A DNA stretch of 64,000 bases, from NCBI GenBank assembly GCA_030265395.1, contig JARFYF010000059.1, positions 22,521,021 through 22,585,020 of the forward strand, written 5' to 3'. How positions within the stretch are numbered: the first letter of the stretch is position 1; each line of letters starts with the position of its first letter. This document shows, in pieces, positions 1 to 64,000 of this stretch. A program made the translations under genes and the position numbers. The notes beneath the pieces are model-generated. The model was not told the origin of the DNA and ran no database searches. It saw only the letters and a list, made by a program, of their open reading frames with translations. Source of the stretch: Rhina ancylostomus. Its lineage: Eukaryota.

Positions 1-141
1 AATCTTTATTCTGCATTCTGTTATTGTTTTACCTTGTACTACCTCAATGCACTGTGTCATGAATTGATCTGCATGAACAGTATGCAAGACAAGATTTTCA
101 CTGTACCTTGGTACATGTGACCATAATAACCAATTACAATT
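1..141 (+). mobile_element. 3' UTR/tail of Rex1/Babar-type LINE (truncated by window edge)
   Basis: Nearly colinear with 55770-55907 and 46880-46955 (TTTATTCTGCATTC...CTTGTACTACCTCAATG...TTTTCACTGTACC..GGTACATGTGAC...AATAA), which follow Rex-type ORF2 ends. Confidence 0.85.
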
Positions 142-437
142 CCTATTTGCCTGCCTGGTCTATATTCCTCCATTCCCTGCCGGTTCATGTACCTATCTGA
201 ATACCTCTTGAATGTTGCTACCTTTTCTGTTTACTCCACCTCCCCTGGCAACATGTTCCAGGCACCTACCACTCTCTGTGTAAAAAAACTTGCCCAGTAC
301 AGCTCCTTTAAACTTTCCCCCTTTCACCTTAAAACTTCACCTTCTAGTATTCTAACCCTAACCCTAACCCTGGGGAAAAAGACTCTGACTATATACCCTA
401 TCTATGCCTCTCACTAATTTTATATACTTCTGTCAGT
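142..437 (-). mobile_element. CR1-clade LINE (HER1-like) ORF2 C-terminus and 3' UTR fragment
   Basis: Reverse strand encodes CR1 end motifs (EVYK...GIDRV...LF, FFTQRVVGAWNMLPGEVE); homologous to 10370-10661 and 63775-64000. Confidence 0.85.
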
Positions 438-722
438 GAACTGTCCAAATTCTTTCAATTTTTCATCAAGGGGGTAATGAGATAGAAATTATTTAATTGA
501 AAAGTACTTGTAAAAGGACAGTGTAAAATAATATGGGAGATAAGCAGAGAGACAAATTGACGTGGATGGTTCAAGTTAGGTTTGCAAAGGTATTAGCTTG
601 GTGAGCTGATCGGCTGTACTCTGCTCACCAGATCAGACAAGTTCTAAATGAACATGTAAAAGGCCTTATTGACTGCTCTTCTTCCTAGGCTGTATGATGG
701 GATCAAATTTAACTGGAAGATA

Positions 723-835
723 GAAGGCAAAAGAGACTGCTCATGCTGGAATCTAGAACAAAAACCAGAATTCTGGAAGAACTGAGTAGTTATGATGCTG
801 CTTGACCGATTGAGTTCTTCTAGCATTCTGTTTTT
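723..835. mobile_element. Palindromic Penelope-like element end fragment (two inverted arms) with TSD
   Basis: Left arm GAGACTGC..ATGCTGGAATCT..AGAATTCTGGAAGAACT, right arm GAGTTCTTCTAGCATTCTGTTTT; flanked by TTTAACTGGAAGATA (708-722) and TTTAATTGGAAGATA (836-850). Confidence 0.75.
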
Positions 836-1644
836 TTTAATTGGAAGATATCTTGATCTGACTATCCAGTGGGAGCCATTTGTCTTCTTTTCCCCTTGTG
901 GTGATCTAAGGGCTCTTATTGATTTTCCTCCTCCAGAAGTCTGGTTGGCAGCTTGCACTGGGAAATATCCTCTTTTGGTTCATACACCAAGTGCAGAAAG
1001 GAAGCCACCAGAGCACACAAACAACTATGGAAAAAGTCACCACAGAAAATTTTACAAGCTGAGAATAATGTCTCAAAGAGACAATTACATATAGTTCCGG
1101 GCAGACTGAGAGATGCATTGAAAAGTCAGTGAAGTGTGTGGAATGGTCATCAAGACTTATTGGACTTATTCTCAAAGCTAAACACCATTATGTTCTTGAG
1201 ATGCAAATGAGATTCTGGTTCCTATTTTGAAGTTACTGCAGTCTTAATTCTATTTCTCATTCCCATCAGTTCTTACCCTCCTCTAGTGACCACAGTGATT
1301 AGATCCAGTTCACAATCGTCTCCACTTCAACATTTGCTTCTCCTCAGCAGGAGGGTTGAAGGGAGTGGGGACAATGCAAAGTGTTTCAAAGTTGAGATGT
1401 CTGGAAAGTAAAGGAGAAAAACACTCAGTATCTATTGGAAGAATGTTCTGTCAGGCAAAGAGAACTGGCAACTGTTCTCCAGTTACAATTCACTCCCAAT
1501 GGAAGGGGAAATGAGAGACAGAAACATCACATCATGCTGTAAATCAATTAAATGTTAGCAAATGTTTGAAAGAAAGAACTAAGGGAACTCCACTATGGTT
1601 TTGAGTTTGTAATAGAGAATGACTCCTCAGTGCATTGTTGAGGC

Positions 1645-1862
1645 ACCACTGCACTGGCCAATATTTATCTTTCGACCGACATCACTAAGCCATATTATCT
1701 GACTATCATTAAACTGCTATTTGTGAGGGCTTGCAGTACGTAAATTAGTTGCCATGTTTCCCACATTACAGCAACAACTATGGTACAAGTATATAAAACT
1801 GACCACAGGGTACTTTGTGATGCAGGAGACATTAATATGCTAAATAAGTACACATCTCTTTT
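1645..1862 (+). mobile_element. Deu-domain SINE (SacSINE1-like) 3' half
   Basis: GGCCAATATTTATC..CAACATCACTAA-like, GCTATTTGTGAGGGCTTGC..AAATTAGTTGCCATGTTTCC..CATTACAGC; matches full copies at 28425 and 20608. Confidence 0.7.
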
Positions 1863-1954
1863 GTTCAATTAAATTGTTGGTCAAATTGGGGCACCAATAT
1901 CCATTCAGATAGCTGGAAAGGATTTACAGGCTACTTCAAGTGTTGGAAAGTATA

Positions 1955-2160
1955 CTGGTCAATATTATTTCAACACCATCAAAATGTTGCTACCTTGCTG
2001 GAATTAGTTATTTGTGGGATCTTGCTGTGCATTGTTGGTTGCTATGTTTGCCTAGATTCTAGCAGCCACCACAACCCTGAAATGCAATCCTTTGGTTATG
2101 TAGCACTTTAGAATGAGCTAAAGCCGTGAATGGCACTATACAAATGAAAGTACCTACTTC
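1955..2160 (+). mobile_element. Deu-domain SINE 3' half (second adjacent copy)
   Basis: GGTCAATATTATTTCAAC..TTTGTGGGATCTTGCTGTGCA..GCTATGTTTGCCTA..GCACTATACAAATG. Confidence 0.7.
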
Positions 2161-2916
2161 ATGGAATGTAACATTAAAGTAGACCTGCAGGGACTAGAAA
2201 ACCTTTATTTTAGTTTCCAAATCTTGTGACAGAGGAAATAACTCAGAAAGAAAAAGAAATGCCACAGCATAAAATAAAACATGACACTCCTTCTGTTATG
2301 TGGCATTGAATTCCACATATCTCCAGTGTTATTTTCAACCCCAGGCATAAAGAAAGTATCCTATAATCAAAGGTTCATGTCCCTTTAAAAGCACTTAACT
2401 GGATAAAGTACACCAGCCAGAAATCCTAAACAGGCTGGTGTATTTATTAAGGGCCTATTTATTCCCTGATGGCTACCAGGCTTTATCATTTAAATGGGAA
2501 AAAGAGACAGAGAAATAATGGTATGAAAAATATACTGGCAAAAAGCTGGTGCTGCTGATAATGTGACCCTGGTTTTTTGTTGTGTCTCTCAATGTGTCCT
2601 CTGAGGTTACAGTGTAAAAATGGTCAGAACAAGAAATTTGGAGCATGTTGGGGTCAGGGGCTGGGTCAGTGGGTGGCAGAACTCAGTAAATGATTCCCTC
2701 CCCAGGCTGTAATAATAGTAACTGTCAGGGAAAGGGAGCAGTCCCAGACAAAGCCAGCCCAACTAACTCCAGACGAAATAAGAAAATCATTGCCCGAGGG
2801 GACCTGTGTTCAAGATCTTGAACTGTGCTGAAGGTGGGCAGGCATACTGTTGTGCTTATTACAATCCAGCTCTCCCTCACCTCCCCCACCACATACTCCC
2901 CCCCCCCCCCCACCAC

Positions 2917-3016
2917 NNNNNNNNNNNNNNNNNNNNNNNNNNNNNNNNNNNNNNNNNNNNNNNNNNNNNNNNNNNNNNNNNNNNNNNNNNNNNNNNNNNN
3001 NNNNNNNNNNNNNNNN
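2917..3016. other. N-run (100 N). Others: 12211-12226, 24514-24593, 28961-29101, 29120-29255, 31296-31395, 39659-39664, 58280-58369, 59695-59794
   Basis: Read directly; several border C-rich or (TG)n sequence, so they are gaps or masks at low-complexity DNA. Confidence 0.98.
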
Positions 3017-3924
3017 CTCCCACACCCCCCCCACCACATACGCCCCCCCCCCCCCCACCACCCAACACTCTCTCCGCCCCTTAAGAATTGTAAAGGTGCA
3101 GTCACAAGCTCTGAGGACTGCCGCAGGGGAAAACCTTAGAGTTTGTGGCAATTTTCTGCATCAAATGTTTTGATAATTAAGCAAAGCTGATCAAGAGAAA
3201 AACAACCAGTCTCCAGAGCTCAGAAAGCAAAGGCCCATAAAATGGAATATCCAGAAAATGCCAAAGGCTGCCTTAGCAGATTAATGATGCTCTAGTAATA
3301 GATTTTTCCCATGCAAACCGTTAAGAAGCAAGGTCTTAAAAAATGTGCAGGTGTATCAGAGAAGTGCCTACAGGTTGTGACTTTGGCCGCACTGCTAGCA
3401 AGATCTAGAATTGCTCAACTGAAGCAGATGCAACCATTGGAACAAATGCAGCTAACATTTATAAAAGAAATTGCAAGTTATTCATTAATTACTCAGTAAG
3501 AGCCCTGCTAATTCCTCTCCATGCCAGATCTAAAGTATATGTTTTTTAGTAGGTTTGTAACTATTTGCACATTATTCTTCCCACCCCTTGATCACATAGG
3601 ATATTCCTTTCTGTGTTATTGTGTAGGCGTTAACCTGCTCACTGAAAATGGGCTAACATCACGCAAGCATGTATTGCACATATCCATGTTGTACTTCATA
3701 TTAAACATCAAACAGAAATGGAATAAATCAGTATTTTTCCCATCAACTCCCAAGATGTCTTTTTCCACCATATATTTATATCAAGAAACTGTATTTCTAG
3801 TTATAGAACTGGCTGGTAATATTCTGCACCTTCGAAGAACAGCTGCCTGTAAACAGTTGCTTTTGTGTGTGATATGCCATATTCAGCTTCCACCCACGGA
3901 ATGCATTGCCATTGTTTCATTAAA

Positions 3925-4300
3925 CACTTCTTTTTCATTGGCTTACAGTTTGGCGCAACCATCAATCTAAAATTTTCTGACTACTTTCAAATCTGTCTGT
4001 GGTCTTGTCCCACCCTATCTCTGAAATCTTGTTCACGTCTAGAGTCCTCTAAGATCTCTATCCTTCTCTAATTCTGGCCTCTTGATTTTATCTAATTTTA
4101 AAACTGTACTATTTACAGCTGTGTTCAAATGCCTAGACCTTAAGTTCTGGAATCCCCTCTTTAAGAGTTGCCATCTCTCTACCCATTCTAAAACCAACTT
4201 GGCCACCTTTTTTAATTTCTCATCATATAGCTTGGTGTTAAAATTTGTCCCATGAAGTTCATTAAGGAGTCTTATTATGTTAAAAGCATTATATAAATGT
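3925..4300 (+). mobile_element. L2-clade LINE ORF2 C-terminus and tail
   Basis: Translates to FKSVCGLVPPYL*NL..PLRSLSFSNSGLL..PKFWNPL, the typical L2 end; tail GTTAAAAGCATTATATAAATG. Confidence 0.75.
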
Positions 4301-4429
4301 CCAAAATGCAGCTAACATTTGAAGTCCAATGCTGATAGCTCTGATAGTAAACCTCCAGGACTTTGTAGCAACTGACCCAACTGCTGTAATTCAAAACATG
4401 GCACCTGTAAATCAAAAGGTACCAGAATA

Positions 4430-4670
4430 CTTTTCAATTAAGTAGCTCTTTTCACCACCTCAGGACACCCAGCAGGCTTTTCAGCCAATGAGGTACTTCT
4501 GGATCAGAGTTACTCCTGCAGTGAGCAATGAATACACAACAATATTCCACCAATCATGACTTTATAACATAGCATTACTGTTGTTGCTTATTGGACAGAC
4601 ATTGGTTAGAATATTGGTGAGGACTCTGCTTTTCTTCAAAACTGTACCTTGGAATCTTTTACATCTCTTT
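4430..4670 (-). mobile_element. Deu-domain SINE 3' half
   Basis: CACCTCAGGACACCC..CAGCCAATGAGGTACTT..CTTCAAAACTGTACCTTGGAATCTTTTACATC is the reverse of the Deu SINE body. Confidence 0.65.
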
Positions 4671-5902
4671 CGAAGTCATTGATATTACTATTCCTATTGG
4701 TCTGTTTATACTAATATTAATATTAAATATTACTTATACATTTTATAAAAGGTCATTTTCTAAAGATATATCCCCAATGCTCATTTAGGAATGTGATTTT
4801 AATAAGTAACATTTTTTCTGGCAATCAGCCTGCTTACTGTGTGATTCACATAATGTACTGCAGTTTATTTGTTTTCATGGACAATCTTCTTGTTAGCATG
4901 TTAAGACAATATTTGGGGAAAATCATAATACCATTGACATTATTATGTTCCAGCAGGTTTGATGTCAATCTTGTTCTTCAGTGAAGAGCAAATTGTTCAA
5001 TGCTGAACTACCTGTGTGATGTTGGTGTAAAATTTGGACCCAGACTTGGAGCAGGTGGACCAACTGTTGCTGCACTCTCTCAGGTAGCTCATTGGCAAAA
5101 CAGATGTAAGAACTAGGAGCAAGGGAAAGGCATACAGCCTTATGGGCTGTTCTGCCATTCAGTTATATCTTAATACCTATCTCTGCCCTCACTCTCATTG
5201 TCCAACTGTCTAACAATGTCAGTCTTGGATATACTCAATGACAGAGCTTCCAAATCCTTCTAAGTGAGAAAGGTTCCCCTTACCTCACGTCTACAAGGTC
5301 AATCTTTTATCCAGAGGCTCTTAGTTCCAGCCAGAGGAAACGATCTCCCTCTTTCTACCTTGTCAAGTCCAATAGAAATTTTATATATTTTAATTCAATC
5401 ACCTTTCTTTTCTTCAAAACCTCAAGAATATATGCTCAATCTGGCCTCACTGGGCAACTCTCATCCCAGGAGGGAGTATAATGGGCCTTCAAGCTCCATC
5501 TGTAGATAATTAGATCAAAACTTCATGGAGTACTTCATACAAATGTCTCACTTAAGTGAGACAAAATTGCATCAACAACTGCAGCTTAAAGGCACTATTC
5601 CTAACTTGTTTTTAAAGGCTAAGGTACCATTTGCCTCCCTAGCTTTCTGGCATTTGTGAACAAGGACCCTCAAATACAGCATTGAAATATTACCTTTGAA
5701 ATATTCTTTGATAAATATTCTACTTATCCATTCTTCCTGCCAAAATGGATTTTTACTTCCTCATATTTGATTCCTTGTCACTTTTCCCACCCAGTTAGCA
5801 GCCTCGTTGCATCCTCCTCACAGTTTACCTTTTCGCCTAGCTCTGTAACATCAGCAACCTTGCAAATGTTACATCTGGCCCCACCATCTAAGTCATTGAC
5901 CT

Positions 5903-6161
5903 TAGAACTAAGATGAGGAGGAATTTCTTTAGCCAGAGGCTGGTGAATCTGTGGAATTCTTTGCCACAGAGGCCTGTGGAGGCCAAGTCATTCAGCGTAT
6001 TTAAGGAAAACATTGATAGGTTCTTGATTGGTAAGGGGGTTACCAAAATGTGGAAGAATGGGGTTAAGAAAAGAAAAAGAATCAGCTATGATTGAATGGC
6101 GGAGGAGGCTCAACGGGCTGAATGGCCTAAATCTGCTCCTATATCTTATGGTCTTATGGTC
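5903..6161 (+). mobile_element. Younger CR1 LINE 3' end
   Basis: ORF 5913-6095 MRRNFFSQRLVNLWNSLPQRPVEAKS..FKENIDRFL; tail GGCTGAATGGCCTA..CTGCTCCTATATCTTATGGTCTTATGGTC. Confidence 0.92.
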
Positions 6162-6323
6162 ATGCTAAAATTCTTTAAAAAACTGATCCCCAAACACTGT
6201 TCCTCATGGGACTCAACTGGATATATCCTGTTGAGGTTAAAATGACCAATTTATTACTTTTCTGTTCATTAACTAATCATTAATCAACACTAATACATTA
6301 CCCGATACTCCAAGAGTCCTAGT

Positions 6324-6625
6324 TTGGCCCTTTGAGTCTATGCCAGATCTCAGAGCAATCCCATTCCCCAGTTTATTTCCATGTGTCTTATTCTCTCTCA
6401 CATGACCATGAACTCCACCCTGATTATCTTATCATTCACTTACAATAGCAATGGTTTACAGGAGGCAATTTGGTCACTTTGGAATGCAGGATGAAACTGG
6501 AGCAACCGGGGAAATACATAGGGAAAATGTGGAAACTCCACACAGACAGCTGCAGAGATTGGGATCGAACCCAAGTCTTCAGAGTTATGAGGCAGCAGCA
6601 GTAACTGCTGTACCACTGTGCCACC
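6324..6625 (-). mobile_element. tRNA-derived V-SINE (HE1-like) with CR1-type tail
   Basis: Reverse: GGTGGCACAGTGGTACAGCAG (A box), GGGTTCGATCCC (B box), GCTGTCTGTGTGGAGTTT..GCTCCAGTTTC..CATTCCAAAG (V domain); tail similar to 41950-42125. Confidence 0.85.
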
Positions 6626-8704
6626 TGTTGTGAGGCAAATACCTTCTGAAAATTGAAATATACTTAATTCACTGATTTCCCCATTAGTTATCATACTGGT
6701 TATATTCTCAGACACCTCTAATACAATGTTTAACTGCAATTTCCCTTCCATAAACCTACATTGAACCTGCCTAATCATATTATGATTTTCCATGTGCCCT
6801 AATACCACATCCTAAAAAATAAATTATAGCAATTTCTTGACTACTAATATGAGGCTAACTTGCATACAGTTCTGTTTCTTCTCTCCATCCTCTCTTGCTC
6901 TGCTGCATTTCTTTACTCTCCTCCTTACATTTGTTTACAATCTTTTTTTCCTGGTCTACATTCATTATAACATTACTAATTAACCTATCTCATTACACAA
7001 TATTACATCTAAACCAGTTAAGCTGGTTCCTCAGCTTTAATACTGGGCAGAGGTGACATACTCAACAGCCCGTGTTAAGGACCTGGAAAAGGGAGGTGTG
7101 CTTCAGAGAGGCAGGGATGAGGTTGGGAGCAGCCAGAGATGATTAGAAATGATGGAAGGTGACTGGGAGCGGAAGAGAAACAATCAGGAGTTGGTAAAGG
7201 TTGGAAGTGTGTTGGTGGGAAAGATAATCAGGAGAAGAAAGGGGTAGGTGTGGTGAGAATCGGTGAGCTGGTTAGGACTGGGAGATAGCAATTGGGAAAT
7301 GGGGAACCGATGTTCCATTCCAGTGCCCCAAAGATTTGTATTCATCTGTATTTCAGGAGTTTCTGTTATGGTCATTTTGTCAGAGGTTGCTTTGCGTGGG
7401 ATGCATGGCACTGACCTGTTATACAATGATATATGTCAATCATAGTCTGTCTTTGAGTGCATGCAATTCTCTATCTGGTGCCAGGACAGCTAGCAGATAT
7501 ACTTTGATGTACATCAAAAATTTCAATTAGTAGCTGTAAATTGGAAACTACAGTCAGCATATCATTGCATGGTGCCACTCTTTCAGTAGTAGGGAATGAG
7601 ATGATGTGGAAGTTTGGATATGATGCCAGCTTCCAAGAAGATTTCAGAAAGCATTGCTCAATATGTTCATCAAATGTTGGGCGTGTAAGATGTATTTCCC
7701 ACCCACAGATAAATACTAAATCAACATTTCAATTTCTCACAATCAATTCCTTCAGACAATGAGCTTGTCAATCGCAGAAGCAATTGGACCAGAGTTTCCT
7801 GAAGTTTAATTAGCCAAATTAGCCAGAAAGTCTTTACCAAAATAAAGCCAACTTTTAAATTCTATCTTCATAGCCTTTGCAAAGATGTCTTTGATGTCTG
7901 ACCTGAGAATTTCCATTTCTGTTTATATTTTAGATTTCCAGCATCTACAATATATTGTTTTAATATATTGTTTTAGTCACCTTATTGGGCTAAAATATTC
8001 TAAACATATTCCAATGTTTTCATTTGCTCTGAAGATAAATCTTCAGGCTAATTATACATCTTTCTGCTTTTCTTATATCCCTGAAAATTTATACTTTATA
8101 AATATATGTCCAGTTTCTTTTTTGGAACTTACTACCGTCACCAGTTACTCCATAATACCTGACTCAAGAGACCTTACTTTGTGGCTTAGCTCAGGCTGTG
8201 TTGGCAGACTGTGCCAGGCATCAATGCCAAGCTGGTTATGATCAGCTGACTCAATACACACCAGGAACTGGATCTTGCTGGCAGAAGATCCATCCAAATG
8301 GAATGGGAGAGCTTGAGATTAACCTCTCACCTAAGAACAACACCACTGGAAATTCAGCACTTTGCCTTTAATGTACATAAATGTCCTGGAAAAGAACTTA
8401 TAACCTCCAGGCCCTGAATCAATAGAGCTACAAACAGAAGCAGGCTGATGCATCAAGCTCATCATTAGCGCAGTGATGAGAGAGGCATTAAATTAACTGA
8501 GGTCCTTCATAGGGGAGGAGGTGCCATATACATCTCTGTGAGTTAGAAAAATTATCTTGCAACCTCAAAATTCCTGAAATTAATGACTTTAGGAGTTAAA
8601 AACCAATCAACTCAGATACTCATGATTACCGCACCCGAATGACCAGGAGTATTTTCCTGATAAGAGGCAAACTTCTATTGATTAATCTTTGCACCATTAA
8701 TGTC

Positions 8705-9068
8705 AAAGAAGATTAAGGATAAATTTAATGGAGGTGTTCAACTCTGTAGTGTACTTTGATGGAGGAGGTGGAGTACCTTTTCCATTCGCAGGAAGTTCGG
8801 TAATCAAAGGGCGTAGATTCAAAGGTCGGAGGATGGGAGAGGTGAGAGGAAATCTAACTATGTAGATTTATATTGATCTGGTTCCCATTGCTGGTGGAAG
8901 GAGATTCAATGGTAACTTTGAAAAGGAAATTGGAAGTATACTTAAAAATAATTCATTTGCAGGGCTGCAGGAAAAACTAGGGTTTGGGAATTAAATGAAG
9001 AACATTTTCAAAGAACCAGACCCAACACAATAGCCTGAATGGCCTTTTTCTGTACTCTATGATTCAAT
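8705..9068 (+). mobile_element. Old CR1 3' end
   Basis: RLR..LMEVF, LFP.AGS..IKGRRFK; tail GCCTGAATGGCCTTTTTCTGTACTCTATGATTC. Confidence 0.65.
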
Positions 9069-9518
9069 ACTTTTACATTAATGTGCTTGGAGCATGATGC
9101 CAGTATATCATTTAGCTCTGAATAGAAAGTTGTGCCCTTCATGTCATTACATGCAATTCGCATCTTGAAGCCGATGTTTCCACCAGATACTATTCAGAAT
9201 GCTGTGCCAATCTATCCAATGCATTTCCTTTGCTGTTTAACAACCAGAGTGTGAAGTGGCTGCAATTTTGGGACCAAGTGCTACTGTGCTGAAAAGGTAC
9301 GTTGAAGAGTTCCTTGCCACTGCTCCCAACAGGTGCTTCAAAACACTCTGCCAGTATGTCAATTGGATGAAAATTAGATACCGTGCCAACAATAGCTAGT
9401 CAATGCAATCTGGGATCATTGCCAGTGGGTTTAGTACACACAGTTCAACACATTGTACCAGTTTGTCCAGCTGATGCATTCCACAGAATGTTGCTAAGTA
9501 TTAAAGTATCAAAGTTGA

Positions 9519-9690
9519 GGCTCAGGAACTGGATCTCTCACCCTTGTGAAAGAAGGTTGTGGGTTCAAACCTCATTCTAGAAACTTGAGTACATAATCTA
9601 GGTAGGCATTTCATTACAATGCTGAACAGCAATATTCTGGCAGTCTCTCAGATGAGATGTTAAAACATAGCCCTTTGGGTAAACATAAAG
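9519..9690 (+). mobile_element. Deu-domain SINE 5' (tRNA-like head) half
   Basis: GGCTCAG..AGAAGGTTGTGGGTTCAAACC..AGAAACTTGAGTACATAATCTAGG..CAGATGAGATGTTAAA, colinear with 28425-28580. Confidence 0.7.
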
Positions 9691-9829
9691 GAACTTTGGT
9701 AAAATACCAACCTTCCTAAAAAGAGACTATTGTCACTTAGCACAGTTTGCACAATAAAACTGACCACAGTACCATTGGGCTGGGGAGGGAGAACGATCAC
9801 CATACACCCAGACTTAAGGGCACTAGCAA

Positions 9830-10080
9830 AACAGAGGGGAGAATGAAGAAAAATCTTTTATGCAATAGATTGGATATAACAAGGATTTTTTTTACTCATT
9901 TCTCTCTTCTCAAAGAGCAGTGGAATCAGAGTCTTTGAATATCTTTAAGGCAGAGGTAGACTGATACAAATTGGTGAAAAGTTGCCATGGGTAGACAAGA
10001 ATGTGAAGTTGAGGTGACAATTAGCCATGATTTTATTAAATGGTGCAGTAGGTTTGAAGGGAAGAGTGGCCTACTCCAAA
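9830..10080 (+). mobile_element. CR1 3' end fragment
   Basis: RGRMKKN, LLKEQW/SLNIFKAEVD; tail ATTAGCCATGATTTTATTAAATGG..GGCCTACTCC. Confidence 0.7.
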
Positions 10081-10369
10081 CATGTACATTCATTAATTGT
10101 TGGGGAAAGAGCAAGAGAGTGGAATACATTGTAGAGCTCTTAAAATGAGCCAGCACAGGCCATTACTTTTTGTGATGTCTGCTTCTGTACTCTTATTCCT
10201 TATTTCTCATTCTGCCTTCATGGGACCCAATCCAAGAAACATCTTTTGTAAGCACATTCAGTTTTTAACCATAAACACTCATCTCACTGCAACAGAGCAC
10301 AAATGTACACTGAAATTCTAAAATGAAATGGATTGACCCCAATGCTAAATGTTCATCTGATATTATCCC

Positions 10370-10661
10370 ATAGACCTTACTGAAAATAGAACAGTGCCCA
10401 TCTTGATGCCAATTTACGCTAATGTCCTCCTCCTGTGCATCATCCATATCCCTCCATTCCTTTCATATTCATGTGTTTGTCCAGAAGCGTCTTAAACTCG
10501 ATTAAAATGCCTGCTCCCACTCCTACTCATTCTGGGCACCTACCACTCTCTGTGTAAAAAAAACTTGCCCCTCACATCACCTTTAAACATCCCCCCTCTA
10601 ACCTTAAAAGCATGTCCTCTGGTGTTTGAAATTTCTAACCTGGGAAAGAAATTCTGACTGT
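10370..10661 (-). mobile_element. CR1 (HER1-like) 3' end
   Basis: GCACCTACCACTCTCTGTGTAAAAAAAACTTGCCC shared with 262-296; reverse encodes TRGHAFKVRG..FKGDVRGK.FFTQRVVGA. Confidence 0.85.
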
Positions 10662-12915
10662 ACTGCTTGTCAGTTATTGCTTATTGCTTGCCAATATCCT
10701 CTTCTCCTTTTCTAGAGCAGCCGACCGTACCTGAGGTAGCAATTATCTGTGGTACCTCACCCAGCTGGTGAGCTTATGAGCTTACTGACCGGCATAATTC
10801 TCCAAGCCTATTCTATTAATGGGCAAATCCCACTTCTGTTCTCATTGATGTGTGTGCAATTTGATTTTCCATTAGGAGTCACTGAATGGTGATAGTTCTC
10901 CCTCCCTAGCCCAGTGGTACTGTGGTCAATGCTATTGTCCAAATTGAGCTGCATTGGCTGAGAGAAGCCAGGATGTGAATCTGGTGCTCTCTGAGGGTGT
11001 GTGGTGCAGTTCCTCATGAAGTAATTCAGTCACCAGTTCACCTGTTGAGTGGGATCACCAGCCATATCCTCACCTCAACCCCTCTTCTCCTCATCCATGT
11101 CTTTATACCTCGCAGTTTGACTTCTGTGGTTGTCTCCTGGCTGACTGCTATTAGATGATTGCAAATTATTAAATACACTGATTTCACACCCCCTGGCCCT
11201 CCCTTCCTCCCTCCTCCCTCCATCCCTCCCCCCCTTCAACCACTGCGGCAGTGGCAGCAGTAAATTGATATCTCTGGATCTTTAGACCAAGCTATTGGGT
11301 TATTGGTCCAGTAATTTACTGGCTGTACTGCTGTACCCTCCATGTGACTGCAGTAATGGTTGATTCTTAATGTCTTACAAATAGGAGAGAAGGCCACTTA
11401 TTATTGTCAACCATCACGATGATCAACTGAGGATGAGCAATGTATGCGCACTTACCAGTACCTTCCAATAGCCTGAGAGGGTGCCCCCTTTTGCAACTGG
11501 GGGAGAGAATGGGTCTGGTACAGCAGACATGGCAAGTGTGCAGAAATAATTTTCAAATAAGCAAAAAGCACAAAGATGATATTAGCAGTAGATTCTTATA
11601 CATTGCTGATATGTTTGCAGAAAAAATTATGGTATTAAAAATAGATGAGCTATCCAATTCAACTGTAACCATGTTCTGATAATGTCTTTAATAACAGCTT
11701 TCATCACTGTTATTACCCTGCTTCCAGTGGCTGCTTTGATTATACATTTGCAAAAAAAAGATTTTGTGTAATCCCATGAGCCAACTTTATATTTTTAAAT
11801 CTTTCACAGAAGATGATGGAAATCTGCATTTTCCATTTCACTTTTTTATTACAATTATGTCAGATGCAGAATTGACCATGGAAGTCGTCTAGCGTGCAGG
11901 CAAGGGCAAATACGGATCTATTGAAGTAAGACAATCATACTGGCTCTCAATGCACGATTAATGTCACATTATTATGTCCTGGTCCAACACTTTTACTCTT
12001 CAGCAAATAACCATCAATCACCTGGCTGCTACCAATCTGATGTTTGTCATTGTAACTAAGCACTAATATATGGGGAGCTACCTCACTATTGGATGTGACA
12101 GGAAGATATAAATCTGCCTCAAGCCAACTGACTCAGAGTGACCAAGTGTGAATGGTGGGGGAGATGAATCCCAATACCAAAAGGCTGCAAATATATCAAA
12201 ACTGGATAAANNNNNNNNNNNNNNNNTGGGATTGCTGTTGTACTTTTTCACTGGATGTCTGTGTGCTGAACAACTCCGATATTGTAAAATGTCTCAGTGC
12301 TGTGCAGAGACAAAACAAAGGCTTGAGCAGTTGCAGAGACAAAGGTTTGGTGAGAGGACCAAAGCATGAAAGGGAAAGGTTTGAAGAGGTTTTTGCTGGG
12401 GAACTTGGGCAGCTCTCAGCTCTGGGAGAGAGTCTCAAATATGCTTTTTTGAACATTTAAAGTACTGTTCAATGTAAACAAATGATGTAGACTCTGATCT
12501 ACTTCACACAAACAAGCTGCCAACAAGTAACTTTGTTGTCAAGGATGCTTGTCAGAAGCAGTAAGGTAGACAACTGCCCCTTTAAATATGGTGCCCAATG
12601 GTAAATATAATGAATAGAATAAAATTCAATGAATACAAGGAAGTAACTTCCTTTCTAACAATGAGATTTAGGTGTTTACATTCAACATTTACTTCTATTT
12701 AACTCTTCCCTTATGTTGTCAGATAATACCAAAGGGTAAGTTTACTGATCTCCCAGTCTAACTGCAGATGCTCTGCTACACTGTTGTTCTAATTCTCTGA
12801 TCTGTTCTCTCTTTGAGCACAGCTCCCTACTGGGAGCTCAGGACAGGTAAATCTACCCTACGATCCCTTCCTTGGGCGAGTTCCAGTTCTGTTCATGGAA
12901 TCCTATTCTGAAGGC

Positions 12916-13084
12916 CAGGTTCCAAATTCATTCATAGACTTGAGTTCAAATCCAGTTCACAGGGTTTGAGTTGCAAGCCCATTCACAGGGTTCAGCTTCC
13001 AATCTCACTTTCAGGCTCTGAGTTCCAATGACATTCACAGGTTTTGAGTTCCAATGGTATTCACAGAGCTCAGGTTCCAATCCC
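12916..13084 (+). repeat. 26-bp minisatellite, ~6.5 diverged copies (consensus ~TGAGTTCCAATCCCATTCACAGGGTT)
   Basis: Units start at 12916, 12941, 12967, 12993, 13019, 13045, 13071. Confidence 0.85.
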
Positions 13085-13169
13085 AGTCTTGAATAACATT
13101 GAACTTTGCGCTTATGCAATTTTCAGTTGGGTTACGACACACAGTACTTCATGGGATGCAAGGATTATC

Positions 13170-13375
13170 AGGGTCATTGTGTCATACTGCAGAGAAAGAA
13201 GCCAATTGCCCATCATGCCTGTGCCAGCTCTTTGAAAGAACTGTCAAATTACTGGCACTCCCCTCAGAGTTTCCCTACAGCCCTGCAGTTTTGTCAAAGG
13301 ATATATTCAATTCCCTTTAGAAAGTTACAGTTGAACTTGCTTCCCTTCTCCATTCAGGCAGTACACTCCAGATAG
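13170..13375 (-). mobile_element. Old CR1 tail
   Basis: GCCAATTGCCCATCATGCCTGTGCCAGCTCTTTGAAAGA..TATATTCAATTCCCTTT..TCAGGCAGTACACTCCAGA; mirror of 31665-31890. Confidence 0.6.
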
Positions 13376-13477
13376 TTGCTGCACTTTCCCAGTTGTTTAT
13401 CAAGCCAGCATTAAGCACACTGTTCGACCAGCTCCCCACATCTACTGGCCAAGTGGGTGTGCTTTCCCTACTTGTTC

Positions 13478-13745
13478 CCAGGATGTGGCCATTGCTGAAA
13501 AGGCTGGCATTTATTGCCCATCTCAGGTTTACCTACACCTACACTCATTTCAGATGAGGGATATACTTCAGAAGACAATTAAGAGTCATTGGGATGGGAC
13601 TGGTGTCACAGGTAGGCCAGACTGGGTATGATGTTTCCTTCTGTGAAGGACATCAATAAACCAACTAGTTTTCAAGACAGCTGTGTGGTCATTTTTGTAG
13701 ATACTGGCTTTTTTGATTTACAGATTTTTAAAAACTAAGTTTGAA
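13478..13745 (-). mobile_element. tRNA-SINE/LINE-tail fragment (tail shared with 19050-19380 family)
   Basis: GGATGTGGCCATTGCTG..GGCATTTATTGCCCATC is the reverse of the tail at 19325-19355; followed by SINE body GGACTGG.GTCACA.GTAGGCCAGAC..AAGGACAT. Confidence 0.6.
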
Positions 13746-15114
13746 AGTCACAATCACCTCTGATCTCCAATCTAATATAGCCCTGTGAGGACAATAATAA
13801 GTTTGACTACTTGGCTGTGAAGAAAGGGCTTTAGTTTATTTACAAGCTATGAGCATTGCTGGTTAGTCGAGCCTGATCTAATGCCTCCAGAAGGAAGGAA
13901 AGAGAGCTGGAGAGGAAGGAGAGAAAAAGAATTAAAGGAACATATGTGCAGAAAAATTAATTATACAAACACATTGTGTGAAAGAGAAAAGAATTGCTAT
14001 TAAAGAACTGTTCAGCAGTTAGAGGGTTAAATGCAGTTCTCTGTAATCAAATTAACATTAATTATTTAATTAATTTAAATCCAATGTTCCGCAGCATGAT
14101 TGATACCCAGATACTTTTCAATTAGGCTGGCTTGTTAACAGTTGGAATCCAGTCCTTTATTTCTCCTGTAATTTGTTCCACGGATTTTCTGACGGCTGCT
14201 GTATTCTTTTTCAGGAGCAGATATAAGCCATACAGACACTCAAACCTGTTCCAATGTTCAGTTTGATCATGGTTCAGCTATCTTTTTAAATCCAGTTGCC
14301 CTTAATTCCTGGAAGAGGGAAGTAGAATTCCAGATCTCCACTGCCCTTTTCATACACCCTTCCGTGACTGCTGAATATTCTCATGACAAGGTAGCTTGCC
14401 CAGAGAACTAGTAGGTAAAGCTATAATTGTGGAGCTTTCATCTTTAAGTACACCTAGGCACTGGTACATCAAGCAAATGTTGCTGCATTTGAACTGAGTA
14501 TTGATGAAGATTTTCTTTTTCCCCCTCCTGGCCACAGAATTTTTAAGATTGCTGAAAACAGGAAAAATGGTCAGGAAAGGATATTGAGCAGGATGTTCCA
14601 TTCATTGATTTAAACAAAGGGCAAAAATGGGCAGCCTCGCTCTTGGGTTCTACATCATTCACTGTGCCCAAATAATCTCATAATCCAGGGGAAGGAATAG
14701 AAAAGTCTGCCATTGCCATGTGACATGCATGAGTAGGTTTCTGGTTAGCTGAAGGAGAGGGAAAGTGTGATGCTGTAAGAAAAGTTTGTTTTCAGTCTCT
14801 GCAATGCAGTGTTGGAGATTTCTGTTTAGGGATTCATTAACAACAAGCATTTACAGTGAATCCAAAATATTTCACAACCAATTGTGAGGACATAGATATC
14901 AGTTATGCAGACCTTTTAGAAATGTGTCATTGTATATACCTATTAGTGAACATCCCTTCTAAGAGATCTATCATTGATTCACGCCAGAATAATAGATTTG
15001 TTTTCATTATTGATCTGCAGTTGAGTCAATGTAATCACCACTGCTACATAGCAAGATTGAAAAGGCGATTGCATTTCAATTATGGAGAAACTGTTTTTTC
15101 TTCAAGAATAACAA

Positions 15115-15992
15115 AATAACAACTTGCACTTATTTAGTGGCTTTAACATAACAAAATGTTCCAAAGTGCTTAAGACGCATTATCAAGCAAAATTTGACAC
15201 CGTGCACATTAGGGCTGGTAACCAAAAACTCAGCCAAAGAGAAGACTGCAAAGAATTATATTAAAGAAGGAAAGACAGTGGGTTTACAGAGGCAATTCCA
15301 GAGCTCAAGGGCTTGGTAGCTTAAAGCACTGCCACCGATGGTGGAATGATTAAGTGGAGGGATGGTGAAGGGATCAGAGGTGTAGGATGGTAGATGTCTT
15401 TGGAAGTTGTAATATTGGAGACGATTATCAAAGTAGGGAGCCGCGAGATCTTTGAGAGATTGTAAGACAATGATGAAGGTCTTAATCCCCAAAATATACA
15501 GTAGATCCCAGAAATCTGAAAGAAACAAACTTAAATGCTGGGAATACTCAGCAGGCCAGGTGGCACCAATGAAGAGAGGAACAGAGTTACCATCTTATGA
15601 AATGTCAATGATATCAGACTGAAGATATCAGAATCAATACAGAAAATTATATTGAAAATCAGTGCGCTGGATAAGGTTTCAGTCGTGGAGAACTGAGATT
15701 GGGTAATACTGCAGAGGCAGTCTTAAGTGGCTGTGCAAAAACTTGTTTGGAGGCTCGTCTCGGGGTTAAGCATGAAGCGAAAGTTGTGAGCAGGTTTGGG
15801 TCAACCTTTTCCATTTTCCAGGTAGAAAAACAGAGTTTGTGGTGGGGAGTGCAGGTAATGGCCTTAGTTATCCCAATGTTTACTCAGAGGATATTTTTGT
15901 TCAACCTGTAGATAATTTAGAAACAGTAGAAGTGTCAAGGGTGGTGACGACACGGTAGAGCTGGACGTCATCAGCATCTATATGGAAAATGA
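15115..15992 (-). mobile_element. L2 LINE: RT core to 3' tail, with a Penelope end fragment inserted at ~15507-15600
   Basis: Reverse: (Y/D)ADDVQLY at ~15955-15979; ORF 15256-15528 IKTFIIVLQSLKDLAAPY..STIGGSALSYQALELWNCL; tail GCAAGTTGTT. Confidence 0.85.
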
Positions 15993-17485
15993 GCCCAGCG
16001 AACTGGATCCTGATCAGTTGGTCTTAACCTTAGTGTAAATACAGCGCATAAGCCTAGCCCTTGAAAGGAGGCAAAGGAGAAAGGTTTGGAGGTTTGTTTT
16101 CTCAGTCTGGTATTATCCTGAGCTGTGAGCAGATTTAGCAGAGGATTGGGGTGCAGTAGTTCTTTATGGAGCCCAGCTGCATTTTGCACTGAACGGCTAA
16201 ACTTGTTGCCTACCACATGCCATCGAGTCTGTACCTTTTGAAATTAAGGAAGCAAGGCTGTGGGTCATCCAAGGCGCAGTGACAGGGCAGAGAGACTCAT
16301 TCTTTAAACAAGGACTAGGACATTAAGAGTGGAGGTGAGAACTTGGTTAGTTTCAGAACAGTAGTTATAAAATGTTGTGGTAAATGCAGGGAGGGGAATG
16401 TGGATGGACAGTTAGAATTTTGGAAGTGCGGTTTCAAATGAATTGCAAACATTTTTAACCTCTACCAATAATTTCAGATTTTTGCCTGCTGGTGGTCCCT
16501 AGGGAGGATCATTGACCACAAGATTCTTTTGTCATTTTGCAAGAAGTAACACATCAACATCGTCAGAAGAATAAATGGATGTAAAAAGTGCAGATAAAGA
16601 GAGACATTTTGCCTTGTAAGCCTTTTACCCCATTCAGTCCTCAATAGTGAATGATGCACAAAGCTGCTTAAGATCGGGTCAAAAGAAATCTAGACTAATA
16701 GGATACAAAACCTTTCTCTTCTACTTGTACCACCTTATTTCAAAACAATTTGGGAGTTTCCACTTAATTTTATTGGCCTGTGGTCAAAGCATAAAGGATT
16801 CCAGACCTCGTAAGTCAGAAGATTGGGTATTCATGTTTGATCCTAACATGCATTGGCAAATGCTGAAAAAGTATATTAAATTCTCTGATTGACATTTTTC
16901 ACTTTGAATATAAAAATCACCCAGAATTTCAGATTCCTCCTCTGCACTGGAACCTGCTTCCTAAATCCCTTTGGATATATGTCGTCTGCCTTAAAAAATC
17001 TTCAAAACACTTTGATCTTATTTTTGGTTGCATCCCCAGTTCTTCTAAATCCTCTGAGGTGACAATTAGCCTTCAGCTTAGGACAATTCAGTCAGTTATT
17101 AATGTGTGTGTATATTATATTATTATTGAAGCAATCACTAGTAAAAGTATTGGAGATGGGCAATAGTTATTATGAAGCAGTAGTTCATCACCACTAGATT
17201 GATGATGACATGACATGATCACTCATTAACAGACATTAATCAAACTGCCTGCTATGAGTAAATGCAACATATGGTGTACAGGCCTGGAAGCTCCCACATC
17301 TGATATCCAGTTGGATCCTCACAGCACAGAAGGCATCTGATTTACCTCCACACCCCAGACAAGTGAGGCAGTTGACCGAATGCTTGACTGCTCTGTAGTG
17401 ATGTCTGTTGGGTACTGAATCTTTGTTGATGCTCAGGAGGCCGTGATGGTTCCACGGTCAAGTAGCCCGGTAACACATTGCCATG

Positions 17486-17654
17486 GAGACACAAGAGACT
17501 GCAGATGTTGGAATCTGGGGCAACAACCAATCTGCTGGAAGATCTCAGCAGGTCGAGCAGCATCTGTGGAAGGAAGGATGCAGGGTTTCGACCTGAAACG
17601 TCAACGATTCCTTTCCTCCCACAGGTGCTGCTTGACCAGCAGATTGTTTGTTGC
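17486..17654. mobile_element. Palindromic Penelope-derived mini-element with partial hammerhead core and 12-bp TSD
   Basis: Inverted arms CAACAACCAATCTGCTGG..GGTCGAGCAGCATCTGTGG / CCACAGGTGCTGCTTGACC..AGCAGATTGTTTGTTG around GATGCAGGGTTTCGACCTGAAACGTC; AACACATTGCCA at 17472-17483 and 17655-17666. Confidence 0.85.
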
Positions 17655-18754
17655 AACACATTGCCAAGACTTGGAGGTGAAGAACATCTGTGTGGAGACA
17701 AGAGGCAATGTGCCAGCTCTCGTCTCCCTCAGCATCTTGAGGAAAGGTGGGGAGAAACCGAGAACAAAAGGGCAATTTAACTGTTCAGCGTAACTGAATT
17801 AAGAAACAAAATTCCTTGTTCCAACCCGATGGTTTTGAGGTAGTTATTGGTGAGCCAACTCTCCCCTCCTTTGAGAAATTTCTGCATTCCCCAAATTCAC
17901 AGCAGTCAAACCTTCAGAAAGCCACAATTCCCTCCCCTATGTTAACAGCCATTCTAACATTCCAAATCCAGAATTTTCTTTCCCAACAACATTGTGTCTC
18001 TCCTTCCACTTTTGCATAAATACATAAATAAAAATGTTTTTTCAATAGCCATCACAGAGTGGCAATTCACAACTATTTATATTCAAGACTGAGTGCTGGC
18101 TTATTAATAATTAATAAGAAATCAAAGCATTTGGGGGCCACAACAACATATTATTTATTTACTTTGCTTTGTTTTTCTGCAGATCATTGACACGAAAGAG
18201 GTGCTCAGAAAGTTAAAAGATTTGGACTCTGCTGGAAACAAAACCCTGTAAAGAAGTCTTCTGAGAACGGCTCCGGTAGGTGAGTGCCCAGAAGGGTGAA
18301 GAGGACTCTAGCTTAGTGTGAGTAGGCAGCCTACCACCAACACAGCTTAACTGGAGGCAAAGATTCCTAGACAGAAGCACGTCAGTTTACATTTAATTTA
18401 TTGTAGGATATTCCTAACTACCTCCAGACCCAGACAGATAATGGTTTAACAGGCATTCTGGTTTGACTTAAGTCCTTGGTAGTATATCTATGGATCAGAT
18501 TTCATAGTCAATGAGTAAAATGCTTAAGCTCATTCCTGCCCAGTAAGAGGACACTATATCACCAGAAGCATTTCCAGATGTTGAGGGCACTGTGGAAACA
18601 CAGGCAGGATATTGTTGCAGTAGCACATTGCCATCTGCTGTTGGACTGGGACCTTGAAAACAGAGTTCTGGATGTAGAGATGATACAGATGTTATTGCTA
18701 AAGTGCAGGGCTCCATCAAAACTGAAAATACTTCTCCAGTTATTGGTCTGCATT

Positions 18755-18873
18755 AATTGTGGGAGTTTGCCATGTGCAAATTGGGTGGCGTGTTTCCTGC
18801 CTCGCAACAGTGACTACATTTAAAAATGTCATTGGTTGCAAAGTGCTTTGGGACATGCTGGGGTCATGAAAGA
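18755..18873 (+). mobile_element. Deu-domain SINE 3' fragment
   Basis: TTGTGGGAGTTTGCCATGTGCAAATTGGGTGGCGTGTTTCCT..AACAGTGACTACA..AAAGTGCTTTGGGACAT. Confidence 0.8.
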
Positions 18874-19046
18874 CAGGGGAGAAATGAAAGATCCAGTTAG
18901 CTTAGGTAAGATAATGAATTCAGATTTCAACACAGTGATGTCAACGGAGAAGAACTCACTCGATAGTTTATTGTTGGCAAAAGAGAAGATTTCAAAGGGA
19001 CCCAGATGGCAGCAATATTAATAGAGAGGAAAGAAAGGTAGAGACA

Positions 19047-19380
19047 CTACAAGGTGCATTGCAGTAATTTGCCCAGGCTACACCTTCCAAACTCACGATC
19101 ACCGCAAGCATGAAGAATAAGGGCAGAAGGTGCACTCGAACATTCCCAGCCACTTTCCCTTCAACTCACACACTGTCTTTAGTTGAAATATAACATTGGT
19201 CCCTCATCATCACTGGGTCTTTATCCTGGAACTCCCTACTCAATAGTACTGTGGGAGCACCTTCTCCAGAAAACCTGCAGCAGTTCAAGAGAGCTTACCA
19301 CTATCTTCTGGAGGACCTCCAGGAATGGGCAATAAATGCTGGCCTTGTCAACGACAACCAGTTTCTGAAAAATGAATAAA
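19047..19380 (+). mobile_element. CR1/L2-group LINE 3' end (second family); other copies 51820-52010 (+), 62248-62310 (+), 37325-37380 (-)
   Basis: Encodes SWNSLLNSTVGAPSPENLQQFK..HYLL; tail GGGCAATAAATGCTGGCCTTG..AATGAATAAA. Confidence 0.75.
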
Positions 19381-19679
19381 TTTTTTTTAAAAGTCCTGTT
19401 TATTAAAGAATGGTCAGTTCTCAGTTCAGCTTTGCCTGTCTTGCACCAAAGGTTGTTCTTAGGCTAAATGATTTGCTGGCAAGAAAGGATTAAGCAGACG
19501 GTGAGTAGAGGAGGATGCAGGGTTGGCGTTGACCTGTGGGGTATGGGTGAGTAGGCCAAAGTGGCTTTTCCTGGTCCTAATAAAAAAATGATGTGGCTGA
19601 AGGCCCACCCAGCAGAGGTCTGCAGCTCGGGCAAACCCACCTTCCAACCCTACCTAGATTAAACATCATTAACAAATCA

Positions 19680-19811
19680 CTGTCTGTGGGAGCTTGCTAT
19701 GCACATGTTGCCAGCTGTGTTTCCCGTATTACAGCAGTTACTTCATTGTCTGTAAATCTCTTTGGGAGATCCCGAGGATGAGGAAGGTGCTAATGAAATG
19801 CAAGTCTTTTT
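19680..19811 (+). mobile_element. Deu-domain SINE 3' fragment
   Basis: TGTGGGAGCTTGCTATGCAC..CTGTGTTTCC..TTTGGGAGATCCCGAGG..AAATGCAAGTCTTTT. Confidence 0.75.
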
Positions 19812-20607
19812 ACTGCTGGAATTGGATCTGCTGTCTCCTCTTTACATGTGCCACCTGGTCCAACAAGACTGGTTCACTGTCTTTGAGTACTTGGCTGACA
19901 CATAACCCCTCACCCCTTAATTTCTCTCTCCTGTAATTTTGTTTTTGATGGCATCTCGTCATTTGCTTATTTGACTTATTTTCCGTTTTTCAATCTGACA
20001 TGTCCTTTCACTAAAAGCTTTTGGCATTGCCACAGCTTGGTTGCCAAACCTGCAGAAATATTCAGGAAGTAAAGATTAATCTCCTGAATCCTGTTATGAG
20101 CAAACCTCGAAAGAAAAATTATCAGAGATATTTAACGAAGATTGTTGGATTACATTTTTCTTTTTTGACACTTGTGCGTCATGAAAAATATAAGTAGATA
20201 GAATAATAATCAGTTTAACTGGCCACAATGGTCAATGCTGAAACATCAAATGATGATACCTCCATAACTACACACAAGCAAAGGGAACAGCCTTAATTGC
20301 ACATCTCAAGGTGAGTTAAACTAACATAACACAGACCAGGGACTGAAAATGGAAACTCATTCACGTCTCTTGTTGGAAAGCGTTTTCATTTTGCTATGAA
20401 TAGTTAGTTGATATTTTTCTTCCTTCCATTGTCGGTATTACATTTCAGACAAGGCTATGTGGGGACATGTAACTGACCCAGTCAGTCTTCCAAAGCTGGA
20501 AAATTAGTTTCTTGGGGCCCTGATGCTGTATGTGTTGCAGGCTGCCTCTGTAACGCCTGCTCACTTCTTGTGTTTGGTTTAAAGGCATTTTTTTTTAAAA
20601 AGGAGAC

Positions 20608-21006
20608 AGAATTTTTAGCACCATTCACAAACATCTCAAAGCATCTTCAAATTGATTGTTTTAATCTAGGAAATGTGGCAGTTAATTAGGACACAGCAAA
20701 CTACCACAACAGCAATGTGATATTGATTGGGTGGTCTGATATAGAAACGAGGACTGAGGGATAAATATCTGCCAAGAGACTAGAAGAACATTGCTCTTCT
20801 TTGAAACAATGCCATGGGATCTTTAGTGCATGCTTGAAGAATGTAGGTGATGCATCAGTTTAATCTGAAAGTCAGTATCTCCAACTGTGCAGCACTGCCT
20901 CAGTACTGCATGGGAGCATCAGTCTGGATTTTAATACCCAAGCACCTAAAGAAGGACTTGAACCAACAACCTTCTGGTTCAGAGATGTGAATACTTGCAA
21001 CTGAGC
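20608..21006 (-). mobile_element. Near full-length Deu-domain SINE (SacSINE1-like)
   Basis: Reverse: GCTCAGTTG..CAGAAGGTTGTTGGTTCAAGTCC (B box)..CAGTACTGAGGCAGTGCTGCAC..AAAGATCCCATGGCATTGTTTCAAAGAAGAGC..ATATTTATCCCTCA. Confidence 0.85.
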
Positions 21007-22994
21007 GTGAAACAATATAATTTAAATGCAGAGGCTTTCTCCAAGACTGCAATCAATTAGAAGTTTATGGAACAAAAGCATTCTTGCCTGCCACCATCAT
21101 CAGGGACCGCTGAACTTTTGGAATCATTACTTGCAAGATACACAACCTGTGGACACTCATTAATCAGCCCTGTATTCTGTGGTTCCTGGACGTGGCCATT
21201 CAGATGTCAGATTAGTAGAAGTGCTTCCCCTGGAATGGTAAGTGCAGCCAGTAAAGGAGGTTATATTTGGATGCAGTCTCCTGTGCTCCCTTCACCCAAG
21301 TGCTCACACTGCATGTTCCACCCAGTACGTGAGCCATGGCTCACACCTTGGCCAGTCCAGGTCCGCAACTGTCAGCTGGTGGTAAAAGGAGGAACTCCTG
21401 CCTTACTGTATCCACTAAAATCCCAGAAGAGGCTGCAGCTGGCATCAGTCAAAGGAATGAAATAGATGGGCCACATGGCCTGTATGGTGCCTATTGGTTT
21501 TGTGGTGCAGTTTATCACTAGGCAGGGCCTTTATCCAGCTAAACAACAGAAGGGGAAGTTTGGCAAGGCTTCTTGTCCTGTATTAAATCAGTTATCCTAT
21601 TTGGAGTTAAATCGATTCTTATTCCCTCTAAGTTTGGAGAGATGGAGCTGCTCCAAAGGGTCAGTCACTGTGCCGAACAGTAATGAGTTCTGAGGCCTTC
21701 ATTCACAATGTGCTGAGCTGGGTCCCCAGTCACCAGCTGCTAGCCTTGATGTCAATGATAGCTTCCCAGGAGAAGGCAGGTTCTACAAATATATCTCCCA
21801 TGAAGGCACATCACCAATGTTTTATTTTAGTCCCCAGGTCACCTATAGAAAGAGAGGTTTTAAAAATCTGAGTAGAACCATAATCTCTGCATGTTAACAC
21901 GTGATTTACTGCAGCAGAGATAACAGAGCAATAAAATGCCAAATACAGCAAATTTATGACATTAGCTCACAGCTACCTACTCTATTGGAATTGACATTCC
22001 CAAGGGAAGGCTCTTTCCATCCTGTGTTAAATGGTTTAACACTTTCATTAAAATATCAGACAGATTAATTTCATACAACCATGTTAATATCATCTAGCAC
22101 CATTTCACCTGACCAAACAATTATCTATCCCACTGCACTACTAGAGTGTCCCACTAAAGGTAATACCACATTAATGTAATGACATATCTCAGCTTCAGCC
22201 CCAGAGGAGCAGTCTAATTAGCCAAGTCTGACACTTCTACTTTTACCGATACACAACCATCAAAAATTGAAAAGGGTTGCCCTCCTAAATGCCAGAAAGT
22301 TCAGCAATGCTGCTTGTCCCACCCTCTGATAGTCATAAGCTGGGGAAGAAGAGTTTTCTAAAGTGGGTTATTGGCATCTTGTGAAACAGAGAACCTTCCC
22401 AGCAGTAAATTTTCCAAGCCACAAACCTCAGCCTAGAAATTGTTCTATGCCAAGCAATGCATGGGCCTACTTCTGCTCATGAGCTGCAAGCTGATCTCCA
22501 CAGACAGGTGATCTTATCACTGAAGCAGGCCTCCCATTCGTAGTGAAAGCCTGCTCATGCATGAGTGGTCAAACCAAATTCTGGCCACTTAAGTGTGCTT
22601 GAATTTCCCAAAAGTGAAGCTTGATCACCATTGCACACCATCTCCCATGTCTTACCACCTCCCCGTGTCTGTGTGTCATACACATGGGGGACCTGGAAGC
22701 AATTTTATGAACTTTGTTAAAGATGCAATGAGTACAATGTGATCAGTTTTCAGGTGAAATTCAATAGCAAAGCACTCATAAGTTGCATAAGTCGATAGAT
22801 TAAATGCAAGGAAGCCTAGAAATTCTATTTGTCTAGGCTGGATCTGAGTACAGGTCCAGAGGTTAAAGAGGCCCAATGCCTTACCCTTTACACTTTCCAG
22901 GTGCGTTTAAGAGGTGAAAACTATTTGAATTAAAATAAGTAATTTTAAGAAAAGTACCAGATTGTCAAGCTCCTTACCAGTAACAAAACCTTCA

Positions 22995-23165
22995 AAATAA
23001 ACTTGCCCTTAACTCTGACATTGCAAAACATCCCAACATAATTGGCAAGAAAATTTGAAACACAGCTTCATGTTAGGACAGGTAACCAAAAGCCTGGCCA
23101 GACCTTGTCTTGAAGGAACAACTTAAAGAAAGAGAGAAAGGTTCAGAGGCTGAGGTGTTCCTAGA
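22995..23165 (-). mobile_element. L2 tail fragment
   Basis: AACTTGC..AAAACATCCCAA..AAATTTGA..TTAGGACAGGTAACCAAAAGC, colinear with 15117-15290. Confidence 0.55.
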
Positions 23166-23254
23166 GATAGGCAACGTGTTGCGGTGGGGAGAAGGGGAGT
23201 GGGCTTTTGAAATATGATTTAAACTTTAATGAAAAATTAACTCTTGGCACTGTT

Positions 23255-23420
23255 CCTGAGATCAGGACATCTCAAAGCCCTTCGCAGCCAGTGAAGTACT
23301 TATTAGGGGTGATGTTGGAAACACAGCAAGCAGCCAATTTGTTTATGGCAAGCTCCCATGAATGGCAATGTTAAATGACCACCATCTGTTTCAATGACTT
23401 TAGATGAATATAATTAGCCT
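23255..23420 (-). mobile_element. Deu-domain SINE 3' fragment
   Basis: TCAGGACATCTCAAAGC..CAGCCAGTGAAGTACTT..GCAGCCAATTTG..GCAAGCTCCCA. Confidence 0.75.
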
Positions 23421-24103
23421 GGAAAATTGACACTTTTTTTTAACCTAAATAAAATTTTCCCTCCCTTACAACATAAAACTGGAGAAAGGTAAAGCGTTAT
23501 TCTTGTTAATACAAAGCATAAGGAGCAAGCTGGTGAAAAGGATTTTGTTGCTGGAGTTTAGCATATCCTCTGCTCAAATAAAACAATTCATCTTTCAAAG
23601 CTAGTCACTGGGTAGTTATTATCAGGGGGATTTGCCGTTTCCCTCACTGGAAAACTTCACCCTGACTGCTGCATTGTTCCTAGTTGCACCTGTGGGTGAT
23701 GAGCGCCACCTGCTGGTGTAGCCCCAGGCTGCACCATTCCTACTGCCAACTGAGCTGAAAGTGGCCAAGGTGACCCAGCCAGTACTCTGTGAAAGCCTAA
23801 ATGTGTGTTAACCCAACAAAGACAGCCAACCACATGTTTTAACGGGGTATTAACATTCTGAATGGGGAGAGTGGCAGAAAGCAAAGGTTGTAATGTATTT
23901 TTATTTCCACAATTTGGGACCACAAAAGGAATTGTAGACCAGAAGATACCAAAGACAATGCTAGTGCAGCAATGCTCAGTGCCTTGCTGACATCCTTCAA
24001 GTCAGTCACTGTTATCAATGGACAGCACCCTTCACTAAAATAGAAAACAACAGAACGACATGCAAGGAGATTAGAGCAAAGAAAGAGACTATACTGCCCA
24101 GGG

Positions 24104-24287
24104 GAGACACAAGAGAACGCAGATGCTGGGATCTGCAACAACAAACTATCTGAGGGAGGAAAGGAATTGCTGACATTTCAGGCTGAAACCCTGCATCAGG
24201 ATGTCGACACTTCCTCCCCTCGCCCCCCCCCCCCCCACAGATGCTGCTCGACCCGCTGAATTCCTCCAGCACATTGTTTGTTGCTCC
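24104..24287. mobile_element. Palindromic Penelope-derived mini-element with hammerhead core (- strand) and ~14-bp TSD
   Basis: GAGACACAAGAGA..GCAGATGCTGG arm; minus-strand CCTGATGCAGGGTTTCAGCCTGAAATGTC; inverted arm CCACAGATGCTGCTCGACCCGCTGA..TTGTTTGTTGCTCC; GACTATACTGCCCA (24087-24100) vs GACTATTCTGTCCA (24289-24302). Confidence 0.85.
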
Positions 24288-26784
24288 TGACTATTCTGTC
24301 CATCCTGTTTGTGCAGTTTGCTCTTTGGAAGTTCTTTCCCCGTCACCCTGCAAACCTTTATCAAGTATAAACATCCAGCAAAGTGCTGAGTAACAGAAGG
24401 AGAGTTCTAACTGACAGAGGTGCAGGGCACCACATGTTATATATGAGAGGTTGAATCAATGACTTTATACTGAGGCTGAGTGGTTACGGAGAAGGGAGGA
24501 CAGGAGGGGGTTTNNNNNNNNNNNNNNNNNNNNNNNNNNNNNNNNNNNNNNNNNNNNNNNNNNNNNNNNNNNNNNNNNNNNNNNNNNNNNNNNCAGTTTC
24601 TATTCCCTGTAGACATTTCAGAAACATATTCTGTTACAGTTATGTGGCTACAGTTAGATCTAATAAAGAGATGAATGTTTTTAAGAGAGCTTAGGGCTGC
24701 CTGGATATAGCAATCAGAGAAATGCTTCAATAGATAAATTGTAAAAAAGGAAGAAAAGAAAAGCCAGCAACTTAATTTTACTATTTACCCTTGAGTAATG
24801 TTTCAGCCCTCTGCAGTCTGAGTTCCTTGGTAGCTTGGTTTTAGGTCTGGATGTTGCACTACACAGGGCGATCCCAAGCACTGACATTCTCAACCATAGG
24901 GAAGATGGAGCTCCCTGGATGAATTCCCTCTCTCTGCTGAGTTAGCTCATTCCACTCACTGCAGCAATTACTCATAGTACATTCAGCAGCAGTTTCACTC
25001 AGCTGTCGAGCTTGTATGGCTGGCTAATCATAAAATTACACCCTGTTGTGAGCACAGAATAGGCCATTTGGCCCAACACATTGACGCTGGTGTTAATTTT
25101 CCACAGGACCCTTGCACCCTATTTCATCTCACCCCATTACTACACACTCTGTTCCTTTTCCCCTCATGTATCTCAATCACTTCAATCAGTTCATGTGGGA
25201 ATTTGGACTCCCCTGCTAAAGGAAACCTAACCAATAGAACACCTTCACCTTTAAAGACATTCTGCAGAGAAAAGGGCCCCAAACTATTTAGGAGGAGAAT
25301 GTCAGATGATGATAGAATTGAATAGTTCTGATCAAATCTTAGCTTTTACTGGGAGGCACAGGTGTTTAGAAAGGCTAAACATGCAAGATGGAAATCACCC
25401 CCTCAACACACCCTGCACTGTTTCCTCCACAGGAGCCTCAGGAGACTGCATCCCTAAGCAACAGTTTTTAGCATATAGGTGCCCCTGAGCAAGGGCTATG
25501 GCTGCTGATGCCAACACACAGGGGAAGGGGGTGAGGAATTCAGGCAGTGAATGCCTATGTTTCCAATGTACCCCTCAGCAGGAGATGCTCAGGAGGAACA
25601 TTTACACTGGCCTGCTATAAATGAAAAGATAAAAAGACTCAATTAGATCTGAGTGCGTGCCCTTCCATTTTCATTTGTATTTGAAACTCCCAGTAGCATT
25701 AAAGTGCACTAATCTTTCGAAGGTTAATTTATTCATAGATGTCTTGACAGAGATGTATGACTGAACTGCCAACCACAGGGAGAGCAGAGCAGTGCAGAGC
25801 TGTACCACAGGAGCCAGGCTTCTCATAAACCTATCCTCGGGATTCTGTCAGAGTTTGCCAGTGGGATGTGGGCAATCTTTGCCCTCAGCTCAGCTCCTGT
25901 AGGTGTATTCAAGATCCCTGAGGATACGAACATTGTTGGAAGTGATGCTGGACGTGGGCTGGATCACACTGGGCACATTTCCCATTATACCATCGTATCA
26001 AAATCACTGGGACTGAGCATCAGGCCGAGTGAATGACAGGTTCCTTTTTCAAAAATTCCTTCTTTACCTTGTGTTCAATTTCATTGCAACACCTTTAACA
26101 TACCTTGACTTTGAGCAAAATTGTGAAAGAAATGAAAACAGGACAGCCAGTTGTCAGAGTTAATGCAAATAAAAACGGAGATGTAAATTAGACAGCGAAT
26201 CACAACTTGCCTGGTTTACACCTTTACCTTGGTGAAATATCATTCTCCTCACCCTAAAATAAGAGGCCATGGGAACAATGGTGGGGATGAAGAGGGGGCT
26301 TTTGGGACGAGAAGCATTTTACATTTAACAATGAAGGCTGTTAAAAGAAAATGGATTAAACTGCCAAGGCAGGCAGATTGAAGAGGAAGTTGAATATATG
26401 TGGTATTCTTCAAACCAGACAAACAAGCCATATTCCGGTGGCCATTTGCAGTCCTGTGTCATCTCTGCTGTTTCTGCTGGTGCTCTCTTGACTGCCTCAT
26501 GGTTTATAGGTACAACTGCTAAACACAGACTTAAACGTGTACTCAAGGGTAGCCTAATGAGTATGTTGTGTGGTTCTTTTGGAGTTAAAGAGCAACAAAG
26601 ATGAAGACCAGGGAGGAAACGTGCCATCCGTAACTGAGGCTGGGTCCTGAGTGAGGGAGCAAGGGGACTGATGGTCATTGGTTTGATCAGGTGAGTGGCC
26701 ACAGTGAGAGAATGCTGGGGATCTGGGAAAAAGGGAGGGGTTTGGCGATCAGTTAAATGGCCAGGGCTGGAGAGTGGAGATTGA

Positions 26785-26991
26785 GGTTGTGCCCTGAATG
26801 CACTGTTAGGGGAGGCGGTAGAAGCAGATATGCCAGCAACAGTTAAGAAGCATTTATACAGATACCTGAACAGCCACGAAATAGGGGGACCATGTGCAGG
26901 CAGATGGCATTAGTTAGATTGGCATCATGGTCGGCAAATACACAGTGGGCCGAAGGGCCTGTTCCTGTGCTGTACTGTTTGTTCTATGTTC
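26785..26991 (+). mobile_element. CR1 (HER1-like) 3' end
   Basis: NALLGEAVEAD..VKKHLYRYLN; tail GGGCCGAAGGGCCTGTTCCTGTGCTGTACTGTT..TTCTATGTTC. Confidence 0.88.
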
Positions 26992-28424
26992 CCTCTCTCT
27001 GAGTTCTCCATCAGGGACCCCAAATTCAGAGGACAAGGTGATAGATCAGTGATTGGGAAGTGTTCTGGAGCTTGGATTGGGGAGAGACTGATGGAGTGGC
27101 AGGTAGGGTTGGGCAAGATCTGTCAGTGGTTCTCAGCATGCCTGCGGGCAGGTCTCAGGATTCCTGCAAAAGCACAAAAGTTCCAAACTCACTGGGTGAG
27201 CCCAGGCACTGACTTCTCAGCTGTGGTGGAGCAGAAGTTCACTGAGGAAAACCACTCACAATTCTTGCACCAGCTCTGACTTGGTACAGCATCCACAGGT
27301 CCATTCATCTGAATGGAGATTGGAGGGCTGCAGGGAAAAAAGGGGAGGTTAATTACATTATTTTAATCCTTTAAATATTGCTTTATGTTTTAAATTATTT
27401 AAGAGCTTTTTGAAGTGTTTTCAGTTGGTATTTTTAAACAATGTACATAATTCTTTTTGATTATTTATTTCATTTTTAGTATCTTGTAAACATTCCTGAT
27501 GTCATGACTTTGAAAATTTTGACAGCTTTGACTGACTGACAATCTTTGTCTCTGAGTTCTCGGGGAGTTTTGTTGATGAGGATTCTTTTGGCTTACTCAC
27601 ATGAGTCAGTTACACTGGTGGATGCCTTGACATAACCTCGGCCCTGCCTCTTGCTTCTGGGACCCTTGGCACCAGCAAGACAGCCTTTTCGAATCCAGAG
27701 AAGGTAAGTTCAAGGCATGGGGAGAGTGGACAGTGGGGCACCACTTAGGAAAATCTGGGCAATGATTATTGAGGGGACATACTGCAATGGTTTATTATTG
27801 AGGTAACATCTCTTGTGTTTTCCTCATGACAGCAGAGATTCTCTTGCATTCTGGGGTCCAGGTCTCCCTCCAATACTTTGGCAATCACCAGACAATGAGA
27901 CAAGGGCATTCAACAATTGTTCATTAGTGGTCAACCCTGTTCTTACCTAATGTCCCACATACATTTCCAGTAGAAAATGGATAGAGATGAGAATGGAAAC
28001 CTCAAAGAATTTTTTTCTCTTTATCCCAGAGGCCTGGATGTAAACTGTAGTGGCCCTAAGCCTCATGTCAACTGGCTTTGAGGCTCTGCTCTTCCCAGAC
28101 ATGAATCTCTTTTTTTAATTAAACAGGAACTTCAAAAAGTGAAATATTCCTCATTCCTGATGTTCAAATGAGGCTTGTTCACATTTCTAAAAGTTATCTG
28201 CAGGAACATGTGTGGAACCCATTGTATGGCATCTGTCATATCTTGCCTTCATTGATAAACGCACTTTCACAATTCTTTGCCAGCACCCTCTACTTAGAAA
28301 TAGATCTCTAGGACCAAACTTATAATCTCATTGTGTTACAAGGCAGCCTATGGAGGCAAGGCTGCTATATAAATGGGGTATCATACACCCCAAATATATC
28401 TGGACATTTCACTGCGTGTTAACC

Positions 28425-28820
28425 AGAGCTCAGGTGGTACTGCTTTCACCTCTGAATCAGAAGGTTGTGGGTTCAAACCATGGCCTAGGAACTTGAACAC
28501 AAAAGATCTAGGCTGGCTTTCTAATGCAACACCAAGGGTCTTGTCAGAAGGATTGCTCATTGGATGAGATTTTAAATTGGAAGCCCTATGAACCTTCTGA
28601 ATTGGATACAACACCATTGAAAGAAAAGCAGCAGGGTTTTCTCTGGAGCCCTGCAGAATATTTATCCCTCAAGCAACAACGAGATGATTTGATCACCACA
28701 ATGCTGCTTGCAAATTGGCTGCTGTGTTTCATACAATATAACAGTGATTATAATTCAGAAGGGCTTGATTGCCTGCATTCTGCTTTGAGATGTCCTGAGG
28801 TTCTGAAAGGAGGTCTTTAA
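28425..28820 (+). mobile_element. Near full-length Deu-domain SINE (SacSINE1-like)
   Basis: A-box-like AGCTCAGGTGG, CACCTCTGAATCAGAAGGTTGTGGGTTCAAACC (B box), GGATGAGAT.TTAAA, AATATTTATCCCTCAA, CAAATTGGCTGCTGTGTTTC, TTTGAGATGTCCTGAGGTT.TGAAAGG. Confidence 0.85.
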
Positions 28821-31664
28821 TTTGCACTGTTCAGACATCTGACAGAATAAAGAAAAGTACATTTTTTAATTCTGGGCAGGTGAGATCACCTAGTGAAGTC
28901 AAGAGTCACTGAGTGGTGTTGTTCATTTTTCAAATGTGTAATGTAGGGTTCCTTGATGGCNNNNNNNNNNNNNNNNNNNNNNNNNNNNNNNNNNNNNNNN
29001 NNNNNNNNNNNNNNNNNNNNNNNNNNNNNNNNNNNNNNNNNNNNNNNNNNNNNNNNNNNNNNNNNNNNNNNNNNNNNNNNNNNNNNNNNNNNNNNNNNNN
29101 NTCTATGTGTGTGCACATGNNNNNNNNNNNNNNNNNNNNNNNNNNNNNNNNNNNNNNNNNNNNNNNNNNNNNNNNNNNNNNNNNNNNNNNNNNNNNNNNN
29201 NNNNNNNNNNNNNNNNNNNNNNNNNNNNNNNNNNNNNNNNNNNNNNNNNNNNNNNAGTGCTGGTGGTGAATAACACAGGCGGGATACGTGGGAGATTCAG
29301 TGGTAACACATCAGTTGCCTTCAGCACCCTGAGCTTTGGGATGGGGTTGTAAGTCACCCTTCATTCTATCTTCCTGACTGCCATTCAATAGCCATGCTGG
29401 GAGGTGTACACCTGGGCAGTTTTCCGGCCAGTGGACCCAGACACCTTGCAGCTACAGACCACAACTAACCACAAAATTGGGTGCATGCAGGTCAAATCCA
29501 GAGAGTTCCCAGTTTAGGCTCTGGACTCCCAACCCCAATATGAATTGTTAAAACCATGCTAAATATTTAAATAGACATGTGGAGATGGCTAGTCAGTTGG
29601 ACAAAGAGTTACCCCCACGTCTGGCATTGCCCCCATGGAAAAAGGGGAAAACTGGCTCTCAAGCCAACTGCACCATATAGGAACAAATAAAACAGGATGC
29701 AATACTTGCCCAGCCCTCAAAGTGTTAATGCATTCTGAGAGGAAGTTCCGCCATACCTCATAAATCCAAGGATTTCTTTGCAAGAAGTCTTTCCCGTGCA
29801 AGTGGCCGCTGTGAGTTCCTGGACTTGTACACTGACAGCTTGTAAAACCGGTCCGCAACATCTGAGAGGAATTAACAGCCCAGATCTGGCAGAGTTCGAG
29901 CTGAAAGTGTCAGTAGTCCAGTCCAGCACCCTGCAGACAAGCACAGGCCTCTGCCACTGCTGCATCCAATTTGATACAAGCCATGCCAAACCTGGAACTG
30001 ATTCTGTTTTGTTACCTTTCTCTCAGCCGCACTAATGAGGATGAGTAGCAATACAATTATTGACCTGCCCATCGCTCCCATGAAGCTTCTCCTCCCTGGA
30101 AAACCTCATATCTCATGCATAGGTCAAAATGAAGGAATTGCTTGTATGTCTGCACAAAAATATAGAAAAGAAAAGGAAGAATTTTTTAAAATGAATGAAT
30201 ATATCAATGAAAACTCGACAACCCTCCAGTCTAACAAGCCAAGCGGACAAGAATGGTACAGGGCACAAAATGTGTCTGCAGTATTGAACAGAGCAGAGTG
30301 AAACGTTCCTTTGTTGTTCTGTGTTTAGAGCTCTAGCCTTGTTTGTCTTTATATCAATCATTTCTGTCATAACTTCATATCTATTACACTTAAGGACTTG
30401 TCAAGCCTATCGTTACTTAATTTGCCTGTTTTATTCCCCAAATTTTCAAATGCTCCACACATGATTGACTCTTCTGTAAGCAGAGAGGGAGAAGGAAAAT
30501 TCAAGGCAAATCAAAGCTTCCCAGCTCTGAAGTTTTTTTCAAGCCAAGTCTATGTACAGCTATGCCTTCAATTAACATCATTCTGCTAAATCCTTCATGT
30601 CAGCCCAGGGCAGTGAATGGAAACCTCTTCCTTCTTGTTTCAATCTTTCGCCAAGTCCATTTGCCTTGAGCTCATCTAATTGAAAGTGATCTTCGGTACG
30701 AGCCCCCTCCTGCCTAATCCTTGTCTGAAGTAACCCACATGGTCCTCATTATAGCCACACCGGTCTCTTTTATTCAATTTCTCATTCGTTTCTGCCAGAT
30801 GCATTTTTTAAGATGACATTATTAACTCCATGCTCACGAGTTCCTGTCCGCGACAGAGGCCAATAGATGTTATCAAGCAGCATAGATGTATACTGTTACC
30901 TCTCAAGTATTCTATAGATTACATTTTGTGCAAAAGGCAATTGAGGGCTTTATAACTTTAATAAAACTGAAACCCAAACGCACATTTATGTAAACAGTAA
31001 TATAGAAGAGTGTGACTGTGTACCTTGGGTTTTAGTAATATGGGATGCAGTCAGATGTATGTGATAGACATTTACAAGAGGGGGCTCAAAGGGATTTCAA
31101 ATAGTATTGTGGTGAAGGCTGCTTTGCAACTTTAGAATCTTCTCTGGCCAAAATCTTAATCAAATTTAATTGAACAGTGAAGCGATTCATTGGGTAAAAT
31201 GTCCAGTTAATGTTCAGTCCTTGGAGGGGAACTTCTTCACAGCTGAAGTATGGAAAGAGGTTGTTAACGATGTTAACGCTGGATGCTGCTGTCGGNNNNN
31301 NNNNNNNNNNNNNNNNNNNNNNNNNNNNNNNNNNNNNNNNNNNNNNNNNNNNNNNNNNNNNNNNNNNNNNNNNNNNNNNNNNNNNNNNNNNNNNNTTTTT
31401 AAAGATGTTAACGCTGGATGCATATGTCGGTTGTCTTCTGTGAGGTATCAATGAGAAAGTGACAAGGAAATGGCCTGCTGCATCTAAAGTTCGTTCACTT
31501 TCTGTTCTCAACGAGTCTACCAAGGTCTAAACTGGCAGGTCAAATATGTAGGAAGTAACATTGCTTGTTTGTTCAGGGAGGAGAAACAAAAAGGGCACTG
31601 TGCATTGAGAAGCAGCACAGTGAAAGGAGGAGGATCAATAGCAGAAGAGCTAGGCTGGAGAAGA

Positions 31665-31890
31665 GAAGAAATCTTAAAGCAGTGAGTTGTTCCAATTCAG
31701 AACACATGAAAGAGCAATAGAAGCAGGTTCAGTTTTAACTCTCGGAAGGGAGCTGGATAAATATTTGTAAAGAAAACATTGGTAGAGCACAGAGTTCAGA
31801 GCAGCCAGACTGAATCTAATGGGATAGCTCTTCCAAAGAGGTTCAATGGGCCAAATGGCCTGCTCCTTTATTGTGCACTTCCACAATTCC
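31665..31890 (+). mobile_element. Old CR1 3' end
   Basis: AIEAGSVLTLGRELDKYL; tail GGATAGCTCTTCCAAAGAG..ATGGGCCAAATGGCCT. Confidence 0.7.
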
Positions 31891-33084
31891 TTCAGGAATA
31901 TGAACAGATGAGAAGGAAAGTTGAACACTGAGGTGGGCCAAAGTGTAATGAAGAATATCAAAGTACAATGAGTAGATTAACACTCAATAGCAAACATTAT
32001 TTTAGTACAATGAGACAGGCCATAACTCAAGTAGCAGGACCACAACAAAATATGACTCAGAAAAATACATCCAGAGGATTATAACAAAGTAAGGAAAGCC
32101 ACAGTAAAGCTGCAACTTATTCTAAACCTTACTTTGTGAAAAAATAGAGAGGGATCAAGAAATTGTGATGCACATGTTCAATGATTAATGCCTCACTGTA
32201 AAACAAAAGTGGCATCTGATAGATCTGAAGTGTACTTTCATTGCTGGGGTGAGTGATTCTTTTATGTTGAAAAATCCTTCTCCCGATTTATAACACTGCA
32301 TCCAATCATTCAATCACCATGCTATAAATTAGCTCCCTAGATTCCCACATTCCACACATCTTTAACGTGGGATTAGAATTCCCACCCCTCTGCTTCACCA
32401 TCACTTCATGCCTGCAACTGCCTGCAATTCCTGGCATTGTTCTTGTTTTTATTCAACAGAGAGTAAAGGGAAACGGGACAAAAGTTGCTGATCCAGCACT
32501 GATAATATCTGTGTGCAAGGCCTGAACAGAACCAACAGCTTCAATAAGGGATTTCACTACCACTCTAGATGCTGGGAAAACCCCACCTCTGGGTTATTCA
32601 TTTACTCCCAGTTTCCAGCAAACACCTCAGAGTAGGACAGGTTAGAGAGAGCATGTGAACTAAAGAAAATAAAAGCAAACTGAGATAAAGAAAGATGTAG
32701 AGAGGAAAGTGGGGAGAATGAATGGAAAGAAAATGTAGAGGAAAGTTGGGAAAGGGATAGCATATTGGTGCCACATCTGTAGCCTGTGCAGCTTTCCGGT
32801 TAACCTTAGTTTTTGGTGCTAATCGTTGCCTTGGATGAATGGCTCGCAGCTGAAAATCTCACACCTCGGGTTTGAGCAATGCTGACAGCTTTGACATGAA
32901 AGCCCCATCTGCGCACAATCAGCACTTGTTACAGTGCAGGAGTACGAGAACCAGCTGAGAGAAAGAAAAGCCAATTCCAATTACAAGGAGGCAAACATGT
33001 TGACAGCACTCAACTTGGATGGTTGAAAATACAAAGTTACTGAACGGAGAAAGAGCAGTGAATAAAACACACAGTATTGCTGGT

Positions 33085-33395
33085 GAGGATGAGACAGGGT
33101 AGAGGGTCTTTTTCCAGTGGATAAGGGGCCAAGAACAATAGGGTAATTTATACAGGATTAAATATAAAAGATTTAGAGTAGAGAATGAGAGAAACACTGG
33201 AATTTGTTCCAGGGTGTAAGTTCGCTTCCAGCATTATTTGTTGAGACAGTATATCAATATTAAAGATTAGTTTGAATTAATGGAGAAACTAAAAAGCAGT
33301 TTAGGGTGAGTTAATTGAATAGGACACATGCATGGGGGGTAAACACCAGCATTAGGTGGATGGGCTGAAGGTCCTGTTTTTGTGAGGTGACTTCT
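33085..33395 (+). mobile_element. Old CR1 3' end
   Basis: DRVEGLFPVDKGPRTIG.LY.I; tail GATGGGCTGAAGGTCCTGTT. Confidence 0.6.
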
Positions 33396-36069
33396 TTATT
33401 TTGTGTTAGCCAGAACTGCTTCTGTCTCTTGTTAACATCGCTGAGAAAAGCAGAGGGAAGCTCACTTATTGACTACAGGTGTAGGCACCACTCAGCGCTT
33501 TACTAACCGAAATGCACAAGGTTGCAAGTTCATCCTGTTGTCTTTGTTGTGTTCTTTAATTTTAGCTGGTGGTACAGTGTCATACCACACCTGATTTCAA
33601 CAATCTAACTGACTGGTAGAATGCAAATGGAAGCATGCATATGTGTCCCAGGTTTGAGCTTGGCTAGGATTGCTGTCACGTTTGAAGTCTTGATGGCACT
33701 CTGGGTAATATGGATTCATTGAAAACTTGGGTTTGAATTGGCTGTGTTTTTTCAACCACGAGCAACAAATGGACAGATCAGGTCCAAGATCCCCGCAGGC
33801 AAAGCTGCTCATGGGGCTTCCACAGAAGAAGAATGCCCGTAATGGAAAGTAACAAAGGACCATCAGGCATTGAGGAAGGGCACTCTCAAACAGCAAGCAC
33901 AGGGGGAGTAAAGAAAAGAAATGTGTAAACAGTACAGAGCGAAAGGTTATTGATCGCTATGATCAAATCATGAAATAAATAGGCATTTTAAATTTGACAA
34001 CTCCTATCCTTTTCCAAGTCAGAATTCCAAGCTACACTTTCAACACTACCAAAGTTGCATCTTTTCCAGTAGCCTGCGGTCAAATTTACATTACATGCCT
34101 GTGTGAATGCCCCAAACTGCACGAGAGGCATTGCAGAAACTAACTTTCAGTTTCCATAATGATTTATTCCCACTCTGCATAAAGCTAAAAGGGCTTTAGT
34201 TGTTAGCTACCTTTTATGATGAACTGACTCCCATTCACCAAAGTTCTGCGGAGAGATCAGAACTAGTTGTGGAGAAATGGCCACGCATGTGAAGTAAGAC
34301 ACCGTCATCTGCTGTCAACCATATTGAACAGCAAGAAGGCTCTATCAGATCCCTGCAAATGAAGAAACCATGCAATGCCAGCCTTGCCAACTTCCTGTCA
34401 GTCTGCCTATATCCCTTAAGATGGATTTAAATAAAACCAAGCCAAATGTAAACTCATTAGAGCAAATCACAAAGTAGATATCTGCGTGGAGGTCTCTACG
34501 ATGACAAGAACAGAAAGCATATTATCTGGGGGTGTTCTTATCCTCATCTCCAACATGTTCCCCAGGATATCCTGGAACTCTGTGTCAAAGGAGAAGGAAA
34601 ATGGTTCTTGTTCTCTTGAACAAGGGAAACTTGTAGTAAAGTCACCCTAGAAAAAATTTAAAAGTAATTATAATTTACGTTATTACAAATTAGCCTCAGG
34701 AAAATTCCTAGGAAATAAAACACTTCTTCACTGGAGAGCCTTGTTATTTTTTCAATTCACTGCTGAAATGGAATGGCCTTATCACTTCCTGAATGAGACT
34801 GGCAGTGGTTTCATATATGCTGATACTGATACAAGTGAAAATTAAAGTAGTGGGATTCCCGAAACATGCCAAGTCTGCTTTCAGTGATTCTGCCACAAAA
34901 TAATCAGTTATTTAAAATAAACATGGCATTCAGATAGAGGAGCCAGGGTATAATGTGACAGACAGGTGGTTTACATTTTGTGGTATGAATGCTAGGCTTG
35001 AGAAAACTGTAAGAAGTAAAAAGAGTAGATGTTCTGCTTGGTCCATTTCCAAGGATAATTTACTTGCCATGCCCTCTAAACAATCAACACTAAAATTAGA
35101 TACTTGCTCCATAAAATACCATTAACAAACGTGCAAGACTGGAGGGTTTATCTGCAGTCCAATAAGTTTCAAAGACCAGCAATATTATTAGCTTGTAATT
35201 GAGTTATGAGACTGCTTCATAGAAATGGCATCATTAGGGTGAGCACTGGATGCCATAGAACAGGAATAAATCCAGATGATGAATCCTGTTCCACTCAGTT
35301 TCAAGTGTGAACAGTGTCAGACAAACAGACATCAACTTTTCCCAAAAGTTCGATTCCAGTTGTTTACTTGTACATTGACCCGGATCAGGTCAAGACTGTT
35401 GAACAATACCCCAGCATGGGTCAGTGCCTCCAGGATTGAAGAAAATGGGTACTGGAGAAAGGAACAAACACAGGTAAATTTTGACTTCTTTCAGGTCCAC
35501 GGATGGAAAATATAAGTTCGGAGAAAGGACAGTCTAGATAGTGGTATGCAAACTAATTGCATTTTATTTGCATGATTCAAATCTGTTTCCTGTTTGTGTT
35601 TTAATATTTTTGTTATTACAACTTGATGATGTCACTTGTGGGGATTTTTACTTATGCCATGAAGCATACTTAAATATTGCCTTAAAGGCTGAGTTATCAG
35701 ATGCCCATTTATTTAATAATTGGATCTGTCTTTCATATAGTTTTTGCAGTGGTGTAAGTCCAACACAGTGGTCATGATGATGACCCGGGATGCTACTACC
35801 ACACTGAGCAGGTAGGCTTGGGATTTGCACACTCCCATGAATGTTAACATTAGGAAGCTTTTTCCTATTTTAGATGAAATGTCACGATATACAAGAGTAT
35901 CAATGTGAGTGCACCGAAGGACAACCAGAATGTATGCCATTCCTTTGAGACAAAACACAATCCTATGTTGTTGTTGTTGTTGCTGCATAAGTTTGGGCAG
36001 GAAAATCCTCCAGACTTCATGCTTAACCAAAATATGCTCCAATATCCCCAAATCTACTATGAGCTGGCT

Positions 36070-36325
36070 CTTGGTACATAAAATGGAGATGTACAAAATC
36101 GGTTGATGAGTGCTGACAGAAGCTTCACACATATCCTGATGTCAATTTCCTAACTGTTCCTTTTCAAATATTTTCCTGATGCCAACTTCACATGAGTTTT
36201 GATGTCAAGTTCACACACAGAACTTGCAGAAGCTGCTGCTTAGAGCCAAACTTTAAAAGGCTCTTTCCAAAACTTCTTCCGAAGCAACAGCCAAAAGTAT
36301 TAACTGTGGCCTCTTCTTTTATATT
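36070..36325 (+). pseudogene. Possible fossil of Tx1/L1 ORF1 (ZCCHC3-like N-terminal half)
   Basis: Frameshifted pieces DRSFTHILM..YFPDANF..FDVKF..PKLLPKQQPKVLTVA resemble Tx1 ORF1 DRTFF..LQDFP..FDVTF..RVVTVH as recalled; very decayed. Confidence 0.35.
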
Positions 36326-36414
36326 ACAGTCCCAGAGCAAGAATTTGACAGCAAAATAGGCTGTTACAGAATTTTGCTGTCAAAATATAGTTTACTCTAC
36401 AGTACAGTACACAA

Positions 36415-36690
36415 CACCAGCAACCCAGGTTCAATTCTGTGTTCCAGTGCTGTCTGTGTGGAATTTGTATGTTCTCCCTGTGACTGTGTGACCACATCCC
36501 AAAGATGGTTGGTTAATTGAACACTGTAAATTGCCCCTAGTGTGTGAGTTACACGTAGAATCTGGAAGGAGTTGGGGGAATACAGGCAAAATTTGTTCCA
36601 GGGAAAATTATTGGGAGAATAGGATTATTCCATGAGTCAGCACAGATTCAATGGACTGAATAGTCACCTGTGTAGTAACGAAATATGAAT
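36415..36690 (+). mobile_element. V-SINE (HE1-like), 5' end clipped
   Basis: CCAGCAACCCAGGTTCAATTC (B box), GCTGTCTGTGTGGAATTTGTATGTTCTCCCTGTGAC..CCACATCCCAAAGA..CACTGTAAATTGCCCCTAGTGTGT. Confidence 0.85.
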
Positions 36691-37409
36691 GAAATGTGGA
36701 ACTTTCTATTACTCTGAACCTACCATTTAGACTGTACACACTAACAGATGGGTCCACTACAACCTTTTCCTCACTCAATTTTGGCATATGTTCCAGGATG
36801 GAGTTGCAGAACTCAATTGGTTAGAAAAAGAGAAAATGTTCCCTCTCATGCAGTCAAATAACCATTTTTCACACAAAGGGAACTGAAATCTTGAAATCTT
36901 TCCTTCAAAAGGTTATGGTCCCTGAGTTATAGATTTTCAAGTCTAAGAGCATCTGAACTGTTCCTGAATGTGTTTGCTCTTTCTGGAGATGTTTATACAA
37001 CCACTTGCCATCAGGGATTGCTCTCCATCCCACTGTCCTCTACAAGCCTCCTTTGCCCTTGGAAGGTCTTTGAGCCTGGTAGCCACACCACCGCACTCTA
37101 TCCATGTCAGAACAGAAATTCACTTGACCATCCCATTAAGTCAGGTAAGTATGTCAAGAATTCTTAGAGACAGTCACAGTCAAAGTGGGAAGCCCAGAAG
37201 GAGGAAGGTGAGTTGATTTAGCTTCCATTTGGGCTTCTGGAAGCATCTTGCCCCTTTCAAACCACCACATATTTAATGAAAATATTATAAGTCACCTTGT
37301 ATGGTTGCATCTTATTTTCTTCCTCAGTGCTGGGTTTCGCTGGCAAGACGGGTACTGTGCCAAATGTACAATCTCCAATTAGATTTGCACCCAGATTAGG
37401 CCTTCACTG

Positions 37410-37960
37410 GGTGGGAACTTTGAACTATCGGTTATTTTTCTTTTCCTTTAGTTTTGCCGAACCTCTGGATGGTCAAAGGATTGAAGATTTATTTCCAGGG
37501 TATCCCTCCAGGCAACCCTGGAGCAAAATCATCATGGCATTAGAAAAAAACGTGCTTTTTAAAAAATATATATATCTTTGATCTATTTAGCCTATCAGTT
37601 CTAAAAAGCACTGGAGATGGGAGAAAGACTGTAGCTGTACATAATCCATTGGGTAATGAAGAGTAGTTGACTCCTTCTTTGGCTATGGGAAGTTGGCTGC
37701 AAGGATGGATATCAGTGGACCAGCAATGGAAGTGGAACAGCCAGATGTGTGAACTCAAGTGATGGAAGATTTGGCAACCTTAGTCTGCAGTCAGTGATCT
37801 AAAAAGTTCGTCATGTTGGAAATTCCAGACGGAAGGAGAAATGGAATTACACAATGCATCCAGATTTGAAAGGAAGATTGGTTCTTCAAGAGCAAATGAG
37901 GGTGGACCATCCTGAAGATTGTTCAACTTTGGTACCCAAGGGAAGCAAGGATAATTGTAG
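37410..37960 (+). pseudogene. Possible second fossil of Tx1/L1 ORF1 (ZCCHC3-like)
   Basis: Pieces RLFF..EDLF..YP, KTVAVHNPLGNEE, VDQQWKWNSQ, MHP..IGSSR..GGP..FNFGTQG resemble VTVHMYNP..D..GIW..HPPSSF.IGGSRG..GQP..CxxCG; decayed. Confidence 0.4.
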
Positions 37961-38179
37961 TGTGCACTCACTCACTCTCTTGCTTTTATTAATTACAAAA
38001 ATACTCTATTTCCTTGAAAATATTTCTACATGAAAATGTTCATACGATGTTTTACAATCTATAATCAATACACTCACACATTACAGTTGGACATTAAGCA
38101 ACCTCATTTTTATTTGGAGTGTGTCACATGCACTATATCTTCTTGAATTGTTTGTGTGTGTGTGTGGGGGAGGTGTGTG

Positions 38180-38412
38180 GGGGGTGGTTATTACATGGTA
38201 CTCTTCCCCATGGGTTTTCTGCATAGGTTTTGGCTAGACCATATGGGATCTTCCACCAGCAATAGATATCTAGTTTGGTATACATCCCCTGGGACAGTCC
38301 TAAGAGCAGGGTTGTGATGTCAATGGGCTGCTGGGGATGAACCAAGGCAGATATCAACACTACTCTCTACATCTTCCACGCAAATAGCCATTCCAGCAGG
38401 AGACAGGTACTT
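38180..38412 (-). mobile_element. Tx1-type L1 ORF2 C-terminal fragment (copy 2)
   Basis: Reverse: LLLEWLFAWKM..LLLGLSQGMYTKLDIYCWWKI resembles HLLLECxFA..LYGLFPG.HTE.NI.CCW. Confidence 0.6.
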
Positions 38413-38559
38413 GTATCAATATTCATGAAACTTGAAAATACATAGATAATTCTACATGTTTGCAGGATTCACATCATATTAACATGACATCAATTTTCTT
38501 TTACATAACTTCCGTGATGAAAGAGTACAAGAGATTTTGCACAGATTCTGGTCCCTCTC

Positions 38560-39440
38560 TGTGCAAGAGCAGGAGGGTCTTAAACTCTGACTTTGCCAAG
38601 GCTGCACCAAGCTCCAGTGTATCCCTCAGAACATGGGTCTCCATTAACTTCTTGGAACCTGGCTGTAACATTTGATCATAGACAGCTTCATAGACTGGAA
38701 GATCAGCAAGGTTTCAGCAGACCAAACCTGAAGTGATATTCTCCTGGAAGTAGTTGATGTTAATTTTAGTGTGTGTCCCTGTTGAGCACACTATCCTTTT
38801 CAGGTTGAATCTTGATGGAGACGACTGCATCTCTTTCCATACTTTCTTGGCAAATACACATTTCAGTAGGATATGGATGACAGCCTTATCTCCAGACAGC
38901 TGCCTCTACAGCACCATGTGGTGGTGCTGAGACTCTAGCTGTGCATAAAGGATCTGACAAGGAGGGCCCTTCTCACTACAGTCAGACATGATTCTTGGTG
39001 CTTGTTTGAATGTCTTGAATATGATACATTCTGCCAAATGACTTTGATAGTCTGCTCAGGGAACCAACCAAAGGATCCATCATCTTTTCCCGCAGAGCTT
39101 CAAGGATATTATGTGCAAGCCATTGAGTAATTGCCTTGAGACTGATATATTGTTTCCTACAAGGGATAGGTAATAAGACAGAGTCAAACTGAATGGAGCA
39201 TTTATAAGAAAAAGTTTTGTTCAACGGAAGTGGCTAGGATCTGCAATGCCAGTGAGGGGTAGTTGTGGACCAGGCAAACACGAGTGGTGGAGCTAGTTTC
39301 TGTGGCAATATGGCCTGACCCATTCTGGGCAACACTGGGGATTTTAGATCCACAGTGACCTTTAGTATTTATGTACCCAGGATCTATGCCCAGCTTGAGG
39401 TAGCCAATCACGGAGGTAGTCATGAGGAAAGGGCCATGCA
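38560..39440 (-). mobile_element. Tx1-type L1 ORF2 C-terminus (zf-RVT region), copy 1
   Basis: Reverse: KAITQWLAHNILEALREK..GWFPEQTIKVIWQNVS..SNKHQ..VVRRALLVRSFMH..LLKCVFAKKVWKEMQ..GTHTKININ..HVLRDTLELGAALAK. Confidence 0.8.
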
Positions 39441-39446
39441 AATGAC

Positions 39447-39658
39447 AATCAAAAAACTGCAGACACTGGAAATCTGAAATGAAAACAGAAAATGCTAGGA
39501 AGGCTTAGCAGGTCAGGCAGCATCTGTGGAGAGAGAGAGATATTGTTTCAGGGCAAAGACAGGGAAAGAGAGAAAGCAAGTTAGTTTTGGGTTGCAGTGA
39601 AGGTGGGGAAAGGTTGGAAAGAACAAAGGGAAAATCTGTGATAGGGTGTAGCCAGCTG
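39447..39658 (-). mobile_element. Penelope-like element 3' end (older subfamily)
   Basis: AAACTGCAGACACTGGAAATCTGAAATGAAAACAGAAAATGCT..AGCAGGTCAGGCAGCATCTGTGGAGAGAG..GTTTCAGG, then purine-rich 3'-UTR complement. Confidence 0.8.
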
Positions 39659-41356
39659 NNNNNNTGGATCAGTTGTAGAGGTCATCGGGTCAGTGGGTTA
39701 ATGAAGGCAATTAGAGAGAAAGAGAGAAAATAAACAAAATCTATGAGATAAGGGCAGTCAGAGATTGATGCAAAGGAACATGAAAAGGTGCAAAACGCAG
39801 GGCTGTAAGATATCTTAGGCATATTTTTTGCCCCTTTTTCTGGGAACTTTTACATCGTGTCTCTGTGGGTATGATCCACTTTTGAATTTTAAAATGGAAG
39901 ATTGATGTAGCGCAGAAGCTGGATATGAGACTACTGGTACACGGAGAGCACCTCTCACTGGTCACCAGGTTCTATCCCCATCAAGAGTGCCAGCCACTCC
40001 CACCATCCCAGTTTCGAATTCACCTTGGTTGTGCATTCTATCCAGTCCGTGGTGCCTGTCCTGCCCTTTCCCAGCCATATTCCCACTTCTTTCAGTTAAT
40101 GGGACCTAACAGTGAAGGGAACAACAGAACATGACCTTGCTTTTTCTGCAATTAACTCTGGCCCCCGAGGCAATTTGAACTCAAGGCTCAGATCCACCCA
40201 AGGCAACCTCCTTACCCATCGGTCTTTGTGGCAGATCAGAGAATCTTTCATTTCCATTTCAGTCAATATGTCAAAGTACATACTTTTTAAATCTATGGGG
40301 ACCAGTTCATTAAAATGATATGTGCTTCTTTTCTGCCATGGATACAGAATATCCTTTATGGAGCCGCACAGACCTTGAATACATTTTTGTTTTCCAGCAG
40401 TCTCTAATTTGCATAATTTATTCAGGATTAATTTCCTTCCCTATTCGCCACCCAGAATTGGCCTGTGTTATTTTAATAATCTGTCTCATTTTCAGTCTTG
40501 AGTTTCTGTCTCTGTGGCATTGTAAATATTTTAAGACAGCAGTTTGGGGCATGACTGAAATGGAAAGAGTGGCAGATTACTTATGGTTAGGTGCTGCGGC
40601 TGTCGGTCGACAACAGGAAGGTCTGTTTGTGCCAATTACAAAAACGAGTGAAAGAGCCAGGCACTTAAAGGAACATTCTTGTCGTCTGAGCTAAGGAAGA
40701 ACGTGAAACCAAGGAGGAAGTTTGTTCCTCCATGTTCCTGGTTTCTGAATGTTGCTGCATAAAGAGACTGTCACGTTTGCTTCTACTGTTTGTCACTGTT
40801 AGAGGTTGAAAACTCTGGTTAAATCCACTCAGTCCTAGTTTCCTACTTCCAACACTTTAATAAAGGGAAGTACTCAAAGGAGGTGAAAATACATTTTTTT
40901 GCCCACTCCCACAAATCTTTCCAGGGTAAGGCTCACAACAGCGTTCAGCAGATTAACCTTTATTGCCAGGAAAGTCCAGGATAATGCTGAAAGCTGGTCA
41001 AACCTTACCACTGCAAGAAATGATGTCCTGTGGGATGTTTTAATGCATCAAGTTTTGTTCTGAAGCACAATGGAACTGATGGTGTACCTTGGTGCCCCAG
41101 TGAAAAGCAACATTCCCTCTTATCTCAGAGAGCTACACTGTGTACATCTACAGTCTCCCCAGGTATTCTCTCTTTTGGCATTGCTCTCTGCTAGAGTTTG
41201 TGTCTTGTTAGGTGTTTTCTTTTGTAGCAATGTAATTTGTGAACAAGAGGCTAAGTGCCCTACTCCTGCCAACAAAGTACTGTTGCATTAGCCTTTTCCT
41301 TTATGTCATCAGTCCTTCTTTCAAGAGAGTTGGTACATATTTTGGGGTAATATAAG

Positions 41357-41650
41357 TTAAGATAAGATATCTTTATTAGTCACATAAACACTGAAACACA
41401 CAGTGAAATGCATCTTTGCGTAGAATGTTCTGGGGGCAGCGAGCAAGAGTCGCCGCCCTTCCAGCGCCAACACAGCACGCCCACAACTTCCTAACCCATA
41501 TATCTTTGGAATGTGGGTGGAAACCGGAGCACCCGGAGGAAACCCACACAGAGGGACCCGTGCAAACTCCTTACAGACAGTGACCGGAATTGAACCCGGG
41601 TCGCTGACGCTGTAAAGCGTTACACTAACCACTACACTACTGTGCCTGCC
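41357..41650 (-). mobile_element. Young V-SINE with Rex/Babar-like 3' tail
   Basis: CpG-rich. Reverse: GGCACAGTAGTGTAGTGGTTAG (A box), CCCGGGTTCAATTCCGG (B box), CTGTCTGTAAGGAGTTTGCACG..CCGGGTGCTCCGGTTTCC.CCCACATTCCAAAGA; tail TTTCACTGTGTGTTTC..ATGTGACTAATAAAGATATCTTATCTT. Confidence 0.9.
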
Positions 41651-41807
41651 TCCTACACTACCATGCCATTCCACAAGAACCAAATTATATCGTTTACCTT
41701 CCTCATTCCTCATATATTTAAAACCGATGCAAATGTATAATCAATTCAGATGAAACATGTGCAGACATGTCAGCGTTAGACAGCTGTGACAGGGAGATAT
41801 GGGACAT

Positions 41808-42127
41808 AGTGTTCCAGCAACACATGTTCAATCCTGACCCTTTCTGAAAGCGGAGCTTGCACTTTCTCCCTATAACTGTGTGGGTTTTCCCTGGGTACTC
41901 TGAATTCCACCCAAATCCATGACTGCGCTAGTTGTAGTTACTTTGGTTACTATAAATTACTCCCAGTGTAGGTTGGTGGTAGGATAATCAGGATGGAATT
42001 GATGGGCATGTGAGAGGAATTGGTTACAGGCAAGTGTTGGAATGGGATTGATGGGATTGCTCTGAGAGTCTGAGAGCTGACATAGATGGGAAGGGGCAAA
42101 TGGCCTCCTTCTATGTCATAAGAGAAT
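41808..42127 (+). mobile_element. Older V-SINE with CR1-type tail
   Basis: GTTCAATCCTGACC..GGAGCTTGCAC.TTCTCCC..TGGGTTTTCC..TATAAATTACTCCCAGTGT..AAATGGCCTCCTTCTATG. Confidence 0.78.
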
Positions 42128-45100
42128 ATAAAATCATGGAATCTTACTGCACAGAAATAGGTCATTTGGTCCATCATGATGTGCTGTTCTTTAAAAGAGC
42201 TATCCAATCAGACCTACTTGTTCTATTCTTTTCCCACAGACCACAGGTCAACATGTGTCCAAAACCCATATTATTTCAGTAGCACTTAAAGATGCCTGGT
42301 GTGAAAAGCAGGGCATCTGAGACTGGGATTGGAAATTTGGACAGAAAACCATCTCTCCTGCTCTCCATTGAAAGATGCTGTGAGAACACTTACATATGGT
42401 CAGGTGGAGCTATATTTCATATCTCAACAGACAATTGGAACCTTTGACGGTGCTCCTAGGCTCTATGATGAGTGTGTAGGTTCCACAGCGGTTTCAGCCT
42501 GTGACCTTCTGGCTCACAAATGAGAGTGCTACTATCGAACCAAATTGAAGGAAAGTGGAAAGGTTTATTTATTCCAGAACTATATCCCATTTGAGAGTGT
42601 TGCTGCAGTGAGTGCCTTATTCTGCATTTAAAATAGTGATGTAGCTAATCTGGGAATACATGTTGAATTTACATTGAACCTAAATCATTCTTTACCTCTT
42701 TTGAGTGTGCTTGATAGATATTGTAAAGGAAACTATACTCAACACCTGATGTGTGATGTACTTAACCTGGGAATGTCTGATGCTCACACTGGTGCAAAAA
42801 CTAGAACATTTCCTTTTTCTTGAGAAAGAAAAAAAATTCCCCTGACTTTGATCTGCCTCAAACTCACATAAAAGAATATTGATGCTCACAGGAACTTCAT
42901 GCTATGTGTTTCTGGGATGTATGGCTGAATGAACATCTGCTCATCTTTTGTACAGGAATGAAATCCATTAAATATACAATTTCAAGTTAAAAGGTAAAAG
43001 CAACGGTTATTGAAATGTATCTGAGATGAACTGGGTGGTTTATTATGTTTATAAATTGGTTTCACATCACATGATTAATGTCACAAAAGTAACAACTTTT
43101 GATATGACTAAAGTTTAAGCAGATGATAGTTATGTTAAAAGGAGACTGAAAGAATAGACTCAGCAGACTGTTATCCCGGTTCAAGGAGCCCTACAGCTCT
43201 CTTCCCCCATTCTGTATAAATCTATATTCCTCATCAAAAACCTTTGCTCAAAGTATGAGACATCTCTCCAGTTTTCTGAGGAACACAGGTGTAAATTCTT
43301 TCATTCTCTTCAATGAATTAAACATGACATCAATTCACACATCAGATCCTTACTTTTTGCGATTCATTTACTTTAATGGAATTACTCCCATTATGCTTAA
43401 CAACTGCAAGACATTATATTTTAAAATAATTCATAGAAGAGGAGAAGAAGAGGATGGCAAGGAGGGCCTGAGTGGGACTGTAAAGCTCTTGTATGCAGAC
43501 CCATGCACACACCAGCCTATTGAATCATTCCCTTCTCCTCTGCCCCAACTATCCTTATACCACATCACATACTTAAAGACAATAATGGGGTTTATAACAC
43601 ACAATAAGCAGTGGTTTCTATCTGCTAATATTAATGGAATGTCAGTGTATTTACAAGACAAAGTTATGTTGAGGTCCATTTTATTGCTTTTGGTGATAGG
43701 AGAAAGAACCTATAAGCGTACTGTCAGGTATACAATGATTTGAAGCCCTCCACAGGAATATGCAAACCACAAATTATAGGCTCCAAAAACATAATCTCCC
43801 AATAAACCAAACCTCACATGAGCAGCATGCAGTCAGATCATTTACCACTAAGTACTGTCTGACTTAAATATTCCCCTCCTATTTTGTTCCTCCTTTCCCC
43901 GATTCCTCAGGTTGTGGCTCACTTAGGAATTGAGAAGAGCCTCCAGTATTACCTAAATGGCACTGCTTTATGTATAAGTCTACACAGTGAACGTTCAGTG
44001 ATAGTAGCCTTCACACCCAGACAAAATCTTTTGGGTTGTAATACACAAATACAAAACTTGACTTTAGGTGTTGGTTTAAAGTGGATGGTACCAGTTTAGG
44101 TACCAAGTACGTAACAACAATACTTGTAGCAACATAGCATTTCCAATGTAGCAAAGCATCCCATGGCACTTTGCAGGAGCACTTGCTTTGGCGCTGCATC
44201 ATATCAGGAGTTCATTCCTGATTTTCACTTCCATCAATTTAAATGAACTGCCCGTCAAAGTCCACACTACCCCTTACACATCCAACAGAAGGAACCAAGA
44301 GCAACAGCTCACTTTAATCAGCTCTACTCCTGCTTGGATATAACTCACCATCACTGTTTCCAAAAAGATAGTGAATGTATCTAAACCAAGTACTACTGGA
44401 AATGCATGGGGTGTGCCAAGGAAATGGGACTGTGGTTAACTCTTTCAGACAGGTAGTGCCAGTGTAAAAGACCAAGTGGCTCTTGTCCTTTGTGTTGTAT
44501 GTATCCCATTATATATCCCATTCAATGAACCTGTAGCTTTGAAGAAGTTAATCATTTACTACATATTTCCAGAGAGATCTACTTGTGTTTGAAATTTCTT
44601 AAGGTAGCCCCTTTAACAGATCTCTACAAGACAAAGCTTGCCCATTGCTGAAGTGGTCCCCCTATTGCCTCCATCTTCTGATCCCTCCTTGTATCAGGAA
44701 TATCCCTGTCTAGCATTTTCAGTCTTACAGTGCTCTATCCTGCCTACTTTCCCTCCTCTTATCAACTTTATCCAAGAGTCATGCAATCTTGCACTTAAGT
44801 TGCTCGCTTTCAGTGAGCTGAAAACTGTGAAGCTCCCCAGTTCCCCCAGTCTTTGTTTCCACCTGAAATCTGTGAGCACATAGAAGATATACGTGTTGCC
44901 ATATAACTTGTATTGTTTGACCCTTTCTTCCTTCCCGTTTGCAGCAAGCACTATGAGGTTGTGTGTTATTGCTGTCCGCACCTCTAGATTTTGGAATGGA
45001 AGTAAAAAGATGCAGGCTGATAAAGAAGAAATGTATTTCTATTCTACTCTCCAGGTCTGTTCTATGATTTAATTGGATCATAGCTGACCTGGAGTTTAAC

Positions 45101-45269
45101 TCCATCTGTTCGCCTGTCTCCAACCATCAAAACCTTTGCCTAACAAACATTTATTAAGTATTGTTCTGAGATTTTCAATTGACTCTCGCACAGCAGTTTT
45201 TGAGGAGAGAGTTCCAAGTTTTGACTACTCTTTCTCCCCATATCTGCCCATGGAGAGACATTGGATAGA

Positions 45270-45677
45270 CTATGTTTGTTTTCCCTGGAGCAAAGGAGGC
45301 TGTGGGGAGGGAGTGACCTAGTAGCGATATATAAAACATATAAGGGGAAAAGATAGGGTAGATAGTCAGAATCTTTTTCCCATGGTAGGGATACCAAAAG
45401 AAGAGGGCATAGGCTTAAGGTGATAGGAAGCAATTTTAAAGGAGATTTGAGGGGATAGCAGTTGATATCTGGAACTCACTGCCAGAGGAGGTGCTGGAGT
45501 CAAATATAATCACTACATTTCAGAGACATTTAGACAGGCACTTAAATAGGCAGGGAAAAGAATGATATGGACCTCTTGCAGGCAAATGTGATTCGTGCCC
45601 ATGGGCAAGAAGGTTAGCATGGATATGGTGGGCTGAAGGGCCCATTTCTGTGCTGTACAACTCTATGATTATATGAC
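45270..45677 (+). mobile_element. CR1 3' end, inserted in an older minus-strand CR1 (~45030-45235 and 45680-45785)
   Basis: FSLEQRRL..DLVAIYK..DRVDSQNLFPMVG..RGHRLKVIGSNFKGDLRG..WNSLPEEVLES..FQRHLDRHLNRQG; tail GGGCTGAAGGGCCC.TTTCTGTGCTGTAC. Confidence 0.9.
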
Positions 45678-46555
45678 TTTTCCTGTGAAGAAGTTTATAC
45701 TAATATGAATGGTCTAGCTCTAATTTTAAGAATAAGCACCTTTGTTCTGGATTCCCCACCAGAAGCCATACTTTCCATCTACTTGCTTTAGGAGGTCTTG
45801 TATCTGAACATAGAGTGCTCACTCTGCACTTGAGCTCTTTGGGTAGAAGGAAGCCTTTGTGGGTTAAAGAGAGAAAAACAAAACTCTTAAAGACTGATTA
45901 ATGGTCATATGTCAACATGCTTGTGTGTACAAATCCCATGTTCTTCACTTACTGTCACCATGTGTGAAGTACATTGTATGTGTGCTGATCTACGCTCAAG
46001 TGTTCAGACATCAGGAGTAGTTTGTGGAGCTGAAATAAAGTACTTCTGAGCTTGGAATTTTTGCTCTGGCCTACCTATTCAAGAATGTATCTAAATTCTA
46101 ATCATAAATTTCCTGTTTAAAAAGTAACATTGTGCAACTCTACAACCTGTGACTATTCTATGCAAGCTTTTTCTTCCATGTGCATTGCAATGATCTTTGT
46201 AAAATTTGTGATAATGTTGGACTTGTGCAATAATCATTGTTCTTGACAGGGCAATCTCATTATTGGGCAACGTTTTGAAGATAATCTTTTCATCATTCCT
46301 CACTATTTTGTTAAGTATTCCCAACATGTTGCTACCTGCCCCAGAACAAGCCATGTTGTACAGGATGACAGATACAGTATTTACTGGTGTTTTTGGGGGT
46401 GCATTCTTCAATTCCCTTCACATGTAATTTAGAATATTGAGATCCAGTAACTGCAAATGTCAAATTTATGATTTTCTTTTACATGGGACTGTGATAATTT
46501 TACTGGTGTTTTGGAGATTATCTTCCACATGTTGCCCTTTTTGAGAAATGTGAGA

Positions 46556-46955
46556 CAACAGAGAGTTGAGGACGCAGCTCAGCTCAGCCACCCCTCCGTG
46601 GACTCTGTCTACACTTCTCGCTGCCTCAGTAAAGCAGCCAACATAATCAAAGACCCCACACACCCTGGACATTCTCTCTTTGACCCCCACCTATTGGGCA
46701 GAAGATGCAAAAGCCCGAAAGCACATATCACCAAGCTCAAGGACAGTTTCTATCCCACAGATATAAGACTATTGAATGGTCCTGTAGTCCGATAAGATGA
46801 AATCTTGACCTCACAATCTACCTCCTTATGACCTTGCACCTTATTGTCTACCTGCACTGCACTTTCTCTGTAACTACAACACTTTATTCTGCATTCAGTT
46901 ATTGCTTTCTCTTGTACTACCTCAATGGACTGATGTGATGAAATGATTTATATGG
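46556..46955 (+). mobile_element. Rex1/Babar LINE ORF2 end and 3' UTR
   Basis: ORF QRVEDAAQ..PSVDSVYTSRCLSKAANIIKDPTHPGHSLF..GRRCKSPKAHITKLKDSFYPTDIRLLN. Confidence 0.9.
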
Positions 46956-48660
46956 ACCCTCCCCCCTGTAAATTCTACATAAGACCCATGTCTTTGAACA
47001 CACATTAGGCTACTCACTCTAATGTCCCTCTTACTGCCTCGGTGTCAATTTTTGTCTTACAAGGTGCCATGGGGATTTTACAGTTTTATAACTTTTTTTG
47101 CAATGCTTTTGCTGAAAACTTTCTTCCACTCCCACTTACTGAGGTGGGAGCACGAACAATATTGCCCAGATTGAACCAAGCAGGTTCATGGGAAACCAGA
47201 TATATTTATTTATACCAATTCAGAATTACTGACTTAATTTTAAAACATTATAAAAATGATTGACAACTCCAACAAAATCTTTTATTTAAGCTTGGTGTCC
47301 CATTCCCATTATCGAAAGAAGTGCTAGTCGTTCCACTGAACATCCATTCATAAGAATACTTTAAGATATTATGATTGGGTGAATATTAACCTAACCCATA
47401 GAGGCCAAGCTGTTCCAAGACTGGATCTTCAGAATGGGATGGCAAAGGCAGAGGGACAGGAGAATTGCCCTCAGACCTTCTGGGCTAGGTAGAGGAAAAT
47501 CAGCCACTAGAAAGCATGTGCTGATAAATAGAAGATTGGGGTAGAAATTAATGCCCTGAAAAGGTTCACTAAAGCATGACAATTTGAATGTGGTTTTGTC
47601 ATTCAGCAGTTGAGCCATATCTTAGCATGAACTTACACATTCAGGAGAGGATGGAAAAGAAACAGTGAAATTTAGCTAAATCAGGGAGTGTACCATTTAC
47701 GACAAGCAATGTGTATAACCTGGGGCTTAGATAAAAGCAGTTGCACTTTTCCCTTTGCAACTTTTGAAAGCTTTAAAAAAGGGCTGCTTTCCTCTTACAC
47801 CAGCTACTCTCAAGTGTAATGAGCCCCTGAACGTAAAGCACAAGCAGAATGCAGAATATATCAATGCTGGTTTCTTTAAATGGGTAGAGTTCTCTGTGGT
47901 CATTTTCTGCACCAGTCCTCTTCAATAAGTAATACTAGTCTCTGTATCTTAGAAGCTGGACCACTTCTCCCAGAAACAATGTGCAGCCTTACACATCTGC
48001 CTTTGATTTTCTCGAAAGCTCTGAGCCAGACCATAGTTTGCAACATGTGCATCCCATTGCCAGAGAATCACAGAGCACATGGACCGTGTGTGTAAGCACA
48101 GTCTATAAGCAATTAAACAAACACTAAGGTGAACCTGAGCGAGACACTAGTTCTCTCTAATCCATGTCATATCTATTTATTTTCTTCTGATTTTTAACTT
48201 TGGGTGAGTGTTGACCCTGTCTGTAATGCACTAATCTGACACAGTGAAGGGAACCTATGGTTTTGATGTGAAATATCCAACCCCACAGGCTATCTGATTT
48301 GATGTACAAACTTTAACCAAGCAGGTTTTCCATGCATGTAATATTGGGTTAAGATGCTGCAAGGTATACCTCTGTGACCTTTGCACCAGCCTCTTTCAGT
48401 TAAAGTGGATCATAGATTTTAAACCTTCACTGTAAAGACACCGAGGCTACACGGTTCAGCTTTGAGATTCTACAGGAACAAAGAGAAGGCCAATTGCTAT
48501 AATCATTTAAATATAAGTTTTTTCTTATTTTTCAAAGTGGAAGACATTTGAATAAAGGTTACATTTTAGCCAAAGCAAATTCAAAATGTGTGAAACACAA
48601 AAAGCATTCAAAAACCTTACGAATATTTTAGTGAATGAGACTCATATATACGTCAATGCT

Positions 48661-48866
48661 AATGACAACAAACTGGTAAATGAAATTTGCCAAGCCTGCC
48701 AGTATCAATGACAATATACTGATCATTGTGACAGCCAAGCCTGTCAGTAACAATGATAATATACTGGTCAATGAGACTTGCCAAGCCTGTCAGTATCAAT
48801 GATAATGTACTAGGCAAGGGGACTTGCCAAGCCTGCCAGTCCCAATGACGATTATTGGCTAGTGAT
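48661..48866 (+). repeat. ~46-bp tandem repeat, ~4.5 copies, followed by a 25-bp-period duplication (48881-48926)
   Basis: GCCAAGCC at 48689, 48734, 48780, 48826 (periods 45, 46, 46); unit ~GCCAAGCCTGYCAGTATCAATGAYAATATACTGGTCAATGAGACTT. Confidence 0.9.
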
Positions 48867-51800
48867 ACTGCTTTAGCTTCCATGAGCTAATGGCAATTCA
48901 TCTTGCATGAGCCAATGGCAATTCATAGGGCCATTAAAATTTACAGGCCTGCCAAGAAATATACCGATATAGCAATGAATTCAATTCACCAATATATTGG
49001 TGACCGAAAATTAGAAGAGCTGCCAAATTGCTTGCTAATTTATTGCTGGTTAATCTGGTGCCAGTGGCAGTACTGAGATGAAATGAAGTTAATGTGCCTT
49101 TCTAGATTCAGACCAAATTATCGAGGGCCAAGGTATGTCAGTGCTCTTGGGGTGAGATGAGCAACAGTGTATTCAAGAATAAATCTGATGCTGTGAATTG
49201 GCCATCCATTATTGAAACCATCCCCAGGTTTACACCTAGTCAAGTTGCCAGTTTACCCCACAGCATTCATGCTGGTGATCAGAGACCAGGCAGATTGATG
49301 AGGTAGTAAGCATTGCTAGTATTCATTGGTTTCAATTTAAAATCGTGTAGCCTGTTTGGTAATCATTCACAGCCAGCATGCTCCAGAAAAGTAAATGCTG
49401 TACTGTGTTCTATATACAAGAACACAGTACAGCAAAACAGGCACAATGAAAACAAGATGACATAGACTCACTTGAATGGTTTGTAGCTGAAATTGAAATG
49501 AAATGAAATTGGACTTCCTCATTTGCGATATCAAATTTGTGGGGTTAAGTGAAACTAACAAAGCAAAGGGTAATACCAGCTTTAATTATAGAAAGATTGG
49601 TTTGATATCCAGGAGCAATAAAGTCCAGAAGCTGGGGCGGGGGGGGGGGATGTGGATGGATTGAAAGGGTGGCAGAGTGAGACTGGACTAGTTTCAAGGG
49701 CAGTGTGACATACAGATTGATAAAGTAATGTTGATTCAATGAGCTTCTCCATAGACCAAGTTTGCTTTTTGAATCTAGAATGTAATCTCAGATGATGCTT
49801 TGCACAGATATACGGAAGGAATCTGTGTTTTCATACCAGAAACTCTCTCTGAATTCTTAGTTAACACTCTAAGACTGAAGACATAGAAGATGTAGGTCAA
49901 ACTAGTGAAACAAACAAGTTCATTATATACATAGCAAGTAGAAAACTTCTTATGTTATGACCAATGAGAGATTTGGTGATTTTATTTTTACTAAAGAAGA
50001 TACATATTTCATTGAAGGTCTGGTGTGGAAATATAATGGGGGTCACTACCTTTGTTTTACTTTTGCCTCTGAAAGAGAAATAACAGGTTGTTACCAATTC
50101 CATCAGGCCCCTCCTCTCCTATCAGTAGAAGAGTCTGCAGTTCCCACATTGGTCTCATCCATCTCCACAGAACCTACAGATCTGGCAATGGAATCACACG
50201 AGGGAGTACCTGATAAAGAAAGATGATTGGAAAATTGTGTTAGGTGAGGGTTGGATCAGGCTCTGTGGAGATGTCTTCCACTGTCAGGTTACCTGCTGAC
50301 TCCCACTGCCTGGCCTCACGATTAAGAATGGCTAAATGGATACAGTATTGAAAGGATGAATTTCCTGGTGGAACCAAGCAAGGAACCAGGGGAAGAGTTT
50401 ACACAGTGAGGTTTATCTTAGCTGGCAGCATTGGCAGCAAAAAAAAAGGAAAATCAAGCAAAGTGTAAAATGTATATCCATTGCCCAATGTCCTAGCTCA
50501 AGCAAGTCAGTTCTACACAGACTGATCAGGAATGGGATCTTCCTAATCTGCACCACAGCAAGCTGTATATTTACCAATTGTCCTACAGAGGAATATGTTC
50601 AGAAATTATTTTTAATTTATTAGACTAATCCCACCATCATCTTTACAAAGTTACATAAAAATGTAATAAAGGTGCAAAAAAAATTGAAACATCCTTTTCT
50701 CTTGCTCAGCGGAACTTACAAGCCACTAATGATAGGGTCTGCTGGGCAGCAAGCTGTTTCTCAATCCTGCCTGTCATTCTCTGTACGAATCAGACTATAA
50801 ATACAGGCCACTTTGGCATTGTATTCAGCATATAGTTTCTTTTGCTCAGTTCATTAAGGAGCATTCAGTTGTGGGCCCTGCTGTTTGAGTTAAACATCGT
50901 TCAGTCTCTTGTATTGTATTGGACGACATGCAGGCCTTTCGTTCTTCAATCCGGTGAGTATCAACAGAAAAGGCAGGCATTGTCTGCTTGTCAGCTCTCT
51001 ATTCAGATTGGAATGGATGGAGATATGCACAAGTCATGACCGATGCACTTTCAGTCTGTCAGTGGAGCCACAGGGATTCACTTCGGCCTCTGCACTACAC
51101 TACATCTTTAACATTCACTCCTTGCCAGCACAATGATCAGACGTCTTGCAAGCACACACCTTGTAATTTATTCTCATTATGTCTTAGGCCTAACCTTTCA
51201 ATACCCATTCTTTGTTACTTTGCAAATGAACTGTTAATATTGAGGCACAATTTGGCTTAACATACAGGCTGCAGGCTGAGAAGAGGAGGCAAATGCCATT
51301 AATTCTATCAGTCTCATTCCTCACTGGTAAACACCATTTAACAGTGTTATAAATTCAGGGTTTGATGAATACTGTGCTCTCTGCAGTCAAATAGCCTGAT
51401 TTTCAGCATACTTCATCAAGAAGGCTGAGAGATGCCAAAGAGATCCACCTTCAGAACCAAAGGAGGAAAATTAAAAGAAGGTCCCTGTGGTGGTGGGAAA
51501 CAAAAGGCTGATGTTTAACTTTTTGAAATTCATGTTAAGAGTAAAGCCTCAGTATGAGGTGGGTCGTTTCACTGCCCAGTTAATGCCAATGCTTTTGTCA
51601 ATGTCATTTTTAAATGGATTTAACTGAAAGGTTTGCTAGCTTATAACATGCTAACTTTAGTGTACAGATTTTACAATGCAAGCATTGTTATTTTAGGATG
51701 AAAAAGCAGCAGCTCTCCCACCATTTCTGGTGGTGAAACCTGCTCTTTGTATGTGGGCACCACTGCCAAGGCACAATTTTATTGCATTTAATAGGTAATT

Positions 51801-52726
51801 GAAGTCAACAAGACAACATGGGAGCTGAATCACATGGACCTGAATCCTTTTGATGTGGAAACATATCATCGCTGGTTCAAGATCCTGAAACTCACCTGTC
51901 ACATGTCTGTAGTGACTCAAGAAGACAACTTGCCACCAACTCCTCCTGGACAATTAGGTTTGGGTAATTATTTCTGGCCTTTCCAATGAAAGTCATATGG
52001 CATAAATATTTACTAAAAGGATTGAATAAGCAGATTTGAAATCCATCTCAATTGGTCTGATGTCAACCCAATTGCTCTTTATCATTTCCTCAGTTTATTA
52101 CTACCCCTCTGTCTTTCTTCTATTATCCCTTACTCATCATATCTCAGTTAATCCTCTCTCCTATGTTCCTTTCTCATGTTTGGTTGTTGTCATTAGAGAA
52201 AAAAATCGGGCATCCTTTAAAAATGTCTGTTGATTCGCAATCACCCACGTTGCCCCAATTCCACAGCCCACTGTAAATATGCAAAGGAGGTGAAGCTGCA
52301 GAATTGTTTTTACTTATTGCAACCTTGTCATGTTATCATATTACTGGTAAAGGAAACCACAACAGCAGTTCATGTGATTAAAGGGCAGAACCACCTAACT
52401 TCCCCGGAGGAGTAAGTACAGGAATCACCAAACCTGAAAAAGAGAAACAACCGTTGTTATTTGTGACTGAATCTTAAAGGTCACCTGCAGTGCTGGCTGT
52501 GCACTGAGCACACAACCATATGTGGCATTAATAATGTTCATTTAATCTTCTTGTGAAGTTTCATGCAACTCTATCTTATCGGTCCACTTACTACCATCCT
52601 TTCCTGCAACCCCAGCCAATATTAATTGATGCCGACCTGATCAACTGGTTCAAAAAGGAAGAGAAAAGATATCCATTTGGAGGCAGACTCGGGGAGGGGC
52701 ACAATTCAATGCCTACGTGGCAATTG

Positions 52727-52856
52727 GAGATACAAGAAACTGCAGATGCTGGAATCTGGAGCAGCAAACAATCTGCTGGAGGAATTCATCGAGTCGAGCA
52801 GCATCTGTGGTAGGAAAGGAATTGTCAACGTTTTAGGTCAAAACCCTGCATCAACC
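52727..52856 (-). mobile_element. Penelope-like end fragment with degenerate hammerhead
   Basis: GAGATACAAGAAACTGCAGATGCTGGAATCTGGAGCAGCAAACAATCTGCTGGAGGAA..; reverse core TTGATGCAGGGTTTTGACCTAAAACGTTGAC. Confidence 0.85.
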
Positions 52857-53556
52857 CTGACGGCAACTGTTGGTCTTCTGTTGCTGGTGCTAGTTGGGTA
52901 GAAATGGACAGTTCAGGAACACGGGGAATGTTTACACACAAAACACAAATGGGTTGGGAAAATGTGACAATGAATGAATACCCCGGAATTTTGTGCGAGT
53001 ATTTGTGAGATTCAGGAAGTATTTAAACAGGCTCCTCCCTCAGTTCCATGGTTTTATGAAAGCAGTGTGGGCTCAATGGGTTGAAAGTGGATCGAGAGAC
53101 CTCTCACTTGACTGGTCTGTCTTCATTCAAATAATTTGTAAAGCTGAAGTGAATTCTTTCTAATTTATGTTGCATACCTTAAATGTGCCAGGATGTACTG
53201 TCTACCCATGGGCAGCATTAATCAGTTTCCCTCTCTTCCGTCTCCAAGGTCTGAGCACACTAGCTGTTGAGACCCTGGATTTTAACTAGAAAGTATCAAT
53301 GGTCATTCCCATACATGGGAGTCTGGGCTTTACTGACATCATTGTCAGTGGGCTGATGACAGAGTTCAAATATAAGAGCCTGTCAGGCTTGGAGCAGGAG
53401 GGTGTTGGTGTGGGTGATTGTGACCCCAGGGTGGGGGTAGGAGACCATTCTGGTTTTGTGGAGTCTGGGAGAGCACAACTGCTTGTCCCAAGCCAATGCT
53501 TAATCTGGACCAACAGCTGATACTGAGTGAATATGTACAGCATACATTTAAAGCAA

Positions 53557-53933
53557 TAAAACAACTTGCATTTTTGTAGTATCTTCCACAACCTCAAGAC
53601 ATCACAAAGCACTTTACAGCCAATGAACCTATTAAAATATAGAGGCAAGCTCCCATGAATAACAACGCGATAATGAATAGGTCAACTGCTCCAATGATAT
53701 TGTTGTAATAACTATTGGTCAGGAGATCAGAGAGAACTGCTCTCTGAATAACATTGTGTAATTTCTCACATGAGGAAGCAGAATGGATCTTGACTTAATA
53801 TCTCTCTTGAAATATAGCACCTGCAATGATTGTGGAGCATTTCCTCAAAATTGTGCACATTCAGCTTGTGGGTGGAGTGGCAGTTGAGTCCACAACTTTC
53901 TGCATCTGAGGTGACACTGCGAATGCAGAGCTA
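53557..53933 (-). mobile_element. Near full-length Deu-domain SINE
   Basis: AACAACTTGCATTT..CAACCTCAAGACATCACAAAGCACTTTACAGCCAATGAA..GCAAGCTCCCA..TTGAGTCCACAACTTTCTG. Confidence 0.75.
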
Positions 53934-53995
53934 AGAGCTCTCCTAAAAAGGCCATCAGATTCCAATTTATGTCAATGGAATTGCACTTCAAATGT

Positions 53996-54127
53996 GTCCA
54001 GATAAATGGTCTCAACCTGAAACGTCAACTGTCCATTTCCCTCCATAGATGTTGCCTGACCCACTGAGTTCCTCCAGCATGTCATGTGTTGCTCCAGATT
54101 CCAGCATCTGCAGTCTCTTGTGTCTCT
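53996..54127 (+). mobile_element. Penelope-like end fragment with degenerate hammerhead
   Basis: GTC-CAGATAA-ATGGTCTCAACCT-GAAACGTC-AACTGTCCATTTCCCTCCATAGATG..GCTCCAGATTCCAGCATCTGCAGTCTCTTGTGTCTC. Confidence 0.85.
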
Positions 54128-55137
54128 GGTCTACCACCTGATTTGGGGTGTGGGATTTGCTAGCCCAATAAGGGAGATGGCCACAACACCAAGGAACAGG
54201 ACAGAAAGACCTTTCCTGATATTTTTCAAGAATGAGCACCATATCTATGCCAGAAAGGGGACCTCAAAATCTTTCCCTGTCTGCTGTCCCATTTGCTAAT
54301 CAGCTACTTTCATCAAAAAAAGTTTCAGAACCATTTTAATCCTTTCTCAATATGTTTTCTGCCAAGCTGACTGTAATTCATAACTACGGAAGTAAATTAA
54401 GACAAAATGGTTTCCTTTCAATTAAGTGTGCAGTAGCCTCAAGTAACCCGCTGTAATTCTATTTAATGAAAAAATTAAATTATTCTCTCCACTTCATTGC
54501 CTTTTGTGACACACACAGAGCATGTGTTCATTAAATGGAGTGGATTTATTTAATCTCCCCAAAATAAGCCCTATTTTGTATGATAAAAGTGAAGGCCTGG
54601 TAATTAATTGAATGTACAGTTGATTACTCCTGGTGGATAATCAAGTGCCTTCTTAAAAGTATCGATCCAACAAGTTGGCAGGCAGATTTATGAAACAAAT
54701 CAATAGCATTAAAATTCTTGTCAGTATAACAAATCTTTCATAGGGTAATTACATATTGGGAGAAAACACTGTGTAAATGTGTGGATGAGTAAATATATGT
54801 CTCAGTCATAGCTTTCAGTCTACTTCTCAACCAGTCAGGGAATAACTATTGTTGAAAATGTTAGTCCACTATTTGGCTGTATTAGTGGACAGCCTTTGAA
54901 TCATTTGTCCATGTAAGTATTCCATCCAAACATCAAGTGAAGAGTTTAGCTTCAGCCTGAAGAACCAGGCCAGGATGCACCAAAGATGCTTTTATGTGGA
55001 TTTACAGTCTTCCAGTAAATTTGAATAGACTTTCCCCATCTCATTCAAATGGGAAATACAGACTTTAAATTTCAAGGTTTGTAGTTTTTTTATATGGAGA
55101 TACTAAATCAGAGATTGTGCGATGTCTAGGTTGAAAC

Positions 55138-55907
55138 TATGACTTCAGGAAGGGGAATGGTGCACATGCATCAGTCCACATCAACAGTGCTGAGGTCGAG
55201 ATGGTTGAGAGCTTCAAGTTCCTAACAGTGAACACCACCAACAGCTTGTCCTGGTCCAACAATGTAGGCGCCATGGCCAAGAAAGTTCACTAGCGCCTCT
55301 ACTTCCTCAGGAGGCTAAAGAAATTTGGCATGCCCCCTTTGACACTCACCAATTTTTATCAAAGCACCACAGAAAGTATCCTATCTGAATGCATCATGGC
55401 TCAGTATGGCAAATGCTCTGCCCAAAACTGCAAGAAACTACAGATTGTTGACACAGCTCAGCACATCACAGAAACCAGCCTCCCCTCCATGGACTCTGTC
55501 TGTACTTCTCGCCGCCTTGGTAAAGCAGTTAGCATAATCAAAGACCTCACCAACCCACGATGTTTTCTCTTCTCCCCTGTCTCATCAGGTAGAAGATACA
55601 AAATCCTGAAAGCACATACCACCATGCTCAAGGACAGCTTCTATCCCACTGTCCCTTAGTTGAATGGTCCCTTAGTATGATAAGATGGACTCTTGACCTC
55701 ACGATCTACCACATTATGACCTTGCACCTTATTGTCTACCTGCACTGCACTTTCTCTGTAGCTGTGACATTTTATTCTGCATTCTGTATTGTTTTTCCTT
55801 GTACTACCTCAATGCACTGTGTAATGAATTAATCTGTATGAACGGTATGCAAGACAAGTTTTTCAGTGTACCTGGGTACAAGTGACAATAATAAAGCAAT
55901 TCCAATT
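55138..55907 (+). mobile_element. Rex1/Babar LINE, 5'-truncated: ORF2 C-terminal (DUF1891-like) region plus complete 3' UTR
   Basis: DFRKG..VHINSAEVEMVESFKFL..SLSWSNN..KKVH*RLYFLRRLKKFGM..LTNFY..ESIL..LKDSFYP; internal stop; tail CAATAATAAAGCAATTCCAATT. Confidence 0.93.
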
Positions 55908-55919
55908 GCTTTCAATATG

Positions 55920-56015
55920 TTGATGAAGGGTCTTGACCTGAAACGTCAACTGTCTATTTCCCTCCATAGATGCTCCCTGACCCACCGAGTTCATCCAGCA
56001 GTTCATTTTTTGCTC
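55920..56015 (+). mobile_element. Penelope-like end fragment with hammerhead core, abutting the Rex tail
   Basis: TTGATGA-AGGGTCTTGACCT-GAAACGTC-AACTGTC..CCATAGATGCT.CCTGACCC..GAGTTC.TCCAGCA. Confidence 0.85.
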
Positions 56016-57704
56016 TTAGTGTCTTCATTTACCCAAGGAACAGTTTACTTGCATGACAGGATGTAGAGAGGATGTCATAATTCCAGGATATCTTTCAAGG
56101 GATAAAAGTAATATATTGGGATCATTGGAAGAAGCAAATTAAGTAGAACATAACAGACTTTACTCATGGAGATTACTCTGGAAAGTCCTATTTATTGCAA
56201 TGATTTAAAATTTTAGGGAATGCAAGTCCTGAGCAATTAGTGTTGATAATTTTGCACATAATTGCCTGTCGTATATTGCATTGGACTAGATGCTATTCTT
56301 AGCTTGAGATGGGATACAGATACTCAGCATTAAAACACAGCAGTCTCTCCAGTGATCTTGTGGATAAACGTCTAATGCTTACTTTGACGTTGGTATGTTT
56401 CAGACTGGATCTGAAGGATCCCCATAACTGCCACAGCAAATACTGACAAAACTAAATCACTGGGGAGGACTAGCTGGATGAACCTGGCTGGCTGGATAGA
56501 TAGATGGTCTTTCTGTTTGCAGTAATGCATAAAAGCTGGTTTAAGTTGATGGACCAGTTCTATACATAGCCCTCTCTGTTTCACCCGTACCCAGGAGAGA
56601 AACCAACGTTTCACTACAATTTTCCACAGCTTTCTGGTGACCTTTGGAGAAAATAGGGGACTATATTCTTTGGCACCTAGTGTAGTTCCTGTCATGTAAC
56701 AGCTAATTCATTCAAACTGTCTTGGTTAATTCCACATGGACCTCAGAGACAAGGCTCAGAGTACGTGTATTGTTGAATGTGATTCCAATAGTACATATGC
56801 TCTCGTTCTGCCGACTGCCAGACTGTTACATTATAACAAACCACCTTTGTTTCATTCACTGTCCAGCATTTCAACCAAACTTTCCAAAAGGGAAGAGGGT
56901 CAAACTTTACCTTGAGAGTTGATTATAAAATTATAAAGAGCACTTTTATGCTGATGGCTACACTTTGGCTGCTGTTCTTTTTCTCATTGTCCAATTCCCA
57001 AGGGTTATCTTTATTTTTAAATAAATTGTTTCTTTGGCACAATGGCATTATTGAGGTAAAATAACAATTGGTCTCACAACTCAGGGGCCTCGAATATGCT
57101 GTGGGTTAATTAACCATCCATGTGCTGCTAAACCATGCAAACTGAAGGAATCCCTAGATTTAGACTGCTGATCATTGCTAAGTTACCTGATCTGCTATAG
57201 GGTGGCATTTGGGGAGCAGTATCATTTCAAGGCTGGATAATGGAAAAAAATCCACTGGGCTTTTCAGAAGTAGGTCTGTGGGGTCATCAGGTGGGAAACA
57301 ATTTTATTCAGCCCTAGACTGCAACACATATGGAACAGACAGAGATATCAGCATTTCCCTGACCTGTTCTTACAGCTGCAGTATTGTGTGGCTGGACCAG
57401 CTAAATCTTTGATTCAGTTTAAGATACCAAAGAATTGTTTTCACCCATGGACTTACACTCAGATGAGGAATCTGTGCCTTTAGAAGAAGAAAGCGTAAGA
57501 GAACCCAAGACAGATTCAAGCAGTGTAGGACTTGGAGTTAGTTTACTGGACAACAATAAAACTGCATGTACATTCTTTTAATTCCCATTGGTTTCTTCAA
57601 AGGACAATGGGTTGGAAAGAGTTGGTTCAGTATTGAGTTTTTAATGTTGAACTTTTGCATCAGTTGTAACTGTGTGGCGCAGTGAGTTACAACAGCTTAG
57701 AACA

Positions 57705-57833
57705 GATGGAATTGGGAGCAACAAACAAGATGCTGGAGGAACTCAGCAGGTCAGGCAGCATCCGTGGAGGGAAATGGACAGTCGGCGTTTCGGGTCAAGA
57801 CCCTTCATCTGGACTGAAAGATAGAAAAGAGAT
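57705..57833 (-). mobile_element. Penelope-like end fragment with hammerhead fold (57779-57816)
   Basis: Reverse: CAGTC-CAGATGA-AGGGTCTTGACCC-GAAACGCC-GACTG; stems I and II pair. Confidence 0.85.
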
Positions 57834-59514
57834 GGTTGTAGAAACTTCATTTACCAGTGTGGACAGGATTTCTGCGGAAGCTACAGGAGTGGATTGAGCG
57901 AAGCCATGAGGCAATTCACCCCTTACATATCTTGGCCCTTCAATGATGTCTCCTCTTTCTGCTGACCTCAGCATCCTCACAGACTCATGCAGTTCACAGG
58001 AGTTGTGCTCTCACAATGCAACACCAGATTGGCTATTTCAGTCCTTTGGATTCTGATGTAAAAGAAGATGCTCCACAGAGGCAATAGTGAAGTCAGATGC
58101 TGACACAAAGTACAGGACATCTTACTTTGCAGTTGGCGATTGTGTAATGAACTGTGAATTTTTACACTGATTAGCGAAAAGACTCTTAATTCCCAACTCT
58201 GAAATTGACCATGTTATGAATGTTGTGAGCTGGACTAAACCTCGAAGAAATTTGGCTCCTCCCATGAAACTGGAGCTGANNNNNNNNNNNNNNNNNNNNN
58301 NNNNNNNNNNNNNNNNNNNNNNNNNNNNNNNNNNNNNNNNNNNNNNNNNNNNNNNNNNNNNNNNNNNNNGTGTGTAATCCACTTTCCATCAATTTTTATG
58401 CACTTATCAGGAACACATGTATAAGGCAATTCCTTCTGAAGTATTAAAAGGCATTATGTACTATTAGTGCCTGTGTAACAAAATATATGGGGAGCCTCAC
58501 AACTGTGACACATTGTTTGACACCAAATATCGGCCTTCAGGGTCTGTATCCATGCATTTTCTGTTAAAGTTTAAGAACATTTTCTGACACTATAGCCTTG
58601 AAATTGAATCCATTTGCGCACATTTTTCAACTGCTGATCCTGCATACAGGTTTATTTGGGGTAAGTCATGCCAGCAATCGTTTCCGGGTGAAATCATGTC
58701 CATTAGGAAATTGGTCTGGGTACTTCCAAAATGATTCACCTTAGTTTGGATGATGCTTTCACCAAGGTTAGTTGTACACCTGATGACATCACCAATTGTA
58801 CACCGCACATTTCCTCTCTTGCCAGTGTTAACTGGAACTTTGGGTGTGACCTACATTTAAACTCTCAAAAAAACTGGTGCAGATCAAGGAGGTGAAAAGG
58901 TGTGCACAGTGACACTGATGTCTTGCACACAGCAACTGCCAGCCTCTCTTTTCAGTTGTCGACATAATGGAAACTGTTCAGTGGTGGTCCCTTCACTCTT
59001 TATTGTGTTCTCTGTCTTCCTGACCATCCCACAGCTCACAGGTGGAGAAGATTATCATGTGTAGGATGCCCAGCTTATGGTCTCCCACTTTCAATGCAAT
59101 TTCCCTCACCTTCATGACAGCTTATTAAGCAATTGTCCTATGGTTGTCCGAGAAGGATTTCTTGCAGGTTGACATCCTTCTCAGGGACATGTGCATCCCA
59201 TTGCAGTGCATGGTGCTGCTATATAGCACTTTTATAGCGCTATTCCTGACATATTTTTGCTCAACTTCCCAAATTTTTGCTGGGTATCTAGTTGAGCATT
59301 AGCACGAAGCACAACAAATGTTCAGTTCAGTGCATTAAAAGAGAGTAAAATCTAGACAAAAGTTTGCTTCTGAGAATATTTTTATGAAAGCACTAATTTT
59401 CTGTCAGATGTCAAATTCTAGATATGTGTGACTTGTTTCCAAATGACCTGCTGTGAAGTTGGGTTGGCATAAAGAGGAGTAATTTGAACAAAAGAGTGCG
59501 TCAGTATCTTAAGG

Positions 59515-59694
59515 GCCACCTTGTCTATTGTGTTCGGTGTTCACAATGTGGCCTCCTCTACACTGGAGAAATCAAATACAGATTGCAGGGCACTGGTGCT
59601 CTGTCCACAAGGATGATCCTGAATTTCCAAGGTGATTCTGAATTTCCTGTTGTATGCCACTTTAAGTTGCAATCCCACTCCTATTCTGACCTAT
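59515..59694 (+). mobile_element. Penelope-like GIY-YIG endonuclease fragment
   Basis: HLVYCVRCSQCGLLYTGEIKYRL..EFPVVCHF..SHSYSDL: VY..CxxC..Y(I)GET GIY-YIG signature; runs into N gap. Confidence 0.88.
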
Positions 59695-59794
59695 NNNNNN
59701 NNNNNNNNNNNNNNNNNNNNNNNNNNNNNNNNNNNNNNNNNNNNNNNNNNNNNNNNNNNNNNNNNNNNNNNNNNNNNNNNNNNNNNNNNNNNNN

Positions 59795-60050
59795 TGAAGA
59801 AGCCTTTACTCATGTTTCACCTTATGGCTTGCTGAACTGAACTTTAAGAACCATTCCTGGACGTGGAGTTTTGGAATTTGCCCCACACACGACAAGTTTA
59901 GTTGGTGTTTGGGGGTTAACGTTTAGGGTTTAACATTTTTACTTCTAACATTCTCACATTTTATTTTGATTTTACTTATTATCATAAGTAGTTTAGTTTA
60001 TAACACTTATACATGTCTCGGTGTGTTTCTTTTGTTGCTGGTTCATAACA
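59795..60050 (+). mobile_element. Possible 3' part of an LTR
   Basis: AT-rich segment then GTGTGTTTCTTTTGTTGCTGGTTCATAACA ending in ACA, LTR-like; 5' end hidden in gap, no PBS seen. Confidence 0.3.
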
Positions 60051-60430
60051 CTAGACCTTTCAATATTCAGCAGGTTTCAATGAGATCCCTCCTCATCCTT
60101 CAAAACTCCAGCGAGTGCAAGCCCAGAGCCATCAAACACTCCTCATACATTAATCCTTTCATTCCTGGGATCATCTCGTAAATCTCCTCTGGTCCCTCTG
60201 CAATGCCAGCACATCCTTCCTTAGATATTGGACCTAAAACTCACAATACTCCAAATGTGGTCTAACCAATGCCTTATAAAGCCTCAGCATTACATCCTTG
60301 CTTTTATATTCCAGTCCTCTAGAGATGAATGCTGACATTGCATTTGCCTTCCTTACTACTGACTCAACCTGCAAGTTAACCTTCTTCAGGGAATCCTGCA
60401 CTAGGGCTCCCAAGTCCCTTTGCACCTCCG
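60051..60430 (-). mobile_element. CR1 ORF2 internal fragment (young)
   Basis: EVQRDLGALVQDSLKKVNLQVESVVRKANAMSAFISRGLEYKSKDVMLRLYKALVRPHLEYC..RRFTRMIPGMKGLMYEE.L..LGL.SLEF.RMRRDLIET. Confidence 0.95.
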
Positions 60431-60765
60431 AAATTCAGTTCCAAAATGGGAATGATGAGGAAGACACAATGGAGAGCTTCAAAGCCAAAGGAAGACTCGA
60501 ACAAGAAAACAAGCACTACCAGTTGGGAAAAAGGAGCAGAGCAGCAGATTGGTGAGACTGGGCCAAAACTAATATAGACTGTGCAAGTGAAGGCAGTGTT
60601 AGAAACTTTCATGGGGTCGAGACCAGAAGAAATTTACATCCAGAAGCCTTGGTGCAAAAAAAATCTGTTTACAGAGACTTTTGACAAGACCATGACTTGC
60701 ATTAGTGGAAAACAAACAAAATTACAGAGCTCCAGTTTGAAACCCATAATCTCTCTACTCTCTCT

Positions 60766-60806
60766 CCAGTTCTGAGGAAGGGTCACTGACCTGAAACATT
60801 GACTGG
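60766..60806 (+). ncRNA. Minimal type-I hammerhead ribozyme motif in Penelope end (element to ~60866)
   Basis: Stem I CCAGUU/GACUGG; core CUGAGGA; extra A; stem II GGGUC-ACU-GACCU; GAAA; C-AUU. Confidence 0.7.
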
Positions 60807-61384
60807 TTTCTCTTTCCACAGATGCTGCCTGACTGGCTGAGTTCCTCCAGCATTTGTGTTTTTGTTAAGGGCAAATAGAAATGGGCAGCAAGTCCACATC
60901 CTTTCCAGCAGCTCCACATCCCTGGAAATGGATAACGGAATGGGGGTGATTCAAACAGATTAATTCAATCTCCATCTCCTGTGGTCAAATGTCTGAAGTT
61001 TCAAAGAATTATAGGTTCTTACAGACAAGGGTTTACAGATTTTACCCATGTGTATTATTTGTTCCATTACAAATTGTGCAGCTCCCGAAATGAATTGGGA
61101 ATTATTTGATTCTCCAAATACTTAATTCAGTTGTGGTCATCATTACAGGATGGTGCAAAGCAACGTCACTTTGTAGGTAAAACCCACTTGTTTTCATTTT
61201 AGATCAGCCTGTCATCATAATAGAGTCATTCCACAAAGGTAAGTTGTTGGGTTGCTGTTGGGCAGTTTCCTAATAGGCATCCGAGAGCACCGTGTTGATG
61301 CAGTATTTCAGGTATTTGGTTAGATCTGAATCATTAGTCCAGAGCAACATAACCACAAGACTAACAAGACCTTATCAGTGGTAT

Positions 61385-61730
61385 GTATATTACAGATTTG
61401 CAGAAAAGGCCAACTGGTCCACTGAATCTGCACAGCTCACCAATACTAATCCCATCCATTTGTCTGATAACCACATCCTGTTATTTAAGGACTTATTTAA
61501 TTCCCCCTTTGAAAATCTTTTTTGAATACTGGTTCAACAATAGTTTGTGACAAGGAAATCAACATTCAACCCACATGTGTAAAGGTTATTTTCTTTCTGG
61601 TGCCCTCTAATTCTTTTTGTTGTGATCTGAAATGTGCTCTCTTGTTGCAGCCCAATAATCCAGAAGAAATAATCTTACTATTTAACCCATTAAGACACTT
61701 CATAATCTTGAAGACTTCTATCAGGACTTC
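61385..61730 (-). mobile_element. Old CR1 3' end
   Basis: AGGCCAACTGGTCCA..ATTTAAGGACTTATTTAATTCCCCCTTTGAAA..CTTCATAATCTTGAAGACTTCTATCAG (reverse LIEVFKIMK). Confidence 0.7.
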
Positions 61731-61861
61731 TGTTGCTCCACTGATGCCCTATGATAAAAGCTCTGATCCCACAAGCGACTCTTCAAAACTGTGACTACGT
61801 CACCCCACATTCCTCTAGCCTCCCAGTAGAGAGCTATGATAATGGGAAACAATGAGAGAGC

Positions 61862-62070
61862 AGTTTACCTGAAGGTGGAGAATTCAATGTTCATTCCACA
61901 AGCTAGCTAAGTGTCTATTTGGAAGATAAAACGATGTTTGAGTTTACATTGGGCCTCACTATGGCAGTGGAGGAGGCTGCAGGCAGACAGTCTGAATAGG
62001 TCAGAAGAGGAGTCGGATTGAGAATTAAAGTGGCATACAACAGGAAACTCAGGAACACCCTGTGGACACC
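61862..62070 (-). mobile_element. Penelope-like GIY-YIG C-terminal fragment
   Basis: Reverse: PEFPVVCHFNSQSDSSSDL..SLLHCHSEAQCKLK..IF..GMNIEFSTFR. Confidence 0.85.
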
Positions 62071-62144
62071 ACACCACGCACATGCATTTACATCCTTCCG
62101 ATCATCAGACAGCAAAATCTATTTTTGCATCCATAATATTTTCC

Positions 62145-62181
62145 AGTTCTGATGACAGGTTACTGACCTGAAACTTTAACT
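62145..62181 (+). ncRNA. Minimal type-I hammerhead motif in inverted Penelope pLTR (element to ~62240)
   Basis: Stem I AGUU/AACU; core CUGAUGA; extra C; stem II AGGUU-ACU-GACCU; GAAA; C-UUU. Confidence 0.65.
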
Positions 62182-63774
62182 TATTCTCTCCCCCTGGCAT
62201 TCTCTGGTCTGTCACGATTACTGGCGTTTTCTGGTTATCTATCGGATTAGGACTGCGGCAGTTCAAAAAGGCAACTCACTGCCACCTCCTCAAAGACTAT
62301 AAGGGATGCTCACACCTTGTGGAATTTTACCCTTGTCAAAATCTATCTTTCTTTTATAAATGTAGAAAATCCCAGTAATTTTAATAAATAATTTAGTAAC
62401 TCCTCACTGATGAATGAATCAGTTTTTGCTTGCTGCAGCTGATAACACAGTGCAATCAATCCAGCAGGGAAAGTAACCAAAGGATGAAAGACTGACGTTT
62501 CCCCTCCTTTTCCAACAACTTCAATGCACTAGTGCCCTCTGCAGGAGAGCCTAAGATCACATTATTTAAAAAGTGAGACCCACAGCCTACTTCAATATGC
62601 CCATACCGTCCTACTTAGCACATTGGCTTCCAGAGAACTGGCAGTATCAGGCCGGCTGCTCATTTATACACTCCAGCTCAATTTTTTTGTGTTTTATTGA
62701 AGCCAATGGAAGGACAGATCAAACAGATGACATCTGGCTGCTCTAATGCTGCCGGATTTCACTCAGCTGGCAACCGAAGTGAAAGATCCCTTGGGACTTC
62801 AACCCAGTTTATAGCAGCGGAGTGGGGAAATCCCTGAGAATGCTTCTGGCATGACAGATTTCCCAATGCAGCAACCCATGCTGACAGACACACATAACAC
62901 CACCACCCATTGCCTTCACATCCATGGCGGGATGTAATTTGGCTCATTGTGCCTGTGTCGTTCCAGCTCTCAAATCCCACCTTTTCCCCACATCAGTTCT
63001 CCAATCTGTTTTTGAATGTCCCACAGAAGTCATTTCTAAAGCAAAGCTATGTTCAACTGAATGCTATTTGAAAATTTTCTCTCCTATACTTCATCATCTG
63101 AATAACAAGAACTTGTTTTTATTTAACTCCTGAAGGTGGCATGTCTGCCAATGCAGAATTTCTTCAGAGCAACACACCAGGGTGTCAGCCTTAAGTGTAT
63201 GAAAGTTATTAATTAGGAAGGCAGCATAAAAACACATTCAATTCTTCTTATGTTAACAGGATTTACAAGAACAGGTAAAGATCAAAGCTTTGCAACCCAC
63301 CTGGGTATCAAAGTTCAGCTTCACCACTACTTGCTTACTACATGCCACATTCCTTTGTTACCCTGCCTGAACTACATTGAACTGAGTCGAGGATACTTTG
63401 TCAAGGATATCAGAATGGATTTGGACACAGAACATTAATATTATTACTATTGGCTCAGAATTTCATGCCAGCAGTAAGCCATTCAGACTCACAACTGACC
63501 AATGCGGAAAGTGTGAATTATCATTGCCAACTTGCTGCTCTATGCAAGGCTGATTCTTGGTGACAAAACCCATGGGGTAGCAGGGCCTGGTGCAATGTAA
63601 TGTGGTGGGGAGATGTAAAACAAGGTCTGCCTGCCAAACAGCTGGCAAAAATCTGGCTAGAGAGCCCTAAAATTATCCACAATTTTCAAAGAAGGCTAAA
63701 ATGCTACAAAAACTTCTGAAAACATATTTAACTAAATTAAACATTTGATCAAGTTCAATTAAGTCAAACAAGTT

Positions 63775-64000
63775 CCTGGGAAAGGGAATCAAAAACTAGA
63801 GAGCATAGGTTTAAGGTGAGAGTGGAAATATTTAAAAGGGACTTGAAGGGCAACTTCTTCATGCAGAGGGTGGTGCATATATTGAATGAGCTGCCAGAGA
63901 AAGTAGTTGAGGCAGGTACCATAACAATACTTAAAAGACATTTGCATAAGTATATGAATAGGAAAGATTTAGAGGGACAAATGCAAGCAAATGGGACTAG
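63775..64000 (+). mobile_element. CR1 (HER1-like) 3' end, runs off window
   Basis: GESKTREHRFKVRVEIFKRDLKGNFFMQRVVHILNELPEKVVEAGTITILKRHLHKYMNRKDLEG. Confidence 0.93.

Follow-up and report, generated by a model that had tools for sequence, protein, structure and literature searches.

Insertions of endonuclease-bearing (EN+) Penelope-like elements (PLEs) have been described as units in which an inverted, 5′-truncated pLTR and a one-sided tail of 30-40 bp are found together with a target-site duplication (TSD) (PMC8557442 Fig. 2 legend; PMC3846280). In the available text of these papers, the inverted pLTRs are attributed to self-priming (PMC3846280) and the tail to endonuclease resolution (PMC8557442), and the origin of tandem and inverted pLTRs is termed unresolved (PMC8557442, PMC3846280, PMC2377424). 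Metazoan PLEs also carry minimal type I hammerhead ribozymes, and dual hammerhead motifs on opposite strands, 100-700 bp apart, have been reported in them (PMC4209133). In vitro, the Poseidon protein of Anolis carolinensis, a predicted dimer, nicks both DNA strands and extends them, and it initiates reverse transcription at two internal sites between which the tail lies (PMC11167929).

Here we analyzed an insertion that carries several of these features within a 64-kb stretch of DNA (hereafter, the window). The insert occupies positions 17484-17654 (171 bp) and lies between two perfect copies of AACACATTGCCA, which were read from the window sequence and abut both element ends precisely (Table 1). 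Only one other pair of perfect 12-mers at 150-220 bp spacing occurs in the window. Family positions are numbered relative to the G of the GATG within the hammerhead core, on a reference built from other copies. On this scale, the left arm corresponds to +32/+36 to +128 in antisense, with 7 differences from the consensus in 92 aligned nt, and the right (sense) arm has a 14-nt internal deletion and 5 differences in 78 aligned nt; the family median divergence from the reference is 12% (145 copies). The arms are unequal, as the tail arm lacks the hammerhead and the hammerhead arm lacks the tail. The insert contains no ORF. MITEs are defined by terminal inverted repeats that are symmetric and also found in a DNA transposon; the ends of the insert are asymmetric, with a one-sided tail, and are shared with a retroelement. 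Compared with shuffled sequences, the insert region forms a long predicted hairpin at -83.4 kcal/mol (z -6.5, 0/200 shuffles as good), and its minus strand folds at -78.9.

Table 1. Features of the insert and of related remnants in the window
Feature	Position	Strand	Basis
Left TSD copy, 12 bp	17472..17483	+	Sequence match (family D3, 100%)
35-nt Penelope tail, between two inferred RT start sites, left arm only	17484..17518	-	Family +94 to +128
Inverted (antisense) 5′-truncated pLTR arm with tail	17484..17578	-	Stops 3′ of hammerhead
Arm junction, 2-nt overlap GA assignable to either arm	17577..17578	.	Sequence versus family consensus
Minimal type I hammerhead remnant, predicted inactive	17577..17602	+	Sequence versus family consensus
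Sense 5′-truncated pLTR arm, hammerhead core to inner end, no tail	17577..17654	+	Family 0 to +92
Right TSD copy, 12 bp	17655..17666	+	Sequence match
Decayed GIY-YIG fragment of a related PLE, outside the insert	59517..59693	+	tblastn P0002 354-409, E 1e-4
Decayed C-terminal PLE ORF end after GIY-YIG, outside the insert	61851..62040	-	Comparison to family

The initial annotation had described a complete, ORF-less, retro-derived Penelope insertion with a perfect 12-bp TSD, and on both points we agree: one TSD surrounds both arms, and longer copies of the same family carry RT-thumb and GIY-YIG remnants (below). Its insert length of 169 bp needed correction. It had further envisaged two inverted copies of a Penelope 3′ end with a hammerhead remnant between them that would cap a long hairpin. 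The inverted copies, the motif, and the strong predicted hairpin are all present, but the copies are not equal (tail on the left only, deletion on the right), and the motif is not a spacer but the 5′ part of the right sense copy.

The layout closely follows that of Pen2a/Pen2 in Adineta vaga, which shares the head-to-head pLTRs, the tail at one end, the single TSD, the microhomology junction, and the pLTR hammerhead, with a TSD of 8-10 bp compared to 12 bp here (PMC3846280). Unlike in Adineta, the arms in the window are each <100 nt and leave no ORF, and this short form is the family majority. In its features, the family also resembles Poseidon, in which both strands are nicked and extended: it has two inferred internal RT start sites, one at each border of the tail, and a hammerhead beside the probable ORF start (PMC11167929). 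The Penelope/Poseidon clade is delimited by RT phylogeny and by lack of the Zn-finger-like linker found in Neptune/Nematis. The available text of the Poseidon study mentions neither joined inverted products nor a 5′ wall, a sharp upstream limit of the copies. Like the insert, non-LTR (animal) retrozymes are ORF-less, pLTR-related, and hammerhead-bearing; as far as the source describes them, they consist of tandem direct repeats with at least two complete hammerheads, whereas the insert is a single inverted pair with one broken motif (bioRxiv 10.64898/2026.07.22.740005). We rejected identity with a retrozyme on these grounds, as the tandem complete hammerheads are absent and the one motif of the inverted pair is missing C3 and U4. 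Identity with a MITE or another self-propagating family was likewise rejected, as no fixed structure with the same ends and junction recurs in many of the copies sampled. The window insertion is real, of a known kind, and dead.

A search of the organism's own genome (2.2 Gb) with the insert gave 3,244 candidates, 40 of which were scored. The best 30 matches, a set biased towards the query, were all tail-to-hammerhead hairpins whose junctions and flanking repeats differed. Two exact 17-mers of the hammerhead had 1,615 and 2,314 matches in the genome, compared to 0 for controls, making the locus an ordinary dead copy among thousands. By blastn, which has low sensitivity here, 66 loci of the family and its sister families were found in 864 kb, made up of the window and 800 kb drawn from 14 contigs (97 kb of the total are N); 9 of these loci have both orientations.

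Longer copies extend upstream through a pyrimidine-rich 3′ UTR, a 24-mer of which has 688 exact matches, into a decayed ORF end. In one of these copies (L337), an inverted tail arm is followed by RT-thumb motifs, the GIY-YIG region, the 3′ UTR, and the same pLTR. Its RT-side piece matches two shark proteins, P0001 (75% over 46 aa; RVT_1 E 1.6e-8) and P0002 (72%; GIY-YIG E 2.5e-4, slightly short of the Pfam cut-off); a direct Pfam scan of the decayed ORF pieces gave no match. The Atlas returned a GIY-YIG cluster at 0.90, with the family on 21% of members. Since longer copies link RT-thumb and GIY-YIG remnants to the same pLTR end, we assign the parent, from these sequence matches, as an ordinary EN+ PLE. 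The family shows the hallmarks of this class: linkage of RT and GIY-YIG (L337, L194), a pLTR hammerhead, an inverted pLTR with a tail, and a TSD around the unit. L337 (620-2450) and L194 have the textbook long form, with an inverted tail arm, a 5′-truncated ORF end, the UTR, a tailless pLTR, and a flanking repeat. Neither a full-length family copy nor a full-length RT was recovered. Of the tail-bearing copies in the 160-copy sample below and the 30 UTR-bearing copies compared, none extended beyond the tail to reach the start of the ORF.

The initial annotation had named GIY-YIG/RT fossils at 59515 and 61862 as relics of the mobilizing machinery. Over 44-114 nt, these fossils are 68-82% identical to the family GIY-YIG region (70-82% at the DNA level between family copies and the fragment at 59517..59693), and this distance is about that between copies within the family (median 72%). 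Both are GIY-YIG-end fragments without RT, and P0001 gave no alignment with the 28-aa fossil. The kinship thus stands, but the mobilizer itself cannot be named from these fragments; putative mobilization by a GIY-YIG/RT protein is supported by the sequence relationships.

The hammerhead call rests on sequence and on the minimal-hammerhead description in PMC4209133. No hammerhead model in Rfam matched in the window, and an Rfam match of the hairpin to mir-550 was discarded as weak (E 0.11, far under the cut-off). Family copies have the core, short helix II, and palindromic ACGU helix III of metazoan-PLE minimal type I hammerheads (PMC4209133). Unlike these, they carry C in place of A9, and the window copy has also lost the first two core bases, C3 and U4. 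In Poseidon, a C3G change abolishes cleavage (PMC11167929); as C3 is needed for cleavage and is lost here, we predict that the window hammerhead is inactive. The C at the A9 place was found in 18/19 copies read (L327-L356) and A in none; in sister families, the A is retained. An inactive or variant ribozyme may thus not have kept a PLE family from spreading very successfully.

At family +33 to +128 (window 17484-17565, minus strand), the hammerhead is followed by a pyrimidine tract, CAG, and an ATG whose frame stays open through the tail for 27 codons. This arrangement is probably the start of the ORF behind a splice acceptor, and intronic stumps (short copies such as the window insert) could offer cryptic splice acceptors. 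Within a separate insertion (L178, about 930-1110, contig C1 near 120934324), a 35-nt unit covering only the hammerhead (about -7 to +28) is repeated 3-4 times head to tail. This array is the nearest to a tandem retrozyme that we saw, and it looks like the result of repeated template jumps through helix I.

We then sampled 160 copies with a hammerhead from contig C1. Selection was by an internal 17-mer and was thus blind to the junction. The sample comprises 70 loci from the first 17-mer list and 90 from the second, in positional order, with one row skipped in the first list and two second-arm rows in the second; all carry the intact 17-mer, and the figures are valid for hammerhead-bearing arms. 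The 3′ ends fall at two sites, an inner one (+80..104, 70 copies) and the tail (+118..129, 70 copies), with 20 other or unresolved. An abutting inverted arm was present in 57/160 copies and not detected in the remaining 103. Both ends could be assigned in 42 pairs, and 38 of these had a tail on exactly one arm (binomial p 6e-8): the inverted arm in 23 and the sense arm in 15, with neither tailed in 2 pairs and both in 2. TSDs were found in 28/156 copies compared to 2/156 shifted controls, and 14 of the 28 measured 12-14 bp. Junctions overlapped by 1-10 nt in 24 of the 57 inverted-arm copies, and many contained filler, with gaps up to 24 nt. Non-CpG variants were shared by the two arms of one locus in 43/578 cases (7.4%) compared to 3.4 +/- 0.6% between loci (74 loci), an excess as expected for one source. 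At the window locus, the arms share 0 of 3 non-CpG variants, which is little informative.

In L1 twin priming, both strand nicks prime, which leaves an inversion inside one TSD, and the two cDNAs copy different parts of one RNA. We propose that the locus is an old, doubly truncated EN+ PLE insertion that likely arose by twin priming during insertion; unlike in L1, the two proposed cDNAs have one and the same stretch as template and begin at two neighboring start sites. The pLTR end is present twice within one TSD, head to head and with a tail on one copy only. The GIY-YIG domain would nick both strands about 12 bp apart, and each nick would prime a cDNA; the outer (tail) start site would serve one of them and an inner site 35 nt upstream the other. 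Both cDNAs would end early, close to the hammerhead, after which the truncated cDNAs would be joined by microhomology or filler and gap filling would produce the TSD. The resulting insert, which lacks an ORF and whose ribozyme is broken, does not give rise to further copies as a unit. The 38/42 pairs with one tail and the in vitro behavior of Poseidon (PMC11167929) speak for twin priming. Against it, no inverted arm was detected in 103/160 copies, 4/42 pairs break the one-tail rule, and filler is frequent at the junctions. Our literature search, which was incomplete (e.g., Repbase entries), found no published demonstration of twin priming in PLE insertion and nothing on stumps in sharks or rays or on a 5′ wall; the available part of PMC6155905 contains nothing on sharks.

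The same parent could instead have given rise to the inverted arm by fold-back self-priming of the cDNA or of an antisense template, with the endonuclease later trimming one end. This route has been put forward in PMC3846280 and PMC8557442, and the arm-shared variants and junction overlaps are consistent with it. However, neither arm in the window contains the other, so that a plain snap-back would have to be followed by trimming of each end; the tail is often found on either arm (23 and 15 of 42); and the two 3′ ends match the two RT start sites seen in vitro (PMC11167929). We consider fold-back unlikely as the origin of the inverted arm.

The initial annotation had suggested a different view, a non-autonomous, MITE- or retrozyme-like palindromic family; in this reading, a hairpin transcript would undergo hammerhead processing and return to the genome as a unit. 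Non-autonomous derivatives of PLEs are known (PMC8557442; bioRxiv 10.64898/2026.07.22.740005), short palindromic copies are very common in our sample, and a few loci (L005, L006, L011, L182) share almost the window junction. Yet the exact window junction occurs in 2/1,615 17-mer matches, the second being L182, and no junction was found more than twice among the 57 inverted-arm copies; such locus-specific breakpoints had been named beforehand as evidence against a self-propagating family. A junction that closes helix I does recur, with 24 exact matches, and as its copies show both tail polarities, we conclude that it arises afresh. Inverted-arm ends do not pile up at the hammerhead cleavage site (+26), where we found 1/57 exactly and 4/57 within 4 nt. 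The core is broken at the window locus, and there are no tandem units. With junctions varying by locus, a palindromic family is highly improbable. We give almost no credence to two independent adjacent insertions, with the 12-bp repeat derived from one of them or from chance: the superfamily is dense, but a single TSD encloses both arms exactly, 38/42 pairs follow the one-tail rule, and abutting inverted arms in 57/160 copies far exceed what one locus per about 12 kb would give.

Under the proposed twin priming, both cDNAs end early, and the sense arms in our sample have a sharp 5′ limit. Among the 154 sense arms that do not adjoin N, 96 end at 0..-9, 7 at -10..-19, and 51 further upstream, with a loss per nt of 6.2% at this wall compared to 0.3-1.2% beyond it. 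Inverted arms end anywhere from +110 to -8, with 3/57 beyond. The wall is not an alignment artefact, as simulated longer copies were miscalled as short in at most 13/300 cases. Short copies have no other upstream sequence in common, and sister families with an A9 core have similar short ends as judged by eye.

The wall coincides with TCAGTCC, in which TCAGT lies 6-8 nt before the hammerhead core. The initiator consensus is YYANWYY, and TCAGTCC fits it, making this an initiator-like motif by sequence. The pLTR of Drosophila Penelope contains an internal initiator/DPE promoter (PMC2377424), and initiator-like words occur in the pLTRs of Adineta (PMC3846280). We hypothesize that most cDNAs are short through run-off at the 5′ end of an element RNA that would start at TCAGT, a reading whose chances we put just short of even. 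Reverse transcription begins within the RNA, close to its 5′ end (PMC11167929), so that cDNAs begun at the first start sites would measure only 100-135 nt. Two observations sit less well with run-off: the wall edge at -8 is 2 nt upstream of the predicted +1 A (-6), and the ends are spread over 0..-9. No cap-derived extra G was evident at the wall, where counts are small. RT stops at the hammerhead helices or the pyrimidine tract would produce a similar pile-up.

A splice acceptor (AG at -6/-5) was rejected as the cause of the wall: it does not account for the 35/154 arms that keep AG or more upstream (-6..-9), and no common upstream exon was found in short copies. The use of templates cut by the hammerhead was also rejected, given the lack of an inverted-arm pile-up at +26 and the 24 helix-I junctions compared to 688 unbroken upstream matches (pattern lengths 20 and 24 nt, respectively).

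More tentatively, and with more doubt than confidence, we combine these elements into one scheme in which both nicks would prime, each RT start site would be used once per insertion, and most cDNAs would be run-off copies of the first 100-135 nt of an mRNA that starts at the initiator before the hammerhead. If this is true, the thousands of stumps would map the start of transcription and would account, with no need for recombination, for inverted pLTRs, one-sided tails, and solo pLTRs. The stump population follows countable rules, namely one tail per insertion, a TSD of 12-14 bp, and a sharp 5′ limit, which could be tested in the existing in vitro Poseidon system. We note as a caution that such hairpins resemble MITEs, retrozymes, and miRNA precursors but are by-products of insertion.

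The flanking sequence in related organisms is about 2.5% (B) or 7% (C, D) divergent from the window. Contigs of B, C, and D cross over from the left flank and cover 26-32 nt of the element, showing that the site is occupied, and in C and D contigs also run from the right arm out into the right flank. Occupancy in all three places the insertion before their split. An empty site with a single copy of the 12-mer, for which the initial annotation had proposed a search in related rays, was not present among the matches listed from 8 of 14 runs, in which coverage of organisms E and F was low.

Further remnants lie elsewhere in the window. Positions 24101-24292 hold a second palindromic stump of the same family, in which the left arm has both tail and hammerhead and a C-run is expanded, and 52724-52856 hold a single-arm stump with a tail that ends just upstream of the hammerhead core. 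Sister-PLE-family remnants, several with an A9 core, are found at 725-825, 39450-39546, 53996-54133, 55920-56015, 57707-57820, 60750-60852, and 62149-62177. To the right of the insert's TSD, a tail-end-like stretch (TGGAGACAAGAG) and then an inverted partial copy of the TSD are present (17658-17666 and 17686-17713), which may be due to chance or represent a tiny second stub.
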